Origin: Octopus vulgaris
Taxonomy: Eukaryota
Length of the DNA: 64,000 bases
Reading direction: 5' to 3'
Assembly (NCBI GenBank): GCA_951406725.2
Contig: OX597820.1
Span: forward strand, 11,718,001-11,782,000
In this document: piece after piece, positions 1 through 64,000 of the stretch
Numbering within the stretch: position 1 is the first letter of the stretch
How the letters are laid out: each line of letters begins with the position of its first letter
Position numbers and translations under genes: made by a program
The notes under the pieces: model-generated
The model's input: the letters and a program-made list of their open reading frames with translations, nothing else
Told to the model about the DNA's origin: nothing
Database searches by the model: none

Positions 1-100
1 TATTTAATCCCTAAAATAAGGTTGCTTTTGCAGAAAAAATTAGGGGAAGGGATATTTGTTTCATAAATATCCTCATCTCTCTTATATATGTACCTTGTGG

Positions 101-151
<51 letters not shown>

Positions 152-1154
152 TGTATAGGATGTGTGTATATAATATATATTTTATATTTATTATATATAT
201 ATATATATATATGTTTATATATACTATATATTCTCTCTATATATACGTACTGCGGTTAATTTGCTCCACTAAATTTCTGAAGACGAGCCCTAGCATGACG
301 GCAGTGAAATAATTGTAACAAGATTATATATATATATATTATATACACATATTATTATTTAACAAGAATTGTATTGATTGTGACTTCGGAGTTTCCGTTA
401 ACCAATCTACCATCGGGACTTGAGTTTAACGTAAAATTATTCTTATAGTTAAGTCTTCCCAAATTCCAGGCCTTGTGCCTATAAGTAGTAAGGATTTATA
501 GTCAAACATAAAAACAAACAATATCCATCCATCCATCCATCCATCTATAGCCATCTATCTATATAATTCTATCTATCTATCTATCTATATTTATATAATA
601 CATATATATCTGCCTTCTGAGTGAACGTATTTTTATAGTAATCTAGTAATCACACCCTCGCTACTCCTCTGCAAACGACAGCTAAGGCAAAACCACATGC
701 CCCACATGCTATACACGTTTTCCCATTCACTAAACATGAAAATAGCTTGCATTTCATTATTTCATCATCACAGAAGGCCGTCGTCCGTCGTTGCCAAATG
801 GCTTTCTTTATCTTCTCCCTCTATATTTATATTTCTCAAGCTGCATTTTACAAGCCTGAAATCCAAACACACACAATAATTTATCAAACATAAAATGTAG
901 TTATTTTATTTTATTTAATCCCCATTGTGTGTGTGTGATGCTTATATGTTAATGCGAATGCCCGCGCTTATGTATGTGTGTGTGTGTGTGTGTAGGTGTG
1001 CGGTAGGTGTGTGAGCGCGCTTATGCGCGTGCGCACGCGCTTCTGTTTATGTCTGCAATATGAGCGCGATTTTTCCATCACCAGGCGAAGATATATCTAC
1101 GCGGTATCTTAAAGGTGTCTTGTTATTACAGATGTATATATAATGTTCAAAGGC

Positions 1155-1203
<49 letters not shown>

Positions 1204-1393
1204 TATATATACATATATACATATATATATACAGCACTTTAGTCATGCCGTCATGCTAGCGGCGCACCTCTTTTTCTCTCTCTCCCTCTCTCTCTCTGTA
1301 TATATATATATAATTTTATTTGTTAGGGAATAAAAATTCCAGCATAACAGGGGTTCAAATTATTCTCAATGAGAAAAAATATATATATATATA

Positions 1394-1558
1394 GGCGCAG
1401 GAGTGGCTGTGTGGTAAGTAGCTTGCTAACCAACCACATGGTTCTTGGTTCAGTCCCACTGCGTGGCATCTTGGGCAAGTGTCTTCTGCTATAGCCCCGG
1501 GCCGACCAAAGCCTTGTGAGTGGATTTGGAAGACGGAAACTGAAAGAAGCCCGTCGTA

Positions 1559-1621
<63 letters not shown>

Positions 1622-1803
1622 CTGTGTTTGTCCCCCTAGCATTGCTTGACAACCGATGCTGGTGTGTTTACGTCCCCGTTACTTAGCGGTTCGGCAAAAG
1701 AGACTGATAGAACAAGTACTGAGCTTACAAAGGAATAAGTCCCGGGGTCGAGTTGCTCGATTAAAGGCGGTGCTCCAGCATGACTGAAACAAGTAAAAGA
1801 GTA
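1394..1803 (+). mobile_element. SINE family A (tRNA-like head, CCTTGGGCAAGTG motif, internal (TA)n(TG)n, AAAAGAGT tail), full length
   Basis: GGCGCAGGAGTGGCTGTGTGGTAAG (A-box-like) ... GGTTCAGTCCC (B-box-like) ... CAAGTAAAAGA; more than 20 homologous full or partial copies in the window. Confidence 0.9.
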
Positions 1804-2029
1804 ATATGTAGGGAAAGTGAGAGAGAGAGGTGTGCCCTGAAATTTCATACCTAATGAGAAAAGAAAAAGGGCCTGCCACCCTTTTTTCCTCATTTATTTA
1901 TTTCTATCATTCCTGCGTTGTCTGCAATGGAAACTACGACGGTTCTGAATAAAATAAAATATATTTTACACTTCCATCTTCTCCTAACCCTATTTTAGTG
2001 CCCGTGAAATGTAGGGACAGCTATTCACT

Positions 2030-2140
2030 TTTAAAGGGGCACCACTTTTGGGTCTTGCTGTAGGCAATATGTGCTTTTTGTGAGGTCCGGGGGCGGCAAA
2101 CGGAAGGGTCGCTCCGGACGGCACACGCTAGCGCAACTAG
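2030..2140 (-). mobile_element. Partial copy of the hAT-like MITE at 41509-41664
   Basis: Reverse-complement similarity (TTTAAAGGGGCA...TTGGGTC...GCTGTAGGCAATATGTG...CGGCACAC.CTAGC). Confidence 0.65.
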
Positions 2141-2909
2141 TTTTTCTTTTCTCTCTCTCTCTCTCTCTCTCTCAATATGTGTGTGTGTGTGTGTGTGTGT
2201 ATATGAGGCAAAAAATATGACACAAAGAGGGGTAGATTTATCCGCTGGAAATAGCGGGTGTGTAGACAGGAAACTATTTTACGTTTCTAGTACATACGCT
2301 CATTCTGATAGAAAGAACAGACAAGGAAAGAAAAATAAAACGAAGAACGAAAATGGAGAAACGAACGCACGTGTGTATAATAACCCACACGATCATGTGT
2401 GTGTGTGTAGTTATGTCGGGTGGTCCTCGGGTTACTTGGCGTCCCGGTGCAAATGCATTTTCGGACCCCCTTGATAAATAACTTTCGAAAAATGTTCGCA
2501 AAGAGGAAATCCTGCCGATATAGAAATAAAAAGAGTATGTTAAAATATAGGAGCTAAATAGGCTATGTGAAATATAAACACAAACATGGAAATTTCAGCT
2601 CGTCTTTGCAGTAACGCTCTCCATCTACCGCGCTCTCTCTGACGTTCCGCAATCGTCGTGTTTGCTTGTGTATAAGTTGCACAATTTTATATTTGATGTG
2701 AACAGTGGTGGGGAAAAAAAAAAGCAAAAAAGAAAAATACTGGGGGTGACTTATACACGGAGGAGGGGGACAAAGGTAGCAGTTACGAAGGGAGTAAAAA
2801 AAAAAAGTCTTGTACCAAGATTTAACACTAAATTAAGGGTGTATATGGCTTATACACGAATAAATACGGAATGTTACAATAATAACAAGATTCAATATTC
2901 AAGAAATTT

Positions 2910-3270
2910 AAGGCGGAGAGCTTGCAGAAACGTTAGCACGCCGGGCGAAATGCGTAGCCGTATTTCGTCTGCCTTTCATCCTTTCGGGGTCGATAAATTA
3001 AGTACCACTTACGCACTGGGGTCAATGTGATCGACTTAATCCGTTTGTCTGTCCTTGTTTGTCCTCTCTGTGTTTAGCCCCTTGTGTGCAGTAAAGAAAT
3101 AGGTATTTTGTCTGTGTTTACGTTCAAAGTTCAAATTCGGCCGAGGTCGACTTTGCCTTTCATCTTTTCGGAGTCGATAAAATTAAGTACCAGTTGCGTA
3201 CTGGGGTCGATCTAATCGACTGCCCCGTCTCCCCCCAAATTTCGGGCTTTGTACCTAGAGTAGGAAAAAA
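2910..3270 (+). mobile_element. SINE family B (tRNA-like head, GCCTTTCATCCTTTCGGGGTCGATAAATTAAGTACCAG central domain), dimeric
   Basis: Head AGGCGGAGAGCTTGCAGAAACGTTAGCACGCCGG; the body restarts after AAAGAAATAG|GTATTT; the central domain resembles the MetaSINE-type domain (from memory, unverified). Confidence 0.85.
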
Positions 3271-3502
3271 AAAATAGCACGATGGACAAAGTGCTTAGCA
3301 GCATTTCGTCTGTCTTCGCGTTCGTCCCGAGTTGACTTTGCTTTTCATCCTGTCAGGATCGATAAAATAAGTACTAGTTGAGAACTGGTGCCAAAATCAA
3401 TACTCATTTGAAATCAATACTCAAGGAATTTCGCATTTAATTTTTACTAAATGTTATATTTTTCTCTCTATTGGTTGTTACGTGTTGTTGTGTAACAAAC
3501 AC

Positions 3503-3910
3503 AGAAGTAGCTGTGTGGTAAGTAGCTTGCTTACCAACCATATGGTTCCGTGTTCAGTCCCACTGCATGGCACCTTGCACAAGTGTCTTCTACTATAGCC
3601 TCAGGCCGACCAAAACCTTGTGAGTGGATTCGGTAGACGGAAACTGAAAGAAGCCTGTTGTATATATGTATACATATATATATATGTATGTGTATATGTT
3701 TGTGTGTCAGTGTTTGTCCCCCACCAACATTGCTTGACAACCAATGGTGGTGTGTTTACGTCCCCATAACTTAGTGGTTCGGCAAAAGAGACCGATAGAA
3801 TAAGTACTAGGCATCCAAAGAATAAGTCCTGGGGTCGATTTGCTCGACTAAAAAGGTAGTGCTCCAGCATGGTCGCAGTCAAATGACTGAAACAAGTAAA
3901 AGAGTAAAGA
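3503..3910 (+). mobile_element. SINE family A
   Basis: Colinear with 1394-1803, with several CpG>TpG/CpA changes. Confidence 0.9.
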
Positions 3911-4108
3911 GTCACATGGACATGTGCACATATACACACAACGGGATTCCACGCAGTTCACCATGTGCTAAATTCACTCACGAGGCATTGGGTAAATCCA
4001 GGTCTACAGGAGACACTTGCCCACGGTGCCTTACACTGAGGCTGAACCCAAAACCACATCACACAACCATGTTCACATCTACCTCATAGATGTTTACATA
4101 CAAACATA

Positions 4109-4505
4109 GGCAGAGGCATGGCTGAGTGGTAAGAAGCTTGCTTCCCAAACCACATGGTTCCGGGTTCAGTCCCACTGCGTGGCACCTTGGGCAAGTGTCT
4201 TCTACTATAGCCTTGGGCTGACCAAAGCCTTGTGAATGGATTTGGTAGAGGGAAACTGAAAGAAGCCCGTTGTATATATATGTATATGTGTGTTTGTATG
4301 TATGTATTTGTGTCTGTGTTTGTCCCCTACATCATCGCCTGACAACTGATATTTGGCGTGTTTACGTCCCCTGTAACTTAGCGGTTCGGTAATAGAGATT
4401 GATAGAATAAGTACTAGGCTTACAAAGAATAAGTCCTGGGGGTCGATTTATTCAACTAAAAAAGCAGTGCTCCAGCATGGCTGAAACAAATAAAAGAATA
4501 AAGAA
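4109..4505 (+). mobile_element. SINE family A
   Basis: Colinear with 1394-1803. Confidence 0.9.
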
Positions 4506-5039
4506 TTCTATTAAAAGTAGGGAAGTGGGTTGCAAAATTGTTTTTATAAGAATTTAATGATTTTGACTTGCTCCCAAACTGTGATGGTAACAGGAAGCAG
4601 ATGCAGGACCAGTAAGAGATGACTCCAATTGATATGTTAACCAGGAAAGCAAAAAAGGGCCCATTGATACATAATGGCTCCCTTCCTAAAAGGTCCACCC
4701 TCCACTCAAAAAAACCAGAAAATCTCATTGAAGTTGAGAGCTCATTTCCTGCCAAAGTCCCTAAAAACACTTTGCAAAAATTCTATCAGTAGACACCATC
4801 ATCATCATCATTAACCCCTTGGCATTATTGTCTTGATTTCTAGGATTCATAATGCCAGTTACCTGGTTTTCATGGCATATAAGTGAACAAGACCTCACTA
4901 GTCTCCTTGAATGGGGTGCCAGTTTGTCGCAGAGTTACCTTCTAACAACAAGTCTAAAGTAATGGAGCTGTGTCCCCTCAATGTGGAGAAGTAGGGGCTT
5001 GATCAGGAGAGATTCCTTAATCTCTGAGATACTGGCTAT

Positions 5040-5404
5040 TTCATCATCATCAACATCATCATCATTATTATTCAGAGTCTGCTTTCCATGCTGGCATGGG
5101 TCGGACAGTTTGACTGGAACTGTTAAGCCATAGAGCTGTACCAGGCTCCAGTCTGATTTTGGCTTGGTTTCTACAGCTGAATGCCCTTCCTAATGCCAAC
5201 CACTCCAAAAAAGTAGTGGGTTCCTTTTACATGTCACTGGCACTGTCCACGTCTATGCTTTCACTTGCCCTGATCAGTCTTCTCAAGCACAGCAAACTCA
5301 AGCACAGGTCTCCATCATTTATCATTGCCTCCCTGAGACCCAACATCTGAAGATCATGGCTTCAGCACCTCGTCCCCTGTCTTCCTAGGTCTACCTCTTC
5401 CACA
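5040..5404 (-). mobile_element. RTE-clade LINE 3' end (family C) including the ORF C-terminus
   Basis: Minus strand 5404->5310 reads CGRGRPRKTGDEVLK/DLQMLGLREAM (frameshifted GRPRKTW-type RTE C-terminus), then GGAAGGGCATT segment and (GAT)n tail. Confidence 0.75.
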
Positions 5405-5510
5405 CATATACAAAATATAATACTAACAGCAGTCATTTAAAATTGAAAAAGAGGTAAGCAGGTGGCAGTAGAGGAAGGATGTTAAAAGGGGATATATGTA
5501 TATGTGTGTG

Positions 5511-5891
5511 GTGGAAGCACTCCGTCGGTTACGACGACGAGGGTTCCGGTTGATCCGATCAACGGAACAGCCTGCTCGTGAAATTAACGTGTAAGTGGCT
5601 GAGCACTCCACAGACACATGTACCATTAACGTAGTTCTCGGGGATATTCAGCATGACAGAGAGTGACAAGGCCGGCCCTTTGAAATACAGGTACAACAGA
5701 AACAGGAAGTAAGAGTGAGAGAAAATTGTGGTGAAAGAGTACAGCAGGGATCACCACCATCCCCTACTGGAGCCTCGTGGAGCTTTAGGTGTTTTCGCTC
5801 AATAAACACTCACAACGCCCGGTCTGGGAATCGAAACCGCGATCCTACGACCGCGAGTCCGCTGCCCTAACCACTGGGCCATTGCGCCCCC
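5511..5891 (-). mobile_element. SINE family D (tRNA-Arg-like head; octopus OR-type), full length
   Basis: Minus strand GGCGCAATGGCCCAGTGGTTAGGGCAGCGGACTCGCGGTCGTAGGATCGCGGTTTCGATTCCC; near-identical to 21944-22328. Confidence 0.9.
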
Positions 5892-6097
5892 ACATATGTG
5901 TGTATAAGTAAGTGGAAAGAAAGATGTTTAATACTTCGGCATTTCAGCCAGCCATATCCAGCACAAATAGGTTCTACCAGCCTGATTGATTTATGTTCTA
6001 CCAGTCAGATCCAGCCTATCACACCTGCTCCTTCTGAAAACATACAATCACATCATCAAAATTTCAAAGCTATGAGATAATGCATGATTAATTATAA

Positions 6098-6257
6098 AGT
6101 AGGAGTGGCTGTGTGGTAAGTAGCTTGCTCACCAACCACATGGTTCCGGGTTCAGTCCCACTTTGTGGCGCCTTGGGCAAGTGTCTTCTACTATAGCCTC
6201 AGGCTAACCAAAACCTTGTGAGTGGATTTGGTAGACGGAAACTGGAAGAAGCCTGTC

Positions 6258-6320
<63 letters not shown>

Positions 6321-6520
6321 CATGTATATGTTTGTGTGTCTGTGTTTGTCCCCCCAACATCGCTTGACAACCGATGCGGGTGGGTTTATGTCCCCGTAAC
6401 TTAGCGGTTCGGCAAAGGAGACTGATAGAATAAGTCCTGAGGGTCGATTTGCTCCCCCAAAAATGCGGTGCTCCAGCATGGCCACAGTCAAATGACCGAA
6501 ACCAGTAAAAGAGTAAAAGA
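6098..6520 (+). mobile_element. SINE family A
   Basis: Colinear with 1394-1803. Confidence 0.9.
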
Positions 6521-6818
6521 GATAGAGAAATCTGAATGCTAACGAGCTAAGTGGTCAATGTAAGGACAGGTAATCAAAAACCAGCATTTTCATGATCTAA
6601 TAATGTCCAAGCTGTTGCCATTATCCTAGTTCTTTTTCTTCTTTCATATCCAAGACTGCAGCATCCCTGGAGATATTTTCAGTTTGTCATCATCATCATT
6701 TTAACACTCACTGTTTGCATGATGGTAATGCTTGCTTACAACCAACAAGCAATGTTCAGGCAATGAGACCTGCAATGCATACACATTCATATATATATAA
6801 ATATATATATAGATATAG

Positions 6819-7045
6819 ACCAATTAAGGACTGAACACGAAAAGTGGACAGTCAACATGCTAGATATAGACGTCAAATCGCCATTCTCCACAAAAGTCTA
6901 TGTTCTCAGATCAAACTCAACACAATACATTTTGTTTTGTGTTGAGTTTGATCTGAGAACATAGACTTTTTGTGGAGAATGGCGATTTGACGTCTATATC
7001 TAGCATGTTGACTGTCCACTTTTTCGTGTTCAGTCCTTAATTGGT
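6819..7045. repeat. Near-perfect palindrome (about 107-bp arms, 11-nt spacer) of a dispersed TA-flanked repeat
   Basis: 6819-6925 is the reverse complement of 6937-7045 except for two homopolymer lengths; a single arm recurs at 39430-39536. Confidence 0.95.
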
Positions 7046-7199
7046 ATATATAAATATTTTAATCTTCGGATTCTTTCTTTAATATGCTAGACCACTGGTT
7101 CTAATTGATAAATATCAATTTTTACCCTAAATTTAATGTTATATAGATATAGAGATATATATAAATAAATATATATATATATATAGAAAAAAATATATC

Positions 7200-7377
7200 T
7201 CTTTTACTTGTTTCAGTCATTTGACTGTGGTCATGCTCGAGCACCGCCTTTAGTCGAGCAAATCGACCCCAGGATTTATTCTTTGTAAGCCTAGTACTTA
7301 TTCTATTGGTCTTTTTTGTTGAATCTCTAAGTTACGGGGACGTAAACACACCAGCATCTGTTGTCAAGTGATGTTGG

Positions 7378-7415
<38 letters not shown>

Positions 7416-7626
7416 CATCATCATCATCATCATCATCGTTATATATATATATATTTACACACACATATACATACGATGGGCTTCTTTCAGTTTCCGTCTA
7501 CCAAATCCACTCACAAGGCATCAGACTATAGTAGAAGACACTTGCCCAAGGTGCCACGCAGTGGGACTGAACCCGGAACTATGTGGTTGGTAAGCAAGCT
7601 ACTTACCACACAGCCACTCCTACGTC
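7200..7626 (-). mobile_element. SINE family A
   Basis: Reverse complement of family A; internal microsatellite includes (CAT)n. Confidence 0.9.
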
Positions 7627-7627
7627 T

Positions 7628-7880
7628 ATAAATAAATATAAATAAATATATATATAAATATAATTATAAATATATATATAAATAAATATATAAATATATA
7701 TATAAATAAATATAATTATAAATATATATATAAATAAATATATATATATATATATAAATAAATATGTAAAAATAAATATATATAAATAAATATAAATAAA
7801 TATATATAAATAAATATATATATAAATAAATAATATATATATATAAATAATAAATAAATATATACATATATATATAGTAA
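7628..7880. repeat. (TA)n/(TAAA)n AT-only low-complexity tract
   Basis: Direct reading. Confidence 0.95.
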
Positions 7881-8737
7881 TGCATACACATTCATATATA
7901 TAATATGTGTGTGTGTGTAATATACACTTAGCATCTTTCAGTTTCCAACTACTGAATCCACCTAAGGCTTTGGTCAGCCTAGGGCTGTAGTAGAAAATAA
8001 TTACCCTAGGTGCTATGCATTGAGACTAAACCTGGGACCATGCAGTTGGGAAGTAAAGCCCCTAATACATAGTCATGTCTGCATCTATCAGTTCCTTTTC
8101 AAAAACCAGAGCGAGATCTGAGGGAGATTTCATTGTTGGTTTCAGTTTTCTTTTGATTGCAGAAGAAATAATCTGCAAAAATCAAACCCCTTACTTTCAA
8201 GCATACAGGTGCCTGTGTAGCTGTATGGTATGAAGCTTACTTCCCAACCACATGGTTCCGGGTTCAGTCCCCCTTCGTGACACCCTGAGCAAGTGTCTTC
8301 TACTATACCCACCTGTCGTCCAAAACCTTGTTAACGGATTTCGTAGACGGAAACTGAAAGAAGCTTGTCATATAAACATATATATGGTTATGTTACCATG
8401 CCAGGTGAAATGCTTAATGGTATTTCGTTTGTCTTTGCGTTCTGAGTTCAAATTCAGCCAAGTTTGATTTTGTTCGTCTTTATGTTCTGAGTTCAAATTC
8501 TGCCGAGGTCGACTTTGCCTGTCATCCTTTCGGGGTCGATAAATTAAGTACCAGTTGCACATTAGGGTTGATCTAATCGACTGGTCCCCTCCACAAAAAT
8601 GTTGGGCCTTGTGCCTGGAGTACAAAAGTATATATATGGTTAGGTGAAAATAAATATGGAGAAAAAAAATCAACAACGCGAGGACGTTGTACATGCAAAG
8701 TATTAATAAGATGCTCCGAGAAGGAAGAAAATGTGGT

Positions 8738-8775
8738 TATTTTACGTTTCGAGCAGAAGCTCTTCTTCAGAAACA
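8738..8775 (-). ncRNA. Minimal type I hammerhead ribozyme (PLE-type)
   Basis: UGUUU-CUGAAGA-A-GAGC(UUCU)GCUC-GAAA-CG-UA^-AAAUA: intact core, 4-bp stem II, 5-bp stem I, palindromic ACGU stem III. Confidence 0.85.
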
Positions 8776-10044
8776 GGTGACATCGGGAAGTCCAAAAGAA
8801 AAGGAAGGAGAAGGAAAAAAAAGAAAATTGCCCACAGTCCACATGTAGTTACATCTTGGAATGACTGAAAGTAGATGGACAAAGAGAAAGTGCTTTCTGG
8901 GAAAGGAGAGTGTGAAGAATGGTTGATATCTGTGTGCGTGTGGTGGTGACATGTGTGTGTGTGTGGCAGTCACTGAGTGTGTGTGTGTGCCTGTAGTGGT
9001 GACTGTGTATGCAGTATTAACTTTTTACATGTGTATGTCTATGTAAGCGATCTGTGTGTGACTGTTAATGTCATGGTGAGAGATGAGCAACTGGGTGGTT
9101 GTGCGTTTTTGCATGTGTCCAGAGATGGGATGGTCAGTAGTGAGTCGGGCAGTTTGAAGGGTGTTTGAGAGGCAGTCTGTAGGGTGAGTGAATGGATGGG
9201 TGTGGATGTGTGTGTGTGTGTGTGTTGGCATGTGTATGCAGACGGAGTGGGAATGTATGTGTATGGGTTGGATGTGTCCCACACTCTTTGTGTCACTGTC
9301 TGTCTGTCTGTCTCTGTATGTATGTGTATGTCTGTGTGTACCAGTGTGTACGTGTGTGTATGTACATGTGCTTGTGCTGTGTGCGTTGGCATGTGTGCAT
9401 AGACAGAGTGGCAATGTGTATGTGTATATGTATGTGTGTGTAAAAGTGTATGTACATGTGTGTATATGTGTTGTGTGTGGGGGGTATATGTGTGTTGTGT
9501 GTAGAGAGCTGTGTGTGTGGAGGTGTGTATGTGCATGAGAGGGAGAGGTGGTGGGATGGGGTGGGGTATAGGAATAGGTGATAAAAAAAATCAATACAAA
9601 TAATAGAAATAAGTAGGAAATAGTAAAATAAAACCTTAAAGGGGAAAGACTGCATGAACGAATCAATGACAAAAATAAGATAAAATAAAACATAAAAAGA
9701 TAAAAAATGTAACATTATAAAAATTAAACAAAATATAATAAAAAATAAAATAAAATATAAATGAAATAATAGAATAAAAATAAAATAAAAATAAATGATA
9801 AAATAAAATGAATAAAAATAAAAAATAGAAAAAATAGAAAATAATAAATAAAATAAAAGGATCAAAATAAACAAGTACAACAGTAACAAAAATAAACGAA
9901 TAAAAAATGAAAAATTAATAAAAATGAATAAAAAGTAAAAGGAATAAATGATAAAAGTTATAAAATATGAATAAAAATAATAAATAAATGAGTAAAAATA
10001 AGACAGGATAAAAAGTTATTTTTTAAGGAAGGTGTGGAGGTAGT

Positions 10045-10480
10045 CATTGAGAGGAGGGTGTCATTTTAAGTCCGAGCGGTGTTTGAGTATGTATAGTAAA
10101 AATGTGATGCTGTTCCAGGAGGAGTCTAGAGATTATAAATCCATTGTGTAGGGCAAGGCCGGAGATGGTGATATTTGAGGTGGAGTGGTTAGCCAAGTGA
10201 AAACGATGGGCGATGGGGGCGTTTGTATGTAGACAAACGTCTTGTAAGATGTTCGGTGAACTGGTTGGCTAGCCGGTGGCCCGTTTGACCAATGTAAAGT
10301 TTGTAGCAGAGATTTACACCTGATGCAGTAAATAAGTCTGAAAGGAGTGCAGGAGAAGGAGATTCTAATGTAGAGGGTGTGCGGGTGGATCCAGTGAGGG
10401 AGGTGGTGTCGGTGATTAAAGTACAGGTGTGACAATGGGATCTGGAGCGAAGGAAGTATCCAGGTAGGGTTGGAGGGTAC
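10045..10480 (-). pseudogene. GIY-YIG endonuclease domain of a Penelope-like element (frameshifted)
   Basis: Spliced across frames: SHCHTC..., FSCTPFRLIYCIRC, CYKLYIGQTGHRLANQFTEHL, APIAHRFHLANHS...ISGL...RLLLEQHHIFTIHTQTPLGLK. Confidence 0.85.
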
Positions 10481-10717
10481 TACAGACATCTGTGTGTGTG
10501 TCTCAGTGTCTGCATTGGACCCATCCCCATCACTGCTTGACAACTGCCGTTGGTGTGTCTATGTTCCCATAACTTAGTGGTTCAGCAAAAGGGACTGATA
10601 AAAATAAGTACTAGCCTTAAAAAAAGAAATCCCGGGTCGATTTGTTTGACTAAAACCCCCTCAAGGCTGTGCTCCAGCATGGCCGCAAGTGACTGAAACA
10701 TAAAAGAATCAATGATA

Positions 10718-10873
10718 GGCGCAGGAGCGGCTGTGTGGTAAGTAGCTTGCTTACTATGGTTCCGGGTTCAGCCCCACTGCATGGTACCTTGGGCAAGTGT
10801 CTTCTACTATAGCCTCAAGCCGACCAAAGCCTTGTGAGTGGATTTGGTAGACGGAAACAGAAAGAAGCCCGTC

Positions 10874-10920
<47 letters not shown>

Positions 10921-11140
10921 TATATGTTTGTGTGTCTGTGTTTGTCCCCCCAACATCGCTTGACAACCGGTGCTGGTGTGTTTACGTCCCCGTAACTTAG
11001 AAGTTCGGCAAAAACTGACTGATTAGAATACATACTAGGCTTACAAAGAATAAGTCCTGGAGTAGATTTGCTCGACTAAAAGGCGCTGCTCCAGCATGGC
11101 CGCAGTCAAATCACTGAAACAAGTAAACAAATAAAAGAAT
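10718..11140 (+). mobile_element. SINE family A (preceded by a 3'-half copy at about 10490-10710)
   Basis: Colinear with family A. Confidence 0.9.
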
Positions 11141-11379
11141 ATGTATAATTTGATAAAATTAATCCTTTCGTTACCACATTATCGTTGAAATAAGCAAATT
11201 TTGTTTCAATTAATTTTGAAGATAAAGAATTTAGTAAACATTTGACATAAGCTGAATTATGCATCTGCGCTCCTTACCTTTTTTTTTTCTATCTTCAGTT
11301 GCCTTGTTTACATTAACGTATTCAGTGCTTATGTAACTTTCAAGGCTTGCTCTGAACTCTAAAAAAAAATCTGCAGCGA

Positions 11380-11675
11380 TCATCATCATCATCATCATCA
11401 TTTAACGTCCGCTTTCCATGCTAGCATGGGTTGGATGGTTTGACTGAGGACTGGCGAACCAGATGGCTGCACCAGGCTCCAATCTTGATCTGGCAGAGTT
11501 TCTACAGCTGGATGCCTTTCCTAACGCCAACCACTCTGAGAATGTAGTGGGTGCTTTTTATGTGCCACCGGCATGAGAGCCAGTCAGGCGGTACTGGCAA
11601 CGACCTTGCTCGAATCTTTTACACATGCCACCGGCACAGGTGCCAGTGAAGCGACGTTGGTAATGATCACGCTCA
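11380..11675 (-). mobile_element. Family C (RTE-type 3' end)
   Basis: (CAT)n-TTTAACGTCCGCTTTCCATGCTAGCATGGG...CAGCTGGATGCC..CCTAACGCC. Confidence 0.85.
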
Positions 11676-12032
11676 TATAAACATAAAAATGTCAAGCTGA
11701 AATGTGGAACACAAATTCACATAAGATTTTAATGGAAGGCTGGGCAGTCTCAGGTGCTGCCTGACTCTGTTGTGGTTTAACTCTTTAATATTCACATTGT
11801 TTGGAATGAATCAAGCATTTGCTCGTAGCTAAGACATTTTCATGATGTGATTGCTTAGTGTTAGAAACACATTGTAGGACAGGTGTGAGAGGCCAGATCA
11901 AGCCAGTTTTAACATAAAACTGGTTCAGGCCAGATATGGCCAGTTTGAATGCTAAAAGGTTAAAAATCTTTTTATGACTTCTTATGAAATCAAGGTGCCT
12001 TGCAGTATACAAAGCTTTGTATAGACAGTGTG

Positions 12033-12140
12033 TGGAGGCACAATGACCTAGTTGTTAGGGCAGTGGACTCGAGGTCATAGGATCGCAGTTTCGACTTCCA
12101 GACTAGGTGTTGTGAGTGTTTATTGAGCGGAAACACCAGG
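12033..12140 (+). mobile_element. SINE family D head fragment
   Basis: Degenerate GGAGGCACAATGACCTAG...TTTATTGAGCGGAAACACC. Confidence 0.7.
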
Positions 12141-12321
12141 ACGGGCGCATCAGATCTTTATCCTTCCAAAATCGATAAAATAAGTACTATTCATATTGAA
12201 TCCACTTTTCCCTCAACCTCCAAACAATGTTGTGACTACGTCAGAAGAAATCATTGTCCTCCTCCTCCTCTCAGGGTCAGGGAAGAGCACAAGCTGCCAC
12301 AATGCAACAAGCATTGGACCT

Positions 12322-12474
12322 TATGGTAGGAACCAATAAAACAGAACATCTGACATGGCCCAGGATTCAGTAGAGCAGCAATGGCCACCAAAGCTTAACC
12401 TACCTTGAGCAACAATAGTAATGATGGGTAGGATATGTCTATAAATCTCATCTTTCATCTTGTGCTCCTTGACC
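12322..12474 (-). pseudogene. LINE (RTE/RTEX-like) ORF C-terminal relic
   Basis: Reads KEHKMKDEIYRHILPIITIVAQGRLSFGGHCCSTESWAMSDVLFYW, resembling the ...LY..LPPIS....RRL.FAGHC...SD..LW region downstream of the RT domain. Confidence 0.55.
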
Positions 12475-12529
12475 GACAGACGATTATATAACATCAGAAG
12501 ATATACTTTGTCAGTTTTATCTTTCTTCT

Positions 12530-12758
12530 TTTACTTATTTTAGTCATTAGTCTGTGACCATACTGGGGCACCCACTTCAAGGTTTTTAAACCTAGTACTT
12601 AATGTACCGTTCTCTTTTTGCCAAACTGCTATGTTACAGGGATGTAAACACACCAACGTCGGCTGTCATGCAGTGACGGGTGGAGGAAAACAGACACATA
12701 CATATATGTGGCACATAAAAAGCACCATCTGATCGTAGTTGGTGAAAGTTATCTAAGT

Positions 12759-12811
<53 letters not shown>

Positions 12812-12935
12812 CGGGCTTCTTCCAGTTTCTGTCTGCAAAATCCACTCACAAGGCTTTGGTCAGCCAGCCATGCAGTGGGACTGAACCTGGAACGACATGG
12901 TTCAGGAAGCGAGCTTCATACCACACAGCCACTGC
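12530..12935 (-). mobile_element. SINE family A, degenerate and internally rearranged
   Basis: Family A blocks on the minus strand with an internal deletion and a short family C-like insert. Confidence 0.75.
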
Positions 12936-12945
12936 TATATATACA

Positions 12946-12989
<44 letters not shown>

Positions 12990-12990
<1 letters not shown>

Positions 12991-13244
12991 GGGTTGGTGC
13001 ATAATTATTGTGGCTTTTTTTTTCTCGACAAATTTTATTCAACAAAAACAATAACAATATTTAACAAAAACATCTTTAAATTACGGTCTGACCGTCTGCC
13101 AAGCAAATTGGGAAGCAGTGATTGAAGTAGATGGTGAATAAGCTCCGGAATAATCATTTGAAGATGTTTTTGTTACATGTTGTTATTGTTTTGATTGAAT
13201 AAAATTTGTTGAAAAATAAAAAGTCGCAATAATTACGCACCATG

Positions 13245-13248
<4 letters not shown>
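12990..13248 (+). mobile_element. Mariner-derived MITE in (TA)n
   Basis: About 90-bp imperfect TIRs beginning GGGTTGGTGCATAATTATTG; middle encodes the remnant DRLPSK/WEAVIEVDGE*APE* of a mariner C-terminus; TA flanks. Confidence 0.85.
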
Positions 13249-13294
<46 letters not shown>

Positions 13295-14189
13295 GATATG
13301 CACTGCAAATTTTTGATCGATTAAACATGCGCCTCTGACGTGAGTCATTGATCGCCTTTATGTATGTATATATTATATATGTGTTCCCGTGTGACCAACT
13401 CTGTTTACTTCAACATTTGTATTGTAAAGTACACTGAAATATTTTTGCACCAGTTCAGTGTGCATTGATTGATTGCAGTCTGCACATTACGAATACGCAC
13501 AACTCAACTGTCTGTCGGTATGTCGACGTAAGGACATGCATTTTGATGTATATATATATATATATTTTAACATCAATATTTGAACTTCAAGTGTAGCGTG
13601 CAATTTAATCCTCACTCTGTATTGGATAACATCTCTCTCAATATACGTATGTGCAAGTACATAACATACCATATTCACCAGCTTAAAATTCACAAACAAA
13701 AACCCCGCATCTCCACCCCCACCCCCAGCACTGAGAAATTATACAACCACCACCACCACTACCACCACCATCATCATCACTACTACTACAGCTGTTACCC
13801 CACACACTTACGCCTCCATAGTCAACGTAATAGTTATGTTGCAGATTACTTCGACATTTTTTGATAATACCCGGAGCTTTTGATTCCGGTGAACGGATAA
13901 AATTTTTTAATTAATTTTAAATAATGACTTAAGACGTACTAATTTTTTCCCAGCAATAACTGGCTGATAAAATTATCCGTGATTACAATAAGCAGATTCA
14001 AATGTATATGTACCCCTACAACCCCCAAAATAAAAAAAAACCACACACAGAGGCGCAGCGGTGTTGGTAAAAACCTTGTTTCACGTCCACATGGTTCGGA
14101 GCTAAATCCAACTCCGTGGCACCATGGGTGTCTTCCATTATAGCCTCGGGTTTATATATATATATATGTATTCTATTCTTTCTTTATTC

Positions 14190-14562
14190 TTTTACTTGAC
14201 TTCGGCCATGCTGGAGCACCGCCTTTAATCGAGCAACTCGACCTCCAGACTTATTCTTTTGTAAGCCCAGTACTTATTCTATCGGTCTCCTTTGCCGAAC
14301 CGCTAAGTTACGGGGACATAAACACACCAGCATCGGTTGTCAAGCAATGCTAGGGGGCAAACACAGACACACAAACACGCATATATAAATATACATATAT
14401 ACGACGGGCTTCTTTCAGTTTCCGTCTACCAAATCCACTCACAAGGCTTTGGTTGGCCCGAGGCTATAGTAGAAGACACTTGCCCAAGGTGCCACGCAGT
14501 GGGACTGAACCCGGAACCATGTGGTTGGTTAGCAAGCTACTTACCACACAGCCACTCCTGCG
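14190..14562 (-). mobile_element. SINE family A
   Basis: Reverse complement of family A. Confidence 0.9.
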
Positions 14563-14589
14563 TTTATATATTCTATTCTTTCTTTATTC

Positions 14590-14937
14590 TTTTATTTGTT
14601 TCAGTCATTTGACTGCGGCCATGCTGGAGCACCACCTTTTAGTCGAGCAAATCGACCCCAGGACTTATTCTTTGTAAGCCTAGTACTTATTCTATCGGTC
14701 AGTTTTTGACGAACCGCTAAGTTTCGGGGACGTAAACACACCAGCATCGCATGCCAAGCGATTTTGGTGGTGGTGGGGGTAGAAACACTGACACACAAAT
14801 ATATACACACACATATACGACGGGCTTCTTTCAGTTTCCGTCTACCAAATCCACTCACAAGACTTTGGTCGGGTCGAGGCTATCGCAGAAGACACTATAG
14901 CAGAAGGTGCCACGCAGTGGGAATGAACCCGGAACCT
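14590..14937 (-). mobile_element. SINE family A, head truncated next to the Kolobok-like element
   Basis: Family A similarity stops at GAACCCGGAACC. Confidence 0.85.
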
Positions 14938-14944
14938 TCGTTAA

Positions 14945-15345
14945 AGACCCGTTCGTACCACAGGATTTTTCGAGAGCATTCAACGTATGTGACCTCCAAA
15001 CCCGGTCCAAGCCACTTTTCTCCGTAAAAAGAAAGAGTGGTGGAGACCTCGGAATTTCCCAGGAAAAACTCCGAGTTACCCATGGAAACAGTTTTGTTTG
15101 GCGAGTTGCCCCTCCCCCCCTTACCCCGTTATTTCGCATGCTTTCAACAAACGTGACATCGAAACCACGCGAAAACGGCCCCTTTCCGCCAGAAAAGGGA
15201 AAGATTTGGCTGCTATTTCTAGCACACCCTGCTACCATATAACGGCTATTTCCGGTCGTTTATCGCAAATGCACTCGGAAAAAAAAACCCGCGGGAAAAA
15301 AAAAAAAAAAAGAAAAGATCTCACACCGAGGTACGAACGGGTCCT
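14945..15345. mobile_element. Non-autonomous Kolobok-like DNA transposon
   Basis: TTAA|AGACCCGTTCGTACC ... GGTACGAACGGGTCCT|TTAC: short TIR, RR..YY termini, TTAA-like target. Confidence 0.65.
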
Positions 15346-15367
15346 TTACGAAATATTTACCCACATA

Positions 15368-15626
15368 GGTACTACTTAAGAACAGTGGTCCCGGTGCGCG
15401 CTAGTCATGACTAGTCGATCCTTACTTTGTGTAAGGACCTCTGGTAATGCCATGATGGACCGTGAAGTCTGGCGTAGCATGGTAAATTCCATTGTCTCGA
15501 CCACGGTCGAACAATGATGATGATGATTGTGTTTTATTTACTTTGCTCGGTAGTCGTTGTAGGATCGACTAGTCACTACTAGCTAGTGCGGATGCGCGCA
15601 CCGGGACCACTGTTCTTAAGGAGTAC

Positions 15627-15629
<3 letters not shown>
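15368..15629. mobile_element. MITE with about 55-bp TIRs, superfamily unclear
   Basis: GGTACTACTTAAGAACAGTGGTCCCGGTGCGCGC..GACTAGTCGATCCT versus its reverse complement at the right end; TA on both sides. Confidence 0.8.
15433..15526 (+). mobile_element. 5'-truncated RTE/RTEX-like LINE tail nested in the MITE
   Basis: Encodes NAMMDREVWRSMVNSIVSTTVEQ* then (TGA)n; TTGTGT duplicated at 15427-15432 and 15527-15532. Confidence 0.75.
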
Positions 15630-15688
<59 letters not shown>

Positions 15689-15692
<4 letters not shown>

Positions 15693-16080
15693 GCTGTGTG
15701 GTAAGTAGCTCGCTAACCAGCCACATGGTATCGGGTTCAGTCCCACTGCGTGGCATCTTGGGCATATGTCTTCTGCTATAGCCCCGGGCCAACCAATGCC
15801 TTGTGAGTGGATTTGGTAGACGGAAACTGAAAGAAGCCTGTCGTATATATGTATATTTATATATATGTATGTGTGTGTGTTTGTTTGTTTGTGTTTGTCC
15901 CCCTAGCATTGCTTGACAACCGATGCTGGTGTGTTTACGTCCCCGTCAATTAGCGGTTCGGCAAAAAGAATCCGATTGAATAAGTATTGGGCTTACAAAA
16001 ATTAAGTCCCGGGGTCGATTTGCTCGACTAAAGGCGGTGCTCCAGCGTGGCCGCAGTCAAATGACTGAAACAAGTAAAAT
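15689..16080 (+). mobile_element. SINE family A
   Basis: Colinear with family A; follows (TA)n. Confidence 0.9.
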
Positions 16081-16082
16081 AA

Positions 16083-16128
<46 letters not shown>

Positions 16129-16632
16129 GCTGTGTATATGCTGTGTGTAGATATTAGTGTACGCGATTACGCGGTTGCATCGCAGCTTATCGACAGCGTA
16201 GAGCGAAACACACCAATGTATACAAATAATAGAATAACAAGACTAAAAGGGAAAAAACAGAAAAAATCATATTAGCTATCACATGAAACAGAAGTAAATA
16301 TATAACATCTGCATATAAACTACTTTCCTTTCCGTACCATGCTTGCTTGTATACGGCATTCGTGTATGTTCAAGTGTTATGTGTGTGACGAAGCGGGCTT
16401 TTTAACTTGCAGTTTTCGGCTGTTTACCTTCGACTGTTGTAAGGTTTACAACCGGATCTTCAAAGTGGTTTATAGCTCAGCGCATTGGGTAATGTGAAGT
16501 TTGTTTTAACCACTTGAAGTATTTCGTATTTTCTGTAGATTATTATTATTATTATTATTTTAATGTAGGTTTGTAAAAATGACGACGAAAATCGCATTCA
16601 TTCCTCCTGCTCCGCCTAGAAATGAATTAATA

Positions 16633-17022
16633 AGGCGGAAGCACTCCGGATGAAATGCGCAGCCGTATTTCGTCTGCAGTTACGTTCTGAGTTCAAATTC
16701 CGCCGAGGTTGACTTTGCCTTTCATCCTTTCGGGATCGATTAAATAAGTACCAGTTACGCACTGGGGTCGATATAATCCGTTTGTCTGTCCTTGTTTGTC
16801 CTCTCTGTGTTTAGCCCTTTGTGGGTAGTAAAGAAATAGATATTTCGTCTGTCTTTATGTTCTGAGTTCAAATTCCGCCGAGGTTGACTTTGCCTTTCAT
16901 CCTTTCGGGGTCGATAAATTAAGTACCAGTTACGCACTGGGGTCGATATAATCGACTTAATACCTATGTCTGTCCTTGTTTGTCCCCTCTGTGTTTAGCC
17001 ACTTGTGAGTAGTAAAGAAATA
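16633..17022 (+). mobile_element. SINE family B dimer
   Basis: Two tandem bodies joined at AAAGAAATAG|ATATTTCGTCT. Confidence 0.9.
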
Positions 17023-17124
17023 AGGTAAAGGACATCGACCGCGCCCCTTTTCGCCGGTATGACAATTTCATATGACACCGCTAGGAAAAACTGCCGTTCA
17101 AACCGAAAAGATCCACTAGCTACC

Positions 17125-17260
17125 CAAACACGTGGTTCTGGGTTCAGTCCCACTGCGTGGCACCTTGGGGGTGTGTCTTCAACTGGAGTCTTGGGCCCGA
17201 ACACAGCCTTGTGAGTGGATTTGGTAGACAAAAACTGAAAGAAGCCTGTCTTTATATATA

Positions 17261-17291
<31 letters not shown>

Positions 17292-17530
17292 ATGTGTGTG
17301 TATTTGTATGTGGGTGTGTGCGTGCGTGTATTTGTGTGTGTCTGTGTTTGTCTCCCCCAACATCGCTTGACAACCGATGCTAGTGTGCTTACGTCCCCGT
17401 AACTAAGCAGTTCGGCGAAACAGACCGATAGAATAAGTACTAGGCTTACAAAGAATAAGTCGTGGGGTCGATTTGCTCGACTAAAGGCGGGTATACTCGA
17501 GCATGACCGCAGTGAAAGTGACAAACAAGA
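17125..17530 (+). mobile_element. SINE family A
   Basis: Colinear with family A, degenerate head. Confidence 0.85.
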
Positions 17531-18139
17531 ATCTATCTGTCTGTCTGTCTGTCTATCCCCCACACACATACATACATGTAAGTAATAAAGTGAAAGTCAA
17601 GTATTGCATCAGATTCTATTCTTTCTTTTTGTAAAATCATGCCGGCATGTGCACAAATAGTTTCTTTCCAAGAGATTATATTTAAGAAGGTCGAGATATG
17701 GGAAAGGAAATCCGAAGAAGACGACGACAACGTATGTAATTTGTATATATAATATATGTGTGCGTGTGTGTGTGTAACGGAAACTGTTTATTTGCGAGAA
17801 ATTGCTCACTATCTCCAATTTCTGAGCTGCCAAGCGAGATGTTTGAATATACGGTGTGGCCTCTTGACTGTTATGTCTAGCAGAACGAGCGATTGTGTAA
17901 TGCAAGCTTGGGCAACCGTTTCTGAGAGAGCTACTGAAAAAAGCAATTCAAGCTAATTTCTCATTAGGTGTGCCTCTGAGAAACACCCGCAGTTCATAAC
18001 CGATGTCTCTCTATCGTTAACCACAAACTCGATATATATATTTGTTGGAATGTTTAAATGACTAATGATATGAAAACTTGGTCTGAAAACAAACACATAC
18101 ACACATATATGTATGTATATACACGTACGTGTGTGTGTA

Positions 18140-18371
18140 TATTTCGTTGTTGGATTTCGTTTGCAAGATTCTTTATTTGAATTCGTGTGTTGAAGCATAT
18201 TTTGTTGTGTCTGGGGGGAGTAATTTTCTTTTTTTTTTTTTGTGCCTTATAATGTGACTCACCCACCGGTAAAATTTCCACAAATTTCTTATTTTTATTT
18301 TCCTAAAATTTTCATTGCGTCTAGCAACCTTTTCAATAGTCTTGACTATTGAATAAGTTGCAAGACGCAAC
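18140..18371 (-). mobile_element. Putative PLE pLTR fragment with inverted 5' duplication
   Basis: Homologous to 41234-41387; ends in a 27-bp hairpin (18315-18370) abutting a microsatellite; carries a hammerhead-like motif. Confidence 0.65.
18301..18343 (-). ncRNA. Candidate minimal hammerhead ribozyme, U3-A8 core variant
   Basis: CUA-UUGAAAA-G-GUUGC(UAGAC)GCAAU-GAAA-AU-UU^-UAG; C3/G8 replaced by U3/A8; only 3 bp of stem I visible. Confidence 0.55.
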
Positions 18372-18372
18372 T

Positions 18373-19815
<1,443 letters not shown>

Positions 19816-19828
19816 AGAGAGAGAGAGA

Positions 19829-20121
19829 GGCGCAATGGCCCAGTGGTTAGGGCAGCGGACTTGCGGTTTCGATTCCCAGACTGGCCGTTGCGAGTGTTTA
19901 TTGAGCGAAAACACCTAAAAGCTCCACGAGGCTCCGGCAGGGGGTCGTGGCGACCCCTGTTGTACTCTTTCGCGCCAGCTTTCTCTCACTCTTTCTTCTG
20001 TTGGCCTGCTCACTTAGCCAGCAGGGTGGCGTCATTTGAAGGCTAAAACAATGACAAAGCGCATTGTGACCAGCGATGTGTAGCAACATCTGATAGCCTG
20101 GTCAGTCACGTGATCACGTGA
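19829..20121 (+). mobile_element. SINE with family D head but a different 3' tail
   Basis: Matches family D to ...TTTCTCTCACTCTT, then an unrelated tail ending GTCACGTGATCACGTGA. Confidence 0.85.
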
Positions 20122-20612
20122 GATATATATATATGTATATATATCTTCTTTTATTCCTTTACTTGTTTCAGTCTTTTGACTGCGGCCCTATATATATAGG
20201 CATACCTCACCCTACATCGTTAATTGGTTCCAGGAGACATGACTTAAGTCAAATTAACTTGTCTTTAGGCTAAACCGATAGTAACCATTCCCAGTTCTGT
20301 ACTTTATTTATGAATGCATTTTCAATAATACATGGTTAATAAAATCCTATTTTAACCTTACAAACAAATAATTATTATTATTTAATATAGTACAGTAAAA
20401 AAAAGTTATCTATATTTATGAATACAATTTGGCGGTGTTTACCTTACATCGAGGATGCTTTATCTATGAATGCGGTTTGCAATAAGACATGGTAAAAAAA
20501 AACCTTTTTAAAGCTTAAAATACAAATTTAGCAATTATTATTATTTTGCAATAGTAAAAAAAAAACCCTAAATTATTTTAAATTTACCAATACATACATA
20601 CAATTTGGTGGT

Positions 20613-22490
20613 TTACATCACGGATGTAGACGGCTGTGGATCGTCAACATCAACAGCTGGCTCCGGCTGTTCTTGTTCGATGTGCTTAAGAAACCAGTTG
20701 AGAGTTCCTTGAACTGTCTTCTTTTCCTCAAAATCTTCATGACAAGCCCCCATAATCTTGGAAAAGCGTTGAGCATTTGGATCCATATCCTGGAATTTAG
20801 AAAGACCTTTTTCAATATATGCAAATGCTTGCTGCATTTTCTTAATGGTAAAGTGACGTGGCTCAGGTTCGACTTTCTCTTCTTTATTTTGCTGCTTGTG
20901 AAGCTCTATCAAATCCTTGTTCGTCAGGGGCTGCTTGTCTTTTTCAAATAATTCTTTGAAGTCCTCCTCCTCCAAATCCATTTCCAGTTCTTTGCTTGTA
21001 GTCACCAACATTTTGTTGATGGCAACATTATCAAACCCCTTAAAATCATTCATGTATTGCGAGCATAGCTTCTTCCATACACCATTCATAGCCATGCTCT
21101 GTACATCATTCTCTGCTGCTGCTATGTTCTGTACAGCCTTGTAGACATTGCATCTCTTCCAAAAGTCACAAAGTGTGATGGACTCATTGAGATCAGTTGC
21201 AGCTTTATACAGTAACGCTTGAAGATAGCAATTATTTCCTGATCCATTGGCTGCAGAAGAGACGTGGTGTTCAGAGGGAGGTATACAATGGCAAAATTGG
21301 GGTCAAAATCTATGATGTTTTGTGGGTGGCCAGGAGCATTATCTAAGATAAGTAAAACCTTAACAAGAATCCTCTTCCCCTTGCAGTACTTCTCTGCTGC
21401 TGGGATAAAATTATTGAAGAACCAATCTTCAAAAACAACAACAGTAACCCAGGCTTTTGAATTAGCCATCCATATAACAGGGAGAGATGCCTTGGGTATG
21501 ATCTTCAGGGCCAAGGGTTGTGTGCATGATACACAAGCAATGGCTTTAACTTAAAAATCTCCTGCACAATTACCTACCAACATAATGGTTAAATGTTCTT
21601 TTGAGACCTTGTAGCCTGGAATAGTTTTCTCCTCTTTGGAAATGAATTAACGGTCTGGCAATTTTTTCCAATACAATCCAGTTTCGTCTATGGTAAAAAT
21701 CTGCTTGGAAAGAAACCCGTTTTCTTCAATGATTTTCTTTAATGCATTATGAAATTCTGCTGCTGCTTGTTCGTCAGCTGATGCACTTTCACCTTGCTTC
21801 TTAATGGAGTGATAACTTCTTCGCTCCTTAAGTCTCATGAACCATCATGGACTTGCCTTGAACTCTACATCTTTCTCATTTGGATATTTTTTCTTCAGGT
21901 CCTCAAAGACAACGCTTTCTTTTGAATGATTTCTTGATTAATAGTGGAAGCACTCCGTCGGTTACGACGACGAGGGTTCTGGTTGATCCGATCAACGGAA
22001 CAGCCTGCTCGTGAAATTAACGTGTAAGTGGCTGAGCACTCCACAGACACGTGTACCCTTAACGTAGTTCTCGGGGATATTCAGCGTGACACAGAGAGTG
22101 ACAAGGCCGGCCCTTTGAAATACAGGTACAACAGAAACAGGAAGTAAGAGTGAGAGAAAGTTGTGGTGAAAGAGTACAGCAGGGATCACCACCATCCCTG
22201 CCGGAGCCTCGTGGAGCTTTTAGGTGTTTTCGCTCAATAAACACTCACAACGCCCGGTCTGGGAATCGAAACCACGATCCTACGACCGCGAGTCCGCTGC
22301 CCTAACCACTGGGCCATTGCGCCTCCACTCTTGACTAATATTAGCAAGCTGACGATTCAACCTAACAATCCCAACAAAGACTTTCCATTTCTTCAAAGAT
22401 TTTGCCTCTTTTCTTATTGATAACAGTGTTCTACATCCCTGTGGCTACAGATTTGATATGTGCTAAAATCTTGTCCTTATTATGTACAAC
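20613..22490 (-). pseudogene. Tigger (TIGD1-like) CENP-B HTH + DDE transposase pseudogene
   Basis: NKDKILAHIKS..KKRGKIFEEME; QGESASAD; QIFTIDETGLYWKKLPDR; WMANSKAWVT; LLILDNAPGHP; NTTSLLQPMDQ; frameshifts, stops and a SINE insertion. Confidence 0.92.
21944..22328 (-). mobile_element. SINE family D inserted in the Tigger ORF
   Basis: 12-bp TSD TCTTGATTAATA (21932-21943) / TCTTGACTAATA (22329-22340). Confidence 0.93.
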
Positions 22491-22491
22491 C

Positions 22492-22905
22492 ATCAATACA
22501 ATGTTCCACCTTCGAATGAGAGCATGTATCTTTGCCCCGTAAAATTCTGTTGACTGTTCTTTGAGCCACTTCTTCACTACAGTTTTCACTTCCTCATCAC
22601 TGGAATAATGTTTGCCTCTCAAACCCTCTTTCTTGGGGCCGAAAAGATGATAGTCCAGTGATGAGGAAGTGAAAACTGTAGTGAAGAAGTGGCTCAAAGA
22701 ACAGTCAACAGAATTTTACAGGGCAGGGATACATGCTCTCATTTGAAGGTAGAACATTGCTATTGAGAGAAACGGTAACTATGTTGAGAAGTAGGGATGT
22801 GATCCACAGAGGACCAGCTTCATTTTGATGTATGATACATGTTCCTGTGTTGGTAATTGTACCTGTCCTAAACAAAATGGCATTACTTTTTGACTCACCC
22901 TTGTG
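22492..22905. mobile_element. Mariner 3'-end fragment with inverted duplication
   Basis: DYHLFGPKKEGLRGKHYSSDEEVKTVVKKWL...RRW on minus, repeated on plus from about 22653, ending in TIR-like TTACTTTTTGACTCACCCTTG. Confidence 0.85.
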
Positions 22906-22930
22906 TATGTATGTATGTATATATATATAT

Positions 22931-23088
22931 ATTTATTTTATAGAAGGAGCTTCTACAGGACTAGAACTGTTTCATTCAAATGAAATCATCCTGATGATTT
23001 CATAGCTCCTTCTATAAAATAAATTAATTTACTCTGCCATGTATTGAGTACCTTATTTACTGTGGTTAACCCCGACTCAACCCGGGAC

Positions 23089-23090
<2 letters not shown>
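22931..23090. mobile_element. TA-embedded PLE-like fragment with inverted, broken hammerhead halves
   Basis: 22931-22951 is the reverse complement of 23004-23024; minus strand GAUGA-UUUC(AUUU)GAAU-GAAA-CAG(UUCUAGUC)CUG-UA; plus strand CUGAUGAUUUCAU followed by a deletion. Confidence 0.7.
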
Positions 23091-23124
<34 letters not shown>

Positions 23125-24027
23125 TTAGAGATAAAACCACTATTATGCAACTCAAACAGTGATAGACATAAACCAAAACATAAAAAAACAAATAATATAT
23201 ATTTTTATAAAACATAATTAGATCTCAAAAAGTATAAAAATGAATGATCAATATATAATAAGCATATATATATATATATATACATAAACACACACACACA
23301 TATATGTCCCACCCATGCTAGCGTGGAAGGCGGACATTAAAAGACGATTATGATGAGAATATATATATACATAAGTATATGTGTGTGTTTGTATGTATGC
23401 GATGGTCTTAATGTGTAATGGAACAACTGAAGAAAGAAGCCAATACGGACTGTAGGGTGAAATATGTTCTGCTTGAAAAATGTTGTTCTGCTGGGTTTTG
23501 CCTTTTCACTTTAAAGATTTTCCAGACCTCACCGCCTTACAATTTTAAACGCCTAGAAAGGCATAATTACCTGCAATTATCTGTTCTCTAGATTTCTTCT
23601 TTCTATTCAATCGGTATATCTGACATTTAGTAAACACTTTGGGTGTTGTTGATTGGTTTAGTCTTTGGCAGGAGTTGATTGGTTTTGTCTTTCAAGGGTG
23701 TGTCAGTGTGACGCAAGCAGCAAACAGTGACACCAACTACGCATTGTTTGAACACACCAGCTTATTGCTGTTCTTGTAAAATATTCACACATATATTCAT
23801 GTTTATGTGTAACCTCATCCGTGTGCATGTGTGTACATGGTGAACTACTGCGCAATGGAGGATAGTAGTGTCAAACTTGGGCATTGAACCAGAACCATAT
23901 GGTTACAAAACGATTTTACTATTCACATAACTGGGTGGATGTAGGCACATAACATACATAAACAAGCATGTGCTTGGTTTGTGTACATAAGAAGTACGCT
24001 TTGCAGCAGTGTTTTCTTGTTCAACTA

Positions 24028-24908
24028 TCAGGTCATCCCATAAGTTCTGTCTGAATTTTGAATAAAGTAAACAAGTGATCAAATGTTATATTTAATTGAA
24101 ATTTAATCATCAGTATACTTTCCCTGATTATCTATGACTTCCTGCCATCTATTTACAAGCTTCTTAATCCCATCAATGTAAAACTCTTTTGGCTTCAAAG
24201 CGAAGAACTCTAAAATGTCAGTTTTGACCTCCTCCTTGCTTGCGAAAGTTTTGTCCCCCAAATGATTCTGTAAACTACGAAACAAATGGTAGTCTGAAGG
24301 AGTAAGGTCGGGAGAATAAGGCAGATGAGGAGTTTTTTTCCCAACCAAGCTCTTCGATCTTCTGTGATGTGATCTTTGCAGTGTGGGGTCGCGCATTGTC
24401 CTGATGAAACATTACTCCTTTTCAATTCACTAAAATGGGTCTTTTTTCTTCAAAGCTTGGTTCAAACGCTCTAATTGCCGATAGTAGACTTGAGCACTGA
24501 TTGTTGCATTAGGTGGCAACAATTCAAAGTGAATTACACTTTTGCAATCCCTCCAGATAGAGAGAAGAATCTTTTTCCCCATGAAGTTCTCTTCTCAGTT
24601 GTGGTTGAGCTTTTTCCCTTTTACCAAGCCACTGTTTACGGCATTTAACATTTCGATAGAAAATCCATTTTTCGTCACCAGTCTCGAGTCTATCCAAAAA
24701 GGGTTAAATGAGTTCATGAGAATGGAGAGAAGAGCAGATGTCAACTCGGGATTTGTAGTTGCCTTCGGACAATTCATGAGGCACCCATTTTAAGTGTACA
24801 CAAATGCATAAAAACAATTTTAAATTCCATTAGACATTCTAAAATACAATTAAATTTCATTCAATTTTAAAAAAGGTAAAATTGGACAGAACTTCTGGAA
24901 TGACCTGA
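24028..24908 (-). mobile_element. Internally deleted mariner transposon
   Basis: TA|TCAGGTCATCCCATAAGTTCTGTC ... GACAGAACTTCTGGAATGACCTGA|TA; motifs KWVPHEL and PYSPDLTPSDYHLFRSL; N-terminal HTH region absent. Confidence 0.93.
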
Positions 24909-24954
24909 TACGTACACTGAGCAGTATGCAATTTCTTGAGTCGAGTATCTTTTA

Positions 24955-25510
24955 TCATCATCGTTTAACGTCCACTTTCCATGCTAGCATTGGTTGGACG
25001 ATTTGACTGACGACTGGCGAACCAGATGGCTGCACCAGACTCCAATCTGATCTGGCAGAGTTTCCACAGCTGGATGCCCTTCCTAACGCCAACCACTCCG
25101 AGAGTGTAGTGGGTGCTTTTATGTGTCACTGGCATGAGGGCCAGTCAGGCGGTACTGGCAACGGCCACGCTCAAACGGTGCTTTTTTATGTGCCACCTGC
25201 ACAGAAGCCAGTCCAGCGGCACTGGCAACAACCTCACTCGAATGTTTTTTGATGTGCCACCAGCACAAGTGCCAGGAAGGCAACGCAGGTAACGATCATG
25301 CTTGAATGGTGTGTTGAATGTGCCACTGGCATGAAGGCCAGCTTCTTGCTCTGGCAACGATCTCACTCGTATGGCACTCTTAGCGCTCCACTAGCAACAG
25401 ATGCCAGTCACCAAGTTTGATTTCGATTTCAAGTGCCTCAACAGGTCTTCGCAATCGAGTTTGATTCCAACTTCGATTTCACTTGCCTCAACTGGTCTTT
25501 GCAAGCAGAG
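24955..25510 (-). mobile_element. Family C (RTE-type 3' end) with internal 60-70-bp subrepeats
   Basis: Family C tail plus repeated GGTGCTTTT.ATGTGCCAC..GCAC units. Confidence 0.85.
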
Positions 25511-25704
25511 AATTCAGTTAAGTGCTTTTCAGTAAAATTTGGTTGGTGGAAATTATGTAGAAATTGACATTAGTTGATCAGCCACATCAAGGGCAGGATG
25601 GCAAAATCCATACATTGGTTTCATGCAAAACGGTTTTTTTCTACAGCTCTGGGAATCACAAGCAAAATGAAACCACAAGGTGCATAATATATAATTCAAT
25701 TATT

Positions 25705-26118
25705 ACATCGTTCAACGTCCGCTTTCCATGCTAGCATGGGTTGGACGATTTTGACTGAGGGCTGGCGAACCAGATGGTTGCACCAGGCTCCAATTTTGAT
25801 CTGGCAGAGTTTCTACAGCTGGATGCCCTTCTTAACGCCAACCACTCCGAGAGTGTAGTGGGTGCTTTTTACGTGCCACCTGTACGGAGGCCAGTCAGGC
25901 GGTACTGGCAATGACCCCTGCTCGAGTCTTTTTACACATGCCACCGGCACAGGTGCCAGTAAGGCAACGCTGGTAACGATCACGCACGAATGGTGCCCTC
26001 TGGCAACGATCACGCTCAGGTGGTGCTCTTTGCACCCTACTAGCACGGGCACAAGTGCCAGTAAGGCGGCGCTGGTAACGATCACACTCGAATGGTGCCA
26101 ATTTTATGTGCCACTTGC
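25705..26118 (-). mobile_element. Family C (RTE-type 3' end)
   Basis: Same architecture as 24955-25510 and 52455-52855. Confidence 0.85.
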
Positions 26119-29030
26119 ACGGAATATACATTATATGTGTGATACAAACATAATGCAAAAAACACCCTGCAGACAGCGATAATCAATAAAATAGACATGG
26201 AATTTTAAAATTGATTCCTTCTGTCTGGCTCAGTACCAAATGACCCCCGTTCTAAAATATGTTTAGTTTCGCTTAATATACTTCTCCTTGTTGGCTGTTT
26301 AGAACAGGCAGCAAAGTATTAGGCATTGGACCGAATTCTTTGCATTGCAGCGCATGGCTGCTGTCCAATAACTTGAATTCAAAGAACATGTCTATACGTT
26401 TTATATTTTACATGGTTCCGTCATTAAAGTGCGGCCATGCTGGGGCATCGCGTGGATTGTTTTGTGGAACAAATCGACCCCCAGTACTCAAAGTCTGGTT
26501 CTACTTAATCTTGGTTTGTCTTTTGCCATGGGAACGTAAACAAACACCTGAGGATATATGTACACATACTCATAAAGTAATCTTTCGGTAATAGTCTATG
26601 ACGCCATTAGTAACATTGACACAGCCGAGTAGTCAAACACACACACACACACACACACATATTATTCTGTGTGTGTTTGTATCTGTGTTTGTTCCCGCTT
26701 GGCAATCGTGTTGGTTTGTTTACCTCCCTGTAACTTAGCGGTTCGGCAAAAGAGACCAATAGAATAAGTACCAGACTTAAAAAAAAAATGTACTGGAGTA
26801 GATTCGTTCGATAAAAAAGGGGGAAAACCCCCAACAATTCAAGGCAATGCCCGAGCATGGCCGCGCTCTAATAACTGAAGCAAGAAAAAAAAAAAAAAAA
26901 AAAAAAAGAGCTTCCACAATTTCTGTATATCAAATTCAACCACAGGGCACTAATCGGGGCAGGGCCAGCTGCAGAAGACACTTGCCCAAGGTGCCGCGAA
27001 GTGGAACCGAACGTGAAACCACGTGGTTACAAAACAAGCTTCTTAACCTCACATCCATATCTGTTTATATATCTCCTATTAGCATGTGCGCATGTATGCA
27101 TAGGTGCTTTCATATCTACAACTAGTCGCAGCGCACCAAAGACTGCGTATGTATTTGTGTGTGTGTGTGTGTATAGAACAATAAATGTGTATTTGTCTTT
27201 GGTGTGTGCCTGTTTAAAATAAACACTCACAATTCTTACTACTACTATTGCTGCGGCTGCCGCTACTACCACCATATTCATTGCTCTAACATCGCCTTTT
27301 TACTCGAAGACTTTCTGTCTGTGTTCGTAAACCACGTGAGCGAATGACTTTCTTTCATCCACAGATGAATTCTTCATACACCGCTATCACCACCATCACA
27401 CACAAAAACGGTAGCACTATATGGAGAATGAACGGTAGCAATAATAATAATAGCGATGACAGCGGCTTCGTTCTCGTGGTTTGACGAAATAATACCAAAA
27501 TTTCTCTTAGTTGTATGCGTATATATAATACAAAGTAAGTTAGGGTTTATGGGTGTAACCCACTAAGGGATAGTATTTATCCAATATACTGTTAGTAAAG
27601 TACCCAAATTCTTAATACATAAATGTTTTTAATTGCAATGCAATTAACTTATTGGGTGCAGGTAAAGAAATATTTTTATCGTTGATTTATAATACAAATA
27701 AGAAAATGGAGAAACAAATTTGGTTTGTTCATCAATTTACGGATACTAGAATGTTGAATTATTTATTCATTTAACAAAATGAGAACCTTAATAGCATACA
27801 TATATATATTATACATACACATGTACGTATATATGTATGTATACATGTATGTTTCTCTGCGCGCCAGAACATACGATGTCAGTATAACCTATGTACATCT
27901 GTATATGTATAATATATCTCTATATATAAAACTGTATATAATATATATTCGTGTGTGTGTGATATAGGTGAAGGAAAATTAAAGCCGCAACTGAAGCTAG
28001 TGGGGGCAAAAAGTCGGGGTATTTTGTTACATTTCCCGTAGAGAAATCAAACTGCCGACTGGCAATAATATGATTTATATAACAAGACAACACGATTTAT
28101 TTAATGGCATTTATAGGTCTGTGGTATATATATATATACATATATATAAAAAATGTTATATTGAATATCATATAAGACAATGAATTCGTATTTCCCCTCT
28201 CCCCAAACACCATTAAGTCAGGTTTTCTTACGGTTTACCCCGTCCCCACGCTCCTAGGATTCGTACAAAAATAAATATACGCTGGCTTGAAACACGAGGG
28301 CAATAGTAAGTAGCATATATAGGTACAAGCATACAAACATGTATATTGTGTGTATGTATATATATATATATATATATATACACACAAACACATACATATA
28401 TTCTTAACTTACAAATTAAAAATACGATAGTTAATTTACTATATATATATATATATATGTATGTATGTAAACACGCACTCACAAATGCTACACGTGTGTA
28501 TATAATTGCTACACATGTTGAAGCTCTTTTCTATAAACCAGTGTGAAAAAAAAAAAAAAATGTCTCCCCCCCCCCGTTCTACACACCTCCATACACACTC
28601 TCTCTCTCGTGCGCGAACATAATGAACTGTATCTGTCTATCACAGACAGGCTGCTCTATATAAGGATATGTCTCTCTCTCTGTAGAAAGAAATGGAAACC
28701 TGGGTTGTGTCTGTCGATGAGTGTGTTTGTGTTTGTATGTGGTGTTTATGTTATTATTTAGCGTATAGAACCGAACAACGAAGAAGCTTATAAAAACATG
28801 CATGGGAAATTGCATTTTTGCATGCATGTAAATATGTGTGTCTTGTAAGGCATCGAAGAATGTATATTCACGTGCATAATGCAATCACGTGCATTCTTAT
28901 TTAACACGATCGAATTCTGCGCCGACTGAATGAATACTCGTGAACACGAATTTCTTAAAGTATGTATGTATATATATCGCCGCCAGTGTATATATTATAT
29001 ACACTGGTAATGTAAATATGATACATCTTT

Positions 29031-29076
<46 letters not shown>

Positions 29077-29489
29077 TCAACACACTGCACACCGATAGAA
29101 AGTATATATGCGCTACATTTATAAACATACCCACCCACATGCGTATACACACGCAGCAGATGCTATAATAATAATGATGATGATGATGATGATAATAATG
29201 ATGATAATAGTAATAATAATAATGATGATGGTGATGAAGCGCATTTCTTTACAAAAACGTACATTTTGACCGAACGAAAGACTCCATGCGGTCGCTTGAC
29301 TTACTAGACATAACAGCTATATTTCCCTAAAATCCTACATCCTATAGTTTCAAAACGACGCACAACAAATCAGAAAAGAAAACTTACAAAAAATAAGGGA
29401 GGAGGGGGCTCCGGTGTGTGTGTGTGTAAGAAAAGTAAATTCCAAGGTAATCTTTATTGACATTACTACTCACAGGAAATCACTACATG

Positions 29490-29715
29490 AAATGAAACTT
29501 AGAATCAGAATAGCAGATCAGAGAATACAATGAAAAGAGATCAACGTCGTCTATATTGCTCTAACACGCCAAACAGGTAAAACTCCGGATCAACCAGCAT
29601 CAAAATATATTTTTCGTTAATTTACACGAGCCGATGCTACGACGAGTTACCGAAGCGGTGCACATACAGAAAGCAGAATCCGAACCTACATACTTTATCA
29701 ATAGAAATAAGTGGA
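29490..29715 (+). pseudogene. Possible degenerate GIY-YIG (PLE) C-terminal half
   Basis: KLRIRIADQR...QTGKTPDQPASKYI...RRVTEAVHIQK...INRN resembles L..RI.EH...TGH..DW....I...R..EA..I.....NR; highly diverged. Confidence 0.4.
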
Positions 29716-30000
29716 ATAACAACCCTACCGAACATACTTTCCACCAGTACCTCATAGTTCCTGGGATAAATCCATCACAATGACACAGAGACGTTATAAC
29801 AGATTACGGTCACAGAACTCCCCCCCACCCAGCAGTCGTGCGTGGATGCATATGAGTACGAAAATGAAAAAAAAGCAGAACATGTACAAACTCAAGTACA
29901 CAGACGCTCATTACACTAAACATACACAGCAAAACCATCTCACATAAGTCAAACTCACCAGCACCGAATCAAAAGACCGAAAATGATGGTATATTATATA

Positions 30001-30182
30001 AGGCGGCAAGCTAGCAGAATCGTTAGCACGCCGGGCGAAAATGCTTACCGGTATTTCGTCTGTCTTATGTTCTGAGTTCAAATTCCGCCGAGGCTGACTT
30101 TGCTTTTCATCCTTTCGGAGTCAATCTAATCGTCTGGCCGCCTCCCCACAAAATTTCGGGCCTTGTCTAGAGTAGAAAAGAA
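30001..30182 (+). mobile_element. SINE family B (short variant)
   Basis: Head plus central domain, internal deletion. Confidence 0.85.
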
Positions 30183-30279
30183 TATATGGTTAAGGTCTAA
30201 TACACGTAAAACAAGACAGAGGCAGATCAAACAACCTGTTACCTCTCCATCAATAACAACATCAACAAAAGTTTGTATG

Positions 30280-30615
30280 TGGCGCATGAGTAGCTTGCTT
30301 ACCAACCACATGGTTCCGTGTTCAGTCCCACTTGCTCAAGTGTCGTCTACTAATAGTGTCGGACCGACCAAAACCTTGTGGATTTGGTAGACGGAAACTG
30401 AAAGAAGCCCATCGCGTGTGTGTGAGTGTCTGTGTTTGCCCCCCCCCACCTCCATCGCTTGACAACCGATGTTGGTGTGTTCACGTCCCCGTAATACAGC
30501 GGTTCGGCAAACCCCCGACACCCAAAAAACGATAGAATAAATACTAGGGTCGATTTGCTCGACTAAAGGTGGTGCTCCCGCATGGCCACAGTCAAATGAC
30601 TGAAGCAAATAAAAG
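30280..30615 (+). mobile_element. SINE family A, degenerate
   Basis: Family A blocks with deletions. Confidence 0.8.
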
Positions 30616-31615
30616 TATATATATATATATATATATATATAGTGACCTTTCCTGTTGTAGACGATAGGTAAAGGTTTTGAGATTTCTTGTTCAAGCTGTA
30701 GAAATGATTTGTTTATAGAGATCAAATGTATGTACCGTACATTAAGCTCACTCCTTCCATCAAATCGACCTTGCCTGTAAAGGTGCACCGTGTACCACAA
30801 CACATCAGATGTCGAAGTGGTCGCAGAACAGCGTGAGATGACGGCATGTACGTACACGTATGTATGCATGTGTACATACACGTATATAGGTATGGATCAG
30901 GTAAAATAGCGCAAATGGAACGAGAGGTAGAGGAGAGGAGACGGACACATAGGAAAGATGAGAGCTTACAACTGGTAGACATAAGTTCGAAATGCGATGG
31001 ACAAAATGTAAACAAACAGAAAAGATGAAGAATTATGGACTTTCAGTTTGTTTTTGCGTTCAGCATACGCCATGTCTTTTGTTTATGCATTTACACACAC
31101 ACACATATGACAAGTTTCCACACATTTTGGTCTATGAAATTCACTCACATGGCATTGGTCAGCCCGGTACTATAGTAAAAGATACTTGACACCAACGTGC
31201 CACGCAGTGGTACCGAACACAAAACCATTTGGCTTCAAAACGAGTTTTATAACCTGCTTGCGTCTCAAATAATTATCCCAATAATGTAAACATTTTGCGA
31301 TGCAGAAGTTTCCCATTATAATCACAGCTAAAGTTACCAAAAGTAATTGTCATCAAAATTAGTTAAACCCTACCTAACCAGACTCCATCTCCTTAATGTT
31401 ACTGGCCGAGTATTGTTACTGAAAAGACTTTACCAGCAAACAACCACAAGCAACGGTTTCTATTGTACTGTTCTAATACATGCTTCTAGTTCAGTTCCGT
31501 CTCTTGGCTCATTTTTTGTTTAAATTATGAAAATTACCTAGGCCATATTATGTTCCACACATATTTTATTGTATAAATAAATCTAAGCCCTTTGGCTACT
31601 GGAGATAAGGTCGGA

Positions 31616-31660
31616 CAGAAGTGCTGATGACGGTTACTGAGGCAGAAACGTGCCCGCGAG
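31616..31660 (+). ncRNA. Degenerate minimal hammerhead, copy 1 of a direct repeat
   Basis: GTG-CTGATGA-CGGTTACTGAGGCA-GAAACGTGCC; cleavage triplet altered relative to copy 2. Confidence 0.4.
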
Positions 31661-31943
31661 CGTCCTCTTACCCCAAGACAATAAATAAGTTGTACTTTTC
31701 TTTAATGGCGTGTCAGTTTTGGACAATTCTTAAATCTTGAAGTTCTCTCTTTTCTCAAGTGGAACTGGTTCTAGTTACCGTTTTGTAATTATCATAGTCT
31801 TCTAAAAGTGGAGATAATTTTAATGAATCAAGAATTTACATTGTATGGTATTTGATATAACTGTACTTGTCTACGTTGTTCAAATGCATGTTCAAATACT
31901 GGCCACTCTGAGTTATTCCTTTAGCTCATTAAATAAGGTTAGG

Positions 31944-31989
31944 CAGTGGTGCTGATGACGGCTATTGAGGTAGAAACGTGTCCATACTG
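31944..31989 (+). ncRNA. Minimal hammerhead-like motif, copy 2
   Basis: CAGUGGUG-CUGAUGA-CGGCUAUUGAGGUA-GAAAC-GU-GUC^-CAUACUG; 7-bp bulged stem I, weak stem II. Confidence 0.55.
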
Positions 31990-32679
31990 TAATCTTTTAG
32001 CACTAAATGCAACAGACTGCAATTGAATACTATCCAGCCTTGACCACATCGTCTGAATCTCAAACTATATAGTATTCAATGAAAACCTTTAAGTCAGTAT
32101 ATAAGTAACATGAAAGAGGTTTAGCTGCTATTTCTAGTGGGTCCTGCAAATTATGTTGAAATTCCCCTTCATTCAGGTCACCTATAATTGAACAGATCGA
32201 AAAATAAAAGGCGCTCCAGCTGCGACAATCCCCTCTGTTTTTCAGGTGCAGTCAATTCCTAGACTACAATTATCCAATGTGTCCTTCCTTATATTTCAAG
32301 TAGGCTGAAATTCAGCTGCTGTTTCTAAATAGCAAGCCTTTTTGTGAATGAACCTTTTGTAACGCCTAGAAAGCTGTTGTTTATTATATAATCACTGGCA
32401 ACGTTCTCAATCGGTTATTGTCATCAAAATTAGCGGACCCTGTCTGCCTAATGTTATTGATACCGAAGAGATTACACGCCCCAGAGTGATCACAATAACC
32501 AGCTTGCTAGCTTTTTGTAATTGTTGATATGTTGTTTAGCTAGAAATCAGCTCTGAACAGACCTAAGAACAAAGATGTTTCTAACCGTGACCATCGCTTA
32601 GATTGTTTTTCCCAAGCATCGTAACCTACAATACATGAAGCCAGTGTTCCCCCCCCCCTTATTATTATTATTATTATAC

Positions 32680-32925
32680 GACAGAAGCCTGTCGTATATA
32701 TGTATATATATATATATGTGTGTATGTGTTTGTCCCCCTAGCATTGCTTGACAACCGATGTTGGTGTGTTTGCGTCCCCGTCACTTAGCGGTTCGGCAAA
32801 AAAGAGACCGAAAGAATAAGTACTGGGCTTACAAAGAATAAGTCCCGGGATCGAGTTGCTCGATTAAAGGCGGTGCTCCAGCATGGCCGCGGTCAAATGA
32901 CTGAAACAAGTAAAAGAGTAAAAAG
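32680..32925 (+). mobile_element. SINE family A, 3' two-thirds
   Basis: Colinear from AGAAGCCTGTCG onward. Confidence 0.88.
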
Positions 32926-33429
32926 AGAGAGTATTATTACGACAAAAGCGAACTGCAGCTGTTGTTTCTAGCAGGTTGAACGAATAGGCAGTGCGTTTAA
33001 TGAAGCGCTTTCTATCGCTTTGTAAGATAAACCATTTAACCATGTGATCTGATAGTAAAACGATGTTGATGTTTCACATTTTTAGGTACAACAATGTGTA
33101 GTAGACAGTCGATTGTAATTACGTCTGTAAAAGGCTTTGTGACTCACGTGGTGGCTTGGGTTATTGTGTCTGGTCTACTATCTCCCGTCTACACACACAC
33201 ATTCATGCTTGTTCTGCCGTCTGTGTTTGTACCCACTCGTTGAACTTGAGCCTGCCTTTTTATATATTCACCTATAAAACCCTCCCCCCCCACCACCATT
33301 TTGCTTTGTCGCTTTTATTCTATAACATTTAATTAACATGCCCTTCAAATCCCCACCCCTGAGCACCACCACCCACTCCCTTGCAGAATCGCTTTCCCCG
33401 AGACAAGTCGACGGGAAAAGCCTCCAACA

Positions 33430-33905
33430 CATGCATACGCAAGCATGGGCGCGGGTGGTCGTCCGTTCGACAAGGCGAGAAATAGCAGCCAACTACCCTC
33501 AGATCAAACAGCCTACCGTCTAATAAACAGCAGGACACATTAGGAGATAGACAGGCTCTTATAGACAGACAGGATGGTCAGGGAAGGGTTAACACTTTTT
33601 GAGCTAAACTTGTCCGTTCGACAAGACGAGAAATAGCAGTCAACCACCCTCTGATCAAACAGCCTACCTTCTTATAAACGGGAGGACACATACGCAAGCA
33701 TGGGCACGGGTGGTCGTCCGTTCGACAAGACAAGAAATAGCAGCCAACTACTCTCAGATCAAACAGCCTACCATCTTATAAACGGCAGGCCACGTTAGGA
33801 GATAGACAGGCCCCTATATACAGACAGGATGGTCAGGGCTTAAATATCTAGTTATAGATCTCGAAGCAGTGCTAATCGGAAGGGGTTAACACTTTTCGAG
33901 CTAAA
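33430..33905 (+). repeat. Local patchwork triplication of family E repeat (AGAAATAGCAGCCAA core)
   Basis: GTCCGTTCGACAAG..GAGAAATAGCAGCCAAC..CAGATCAAACAGCCTACC three times; flanking blocks twice. Confidence 0.85.
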
Positions 33906-35466
33906 CGAGGCGGGGAGTGTCCTTTACGACTTAAGGCTGTTGTTCGAAAATGCGCGAAATAGCAACCAAATGCATCGTAAATAATTAATTAAAGGATAAT
34001 GTATTCCTTTTGATAAATGCATTTTCATTTAATAAACGGTCAAATAGGAACCAACGAGAAAGCTTCTTACATGGAAGCTTGGCTCGCTAGAAATAACAGT
34101 CGGACATCTCTGAAACCACACCCTTACCGTATTATTAAATAATCTCCGGCAAAGGTGAAGAATACACACACTCTGAGTTTAGGGTTAGTGCTAGGGCTAC
34201 GCCGAAAACGGGTGGTGTGCGTATTCTTTTCCTCCGCCGTAATCTTCTATATGGTCGTGGCTGGAGAGCCGTCGATCATAGGTCTGTTCATTTGGGTCGT
34301 TCGTGGTTAAACAATAACTCTCTTATGTCCCCTAATAAACAAATGGTATCTATTTCTCTCTCACGCACACACAGAGGAGAGATGGCGAACCATTTGGGGG
34401 GAAAAAGTCTACATCGTCGATCGGCGAAATAGCAACTAACCAGCAACCATTCGCTACCATCCTGTATGAAAAACAAAGAATATACTCTTTTGTCTCAGTC
34501 GTTTGACTGCGGCCACGCTGGAGCACCGCCTTTTAGTCGAAGAAATCGACCCTCAGGACTTACTCTTTGTTAGCTTGGCGGCACTTATTCTATCGGCCTT
34601 TTTTTTTGCCGAACAGCTAAGTTACGGGGGAGGGGAATATATCTAAAAAATGAAACAAAAAGAAAAGGCAGTAAACGTTTGATGTAATTCTGGGTTCATT
34701 GTACACGAAATGTTTATTGCCAGAAAACCAAAAGAAAAAAAAGAAACAAAATTGATAAGAGAGGTGAGAGAAATGATCAAAAGATGATGCAATTGACCTA
34801 GGGCTAAAAGGAAACACGTACATCCGTGTACTCTACGCATAGTTTGTATACACAAACGTGGCTTTTTTTAAAAATATTTTTTTTATTTACGAAATAACAC
34901 GAGAGAAACTATTTTCACCACAACATCTGCTGCTTTTGGCCTTTCATACTCTCTCTTTGTATGCACGATACACACACCATCATTACCTTATATATACATA
35001 GTCTATAAAGCCTAACCTACTACCACCACCACCACTACTATTATTACTACCACTAGTACTATTACTACTACTACCATTAGCCTTTCCTCCCCCCTCTCAT
35101 CACAGTAAGATGTCGGAAAAAGATTCGTTTTACTATGAAACATGCTCCACGTGTGTTGTGTTAGAGGTTTTGTGTAATTCAAATTTTTCTGCTTTATCTA
35201 CGAATATTAATGAAAGTAAATGTTGCTTATTTTATGTGTATGTGGGCCTTACACGCACGTGAAGTGGGTAATTATGTGTGTGTGTGTGTACGTGTTTAAC
35301 ATATGTGTGTGCTTTTTAACATACGCCTTTGTAAAGAGTGTGTTACATAGAATTCTCGAGAAATGCGTGTGTGTGTCTGTGTGTGTGTATATATATATAT
35401 ATAGAGAGAGAGAGATGAAAGCACAGATATATAATTGTTCTTACTCAAGTAGACGCATGTATGTAT

Positions 35467-35881
35467 ATGAATGCGCGCATATGTGTATATATATAGGTGT
35501 GTGTGTATATGAATGCGCGCATATGTGTGTTTATGAATGCGCGCATATATGTGTGTGTGTGCGTGTGTGTATGAATGCGCGCATATGTGTGTGTGTGAAT
35601 GCGCGCATGTGTGTGTATGTGTGTGAATGCGCGCATATATGTATGTGTGTGTGTATGAATGCACGCATATATGTGTGTGTGTGTGTGTATGAATGCACGC
35701 ATATATATGTGTGTGTGTGTATGAATGCACGCATATATATGTGTGTGTGTGTATGAATAAGCGCATATATGTGTATGTGTGTGTGTGTATGAATGCACGC
35801 ATATATATATATGTGTGTGTGCGTATGAATGCGGGCATATATATATATATACGTGTGTGTTTGTGTGTAATGCGCGCATAT
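35467..35881. repeat. Minisatellite: GAATGCGCGCAT core x13 with variable (AT)/(GT) linkers
   Basis: Direct count of cores. Confidence 0.93.
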
Positions 35882-36499
35882 GTACCGAACTATTACGGAG
35901 TTATTGCGTGCGCGCGCCCGTCGTACATAATTACACAAAAGATGTGTATAGTAACCAGTGTACACAATAGATGTGTGCGTATGCGCGCGCACACACGTCT
36001 GTGTGTCTGTATATACACACACGCGGGCACAAGTATAACAACGAAACACACCAAGATACACACGTCTGTTACACATATTATACTACCTAAAAGCCTCACC
36101 GTGTCAATCGACCTGCTAGAAATAGCAGCCAAAATTCCCCCCAATTTCACCTAAAGTAGCAATAAGTCTCGCACCTAAAATACCTTGTGACTAAACAAAT
36201 ACACCTAATTTAGTACAAGACATCTATAAAATTCTTGAGAAAGAACAAGTTCACGATTTAGATGTTGAAGTATAACTGCAGTTTAGTGCCCCACTTAGCT
36301 TGGGTTTTTTTCTTCTCTCCCCTCATAATTTTTTGAAGTATAATGAATATATTATTTTGTGTAGTTTTGCGGCGTTACATTATCAGGGATGTAGATGATA
36401 AAATTGTTGATGAAATATTTTTTAATTTAATAGTTTTTTTGTTTGTTGTTTTGTTTTAATCAGCAAAAAAACACCTTCATATAAGCGTGGCTATGAGCA

Positions 36500-36627
36500 T
36501 AGGCGCAGCGTGGTAAGAAGCTTGCTTCCCAACCACATAAATTCCTGGTTCAATCCTACTGCGTGACACCTTGGGCAAAGTGTCTTGTGAGTGGATTTGG
36601 GAGACGGAAACTGAAGGAAGTCCGTCG

Positions 36628-36676
<49 letters not shown>

Positions 36677-36832
36677 TTGTCCCCATCATCGCTTGTTGGT
36701 GTTTAGCAGTTCCGCAAAAGAGGACGATAGAATAAGTACTAGGCTTACAAAGAATAATAAGTCCTGGGGTCGATTTGTTCGACTGAAAGGCGGTGCTCCA
36801 GTATGACCGCAGTCAAATGACTGAAGCAAAAG
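36500..36832 (+). mobile_element. SINE family A with deletions
   Basis: Family A blocks. Confidence 0.85.
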
Positions 36833-37172
36833 AATATATTTTTATTAACCGTTCAAAATAAATTCCTAGTGTTCATTTAACATCCCCTTTCATTATTAAT
36901 CAACACCAACATGGCTTTTAGAAATGAAATAACACCTAAACCTCCCTCGAATCACACCTTAAAGAGTAGGGGGAGTAATTCGAGATAGGTGCACAGGCAT
37001 GGTTGTATGCATCCAAGTTACATGGTGTCAGGTTCGGTCCGGCTTGGCTCCGGGCCACGTTAGGCAAATGTCTTCTACTAAAGCCCGGACCGACCCCCAG
37101 AGCCTTGTGAGTTGATTTGATAGACTGAAAGAAGACCTTCGTACGCGCGTATATGTACACACACACACACGT

Positions 37173-37567
37173 GGAAAGACTTCCTTTGTACCCCACCATA
37201 ATTTTTTTTTTTTAATATTACACATGGTGGAAAATTGTTTCCCTACCATGTCTTATAATAACAATGAAAAAGTCCTAAAAATTAAGAATTTCTATTAAAA
37301 AAAAACAACTTAATTTCTGTATTATATATATTCATGTCCATTTTTGCCTAACGTTAAGGCCTAACTCTGTGAAATTTGCCTAACCTTGGGACATGAATAC
37401 ACATAATACAGAAATGAAGTTTTTTTTTTTAATAGAAATACTTCATTCTTATGACTTTCTCATCATTGTTATTACAAGTCATAGTAGGAAATCAATTTCC
37501 CTCCATGTGTAATATTACAAAAAAAAAAAAAATTGATGGAGGTGGTGGTACAAAAGGAAGTCGTTTC
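37173..37567. mobile_element. Foldback MITE with about 165-bp imperfect inverted arms
   Basis: GACTTCCTTTGTACC..TAATATTACACATGG..TTTCTGTATTAT..ATTCATGTCC mirrored at 37389-37562. Confidence 0.85.
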
Positions 37568-38074
37568 GTTATATGTGTGTGATGTCTTTGTAGCTTTCAC
37601 TCTACCTCTGGTATTCGAGTACTATTTTTTCCCACCTTGTTTCACATCTATGTGCTCACTGATTGTATATACATCCTGACACATGGGAACGTTCGTACTC
37701 GTATATAGTGTGTGTCTATGCATTTTTTGAGTGTAGTAGTTGTCCCACCACCTCCAAACACCACCCGACATCCGGTGTTGGTTCACCTATGTTCTCATCA
37801 CTTAGCGGTTCGGCAACAACTGACTAAGGCTAGGACCCCCCCCCACTCCACCCCAATACTGGGGTTGATTGTATGTTTGACTAAGAACCATAGAGGTGGG
37901 GCTCCAGCGTGACCGCAGTCTAACTACTTTGAAACAGGTAAAAGAAGGTAAAGAGAGAAAAAAAAAAAATAAAAGAAATCGAATCAATGCACGGGGATGG
38001 GCAAACGGGTCACGGCTGAGAACCAACTCCATTCAAATAGGTGTGTTTGATTTAAACAACACCTTCTCTCCCTC

Positions 38075-38106
<32 letters not shown>

Positions 38107-38108
38107 TC

Positions 38109-38638
38109 ATTTCTTTACTACCCACAAGGGGCTAAACACAGAGGGGACAAACAAGGACAGACAGACGGATTAAGTCGATTACATCGACTCCAGTGCGTAA
38201 CTGGTACTTAATTTATCGACCCCGAAAGGATGAAAGGCAAAGTCGACCTCGGTGGAATTTGAACCCAGAACGTAAAGACAGACGAAATACCTATTTCTTT
38301 ATTAGCCACAAGGGGCTAAACACAGAGAGGACAAACAAGGACAGACAGACGGATTAAGTCGATTACATCGACCCCAGTGCGTAACTGGTACCTAATTTAT
38401 CGACCCCCGAGAGGATGAAAGGCAAAGTCGACCTCGGTGGAATTTGAACCCAGAACGTAAAGACAGACGAAATACCTATTTCTTTATTAGCCACAAGGGG
38501 CTAAACACAGAGAGGACAAACAAGGACAGACAGACGGATTAAGTCGATTACATCGACCCCAGTGCGTAACTGGTACTTAATTTATCGACCCCCGAAAGGA
38601 TGAAAGGCAAAGTCGACCTCGGCGGAATTTGAACCCAT
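38109..38638 (-). mobile_element. SINE family B headless trimer (about 184-bp unit) in (AAT)n
   Basis: Three near-identical tandem bodies; (AAT)n on both sides. Confidence 0.92.
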
Positions 38639-39120
38639 AATAATAATAATAATAATAATTGGACTCGGATCTCGTTTCTCTTAAAGTGGGTGATTCTTTT
38701 ATTCAAGTTGACGTACGTCCACCTTCCCTCACTCCTTCACAACCTACACTCTTTTCACTCATCACTACCTTCAACATCAAAGCAACATTATCGATGCTTC
38801 AGTCCCTTACACACACACACACACACATATACACACCACCACCGCCACCACCACCACCACCACCATCAAGCACTTGGCAATCGTCATCGCCTTCGCCAAC
38901 ATCAATGCCCCGAACGCCCGCGCCGCCACCGCCACCGCTAACCACATCCGTCCATTCTTGCGAGAGATCATTGAGTTGAAGTTGTGACAGCCAATGAATC
39001 ACCCAGTTGAAAGTGATAGTAGTAGTAGTAGTAGTAGTAGTAGTAGCAGCAGCAGCAGTAGTAGTAGTTATTTATATTCAAACTATTGCATCATACTATA
39101 AGAAACGCGCGCGCGTGTGC

Positions 39121-39159
<39 letters not shown>

Positions 39160-39429
39160 CTCGCACTTGCTTTTAGCATGTGCTTGTTTATCAATGTATC
39201 AACGCATTAGTTGTGTAATCGATATTATATATACTTACGTGTGTGCATTTATTATAATATATATATGTATATATATGTGTGTGTGTGTGTATTCTATTAT
39301 AATATCTATATAGAAATATACACGTGTGTGTATTATATATAATACAGGATATGTATTATATGATGTATGTAATATAGAATGTATACGTTATATATACATA
39401 ATAATATTTATATATAATATATATATAGT

Positions 39430-39533
39430 TTGTGCTGAGTTTGATCTGAGAACATAATCTTTTGTGGAGAATGGCGATTTGACGTCTATATCTAGCATGT
39501 TGACGGTCCACTTTTCGTGTTCAGTCCTTAATT

Positions 39534-39536
<3 letters not shown>
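39430..39536. repeat. Single arm of the 6819-7045 palindromic repeat
   Basis: About 95% identical by eye; ends ...CCTTAATTGG followed by (TA)n. Confidence 0.9.
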
Positions 39537-39593
<57 letters not shown>

Positions 39594-39704
39594 GATAAAT
39601 ACAATTTACTAATTATGAAATACTATATAAATGCAATATACATATTATATATTATATATTAATACAATACACATACTATATATATACTAATGCGCGCGCG
39701 TAAT

Positions 39705-39741
<37 letters not shown>

Positions 39742-40596
39742 CGATATAATGATGTATGTAATTAGTCATAAGACTTTGTTTTAAGCTCTGGTAACGCTAA
39801 TTTCGTTCTCAGGTTAAATGCTGATTTGCTTCACTTAACTGCGTTAAAAATATTCGAGAAATGCTGGTTCTCTTCTCCAGAAATAAACACAAGACTTGGT
39901 GTTTATATTAAAAATGTCTTGTTTTTGCCCAAGTAGCGATGTAAGGAAGAAAAAAAAAAAGAAGAAAAACGAGCAGAAATGAGTCGGTTTTGAATCGGTG
40001 GTATTATCGATATCTGAGTATTAACTCGGTTGTGTTATTGGATTTAGATTAGTATTTTGAGAGGGGAGAAGGGCAAGATGGATTATCAGCGAAATTTGGA
40101 ATAAAACTGTATACGTGGTAGCTTTATAAAAGTGTTTTTATTTGCTTGTGTTTGCGGATTTTTGTGTATATATATACCATCGCAAGTATGTGTGTATGAG
40201 GCAGAGGGTAAGTAAGTGAGAGAGAGAGAAAGAGAGAGAGAGAGGTCTGCGTTAGGGGTTTATGTGGGGGGTGGGGAAACTTGTCTGGCGGTTTGTGTGA
40301 ATTATGTGCGTGGGAGAGAGATTAGACAAGACATTACTTCAAGCAACCCCCCGAACGAATACAAAAGCAACGTTTATTTTTCATTGTAGCCGTACATACA
40401 TGTATGCCTACACATATCTCTGCACAGTGAAAGCCATCATCATCACCATCGTCGTGGTCATAAACAGCTTCAATTTTTCATTAACGAATACACACTTGCG
40501 GCACAATTACCCAAGTGTGCCGCTCCTCACACACTATTTTGTTTCGACGTAACTTTCCGAAAAATGGATATTTTTTCATGAAATTTTCGACAAATA

Positions 40597-41000
40597 GGCG
40601 CTGGAGTGGCTGTGTGGTAGGTAGCTTGCTTGCTTACCAACCACATCGTTCCGGGTTCAGTCCAACTGCGTGGCACCTTGGGCAAGTGTCTTCTACTATA
40701 GCCTCGGGTCGACCAAACCCTTGTGAGTTGATTTGGTAGACGGAAACTGAAAGAAGCCCGTCGTATATATGTATATGTATATATATATATCTGTGTGTGT
40801 GTTTGTGTGTCTATGCCCTCCCAACATCGCTTGACAACCGATGCTGGTGTGTTTACGTCCCCGTCACTTAGCGGTTCGGCAAAAGAGACCGATAGAATAA
40901 GTACTAGGCTTACAAAGAATAAGTCCTGGGGTCGATTTGCTCGACTATAGGCGGTGCTCCAGCATGGCCGCAGTCAAATGACTGGAACATGTAAAAGATA
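40597..41000 (+). mobile_element. SINE family A
   Basis: Near-consensus full-length copy. Confidence 0.92.
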
Positions 41001-41233
41001 AGCTAAGGTGAATTTGTTGCTTTGGGTGTCTGGTATGTTATAAGGCCCGGAGAACTTCATTTAAAAGACATATATTCGTTTATAAAGGGTAAAGGATGGG
41101 ATAATCCTCAAAAGTAATATTTTCCCCAACATATTTGTAATGTACGTACGTTATCAAAACGTATGAGGAAACAAGAAACGTGTGAATTATCCGAAACTCT
41201 TTTCACCCATTCCCGAAGACAATTTCCACAATA

Positions 41234-41387
41234 TTTCGTTTTTGGATTTGGTTTGCAAGATTCTTTATATGAGTTCGTGTGTTGAAGCATATTTTAGGAA
41301 AATAAAAATTAAAAAGTGGAAATTTTACCGGTGAGTGTGTTACATTATAAGGCACAAACAGAAGATGACTCTCCCCAGAAACAACAG
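41234..41387 (-). mobile_element. 5'-inverted retroposed copy of the 18140-18343 element, 13-bp TSD
   Basis: AATTTCCACAATA at 41221-41233 and 41388-41400; 41234-41295 colinear with 18142-18203; 41291-41387 is the inverse of about 18203-18309. Confidence 0.85.
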
Positions 41388-41508
41388 AATTTCCACAATA
41401 AATACCGTGATAATCATAGTCTATACCATCTGAAGCATATTTGTTGAAAATTTCATTAAAAAAATATAAATTTCCCCCAGAAAAGTTATGAGGAAATAAA
41501 GTCGGGGT

Positions 41509-41664
41509 CACTAGCGTAGCTAGAGTGTGCCGCCCAGAGTGACCCTTTTGTTCCCCCCATGGACTCCTTAAAAAAACCCACATATTGCCTACAGCTGACC
41601 CAAAAGTATTGCCCCTTTAAAAGTGCCGCCCGGGGCGGACCGCTCCTAACTAGCTACGCTAGTG
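41509..41664. mobile_element. hAT-like MITE
   Basis: 15-bp TIR CACTAGCGTAGCTAG/CTAGCTACGCTAGTG; 8-bp TSD-like GTCGGGGT/GTCGGGAC. Confidence 0.8.
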
Positions 41665-41669
41665 GTCGG

Positions 41670-41958
41670 GACTTATTCTATCAGTTCCTTTTGCCAAGTC
41701 GCTAAGTTACGGGGACGTGAACACACCAGCATCGGTTGTGAAGCGATGGTGAGGGAGGGAAACAAACGTAGATACACAAACACACATATATTTACGACAG
41801 GCTTCTTTCAGTTTCCGTCTACCAAATCCATTCACAAGGCTTTGGTCGGCCCAAGGCTATAGTAAAAGACACTTGTCCAAGATGTCACGCTGTGGGACTG
41901 AACCCGGGACCATGTGGTTGGTAAGCAAGGTATTTACCACACAGCCACTCCTGCGCCT
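41670..41958 (-). mobile_element. SINE family A, 3' end missing
   Basis: Reverse complement of family A. Confidence 0.88.
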
Positions 41959-42544
41959 ATATATAATATATGGATTGTTTTTTATTCCATTTTTCTTTTC
42001 TTCTAGGTTTCCTTGGTTTGTTTCTTCTCCTCGCAATGTCGGCACATTTGTCGTATTGCGCACGTTTTCTTGTGCAGCAAAGCCTTGGCGCTCTGATCGT
42101 TGTCGTTCGCCTGAGACACTGTAACCTCGCACCACGTGCGTTTGCACAGAAAATGTTACGTCGTCTGCTTTGTACGTGTGTTATTCCTCTATACTACTAT
42201 ATTGGGTGTGTAGTTGTGTGTATGTAGTTCAGCATACACAACATAGTGTCTCCTACTGTCAGTGCAGGCTTGTGCGCGCCCGTGCACACACTTTCTCTAT
42301 ATGTTAGTTAGTTAGTTGGTTAATTTTTTGGCTCAAGAAGCAAGGCCATGTAGGGGGACATGGAGTTATGTACAGGGTGGTGTTCATGTAAAGAGTTCAG
42401 GCCACTTGAGGTCAAGGGAGACTTTGAACAAAGCGGTCGTCGGCATATATTCACACATACATTTTGCACCTGAGCACTGTATACAGTAAATTCGTTATTA
42501 TTATTTCATCATTATAAGTGTGTGTGTATGTATATATATATATA

Positions 42545-43025
42545 GGCGCAAGATGGCTGTATAGTAAGAAGCTTGCTTCTCAACCACACGGTTCCGGGTT
42601 CAGTCCTACTGCGTGGCACCTTGGGTAATTGTCTTCTACTATAGGCTCGGGCCGACCAAAGCCTTGTGTGTGGATCTGGTAGATGAAAACTGAAAGAAGC
42701 CCATCGTATATATATGTATGTATGTGTATATGTATGTGTATATGTGTAATGTATATATGTGTAACGTATATATATATATATATATATATCCGTTACACAT
42801 ATATACATTACACATATACACATGTGTGTGTGTGTTTGTCCCCCAACATCAATTGACAACCGATGCTGGTGTGTTTACGTCCCCGTAACTTAGCGGTTCG
42901 GCAAAAAGAGACCGATAAAATAAGTACTAGGCTTACAAAGAATAAATCCTGGGGTCGATTTGCTCGACTAAAAGGCAGTGCTCGAGCATGGCCGCAGTCA
43001 AATGACTGAAACAAGTAAAAGAGTA
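42545..43025 (+). mobile_element. SINE family A with expanded internal microsatellite
   Basis: Colinear with family A. Confidence 0.9.
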
Positions 43026-44892
43026 AAGACAGTTGCGGAGCAAGTGAAAAAAACAAGGACGAAGGAAGTAGGCTCATGTTTAAGGCCTTTCTTTCTTTCT
43101 AAAGATTATATGGAATCGCAATCACATGGTCTCTGTGAGAATGCAAGCAGACATGATTACGGCACATGAAGCACACATCATTTATATTATTAAAAACTGC
43201 AAAAGAAAAGAGAAAAAACAATTAATAACATACAATAGTATGACTACAAAAAAAATTACTGAAGAAATAAAATAAAATAAAAGCCTTTAGCTTGTGTGTG
43301 TTTTTTTTCCCGCTCTTTTCTCTCCGTCCAAACAAAGTGAAAGTGCAGATAGCAGATACTAACGCACGTGTGTGACTTGCGAAATCAAGATGGAGGCTGC
43401 AGAAGGCCGCCACCGTCGTCATGGCAGCGCTTGCTGTAATTACTACTACAATGGCGATGACGATTACTACTACTATTACTACTATTATTATTATTATTAT
43501 TAACGCATATCACTTTTCCGCTACATCACCACCGTCTCTATCAGACAAGGGACAAAACACTCGTCTATGTAACATTACCAAGCGAACTTGTTTGACATCA
43601 CCGTATTCTGATACTTCGAGTGAGAGGGAGGGAGGGAAAGAGAGACAGACAGAGAGGAGAGAGAGAGAGAGAGAGAAAGAGAGAGGAAAGTGCGGTGAAC
43701 ACTGACTGAATGGCGTGCCTTGATGATGGTGGTGGTGGTGGTGGTAGTAGTAGTGGTGACGTTGGAGGTGTGTCTCATATTTCCTTTCATCGATACGTAT
43801 AAAAAAAAAAAAAAATTGCGATCGCAGCCAGCCACATGACTCGCTTTTAAGTGCACGTGTGTGTATGTGTGTGCCTGTGTGTGTGTGTGTGTGTGTGTGA
43901 GTGTCTACGTATTTAAAAGCTTACGTGTAGTTCTGGGACTTTTTGTTGTTGTTATATTATCGATCGCGAACTTCCCGATTCTACATTTTCCGTCAAAGTG
44001 ACCCTGCACATTTTTATTACTTAGTCCTAAACCAACCCCTTTCAAAGAGAACAATGACGAAAGACTTTCCCAACTCAACCGTGACCATCACTTTTTCGAG
44101 TATCTAACACTGCATTATCGCACTGTCCCCTTTTTACAAAGGTTAGCAGTGAAGATTTGGTTTCTATTTCTAGCAGGATATGCAGTCACTTTGTCTCGTC
44201 TTACTTTCATTCCCTTTTTTAAGGTGGTTTGGGAGTTGTGTAACTAAATAGCTGCTATTTCAAGCCGAACAAACAACCACTTTGTCGCGTCTTTCACCCC
44301 ACTTTTTTAAAGATAGCTAGATAGCTGGTGGTGATGTGACTGCTATTTCTAGCAACTGTGTCTGTCTCATATTTCTTTTCTCTCTCAGCAGTAAGCAGTA
44401 ATTGATTCTATACAACATAGAGGTTACTGGAGTGATTTCTATTGGAACTTTTCGTTGTTATTTAACTCAAGGCCAACCCGATCGAAGAAAACCCACGATG
44501 AAAAGACAATCTCACTGTAATCTGCTCATTGTTTTTTCCCTGCAGACATAAATTTTTGTATAAAAGATAGTAGTGTGACATTTGAGAGAATTAACTGGCT
44601 GCTATTTCTAGCAGGTCGGGGGGGGGGGGGCTACACCGTAGTCGTTATTTCATTGGTCCGTTTTGGAAGAAGGAGCAAGTGAGCAGATAGATACACATTA
44701 CATGCGGCGATCCTTCGGTATTGGTCTGCAGAGTGTCAGTACGAGCAGACAACCTCATTCAGCCTTTACCTGTGACATGAGGGGAAGATTATGCGGATGG
44801 ACGACGTCGTGTACCAATACCGAAAGACTGCGATTGCCCTTACACGCGCGCGTATGTATGTATGTATATATATATACATGAAGCTGAGGAAG

Positions 44893-45158
44893 AAATAGCC
44901 AAGTAATTTGCTTAGCTCAGATCAGCTCTGGCTGAGCAAACATGTGACCGAAGGCGCTCCAGCCGTGACCTTCCTGTCGTTTTAAAGATAGAACGTGATT
45001 TGAAGGAGGTCTGACTGTTATTTGGCAAAATAGCCAAGTAATTTGCTTAGCTCAGATCAGCTCTGGCCGAGCAAACATGTGACCGAAGGCGCTCCAGCCG
45101 TGACCTTCCTGTCGTTTTAAAGACAGAACGTGATTTGAAGGAGTTCTGACTGTTATTT
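44893..45158. repeat. 135-bp tandem duplication of a family E repeat segment
   Basis: AAATAGCCAAGTAATTTGCTTAGCTCAGATC... at 44893 and 45028, few mismatches. Confidence 0.93.
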
Positions 45159-46209
45159 CGTTCGTTGCTTTGATATTCCAAGTAGCAAACTGCCCTGGCT
45201 GCTCAGCAACCACTACGACGTCGGTTTTGTTGCAGCTCGCTCCCGGGAGACATGCGTTTCCAAGCACTTTGCTGCAGTGAAGTCGGGTTGTCTAGGGGCT
45301 AGACAGACAGACAGACAGACATACACCCTTTGTAGTCGTTTCGAGCCCCAGTTTTTCCTGTCTGGGAGTGGTTCGCGTGTTGTTCAGTCGGGAAAAATAT
45401 TAAAATTACATCACACGTCTCACATGTTATGTATATTTTTTTTACCGGGCATAAATTATGTAAGCGCTGCGTACTGCGCGAGGGACTCGCTTTATACGGT
45501 ATCACAAAACGAAGCACCGAACAGGTTATGCTAAAAGCACAGGAACATTAATGTTTCTTGGAAAATATTTATCTTTCACTTGTTTACTATACGCCCATGC
45601 TGGGGCACCACCTTGGAATGTTTAGTCGAACAAATCGACCCCAGTACTTATATATAGGGCTGGTATTTATTCTACTGTTATCCATCTGTTTTTACAGAAC
45701 TGCCACCGGTTGACAAGGGGTGGGGAACATAATCACGCAGACTGATTAAAAGGACAACTTTGAGCCTAAAACCTTAAAACCTGTAAAGATTAAGGGGGTC
45801 AATTCTGGTAGTGAATCAGGTTGGAAGAGAACTCGGGGGTTCAAATAGCCGCATGGTTGAGGTTACATTCTCATTGTGTAAACACTGCTGGCTGGTGTTT
45901 TGCACTGTAGCAGTAAGTTGACCAATACTTTGGGAGTGAAATTTGGTAGATGGAAACTGGAAGAAGCCCATATGCGTGTGTGCATGCATGAGTATGTGTT
46001 GCCATTGTTTTGATACCTGCATGCTGACCGTAAACAGAAAGTTGCCATTTTATACAAACGGCGTCGTTTGTTTACAATTATCTGTGAAAACATGTCTGGG
46101 CTGTTGGTTGTTTGACAGGCAAGGGAAAATATTATTTGAGTTGGTGACAGGATGAGCATCCATCTGTAGAAACCTGTGGCATTGGAGCAACACATATTAA
46201 ACCCTTTTT

Positions 46210-46665
46210 CTCTTTTACTCGTTTCAGTCATTTGATTGTGGCCATGCTGGAGCACCACCTTTAGTTGAGCAAATCGACCCCCAGGACTTATTCTTTGTAA
46301 GCCTAGTACTTATTCTATCGTATCTCTTTTGCCGAACCGGGGACGTAAACACACCAGCATCGGTTGTCAAGTGATGTTGGGGGGGGGACAAACACAAACA
46401 TATACACACACATACATATATTATAACTGAAAGAAGCCCATCGCATACATATATATATTTATGTATATGTATATATGATTGTATATATATATATATATTT
46501 GCGATGGGCTTCTTTCAGTTTCCATTTACCAAATCCACTCACAAGGCTTTGGTCGGCCCGAGGCTACAGTAGAAGACACTTGCCCAAGATGCCACGCAGT
46601 GGGACTGAACCCGAAACCATGTGGTTCGTAAGCTAGCTACTTACCACACAGCCACTCCTACGCCT
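46210..46665 (-). mobile_element. SINE family A with an internal 21-bp inverted duplication
   Basis: Reverse complement of family A; IR at 46425-46445 and 46500-46520. Confidence 0.9.
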
Positions 46666-47059
46666 ATGAACCTTTCACTCAATGTTAGTATAAGAAAGGT
46701 GATGTAAAAATGCTGCTGCTGCTGTTGTCTTACCTGTGAGGATAAACGTTGGTATTTGAACATGGAACTGAAATGTAGTGGCTCTTCAGACCTCCGTGGA
46801 AATCAGCATTTTGCTTTCTCCTCCTTTATAACCAGCTACAAGAAATAACTAGAAATAATAACCAAATCTCTCTTACTTCACATTCTACTATTTAAAAAAA
46901 AAAAGAAACAAACAGTAAGCAATGTAGTAATTGGATATTGAAAATGGAGAGATGGTCATGACATGAAACCTTTTAATTTGGTGGTCTGCTCAACCAGGAC
47001 TGACCTGGGGCTAAATGACAACCAACAATAATGACGACGTACGTGGTGCCTATTGGTTA

Positions 47060-47411
47060 CTAGCAGCTAAGCCCGGTTTCACCCGGTCTGTTTGGATGAT
47101 GTGGGTGTGATCATTTTCGGTTAGGTATAATCTATAACAGCGTTTCTCAACCTTATCATTTCGGGTCCCCTGTTTTGATTGGAGCCTGCAGCTGTATGAA
47201 AATTTCTTCTCCCACCCCTGTTAGAAAACAGCTTCAGATCGATTTTCTCAGTAAGTGTGGGGCTAGGAAAAAAAATACAAACTGCATTCCAATCTATGCA
47301 CCCGTCTCCACATGTGTGCCATTTTTCATGCAAATCCACCCAGCCGTTTGGCTGTGAACCTCAAGACAAGAAAGAATACAACAATCACCCATGTCCAATT
47401 TATATTATAGA
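47060..47411 (-). mobile_element. Non-autonomous Helitron
   Basis: A|TCTATAATATAAA ... ACCGGGTGAAACCGGGC hairpin ... TGCTAG|T; no TSD. Confidence 0.8.
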
Positions 47412-48134
47412 TGACCATTGACATAAGGGAGATAACAACTGCCTCAGCGCAATTACATGAATCTGTAAGTGGTGGGTAACAACTAACAGAATTTAGTTTA
47501 GTGAGAAGATGTAAAACCAAGTTGCTCACCTTGGATCCAAGTGATGTAACAACCTACCATTTTTGTTAGCCAATCACCTTAAATGAGGTGCCTGGGCCTT
47601 GGGGTACCTTAACCATCCAGGAAAGCTGCAATGCAGACAACAGCACAGAAGGGTATCCAGGAGATCATGAGCTGGATGTGGCCCTGGCCCCTTAGAGTGT
47701 AAGGAGAGCTTCTCTAAAGACCTTCTGTTCTGTTTTCCTTAGCATTTCCTATTCCCTATTATTTTTTAAGGGAATCTAAAGTGAGGCACTGTATCTTTCA
47801 TGCCTTCCCATTTGCAGTGTCAGCTGTTATTGTCATTTCGCCCCAGATCAGCCCTAAGATCAAAGGTATTCCGGCCATGACCATGCAGTTTTTTTTTTTA
47901 CTTGTATCTCAGGAATGCAGGACATCTTTATGGAACTTCTTTGCAAACATGGTAGGGTGTGACTTGAACGAATGAGACAGCTATTTCTAGCAAGTTGAGT
48001 GACCATGTTGGTTCTCAGAATGTCAGTGAAATGAAATGGGAATCAAAACTTGGTTGGGTGTTGGTGTGCTTGGAACTCTCTGGAAATTCCTGAAAATAAT
48101 AACAACATTGATTATAATAATTTCCTCACATTCG

Positions 48135-48540
48135 ATGACTGGCACCCGGTCGTTGCCAGTGCCGCTGGACTGACTCCTGTGCAGGTGGCAAGAAACACTG
48201 TTTCGAACCTGTGCTTGAGGAGACCTACTGAGTCAAGTACATCAAAATCAAAAATCAATGGAAATTGTAGTTGTGATCCCTGTGCTGGTGGCACATAAAA
48301 AGCAGCATCCGAATGTGGCCATTGCCAGCCACGCCTGGCACCTGTGCCGGTGGCATGTAAAAAGCACCCACTACACTCTCGGAGTGGTTGGCGTTAGGAA
48401 GGGCATCCAGCTGTAGAAACATTGCCAGATCAGATTGGAGCCTGGTGCAGCGTCCTGGCTTCCCAGACCCCGGTCAAACCATCCAACCCCTGCCAGTATC
48501 GAAAAAGGGACGTTAAATGATGATGATGATGATAATGATA
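48135..48540 (+). mobile_element. Family C (RTE-type 3' end)
   Basis: GGCGTTAGGAAGGGCATCCAGCTG...GGACGTTAAATGATGATG. Confidence 0.85.
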
Positions 48541-49174
48541 AAAGTAATGTTCAAGATTTATAAAAGACATCAAAGTGGAAATTGTTATTTATGCCTACTT
48601 TGGAATTGGAACTCGATGATGATTTTCGGGTTTGCATCATATCCGTTTACTTTTGTTTCTATCAGTCATGGGATTGTTGCTCATTCACAACCCTACAAGC
48701 ACTGATAAATAGTCAAGAGAATATTTCGAAACCAATCTGAAGTCACAGGATGCTTTAGTTGCCAATTCTTTTAGCAATCAATGATCAGCAATTATGTCAG
48801 GCCCACTTGCCTGGTCTGTTTCTGAGTTACCAAAGACAAGATGCTAGCAGACAGTCATTAGTATTGATTTCCTGCACAGACGCAAAATATCATCAGATTT
48901 ACAGGAAAATGAAAATGAAACAATGTTGTGATGTTCATGCTTTCCCAAAGTACTTTAAGTGATATGGGTGAGAAAACAATTACTAAGAGTGAATTAGTCA
49001 TCACTCATTGGAAGCAGTCCTCCTCTACTCTTCTTCAAATTAATATCGGTCCACGACAAGAAGCAGAGAGAGACCTACTTTGCAGATATTCCTGTAACTC
49101 TTTTGGTACAAACCCACCTGAAACAGTCTTTGGTTCTATGTCTTTGTTTCAAACTGATCTAAATGAAAGTCTTC

Positions 49175-49650
49175 AGCATCATCCAGCATCATTTAACGTC
49201 TGTTGTCCATGCTGGCAAGCTGGAAGGCTGCCCCAGGTTCCAGTCTGATTTGGCAGAGTTTCTACAGCTGGATGTCCTTCCTAATGCCAACTATTCTAAG
49301 AGTATAATGGGTACTTTTACATGCCACCAGCACAACACTGGTATCTGTTACGACTGCAATTTTGCTTGGCTTGATGGGTCTTCTTCTTAAGTACAACATA
49401 ATGCCAAAGGTCTTGGTCATTGCCTTTGTGAGGCCTAAGACACAAAAGTAGCTCAGCCACTTTGCCTCAGTGAGGCACAACACTCGAAAGGCACTTTTTC
49501 CGTGCCACCAGCATGGGTGCCAGTTATGTGACACCAGCATCAGCCATGACTATGAATTCTCTTGGCTTGATGGGTCTTCTCAAGCACAGCATATCACCAA
49601 ACTTGAGAAGATGTAAAACCAAATAGTCATTGCCTCTGTGAGGCCCAAAG
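49175..49650 (-). mobile_element. Family C, degenerate, with duplicated ORF-end segments
   Basis: Family C tail plus two copies of GGCTTGATGGGTCTTCT..AAG.AC..CAT and GTCATTGCCT.TGTGAGGCC. Confidence 0.75.
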
Positions 49651-50339
49651 TACCATCTATTTGTTTCAGTCATTGGACTGTGGCCATGCTGGGGCACCGC
49701 CTTGGAAAATTTTTAGTTGAATGAATCAACCCAAATATTTCTTTTTAAGCTTGATACAGTCACTCCTACGCATATGGTAGCAAAAGTTTTTTAAGACATC
49801 GTCAAGAGTGTCCAATTATAAAATGGTAATAAAAGACAGTGAGATGACAGTCAAGAGTAGCGGTGGATGTTTTATGGTGCCCGAATTACGGTTTGTTTAA
49901 GTTATATTCCTCAATCCACACTAAAATTGACTTTGCTGGACATTCACCCGAAGTTGATAAAATAAGTACCAATGATAAGACAATTGCTTCTTTACCATGT
50001 GATTTCTGGTTCAATCCCACTACATGGCACCTTTGGCAAATGTTTTCTGCTACAGCCCTGGGCTTCCTAATGCTTTGCAAATGAATTTCGTTGATGGGAA
50101 GTGTAGAAGTTTGACGTGTATGTGTGTATACACACGCACATATATTTTTGTATGTATGTATATGAGTGTCTGTGTTTGTCCTCCACTCCTTGACAACCAG
50201 TGTTGGTTTGTTTATGTTCCTCTAACGTAGCAGTTCAGCAAAAGAGACCATGAGAATAAAAAAAAAAGTACTGGTACCAATTTGTTCACAATGAACAAAA
50301 TATGATATACACAGCCCTAAATATTATTAGGGCCTTCAA

Positions 50340-50565
50340 GGCTGCGAGCTGGCAGAAATGTTAGCACACCGAGCAAAATGCTGAGCAGTTTTTCGTCTGT
50401 CTTTACGTTCTGAGTTCAAATTCTGCTGAAGTTGACTTTGCCTTTCATCCTTTCAGGGTTGATAAATTCAGTACCAGTTGCATACTGGTGTCGATCTAAT
50501 CGATTAGAAACCCCACCCCACCCCCAAATTTTTCAGGCCTTGTACCTAGAGCAGAAAAGAATATT
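50340..50565 (+). mobile_element. SINE family B (short-tail variant)
   Basis: Head plus central domain, tail GGCCTTGTACCTAGAG. Confidence 0.85.
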
Positions 50566-51270
50566 ATTAGGACCCTCATATAATTATAGACAGTTAAGGT
50601 GCCTAAATACAAAGTAAAAAGGGATTGCTAGTTCATAGCTTATAGTTGATGTGGGCTAAGTCTACCTAGTAAGTACCATAAGAAAGTGCACAACCTGTTA
50701 CTGAACGAAGTACAAGCATTGTGAGAGTAGCATCATGAATAATTTTGTTGACCTGTAGTTTTGATGAAAGACATCTTTCTGAAGTCTGTTCAACTAATTA
50801 ATAATCCATTGATGGCTCTATCCAATTAGTAAAAGTAAAGCAATTGACTTTAATCATTGCAATTAGCTGAGATAAATAATTATTGATTTATTAATCCTAC
50901 ATTTATAGATAAAAATTTGGAAGATACCAGATTATTTTCACGGGTAGCAAAACATGTACACATTTGCAATAATCATAGAGGAGAATATTCTCTGGCCCAT
51001 GTGTTGTTAAGAAGCTTGCTTTGCAAACACTACAGCCTTGGGGTAACCAATGCTTTGTCAGGAAATTTGGTACACGAAAACTGCACGGTTGTATTAGATG
51101 CTCCCCAATTTCATCATCATCATCATCGTCACCATTTCATGTCTGTTTTCTATGCTGGCATGAACTGGATGGTTTGACAGGAGCTGGCAAGGGTGGGAGC
51201 CATTGTCTACTTTGGCAGGGTTTCTACAGCTGGATGCCTTTCCTGATGCTGACCACTTAAAGTGTACTGA

Positions 51271-51526
51271 GTGCTTTTTATGTGGCACCAGCACGAGTAC
51301 CTTTTATGTGACACCAGCATGGGTGCTTTTTACATGGCACCAGCATGGGTGCTTTTTACGTGGAACCAGCACGGGTGGTTTTTACATGGCACCAATATGG
51401 GTGGTTTTATGTGTCTCCAGCATGGTTGCTTTTATGTGGCTCCAGCATGGTCGCCTTTTCTGTGGCTCCAGCATGGGTGCTATTTACGTGGCACCAGCAA
51501 CAGTGCTTTTTATGTGGCACCAGCAC
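51271..51526. repeat. 26-bp minisatellite x10 inside a family C element (51110-51530)
   Basis: GTGCTTTTTATGTGGCACCAGCATGG head-to-tail with no spacers. Confidence 0.92.
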
Positions 51527-52454
51527 CAACAGGGTTACTAAGTACCTTGCAAGACAAAACCCCCTCAACTGGGAGGAATGAAGTAATATTGAGGGGATGG
51601 GGGTGGCTTTGTGCCAGTTGAGGGATTAAAAATATAGATGGTCAGAGATAGATGCTTTAGTGCATGGTCATGAAGAAGTAGTTTTTAGTAACATATAAGA
51701 CCTGTGATGAATTTTCCTTGAGACATATTTTAGGGGGAAAAAAAAAAGGTATCATATGCCATCAGATATGGTCCACATCAACTACACTTAGTTGACACTA
51801 TTTTTACTGCTCCGAAAATATGTTAAGGTTCTTGAAAATGCAACGAGTACTGCTTCTCCAGTTCAAACTTCTGAAATAAAAAGTAAATATGTTACCATAT
51901 GCAGAAATTTGATGTCGTGTTAACTGAGATGAAAGGTCAATCACAGCAGGTTGGTGGGGGGAAAACAGCCGCATGTTGAAGTCATTTGCTGATGTGACAC
52001 TATGAGTTAGCTGCACTGGGTCAGACATGTAATGCAAACAGACGACCCCCTACAAGGTGAAAAAGTCGACTAGCAGAAAAACAGAGAAGATATAGGAAGA
52101 ATTGTTGAGGAGGACTTAGGGCCTTACAGACCAGATAACAGAGGACTGAGAAGGATGTTAATAAGATGTGCTGTAGGTTGGTCCTGTTAGCATATGGTGG
52201 GGAGAGCTGCTGTTAATGATGTGAGTAGAGAAAAATAAATATTAGCTAAAAGCCTATTTTGTGGGTGGTAACTGAGAAGCTAGCATTTCAGTGTCTGTCA
52301 AGTTTTGCATTTGTTCTCATAAGCCAAACATAATTTTTGGTTGATGTTGTGAGAGTTAGGTTCATTACCATACAAGTTATTGATGCTTGCTGCCTTCCGA
52401 CTTGTAAGAATGTGACATAATTAGCACGACAAGGATTCCATTTCATCCGATCAA

Positions 52455-52855
52455 TATCATCATCATCATCGTTTAACATCCGCTTCCCATGCTAGCATGG
52501 GTTGGACGGTTCAACTGAGGGCTGGCGAACCAGATGGCTGCACCAGGCTCCAATCTTGATCTGGCAGAGTTTCTACAGCTGGATGCCCTTCCTAACGCCA
52601 ACCACTCCGAGAGTGTAGTGGGTGCTTTTACGTGTCACTGGCACGGAGCCAGTCAGGTGGTACTGGCAACGACCTCGCTCGAATCTTTTACACACGCCAC
52701 CGGCACAGGTGCCAGTAAGGCGATGCTGGTAATGATCACGCTTGAATGGTGCTCTTAATACCCTACAAGCACGGGGTTCGAGTGCCAGTAAGGCGACACT
52801 GGTACTGATCACACTCGAATGGTACCTTTTAAGTGCTACTGGCACGGAAGCCGGT
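52455..52855 (-). mobile_element. Family C (RTE-type 3' end)
   Basis: As 25705-26118. Confidence 0.87.
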
Positions 52856-53059
52856 TAGTTGCTCTGAATACTGGAATGGTTTCCCATAGCTTTTTTAAGG
52901 CATGTGGGATTTGAACTCAAAAGACGTACCAAAAAGTATTTCTGCTGCCATGCCAATAATTCGCTCACTCTCACTCGCAAAGCAATGCGAAATGAAGTGT
53001 TTTGCTTAATACAATATGCTGCCTGGGTCAGGAATCGAAGCCATGATCTAGTGAACTGT

Positions 53060-53287
53060 TTCGTTACTACCCACAAGGGGCTAAACATAGAGGGGACAAA
53101 CAAGGACTGACAAACGGATTAAGTCAATTATATCGAACCCTATGCGTAACTGGTACTTAATTTATTGACCCCGAAAGGATGAAAGGCCAAGTCGACCTTG
53201 GCAGAATTTGAACTCAGAACGTAACGTTAGACGAAATACGGTTACGCATTTCGTCCGGCGTGCTAACATTTCTGCCAGCTTGCCGCC
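53060..53287 (-). mobile_element. SINE family B monomer
   Basis: Reverse complement of family B. Confidence 0.88.
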
Positions 53288-54134
53288 TTTTTTTATACCT
53301 TGTCATATATGTGTGTGTGTGTGTGTGAGAGAAGAAAAAATGAAAAAGATCAATGAAGATGGAGGGGGAGAAATAACAGAAATGGTAGGCCTGTGTATGA
53401 TGTCACCAAATGTAGGACTTTGGCGGGGTGGGTGGGTAAAGTTGCTACTGTCATACTCTGTAAACATCTGCAGCTAAATGAGCGTTCACCCCACCCCCCT
53501 CAATACGCCACTGCCACTAAGTCCCACTAGCGCCATCAATACTCCACACACAGACCTCTACTTTCCTCCACTTGTCTTAATCACCCCCCCCTTTCTTTTC
53601 CATATTAACCCCCCTCCACCTCTCCCTGTATCCCACTCACCTTCAATTGTCTTTCATTCCTTTGTTTTCTCCCTTTTCATCACAACCAGACGTACTGTTG
53701 ACCTTTCTGACCTCTAGCATTCATGTAACTTGTGAGTGGGTCAGATTTTGTTTCATATCTCTATCTGTCTAGATTTGTCTACATACACACATTACACATG
53801 CGCATAAATACATACACACATTTCATCATCATCATCATCATCATCGTTTGACGTCTGTTTTCCATGCTAGCATGGGTTGGATGATTGGACTGAGGACTGG
53901 CGCACCAGATGGCTGCACCAGGCTCCAATCTTGATCTGGCAGAGTTTCTACAGCTGGATGCCCTTCTTATAATAACTGAACCTATCTTTGTATCAAGTAT
54001 GATGGTGAAGCTTTTACTAAGAATCTGAGTGTTTAGACAAGCAGTTTCGTTGTTAAGTACCCCATTTCAGAACAATTACAATGATGCTGAACCAATGAAA
54101 GCATGAAGACAGAATATTAAGTCTTTTACCCTTT

Positions 54135-54452
54135 GACTTATTCTTTGGAAACCTAGTACTTATTCTGTTGGTCTCTTTTGCCGAACCGTTAAGTTACGGG
54201 GACGGCAAACACACCAGCATCGGTTGTCAAGCGATGTTTGGGGGACAAACAGACACACAAACATACACACACACACACACATATATACATATATATGATG
54301 GGCTTCTTTCAGTTTCTGTCTACCAAATCCACTCACGAGGCTTTGGTCGGCCCGAGGCTATAATAGAAGACACTTGCCCAAAGTGTCACGCAATGGGACT
54401 GAACCCGGAATCGTGGTTCGTAAGCAAGCTACTTACCACAGCCACTCCTGCC
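54135..54452 (-). mobile_element. SINE family A
   Basis: Reverse complement of family A. Confidence 0.88.
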
Positions 54453-55904
54453 CATGTTTCAAAAAAATAATTGTTTCTAATTTTGGAACCAGACCAGCAA
54501 TTTTGGGGGGTGGGGGAGTTGGTTGATTACATCAATCCCAGTACTGAACAGGTATTTATTTTATTGACCCAGAGAGAATAAAAAAAGCAAAGTTAACCTC
54601 AGTGGGATTTGAACTCAGAATGTGAAGACGGAAGGAATGCCACAAAGCATTTTGTCCAACATGCTAACAAAACTTTCATACACACATTTTTATTGTTTTG
54701 CTTAAGCATAAGGATACTAATAACCTGAAGTTAGAACTCAAAATGCTTTAAGAAAAGAAAAAAAGCATTGAGTATAGAGCAGCAATAAAATATCAATATG
54801 AAAAGGGAATATGAAATTATGTAACAAACTTCATTGGCTTACAGCTGTTTCTGCTGCAATACAGACATGCACACATATATAGGCATGGCATCTTGGATAC
54901 AGTGCTTACTTTATAAACAAATGGCTTTGGCTTCTATCTCAATGCTTGACACCTTGTGTGTCTTCTACATACAGCCTTGGGCCTACAAATGCTTTATGAG
55001 TGAAATTCTAGGTACACATGTATGCACACACACACACACACACTCACACACATATATACAGGTGCTGGCGTGGCTGTGTGGTAAGAAGATTGTTTTCCAA
55101 CAACATGATTCCAGGTTCAGTCACATTGGTCGACACCTTGGCCATCAGTAGTATATAAAAGTGTGAATGGTTGCACACTAGACATCAGCACTTTAAACAA
55201 GTCACTCTGTGGGCTGTCCAAGGGTTTTGCTTACCTCCACTTTTTATGAAGATCATCCTGAAAAAGGAAACGGAGGAAAAAACTAAAATTCTTTGGCCCT
55301 CGTGTGTCAAATATAACAAGAGCCCTTCATATATATATATATATATACATATATGCACACACATACATATACAGACAGACACATGTACACAGAAACACAC
55401 ACCAGAATGGAAAACAGAAAAATGTGAAGCTTTTCCTAATCTTTTGTTACATATGCAAATATAAATTTGCCAGTAGAATTAATCACATGACCACTTGTAC
55501 TCAGATTTAGTGCAAAGCTTCAAGTCATTTGCCAAAAAAAAAAAAAATTTTTTTTAAATCAAGTTTTGTTTTTTTTAACAAACACACTGGAGAGTTTAGA
55601 CATCCACACATTACCTTCCCCACGTGCATGGGTAAAGATGCATTGGTTTGAAAAGGCAGTGCGGTTTGTGTATTTTGCAAAGCAGGCAAATACTTGCAAA
55701 GGAAATAAGTGAGATGCACCGTTTGCCTCTTTCATTTCTATTTTAATGTTGCTCAAAGGGAAGCCACTTCTAGCTACTTTAGAAAGGCAGTCACAAAATA
55801 ACAGGTTTAATTGCAGTTCAGGCTGGAATTTTAGTGGCATACCAAACTGAACACTCAGAATGCATATCTATTAGTCTGGGTCACCCTGACGAAAACTCTT
55901 CATG

Positions 55905-56290
55905 GGTGTGGCAGTGTGGTAAGAAACTTGCTTTCCAACTACATGGTTCCGGGTTCAGTCCCACTGCACGGCACCTTTGGCTAGTGTCTTCTACTATAGA
56001 CTCATGCTGACCAAAGCTTTGTGAGTGGATTTGGTTGATGGAAACTGGAAGAAGCCCATCATATATATAAATATATATCTGTGCATCTGTGGTTGTGCCC
56101 CCCACCATCACTTGACAAGCGATGCTGGTGTGTTTATGTCTCCATAACTTACTTTGGCAAAAGAGACTGATAAGATAAGTACTAGGCTTACAAAAAATAT
56201 GTCCTGGGGGTCGATTTGCTCGACTAAAGGTGGTATACTCCAGCATGGCCACAGTCAAATGACTGAAACAAGTAAAAGAGTAAAAAGAGA
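55905..56290 (+). mobile_element. SINE family A
   Basis: Colinear, CpG-decayed. Confidence 0.88.
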
Positions 56291-56479
56291 GAGATATATC
56301 ATCAACATCATTTAATATCTGTTTTTAATGCTGGCAGGGGTTGGATGGTTTGGCAGGAGCTGGTAACACTCCCCCAAACCCTGGAACTATTGAATGAAGT
56401 CCCCACTACCAGATGCAGTTTAAAGTCATACCCTGGACATACACATATACATTATTGCATATTCTGAGAGCCCTTTCAA

Positions 56480-56803
56480 TCATGACACAAACCATGGGAT
56501 TGCACCTAGAAAGTTACCCTCCCAGGAACAAGTCTAGGCAAGGTTGTTTATGGAAGACCAGCAGTCGCCCTTGCATACCAGCCTCCCCTCTCCACGCCAC
56601 TGATGTTATCCAAGGGAAAAGCAAAGGGGCCGATACAGCTTGGCACCTGTGACGTCGCAACTCATTTCTACAGCTGAGTGAACTGGAGTAACATGAAATA
56701 AAGTGCCTTGCTCAAGAACACAACACGCAGCCCGGTCCGGGATTCGAACTCACAACCTCATGATTGTAAGCTTGATGCTCTAACCATTGAGCCATGCACC
56801 TTC
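56480..56803 (-). mobile_element. SINE family F (tRNA-like head, TTCTTGAGCAAG.CACTT CORE-like block)
   Basis: Minus strand GGCTCAATGGTTAGAGC...GAGTTCGAATCCC; homologous to 62165-62385 and tail fragment 59820-59905. Confidence 0.85.
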
Positions 56804-57224
56804 ACATTAGTGCATATATATATATGCATTAATACACACACACACACGAATACATATCTACACATAGGTATACATACATACTTATATATGCACACACATA
56901 TATACACACACATGTATGCACAATGTGCCAAGTGTCAAACATGAGAAATATTTCATGATGCATGTTAATGCCAATGACACCAACCTTTCTGATTGTCTTG
57001 CAATGACATATTAGCCACCCCCCACACCCACCCGCTCCTTCCAACCTCCACCTGATGTATGGTTGCAACGTTTTGACACATATGGTGGAATCTTTCCTCT
57101 CTTGTATTGATAAAGATGTCATAACAGAAAAAAAAAGAAAAGAAGCACACACGCACACACAAAAAAAAACAAACTGTTAATGAGTTTGCATTTGCATGTA
57201 AAAAAAGCATTTAATTGCACATAG

Positions 57225-57610
57225 GTGCAGATGTGGCAGTGTGGCTGATAAGCTTTTCAACCACCTGGTTCTGGGTTCAATCCCACTGCGCGGCACCTTG
57301 GGCAAGTGTCTTCTACTATAGCCTCGAGCTGACCAAAGCCTTGTGAGTGGATTTGGTAGATGGAAACTGAAAGAAGCCCATTGTGTGTGTGTGTGTGTGT
57401 GTGTGTGAGTATATCTGATGTAAACACACCCCACCACTTGACAACTGGTGTTGGTGTGTTTACATCCACATAAGTTAGCAGTTTAGCAAAAGAGACAGAT
57501 AAAATAAGTACCTGGCTTTAAAAAGAAAAAGTACAGGAGATGATTCCTTTGACTAAAAATTCTTTAAGGCAGTGCCCCAGTATGGCCACAGTCCTATGAC
57601 TGAAACGAGG
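57225..57610 (+). mobile_element. SINE family A
   Basis: Colinear, CpG-decayed. Confidence 0.87.
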
Positions 57611-57829
57611 AACAAAAAAAAAAATCAAGGTTTTTATGTTACATGTATTATATGCACACACACGATTTTAGCTTGTATGTGATGTCTGTGCATAAATTAA
57701 ATATAGGTAGTAATTTTTTAAAGCAGATTATTTATATGCTAATATATTCATATGCAAATCATATATGTAAATTCTATGCATGTCTGTACGTACATATAAA
57801 GGGAAAATAGGTTGACATATTCATACAGT

Positions 57830-58002
57830 ACATTATTTACATTTGACGGATATTTGTCCTCATCTTGTTTGTTGTCAACACAACATTTCGGCTGGAATAC
57901 CCTCCAGCCTTCTTCAGGTGTCTTGGGGAAATTTTGAACCTGGGTTCTCATTCCTAAGGTATTTTTCGATGAGGACAAATATCTGTCAAATGTAAATAAT
58001 GT
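57830..58002 (-). mobile_element. Short PLE-like pLTR insertion with inverted terminal duplication
   Basis: 35-bp inverted repeats 57830-57864 and 57968-58002; TCATACAGT duplicated at 57821-57829 and 58009-58017; internal hammerhead. Confidence 0.8.
57877..57922 (-). ncRNA. Minimal type I hammerhead ribozyme (PLE-type)
   Basis: GACAC-CUGAAGA-A-GGCUGGA(GGGUAU)UCCAGCC-GAAA-UG-UU^-GUGUU: intact core, 7-bp stem II, 5-bp stem I. Confidence 0.85.
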
Positions 58003-58230
58003 GAATACTCATACAGTGTTTCATTCTGATCAGATTTTTCTTTCAGATGCATCTAAATACATCACTCGTTCGTTTTTTAACTGTTAATTGCTTTCTGTCA
58101 TATAAACACGGAAAGCTTGTCACAGAAACACAAATCCAAACACTTACACATTCATGCGCACACCTGATAAAGCAATCCATTCAGGGGACCAGCCACCCAT
58201 AATGCCTTAAGATAAGTGAGTAAGATACCT

Positions 58231-58461
58231 ATTTCTTTACTACCCACAAGGGCCTAAACACAGAGAGGACAAACAAAGACAGACAAACGGATTAAGTCGA
58301 TTATATCAACCCCAATATGTAACTAGTACTTATTTAATCGATCCCGAAAGGATGAAAGGCAAAGTCGACCTCGGCAGAATTTGAACTCAGAACGTAACGG
58401 CAGACAAAATACCACTAAGTATTTCGCCTGGCGTGCTAACGATTCTGCCAGCTCACTGCCT
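58231..58461 (-). mobile_element. SINE family B monomer with 18-bp TSD
   Basis: TAAGTGAGTAAGATACCT at 58213-58230 and 58462-58479. Confidence 0.93.
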
Positions 58462-58541
58462 TAAGTGAGTAAGATACCTTGTTTTTGCTGGTGGCACTAA
58501 TTAACACTTTTAACAGTCAAATCTCTTGAACTGCTCCGTAA

Positions 58542-58932
58542 TCTTTATATATAAAAGTGACGTTGTGTGCTGTCTGTCTCCTACGATTTAGATTCCTAAC
58601 TACTCCCACATTTTGCGGTGCAGTTTAACCAAAACCGGGTATCTTATAGTCGTGATTCATATCGAGCCCTTCTGGGTATTAGCACGCGTCTACGATGAGT
58701 CTACGATTAAAAAAAAAATTTACCATCACTTTTTCCCATTTTTAATGCATTTTTTTGCTATTATATAAGGGAAGTAACTCTCTAAAAATTTATTAAATCT
58801 CAGAACGTAAAAAGCTACACCCCACCCTTTGTGGTTAGCCATATTGAGATGGCTATTATACTTTACATCTCTAAAAATGCTTATAGAGTTATTTCCCTTA
58901 CAAACCCGAGCAATGCCGGGCGATACTGCTAG
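58542..58932 (+). mobile_element. Non-autonomous Helitron
   Basis: A|TCTTTATATATAAAA ... CCCGAGCAATGCCGGG hairpin ... TGCTAG|T. Confidence 0.85.
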
Positions 58933-59142
58933 TACTTATTATTCAAAGACTGTCAGGACAGACAAACAGGCAAACTTTTCAAACATTCCGTCACACATTA
59001 TTGTTTGCTGTAATGTCAGATTTGAACCTCTTGAAGCAAAATTCACATTACGGACATTACCTTCGTTCAATTTAGTTTAGACACTGAAAAGGAATGAAAA
59101 GAAATCTGAACTTTTAAGTGAATCATTTTTAAAAGGAGTTTT

Positions 59143-59301
59143 ACACTCTCGGAGTGGTTGGCATTAGGAAAGACATGCAGCTGTAGAAACACTGCCAGAT
59201 CAGACTGGAGCCTGGTGCAGCCTCCTGGCTTCCCAGACCCTGGTCGAACTGTCCAACCCATGCTAGCATGGGAAATGGACGTTAAATGATGATGATGATG
59301 A
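59143..59301 (+). mobile_element. Family C tail, 5'-truncated
   Basis: TACACTCTCGGAGTGGTTGG...GGACGTTAAATGATGATG. Confidence 0.85.
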
Positions 59302-59904
59302 TCACCACCGAAATGTCTGGAAATTTGCTATTTTAAAATTCTAGTTATAGGTTACATGTGTGTGTGTGTGTGCAAGTGTAAAATTTTGTCCAACATGCTT
59401 ATTGTGTTTTATTATGTCCCATAACTCTTCCTTCAATGACTGGCCCTCCGGCCCTCCCTCTGTCTCTCCAAGAGTGCATCTGTGTTATGGCTAAGTAAGG
59501 TTTAGCATTTTTAGTCGTAATCTGCTCCTAACATCTGTTACGTGTCTGATGACAAAATGAAATATTGTGTTATACTTGGCAGAGTTTGGCCTTGCGATTA
59601 AAAGATCACTGAAGTGTTCGCCAACCTTTGACCAGTTTGGAAGAGATGAGATAGACAGTCAAAACAATTTGTGGAGCTAAAGTGTGTGTATGCAACCAGC
59701 CGTCCCTTGCAATGTGTAAGCTAATGTGGGCAGATGTAGGGTTGTGGTGGCTATGATGTTGATATGGTAGGATTTGTAGGATTAAGTAGTACAGGGAAAT
59801 ATAATCTACATAAATGACACCCCCCGTTGGTCATGAATGACCATGGGATTGCACCGAGAAAGTTACCCTCCAAGGTACAAGTCCAGGCAAGGTTGTTTAT
59901 GGAA

Positions 59905-60132
59905 GGCGAGCTGGCAGAAACGTTAGCACGCCGGACAAAATGCGTAGTCGTATTTCGTCTGTCGTTATGTTGGGAGTTCAAATTCTGCCAAGGTCGACTT
60001 TGCCTTTCATCCTTTCGGGGTCGATAAATTAAGTACCAGTTACGTACTGGAGTTGATATAATCGACTTAATACCTATGCCTATCCTTGTGTGTCCGCTCT
60101 GTGTTTAGCTCCTTGTGGTTAGTAAAGAAATA
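59905..60132 (+). mobile_element. SINE family B monomer
   Basis: Head abuts an inverted family F tail fragment. Confidence 0.88.
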
Positions 60133-60397
60133 GATGTGTGTGTGTGTGTATGTGTGTGTGGCAGTGGTATTTGAGAGAGGAGAGATAGCTTTGTGTTGAG
60201 AGGTTAAAAGTATGATTGAAAGACAAGCATAGAGGTGATGCATGGCTTCCCTGCATTATATAAGAGTGGATGAGAGTAGCTGGGAAGAAAGATGGTAGTG
60301 AAGTGGTAGCAGAGCAAGAGTCTGATAGTATGGATGGCGAGAGAAAGACAAAGCGAGAGCACTTTAAACATGATGATGGTGGAGATATATGTGTGTA

Positions 60398-60966
60398 AAG
60401 GCAGTGAGCTGGCAGAAACGTTAGTATGCCTGGTGAAATGCGTAGCCGTATTTCGTCTGCCGTTACATTCTGAGTTCGAATTCTGCCGAGGTCGATTTTG
60501 CCTTTCATCCTTTCGGGGTCGATATAATCGACTTAATCCGTTTGTCTGTCCTTGTTTGTCCTCTCTGTGTTTAGCCCCTTGTGGGTAGTAAAGAAATAGG
60601 TATTTCGTCTGCAGTTACGTTCTGAGTTCAAATTCCACCGCGGTCGACTTTGGCTTTCATCCTTTCTGGGTTGATAAATTAAGTACCAGTTACGTACTGG
60701 GGTCGATGTAATCGACTTAATCCATTTGTCTGTCCTTGTTTGTCCTCTCTATGTTTAGCCCCTTGTGGGTAGTAAAGAAATAGGTATTTCATCTGCCGTT
60801 ACGTTCTGAGTTCAAATTCTGCCGAGGTCGAATTTATCTTTCATCCTTTCGGGGTCTATAAATTAAGTACCAGTTACGCACTGGGATCGATGTAATCAAC
60901 TTAATCCGTTTGTCTGTCCTTGTTTGTCCCCTCTATGTTTAGCCCCTTGTGGGTAGTAAAGAAATA
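60398..60966 (+). mobile_element. SINE family B trimer (one head, three bodies) with TSD
   Basis: Units restart at about 60600 and 60784; GGTGGAGAT.T.TGTGTGT at 60378-60396 and 60967-60985. Confidence 0.9.
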
Positions 60967-62164
60967 GGTGGAGATCTGTGTGTGTGTGTAACTTGGCTGT
61001 TCAGAAGAATGTGATCTGTTGTAGTCATAGTAGAAGAGACAAAGAGATGACACGTTATGTTGGTGAGTTAGCTGTAGAGTTTGATAATCTTAATACAGCT
61101 TATTTAGCAGGACATCAGATCAGCAGCTGCAGCAGTAGTGGCTTATGAATATTGCAAAAGATCTGCTTTGTTATTCTTTGTTGTTGTTTTGTCAAAGATT
61201 CTATTTGATCAAAAGTATTATCATCAAAGAACCATAAGTGTTCTACATCAAAAAAAAAAAAAATAGTTTCACAAACCCAGTTTGCATCAGTTCTTAGAGC
61301 AGGGGAAAAATAGATATTCTAGATACTCTGGCAATAATATCTGCTATGGAACTAGCATTCTGTCTGGCGAAAGATTTTGTCAATCACACACTTAACAGCA
61401 GAACACTGGAATTAAGCACTCACCATTTTCGATGACATAGAAGCCACACTGTTTTTCAAAATAATCACCTTGGGCCCTATGTACAATGTTGGGCCTCTCA
61501 TAAGCTAATTTTTTTTTAAACGTTTTGTCTGAAATTGGGGTGCATCTAATATACCCATGTGTCTTTTACGCCATCAAATATGGTACTAAACAATTCCAGA
61601 GGGCTGGAGGAGATATTTGCCATTAATATTCATGTCTGCCTGTCTTAAATCTAAACAGTAAATAATGTACACTCTAAAAGAATTAGAGCTTTTAGCTTTT
61701 GATTTACAGGTAAATTGACTGAAAAGTTAGGGCAAAATCAGACAAAATGCCTTGTGGTATTCGTTCCAATTTACCATGTTTTGAATTCAAATCCTATCAA
61801 AATTGACTTTAAAATTACATCTACCCTGGGGTGGTTGCTAGCATTCAGATTACTCTGTCAGATGTAATGTTTGTTGGGTGGGGGCTAATGTTTCCAATCT
61901 TGTAGCTTCAAGATTTTGATGATTTGATTGCTTATTTTCAGAATGACATTGTAGGGTAGGTGTGAGAGGCTGAATCTGACCAGTTTTAACATAAAACAGG
62001 GAGAATATTTGGGCCTGGTATGGCTGGTTTAAATGATAAAGGGTCAAAGTATCAGTCAAGTACTGGGTACTACCCTCTCTCCCTCAACTGTCCCATTTTG
62101 GCTGTTCTGTTGGTTTAAAAGTGGGACAGCTGAGAGAGCAATAGTATTTGCTAGTCACTATACA

Positions 62165-62580
62165 AGCATCGCTCAGTGGTTAGAGCGCCGAGCTTATGAT
62201 TGTGAGGTTGTGAGTTCGAATCCTGGACTGGGCTGTATGTTGCGTTCTTGAGCAAGACACTTTATTTCATGTTGCTCCAGTTCACTCAGCTGTAGAAATG
62301 AGTTGCGACGTCACAGGTGCCAAGCTGTATCGGACCCTTTGCCTTTCCCTTGGATAACACTGGTGGCATGGAGAGGAGAGGCCGTCATATATATGTGTGT
62401 CTGTGTTTGTACCCCAACATTGCTTGACAACCGATGCTGGTGTGTTTACATCCCCGTCACTTAGCGGTTCAGCAAAAGAGACCAATAGAATAAGTCCTGG
62501 GGGGGGGGGGGTCGATTTGCTTGACTAAAGGCACTGCTCCAGCATGGCTGCAGTCAAATGACTGAAATAAGTGAAAGAAT
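62165..62580 (+). mobile_element. Chimeric SINE: family F 5' part joined to family A 3' half
   Basis: Family F to ...GGAGAGGAGAGGCC, then CGTCATATATATGTGTGTCTGTGTTTGT (family A). Confidence 0.8.
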
Positions 62581-62794
62581 AAATGATCAGACATCGGAAT
62601 ATCGATCAATGTGTCTGAGACAGATTCATTTACTTACTTTTCATGACCGATTCCGAGTCAAGTTATGGGGGATAAAAACCTAAGAATATTCGTAAGGGAT
62701 AATATAGTCATTGTTTGAGTAACAACAGCATCAGAAATCATGTCACACACACATTACTATATACTATCTTGAAATAAGGAATTGTAAATATTTG

Positions 62795-62962
62795 GCAGGA
62801 GTGGCTGTGTGGTAAGTAGCTTGGTAACCAACCACATGGTTCTGGGTTCAATCCCACTGTGTGGCATCTTGGGCAAGTGTCTTCTGCTATAGCCCCGGGC
62901 CGACCAATGCCTTGTGAGTGGATTTGGTAGACGGAAACTGAAAGAAGCCTGTCGTATATATG

Positions 62963-62999
<37 letters not shown>

Positions 63000-63206
63000 T
63001 TGTGTGTCTGTGTTTGTCCCCCTAGCATTGCTTGACAACCGATGCTGGTGTGTGTTTACGTCCCCGTCACTTAGCGGTTCGGCAAAAGAGACCGATCGAA
63101 TAAGTACTGGGCTTACAAAGAATAAGTCCCGGGGGTCGATTTGCTCGACTAAAGGCGGTGCTCCAGCATGGCCACAGTCAAAATGACTGAAACAAATAAA
63201 AGAGTA
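62795..63206 (+). mobile_element. SINE family A
   Basis: Near-identical subfamily to 1394-1803 and 15689-16080 (GCTATAGCCCCGGGCC, CCTAGCATTGC). Confidence 0.92.
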
Positions 63207-63544
63207 ACTTTCAAACCTGAATTCTACACCGTGAGTAGAAAGTCTGGATCAGTGAAGACGTCAGGGGAGGAGGTGATATCAAGGCTGGGAAAGACGGGGG
63301 GTGGGGGATATTTAATTAATTTTTAGAACTGAAAATTAGATGGTAACTGCAGCAGTTGTTATTGCTGCATTAGCCAGTGCAGTTGCAGTAGCAGAAGCAG
63401 TGGCGGCAGTTGTTGCGTCTCATGACATGCATATGTTTGCTTAATTTGCCATGCATACAGTGGACGCATGCTGCCGTATGCCAGCCAGCCAGCCAGCCTA
63501 TCACCTTTTTTCTTCCACGACTCCACTCCAACTTTTTATTACTA

Positions 63545-63937
63545 CTCGCAGCATCGCCCGGCGTTGCTCGGGTTTGTTTCGACCCTTTAGAATTGGAATT
63601 TTTGAAAAATAAAAATTCTGCATTATGTAGCTTGTTATTCTCTTTAAGTGAACATTTTTCTGGTTGAAAAACACCGAAAAATGGTAACACAGCAGTTAAA
63701 AAAAATCGTAAAAAATAGGGATTTTCATAGAAAAAAAAGCACCTTTTTGATGTAAATAATTTTTGGTCTTAACATGGTCAGATTTGAATTTTTTCTTCTA
63801 CGGAAGGAAGAGCAAGCCTTCTTCTATCATACTCTCAATTTTGGTCAACTTGCGCCGCAGGGTCTCGGAGGAGATAGTGTTAGTTGAAGGCAACCAAACC
63901 TGCCATACACAGACAACTTCAGCTTTATATATAGAGA
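63545..63937 (-). mobile_element. Non-autonomous Helitron related to 58542-58932
   Basis: Minus strand TCTCTATATATAAAGCTGAAGTTGT ... ACAAACCCGAGCAACGCCGGGCGATGCTGCGAG|T (CTAG>CGAG). Confidence 0.8.
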
Positions 63938-63973
<36 letters not shown>

Positions 63974-64000
63974 GTTACGTTCACTTGTTGTGACATGTAT

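What the first reader, a model, noticed from the sequence alone, without database searches (positions are those of the whole stretch)
41221..41400. Retroposed copy whose 5' inversion ends at the predicted ribozyme cleavage site
Seen: a 154-bp copy of the 18140-18343 element between perfect 13-bp direct repeats (AATTTCCACAATA). Its 5' about 95 bp is inverted relative to the 18-kb copy, with essentially no loss at the outer breakpoint. The inner junction lies in a 5-nt microhomology (ATTTT, 41291-41295) that overlaps the predicted cleavage point GAAAAUUU^UAGGAAAA. Established: twin priming produces this geometry, the inner junction marking how far reverse transcription reached. Inference: the template RNA began at the hammerhead cut, a genomic footprint suggesting the U3-A8 ribozyme was active in vivo and that a roughly 160-nt cleaved RNA was itself mobilised. 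One copy cannot exclude coincidence driven by the microhomology.
Basis: partly seen in the sequence, partly recalled or inferred. Interest (0 to 1): 0.75.

Follow-up and report, generated by a model that had tools for sequence, protein, structure and literature searches.

The report
Penelope stubs end at RNA cap
This 154-base insert is a real, inverted stub of an abundant Penelope-type jumping gene, but its sister copies mostly run past the predicted ribozyme cut and stop 44 bases earlier, usually beside an extra G that likely marks the capped start of the RNA, while only a weak excess near the cut may reflect occasional self-cleavage.

Summary
The geometry is real: 13-bp TSD, 154-bp insert, opposed arms. 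It is a stub of a high-copy Penelope-like element whose long copies carry an RT plus C-terminal GIY-YIG ORF. The inversion is family-typical, not L1 twin priming: 142 of 203 copies have an inverted arm, its outer end is fixed near +100 (125 of 142), and it usually duplicates the other arm. The base before -44 is G in 24 of 35 (element has C): likely the copied RNA cap. In this copy the microhomology is probably 3 nt, not 5. A broad 2-3-fold excess at 0..+10 survives a microhomology null (P 0.0005-0.002), so about 5-10% cleaved templates, or stalling at the ribozyme, remain possible. The scan noted the cap pattern before in four other genomes.

The parts
41221..41233 (+). Left target-site duplication (13 bp; last 2-3 bases shared with the element end)
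   Evidence: family TSD-like lengths peak at 12 (31 of 68 non-microsatellite cases)
41232..41293 (-). Direct arm: only the family 'tail', from about +96 to the outer RT start at +158 (positions count from the predicted cut)
41291..41390 (+). Inverted arm, from at most -4 and at least -1 to the inner, family-fixed RT start near +98/+100
41291..41295 (.). Inner junction ATTTT; likely 3-nt microhomology (41291-41293); predicted hammerhead cut between 41294 and 41295
   Evidence: site +95: G 169 of 182
41388..41400 (+). Right target-site duplication (first 3 bases shared with the element)
18140..18347 (-). Second copy in the window: direct arm from -42 to +158
   Evidence: annotation
18303..18339 (-). 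Minimal hammerhead motif: 3-bp stem I, U3-A8 core, extra G before stem II, 5-bp stem II, two-base palindromic stem III, U at position 17; predicted cut between 18306 and 18305
   Evidence: read from the sequence against the description in PMC4209133; no Rfam hammerhead match
18317..18322 (-). AGACGC, a DPE-like motif at +28 to +33 from the inferred transcription start (-44), in the loop of stem II
   Evidence: sequence; Penelope DPE RGACGTGY in PMC2377424; the +28 spacing rule is recalled
18338..18371 (+). Short inverted arm of the 18-kb copy (-42 to about -8), followed by a 1.4-kb microsatellite

Best explanation
The insert is a doubly truncated copy of the terminal repeat of an endonuclease-bearing Penelope-like retrotransposon, likely made when both nicked target strands primed reverse transcription at two fixed internal sites of the element's RNA and the two cDNAs were joined through a short homology. 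Shown: one arm ends at +158, the other near +100, 12-13-bp duplications flank them, both arms of an insertion share subfamily variants, and arm 5' ends pile up at -44 with an extra G. Inferred: the usual template is the capped, uncut transcript from an internal Pol II promoter (start at -44, DPE-like motif at +28), so the hammerhead sits in the first 45 nt of the RNA; short stubs are abundant because the RT starts lie only about 145 and 200 nt from the cap; ends at -43..-31 are cap-reaching cDNAs trimmed to a homology in the AGTC/GACT near-palindrome. In the 41-kb copy both cDNAs stopped early and were joined in an A/T run that overlaps the cut; it most likely came from an uncut RNA, with a real but smaller chance that it is one of a minority of cleaved templates.
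For: Parent ORF with RT motifs, CxxxxCxxC linker and GIY-YIG; tail runs on into the 5' part of the unit in L308 and L309. 203 independent copies: inverted arm in 142, outer end +88..+108 in 125 of 142; arms duplicated by more than 10 nt in 103 of 118. 133 of 321 arm ends in -45..-31, 35 at -44; G before -44 in 24 of 35 against 24 of 143 at other ends, P 1.5e-11. Arm concordance at diagnostic sites: 66 of 72, 78 of 82, 93 of 97. Literature: same architecture (PMC8557442 passages); two internal RT starts and uncut RNA as dominant substrate in vitro (PMC11167929); promoter and DPE inside the repeat (PMC2377424); extra G as cap mark in L1 (PMC11702581 passages).
Against: No RNA 5' end was mapped, so 'cap' rests on the G alone; 11 of 35 ends at -44 lack it. 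Ends are 2-3-fold enriched at 0..+10 and the null simulations do not reproduce this; position 0 ranks first, narrowly, among -30..+70 in the homology-weighted profile; 4 of 118 insertions have both arms ending in 0..+14 (Fisher P 0.04). RVT_1 scores below Pfam's cut-off (E 0.008). Whether one RNA or two templates the arms is open.
Confidence: 0.82

Rival explanations
1. Mixed templates: most RNAs are capped and uncut, but about 5-10% were cut by the hammerhead, and copies like this one record the cleaved 5' end. This adds to the best explanation rather than replacing it.
For: 0..+10: 28 ends against 10.0-14.4 expected; fold 2.83 against 0.99-1.16 in nulls with microhomology, insertions and mutation, P 0.0005-0.002; simulated 5-10% cleaved gives 1.7-2.7. 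Targeted set: weighted ends peak at 0 and +1 (6.3, 7.5) over -1..-4 (2.2-4.5). Genome-wide, the 10-nt window at the cut holds about twice the ends of a control window (hand calculation).
Against: The excess is broad, not sharp: apparent ends 9, 1, 1, 4, 9, 5, 5, 8, 8, 4 from -7 to +2; 14 of 37 junctions must pass the cut, 14 are compatible, 9 lie downstream. The -4..+1 window of this copy is only borderline over the null (2.96 against 1.6, P 0.04-0.06) and cleavage models over-predict it (3.8-6.2). None of 64 copies without inversion ends at 0 (before removal of duplicates). Stem I itself offers the TAG/CTA homology used by 3 of the 4 direct ends at 0. U17 and a two-base stem III predict weak activity.
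Confidence: 0.35
2. The excess near the cut comes from RT stalling at the 3' edge of the folded or protein-bound ribozyme and from slippage in the A-rich tract, with no cleavage.
For: Most excess ends lie at +2..+10 (22 of 28) and some at -7..-10, the base of stem II; ends on both sides of the bond.
Against: The A-rich stretch at about +63..+73 shows no bump; the simulated pipeline artefact is small.
Confidence: 0.45
3. One reading: a roughly 160-nt cleaved RNA is the normal mobilised unit and inversions arise by L1-type twin priming.
For: This copy's arms abut and its junction overlaps the cut.
Against: 200 of 235 arms pass the cut; 20% cleaved templates would give a 12-fold peak at -4..+1 against 3.0 seen; inverted arm start is fixed and arms overlap by tens of bases, unlike the 1-10 bp in L1.
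Confidence: 0.02

Closest known systems
Insertion units of endonuclease-positive Penelope-like elements (pLTR, adjacent inverted 5'-truncated copy, one-sided tail; Craig et al. 2021, PMC8557442), Neptune-type by the linker motif
   Same: RT plus C-terminal GIY-YIG ORF with CX4CxxC linker, repeat with hammerhead, inverted tail-less arm at the 5' end, partial tandems, some (TA)n targets (32 of 203 flanks)
   Different: Tail about 57 nt rather than 30-40; most copies are 150-350-bp stubs; a sharp 5' stop with an extra G was not seen in the passages read
PAc Poseidon element of Anolis (Frangieh et al. 2024, PMC11167929)
   Same: Two internal RT starts downstream of the hammerhead delimiting the tail; both target strands extended; uncut RNA the main substrate
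   Different: There the RT starts are about 85-92 nt past the cut inside the ORF and the core is C3-G8; here about +100 and +158 with a U3-A8 core
Minimal PLE hammerheads, U3-A8 variant (Cervera and de la Pena 2014, PMC4209133)
   Same: U3-A8, extra base between 9 and 10.1, G10.1-C11.1, palindromic 15.2-16.2, needs a dimer
   Different: Stem I only 3 bp, stem II 5 bp, U at position 17; activity untested
L1 twin priming and cap-G at full-length L1 5' junctions (passages in PMC11702581)
   Same: Both target ends primed, cDNAs joined by microhomology, TSD kept, extra G at template 5' end
   Different: L1 second priming is at variable sites with 1-10-bp gaps or overlaps and a poly(A) end; here the site is fixed, arms duplicate each other and there is no poly(A)

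Membership tests
EN+ Penelope-like element | Single ORF with RT followed by C-terminal GIY-YIG endonuclease | tested here: met
   L301:5017-7011 (665 aa open) holds RT motifs and the nuclease; GIY-YIG E 1.7e-6 above cut-off in L302, RVT_1 E 0.008 below cut-off in L301
EN+ Penelope-like element | Terminal repeat formed by partial tandems, tail continuing into the next unit | tested here: met
   L308 and L309: tail runs on into sequence that leads to the ORF; 2 of 203 stubs also run on
EN+ Penelope-like element | Inverted 5'-truncated copy lacking the tail | tested here: met
   142 of 203 copies; outer end +95..+102 in 111 of 142; also in long copies L302, L307, L310
EN+ Penelope-like element | Hammerhead motif in the repeat | tested here: met
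   Motif read from sequence matches the published minimal form; no Rfam match
EN+ Penelope-like element | RT phylogeny groups with PLE/telomerase RTs | not tested
   no tree built; no named PLE proteins at hand
Neptune clade | CX2-5CxxC linker between RT and EN | tested here: met
   CTNDNCMVC in L301, L302, L215; motif named in PMC8557442; Nematis also has a linker, so the clade is not settled
Minimal hammerhead ribozyme | Self-cleavage after position 17 | not testable with these tools
   folding gives stem II only, stem I is not in the minimum-energy fold; genomic footprint inconclusive
Minimal hammerhead ribozyme | Core conserved beyond its flanks | tested here: inconclusive
   core 0.965, stems 0.95-0.96, downstream 0.946 identity; no common non-CpG variant in the core, but copies are young and neutral
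L1-type twin priming | Second primer at a variable site, arms abutting within about 10 bp | tested here: not met
   fixed site; 103 of 118 overlap by more than 10 nt, 7 abut, 8 leave a gap
L1-type twin priming | Target-site duplication and microhomology at the inner junction | tested here: met
   TSD mode 12 bp; 49 of 72 insertion-free junctions have 2 or more shared bases (119 copies)
Non-LTR retrozyme or independent mini-element | Unit bounded by ribozyme cuts, in tandem arrays | tested here: not met
   ends at -44 and +158, not at the cut; copies are fragments of a coding element

The most novel reading that the evidence does not exclude
The insertions record two RNA populations of one Penelope-like element: a capped, uncut majority starting 44 nt before the cut, and a 5-10% minority that a U3-A8, U17 minimal hammerhead cut in the germ line and that the element's RT still copied, the 41-kb insert being one of them. 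This would be genomic evidence that a metazoan PLE minimal hammerhead decaps its own transcript in vivo.
Probability: 0.3. Interest if true: 0.62.

Novelty: new member of a known kind. Interest (0 to 1): 0.38.

Why it matters
What the hammerhead of Penelope-like elements does in cells is open: it is weak in vitro and dispensable for insertion in the one reconstituted system. Stub copies give a sequence-only map of the RNA: start, cap and both RT starts. They place the ribozyme 45 nt behind the cap, where a cut would remove the cap, and they bound the cleaved share of templates at roughly a tenth. That turns the question into one precise assay. The single copy flagged is not in itself evidence of cleavage.

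Tried and rejected
Rfam: no match at gathering score in the window; none to a hammerhead family at E up to 10 for 18100-18380. RNA evidence: no RNA holder listed on record; only contigs were available, which cannot show starts, so nothing is drawn from them. The first 30 loci were picked for full length and the 30 loci for the inverted arm; neither set was counted. Rejected: independent 204-bp element (it continues into an ORF); subfamily explanation for the G at -45 (no shared sequence before it); random internal priming. The first pipeline simulation over-weighted insertion-type joins and was replaced; one search held one duplicate too many (204 copies), corrected. Paper searches for a cap-G or ribozyme-cut footprint in PLE insertions and for octopus Penelope/Neptune gave no paper describing it; Lunse et al. 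2017 is not held, subscription journals and Repbase were not searched, and supplements were not read, so absence from print is not shown. No earlier scan note matched by sequence.

Full report
Observation. The direct repeats, the 154-bp insert and the two opposed arms are present as described. Positions below count from the predicted cut (0 = first base after it; window 41295 in this copy). The direct arm covers about +96..+158 on the minus strand and the inverted arm at most -4..+98 on the plus strand. The claimed 5-nt homology depends on an A at +95 that the 18-kb copy has; 169 of 182 direct arms and this insertion's other arm have G, and only 3 of 81 insertions with G in the inverted arm have A in the direct arm. 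The homology is therefore likely 3 nt and the inverted arm holds position -1. One untemplated A would give the same letters; 47 of 119 junctions carry extra bases.

What the element is. The genome has 2.8 Gb; a search with the 18-kb copy found 2843 candidates and one exact 35-mer of the 3' end occurs 1348 times. Long copies run upstream through a CA-rich 3' region into an ORF with RT motifs, a CxxxxCxxC linker and a GIY-YIG domain. In L308 and L309 the tail continues into the 5' part of the next unit. This is an endonuclease-bearing Penelope-like element, Neptune-type by its linker; no tree was built. That the host is an octopus is my recall from its repeats, not a tool result. The ribozyme motif fits the published minimal form including the U3-A8 variant (PMC4209133, first two of four parts read); Rfam does not detect it.

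Sample. Copies were chosen only by an exact match in the 3' tail, in listing order: 97 of the first 100 of 1348 hits (three already held as full-length-biased loci were left out), 55 of 192 and 60 of 122, giving 211 anchors. Eight were dropped: seven duplicates (second hit in L067, L166, L167, L176-L178, L184) and the second anchor of L100, leaving 203. The sample favours young, tailed copies on the first chromosomes.

Architecture. 142 of 203 copies have an inverted arm; its outer end is +88..+108 in 125. Among 118 clean cases the arms overlap by more than 10 nt in 103, abut in 7 and leave a gap in 8. Both arms share subfamily variants (66 of 72, 78 of 82, 93 of 97), so they derive from one source element. 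This is the known Penelope unit with a tail-less inverted copy (PMC8557442, passages) and fits two internal RT starts with extension of both target strands (PMC11167929, first two of four parts read). It differs from L1 twin priming, where arms abut within 1-10 bp (PMC11702581, passages). The neat abutting of the 41-kb copy is the minority case.

Of 321 arms (203 direct, 118 inverted), 36 run beyond -46, 133 end in -45..-31, 21 in -30..-11, 10 in -10..-5, 13 in -4..+1, 22 in +2..+10, 58 in +11..+70 and 28 further 3'. Exactly -44: 35 (81-117-fold over background); exactly 0: 5 (4-6-fold). 200 of 235 arms that reach +10 go on to -5 or further. The base before -44 is G in 24 of 35 although the element has C; other ends show G in 24 of 143; the sequence before the G is unrelated between copies. 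An extra G marks the cap at full-length L1 junctions. A DPE-like AGACGC lies at +28..+33 from -44; Penelope has an internal promoter with a DPE (PMC2377424, passages and section 15; the spacing rule is recalled). I infer a capped start at -44. No RNA data tested this.

What remains for cleavage. Ends at 0..+10 number 28 against 10.0-14.4 expected (P 2e-6 to 9e-4, windows chosen after seeing the data). In simulations through the same pipeline, with homology-weighted joins, real inserted bases and mutation, nulls give 0.99-1.16-fold for 0..+10 against 2.83 seen (P 0.0005, 0.002) and about 1.6 for -4..+1 against 2.96 (P 0.058, 0.037). Cleaved shares of 5% and 10% give 1.7 and 2.7 for 0..+10 but 3.8 and 6.2 for -4..+1; 20% gives 12 and is excluded. 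A pattern enriching for ends in -7..+2 had 278 hits; of 90 read, 34 were full length and 56 ended in the window; after 2 with same-strand sequence before them were set aside the ends were spread 9, 1, 1, 4, 9, 5, 5, 8, 8, 4. Of 37 with a partner arm, 14 must pass the cut, 14 are compatible and 9 lie downstream; the weighted profile is highest at 0 and +1, and the design under-counts +2 and beyond. A control pattern for +40..+49 had 254 hits, 14 of 30 read being true ends; my hand normalisation, with an estimated flank pass rate, puts the cut window about 2-fold higher. Stem I supplies a TAG/CTA homology used by 3 of the 4 direct ends at 0, and none of 64 uninverted copies ends at 0. So there is a low, broad footprint at the ribozyme that may be cleavage or stalling.

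Mechanism. Shown: fixed 3' ends at about +100 and +158, duplications of about 12 bp, shared source, stop at -44 with G. Inferred: the nuclease nicks both strands, each 3' end primes at one internal site, the cDNAs mostly run to the cap and are joined by short homology or with a few added bases. The 41-kb copy is an early-stopping case joined in the A/T palindrome at the cut.

Novelty. Family type, architecture and ribozyme variant are known. I found no paper on cap-G ends or a cut-site footprint in PLE insertions (limits under Tried and rejected). Four unreviewed scan notes report the cap pattern in other genomes; I had noted it, before seeing them, and did not test their data. Two further papers were opened without bearing on the result: bioRxiv 10.64898/2026.07.22.740005 (first part) and PMC9977147 (passages); PMC6765202 passages gave background. 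Verdict: observation confirmed, strong interpretation refuted, weak form open; interest 0.38.

Noticed in passing
family position +99 (window 18196-18198, minus strand, approximately): An ATG lies at the inner RT start, so the tail may be the start of the ORF, as the 34-bp repeat is in Drosophila Penelope; the frame is closed right after the tail in L308 and L309.
   Followed up: partly
L100; L150, L186, L207, L210: Some insertions carry the tail on both arms or on the arm opposite a long copy, and L301's ORF-bearing arm ends at the inner site, so either RT start can give either arm.
   Followed up: partly
window 41499-41674: Small element with 25-nt inverted arms (84%) 126 nt apart, MITE-like, inside a second repeat.
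   Followed up: no
window 40822-40902 and 41671-41751: 81-nt inverted pair (88%) flanking the locus, probably two opposed copies of a SINE-like repeat.
   Followed up: no
window 41431-41473: 43-nt stretch 74% like 41283-41325, across the inner junction (E 0.04); chance or an old fragment.
   Followed up: no
window 18373-19816: 1.4-kb AT/AC microsatellite directly after the short inverted arm of the 18-kb copy; the rest of that arm is not found beyond it.
   Followed up: partly
window 38109-38637, 60515-60969, 44893-45158, 51271-51525: Tandem arrays of 185, 184, 135 and 26 nt units; the first two look like tandem SINE copies.
   Followed up: no
L165-L167, L175-L178, L183-L184: Groups of segmentally duplicated insertions with the same flanks.
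   Followed up: yes
L096, L101, L092: Junctions with repeated short pieces of the -44..-30 region in alternating orientation, suggesting several template jumps at the cap end.
   Followed up: no
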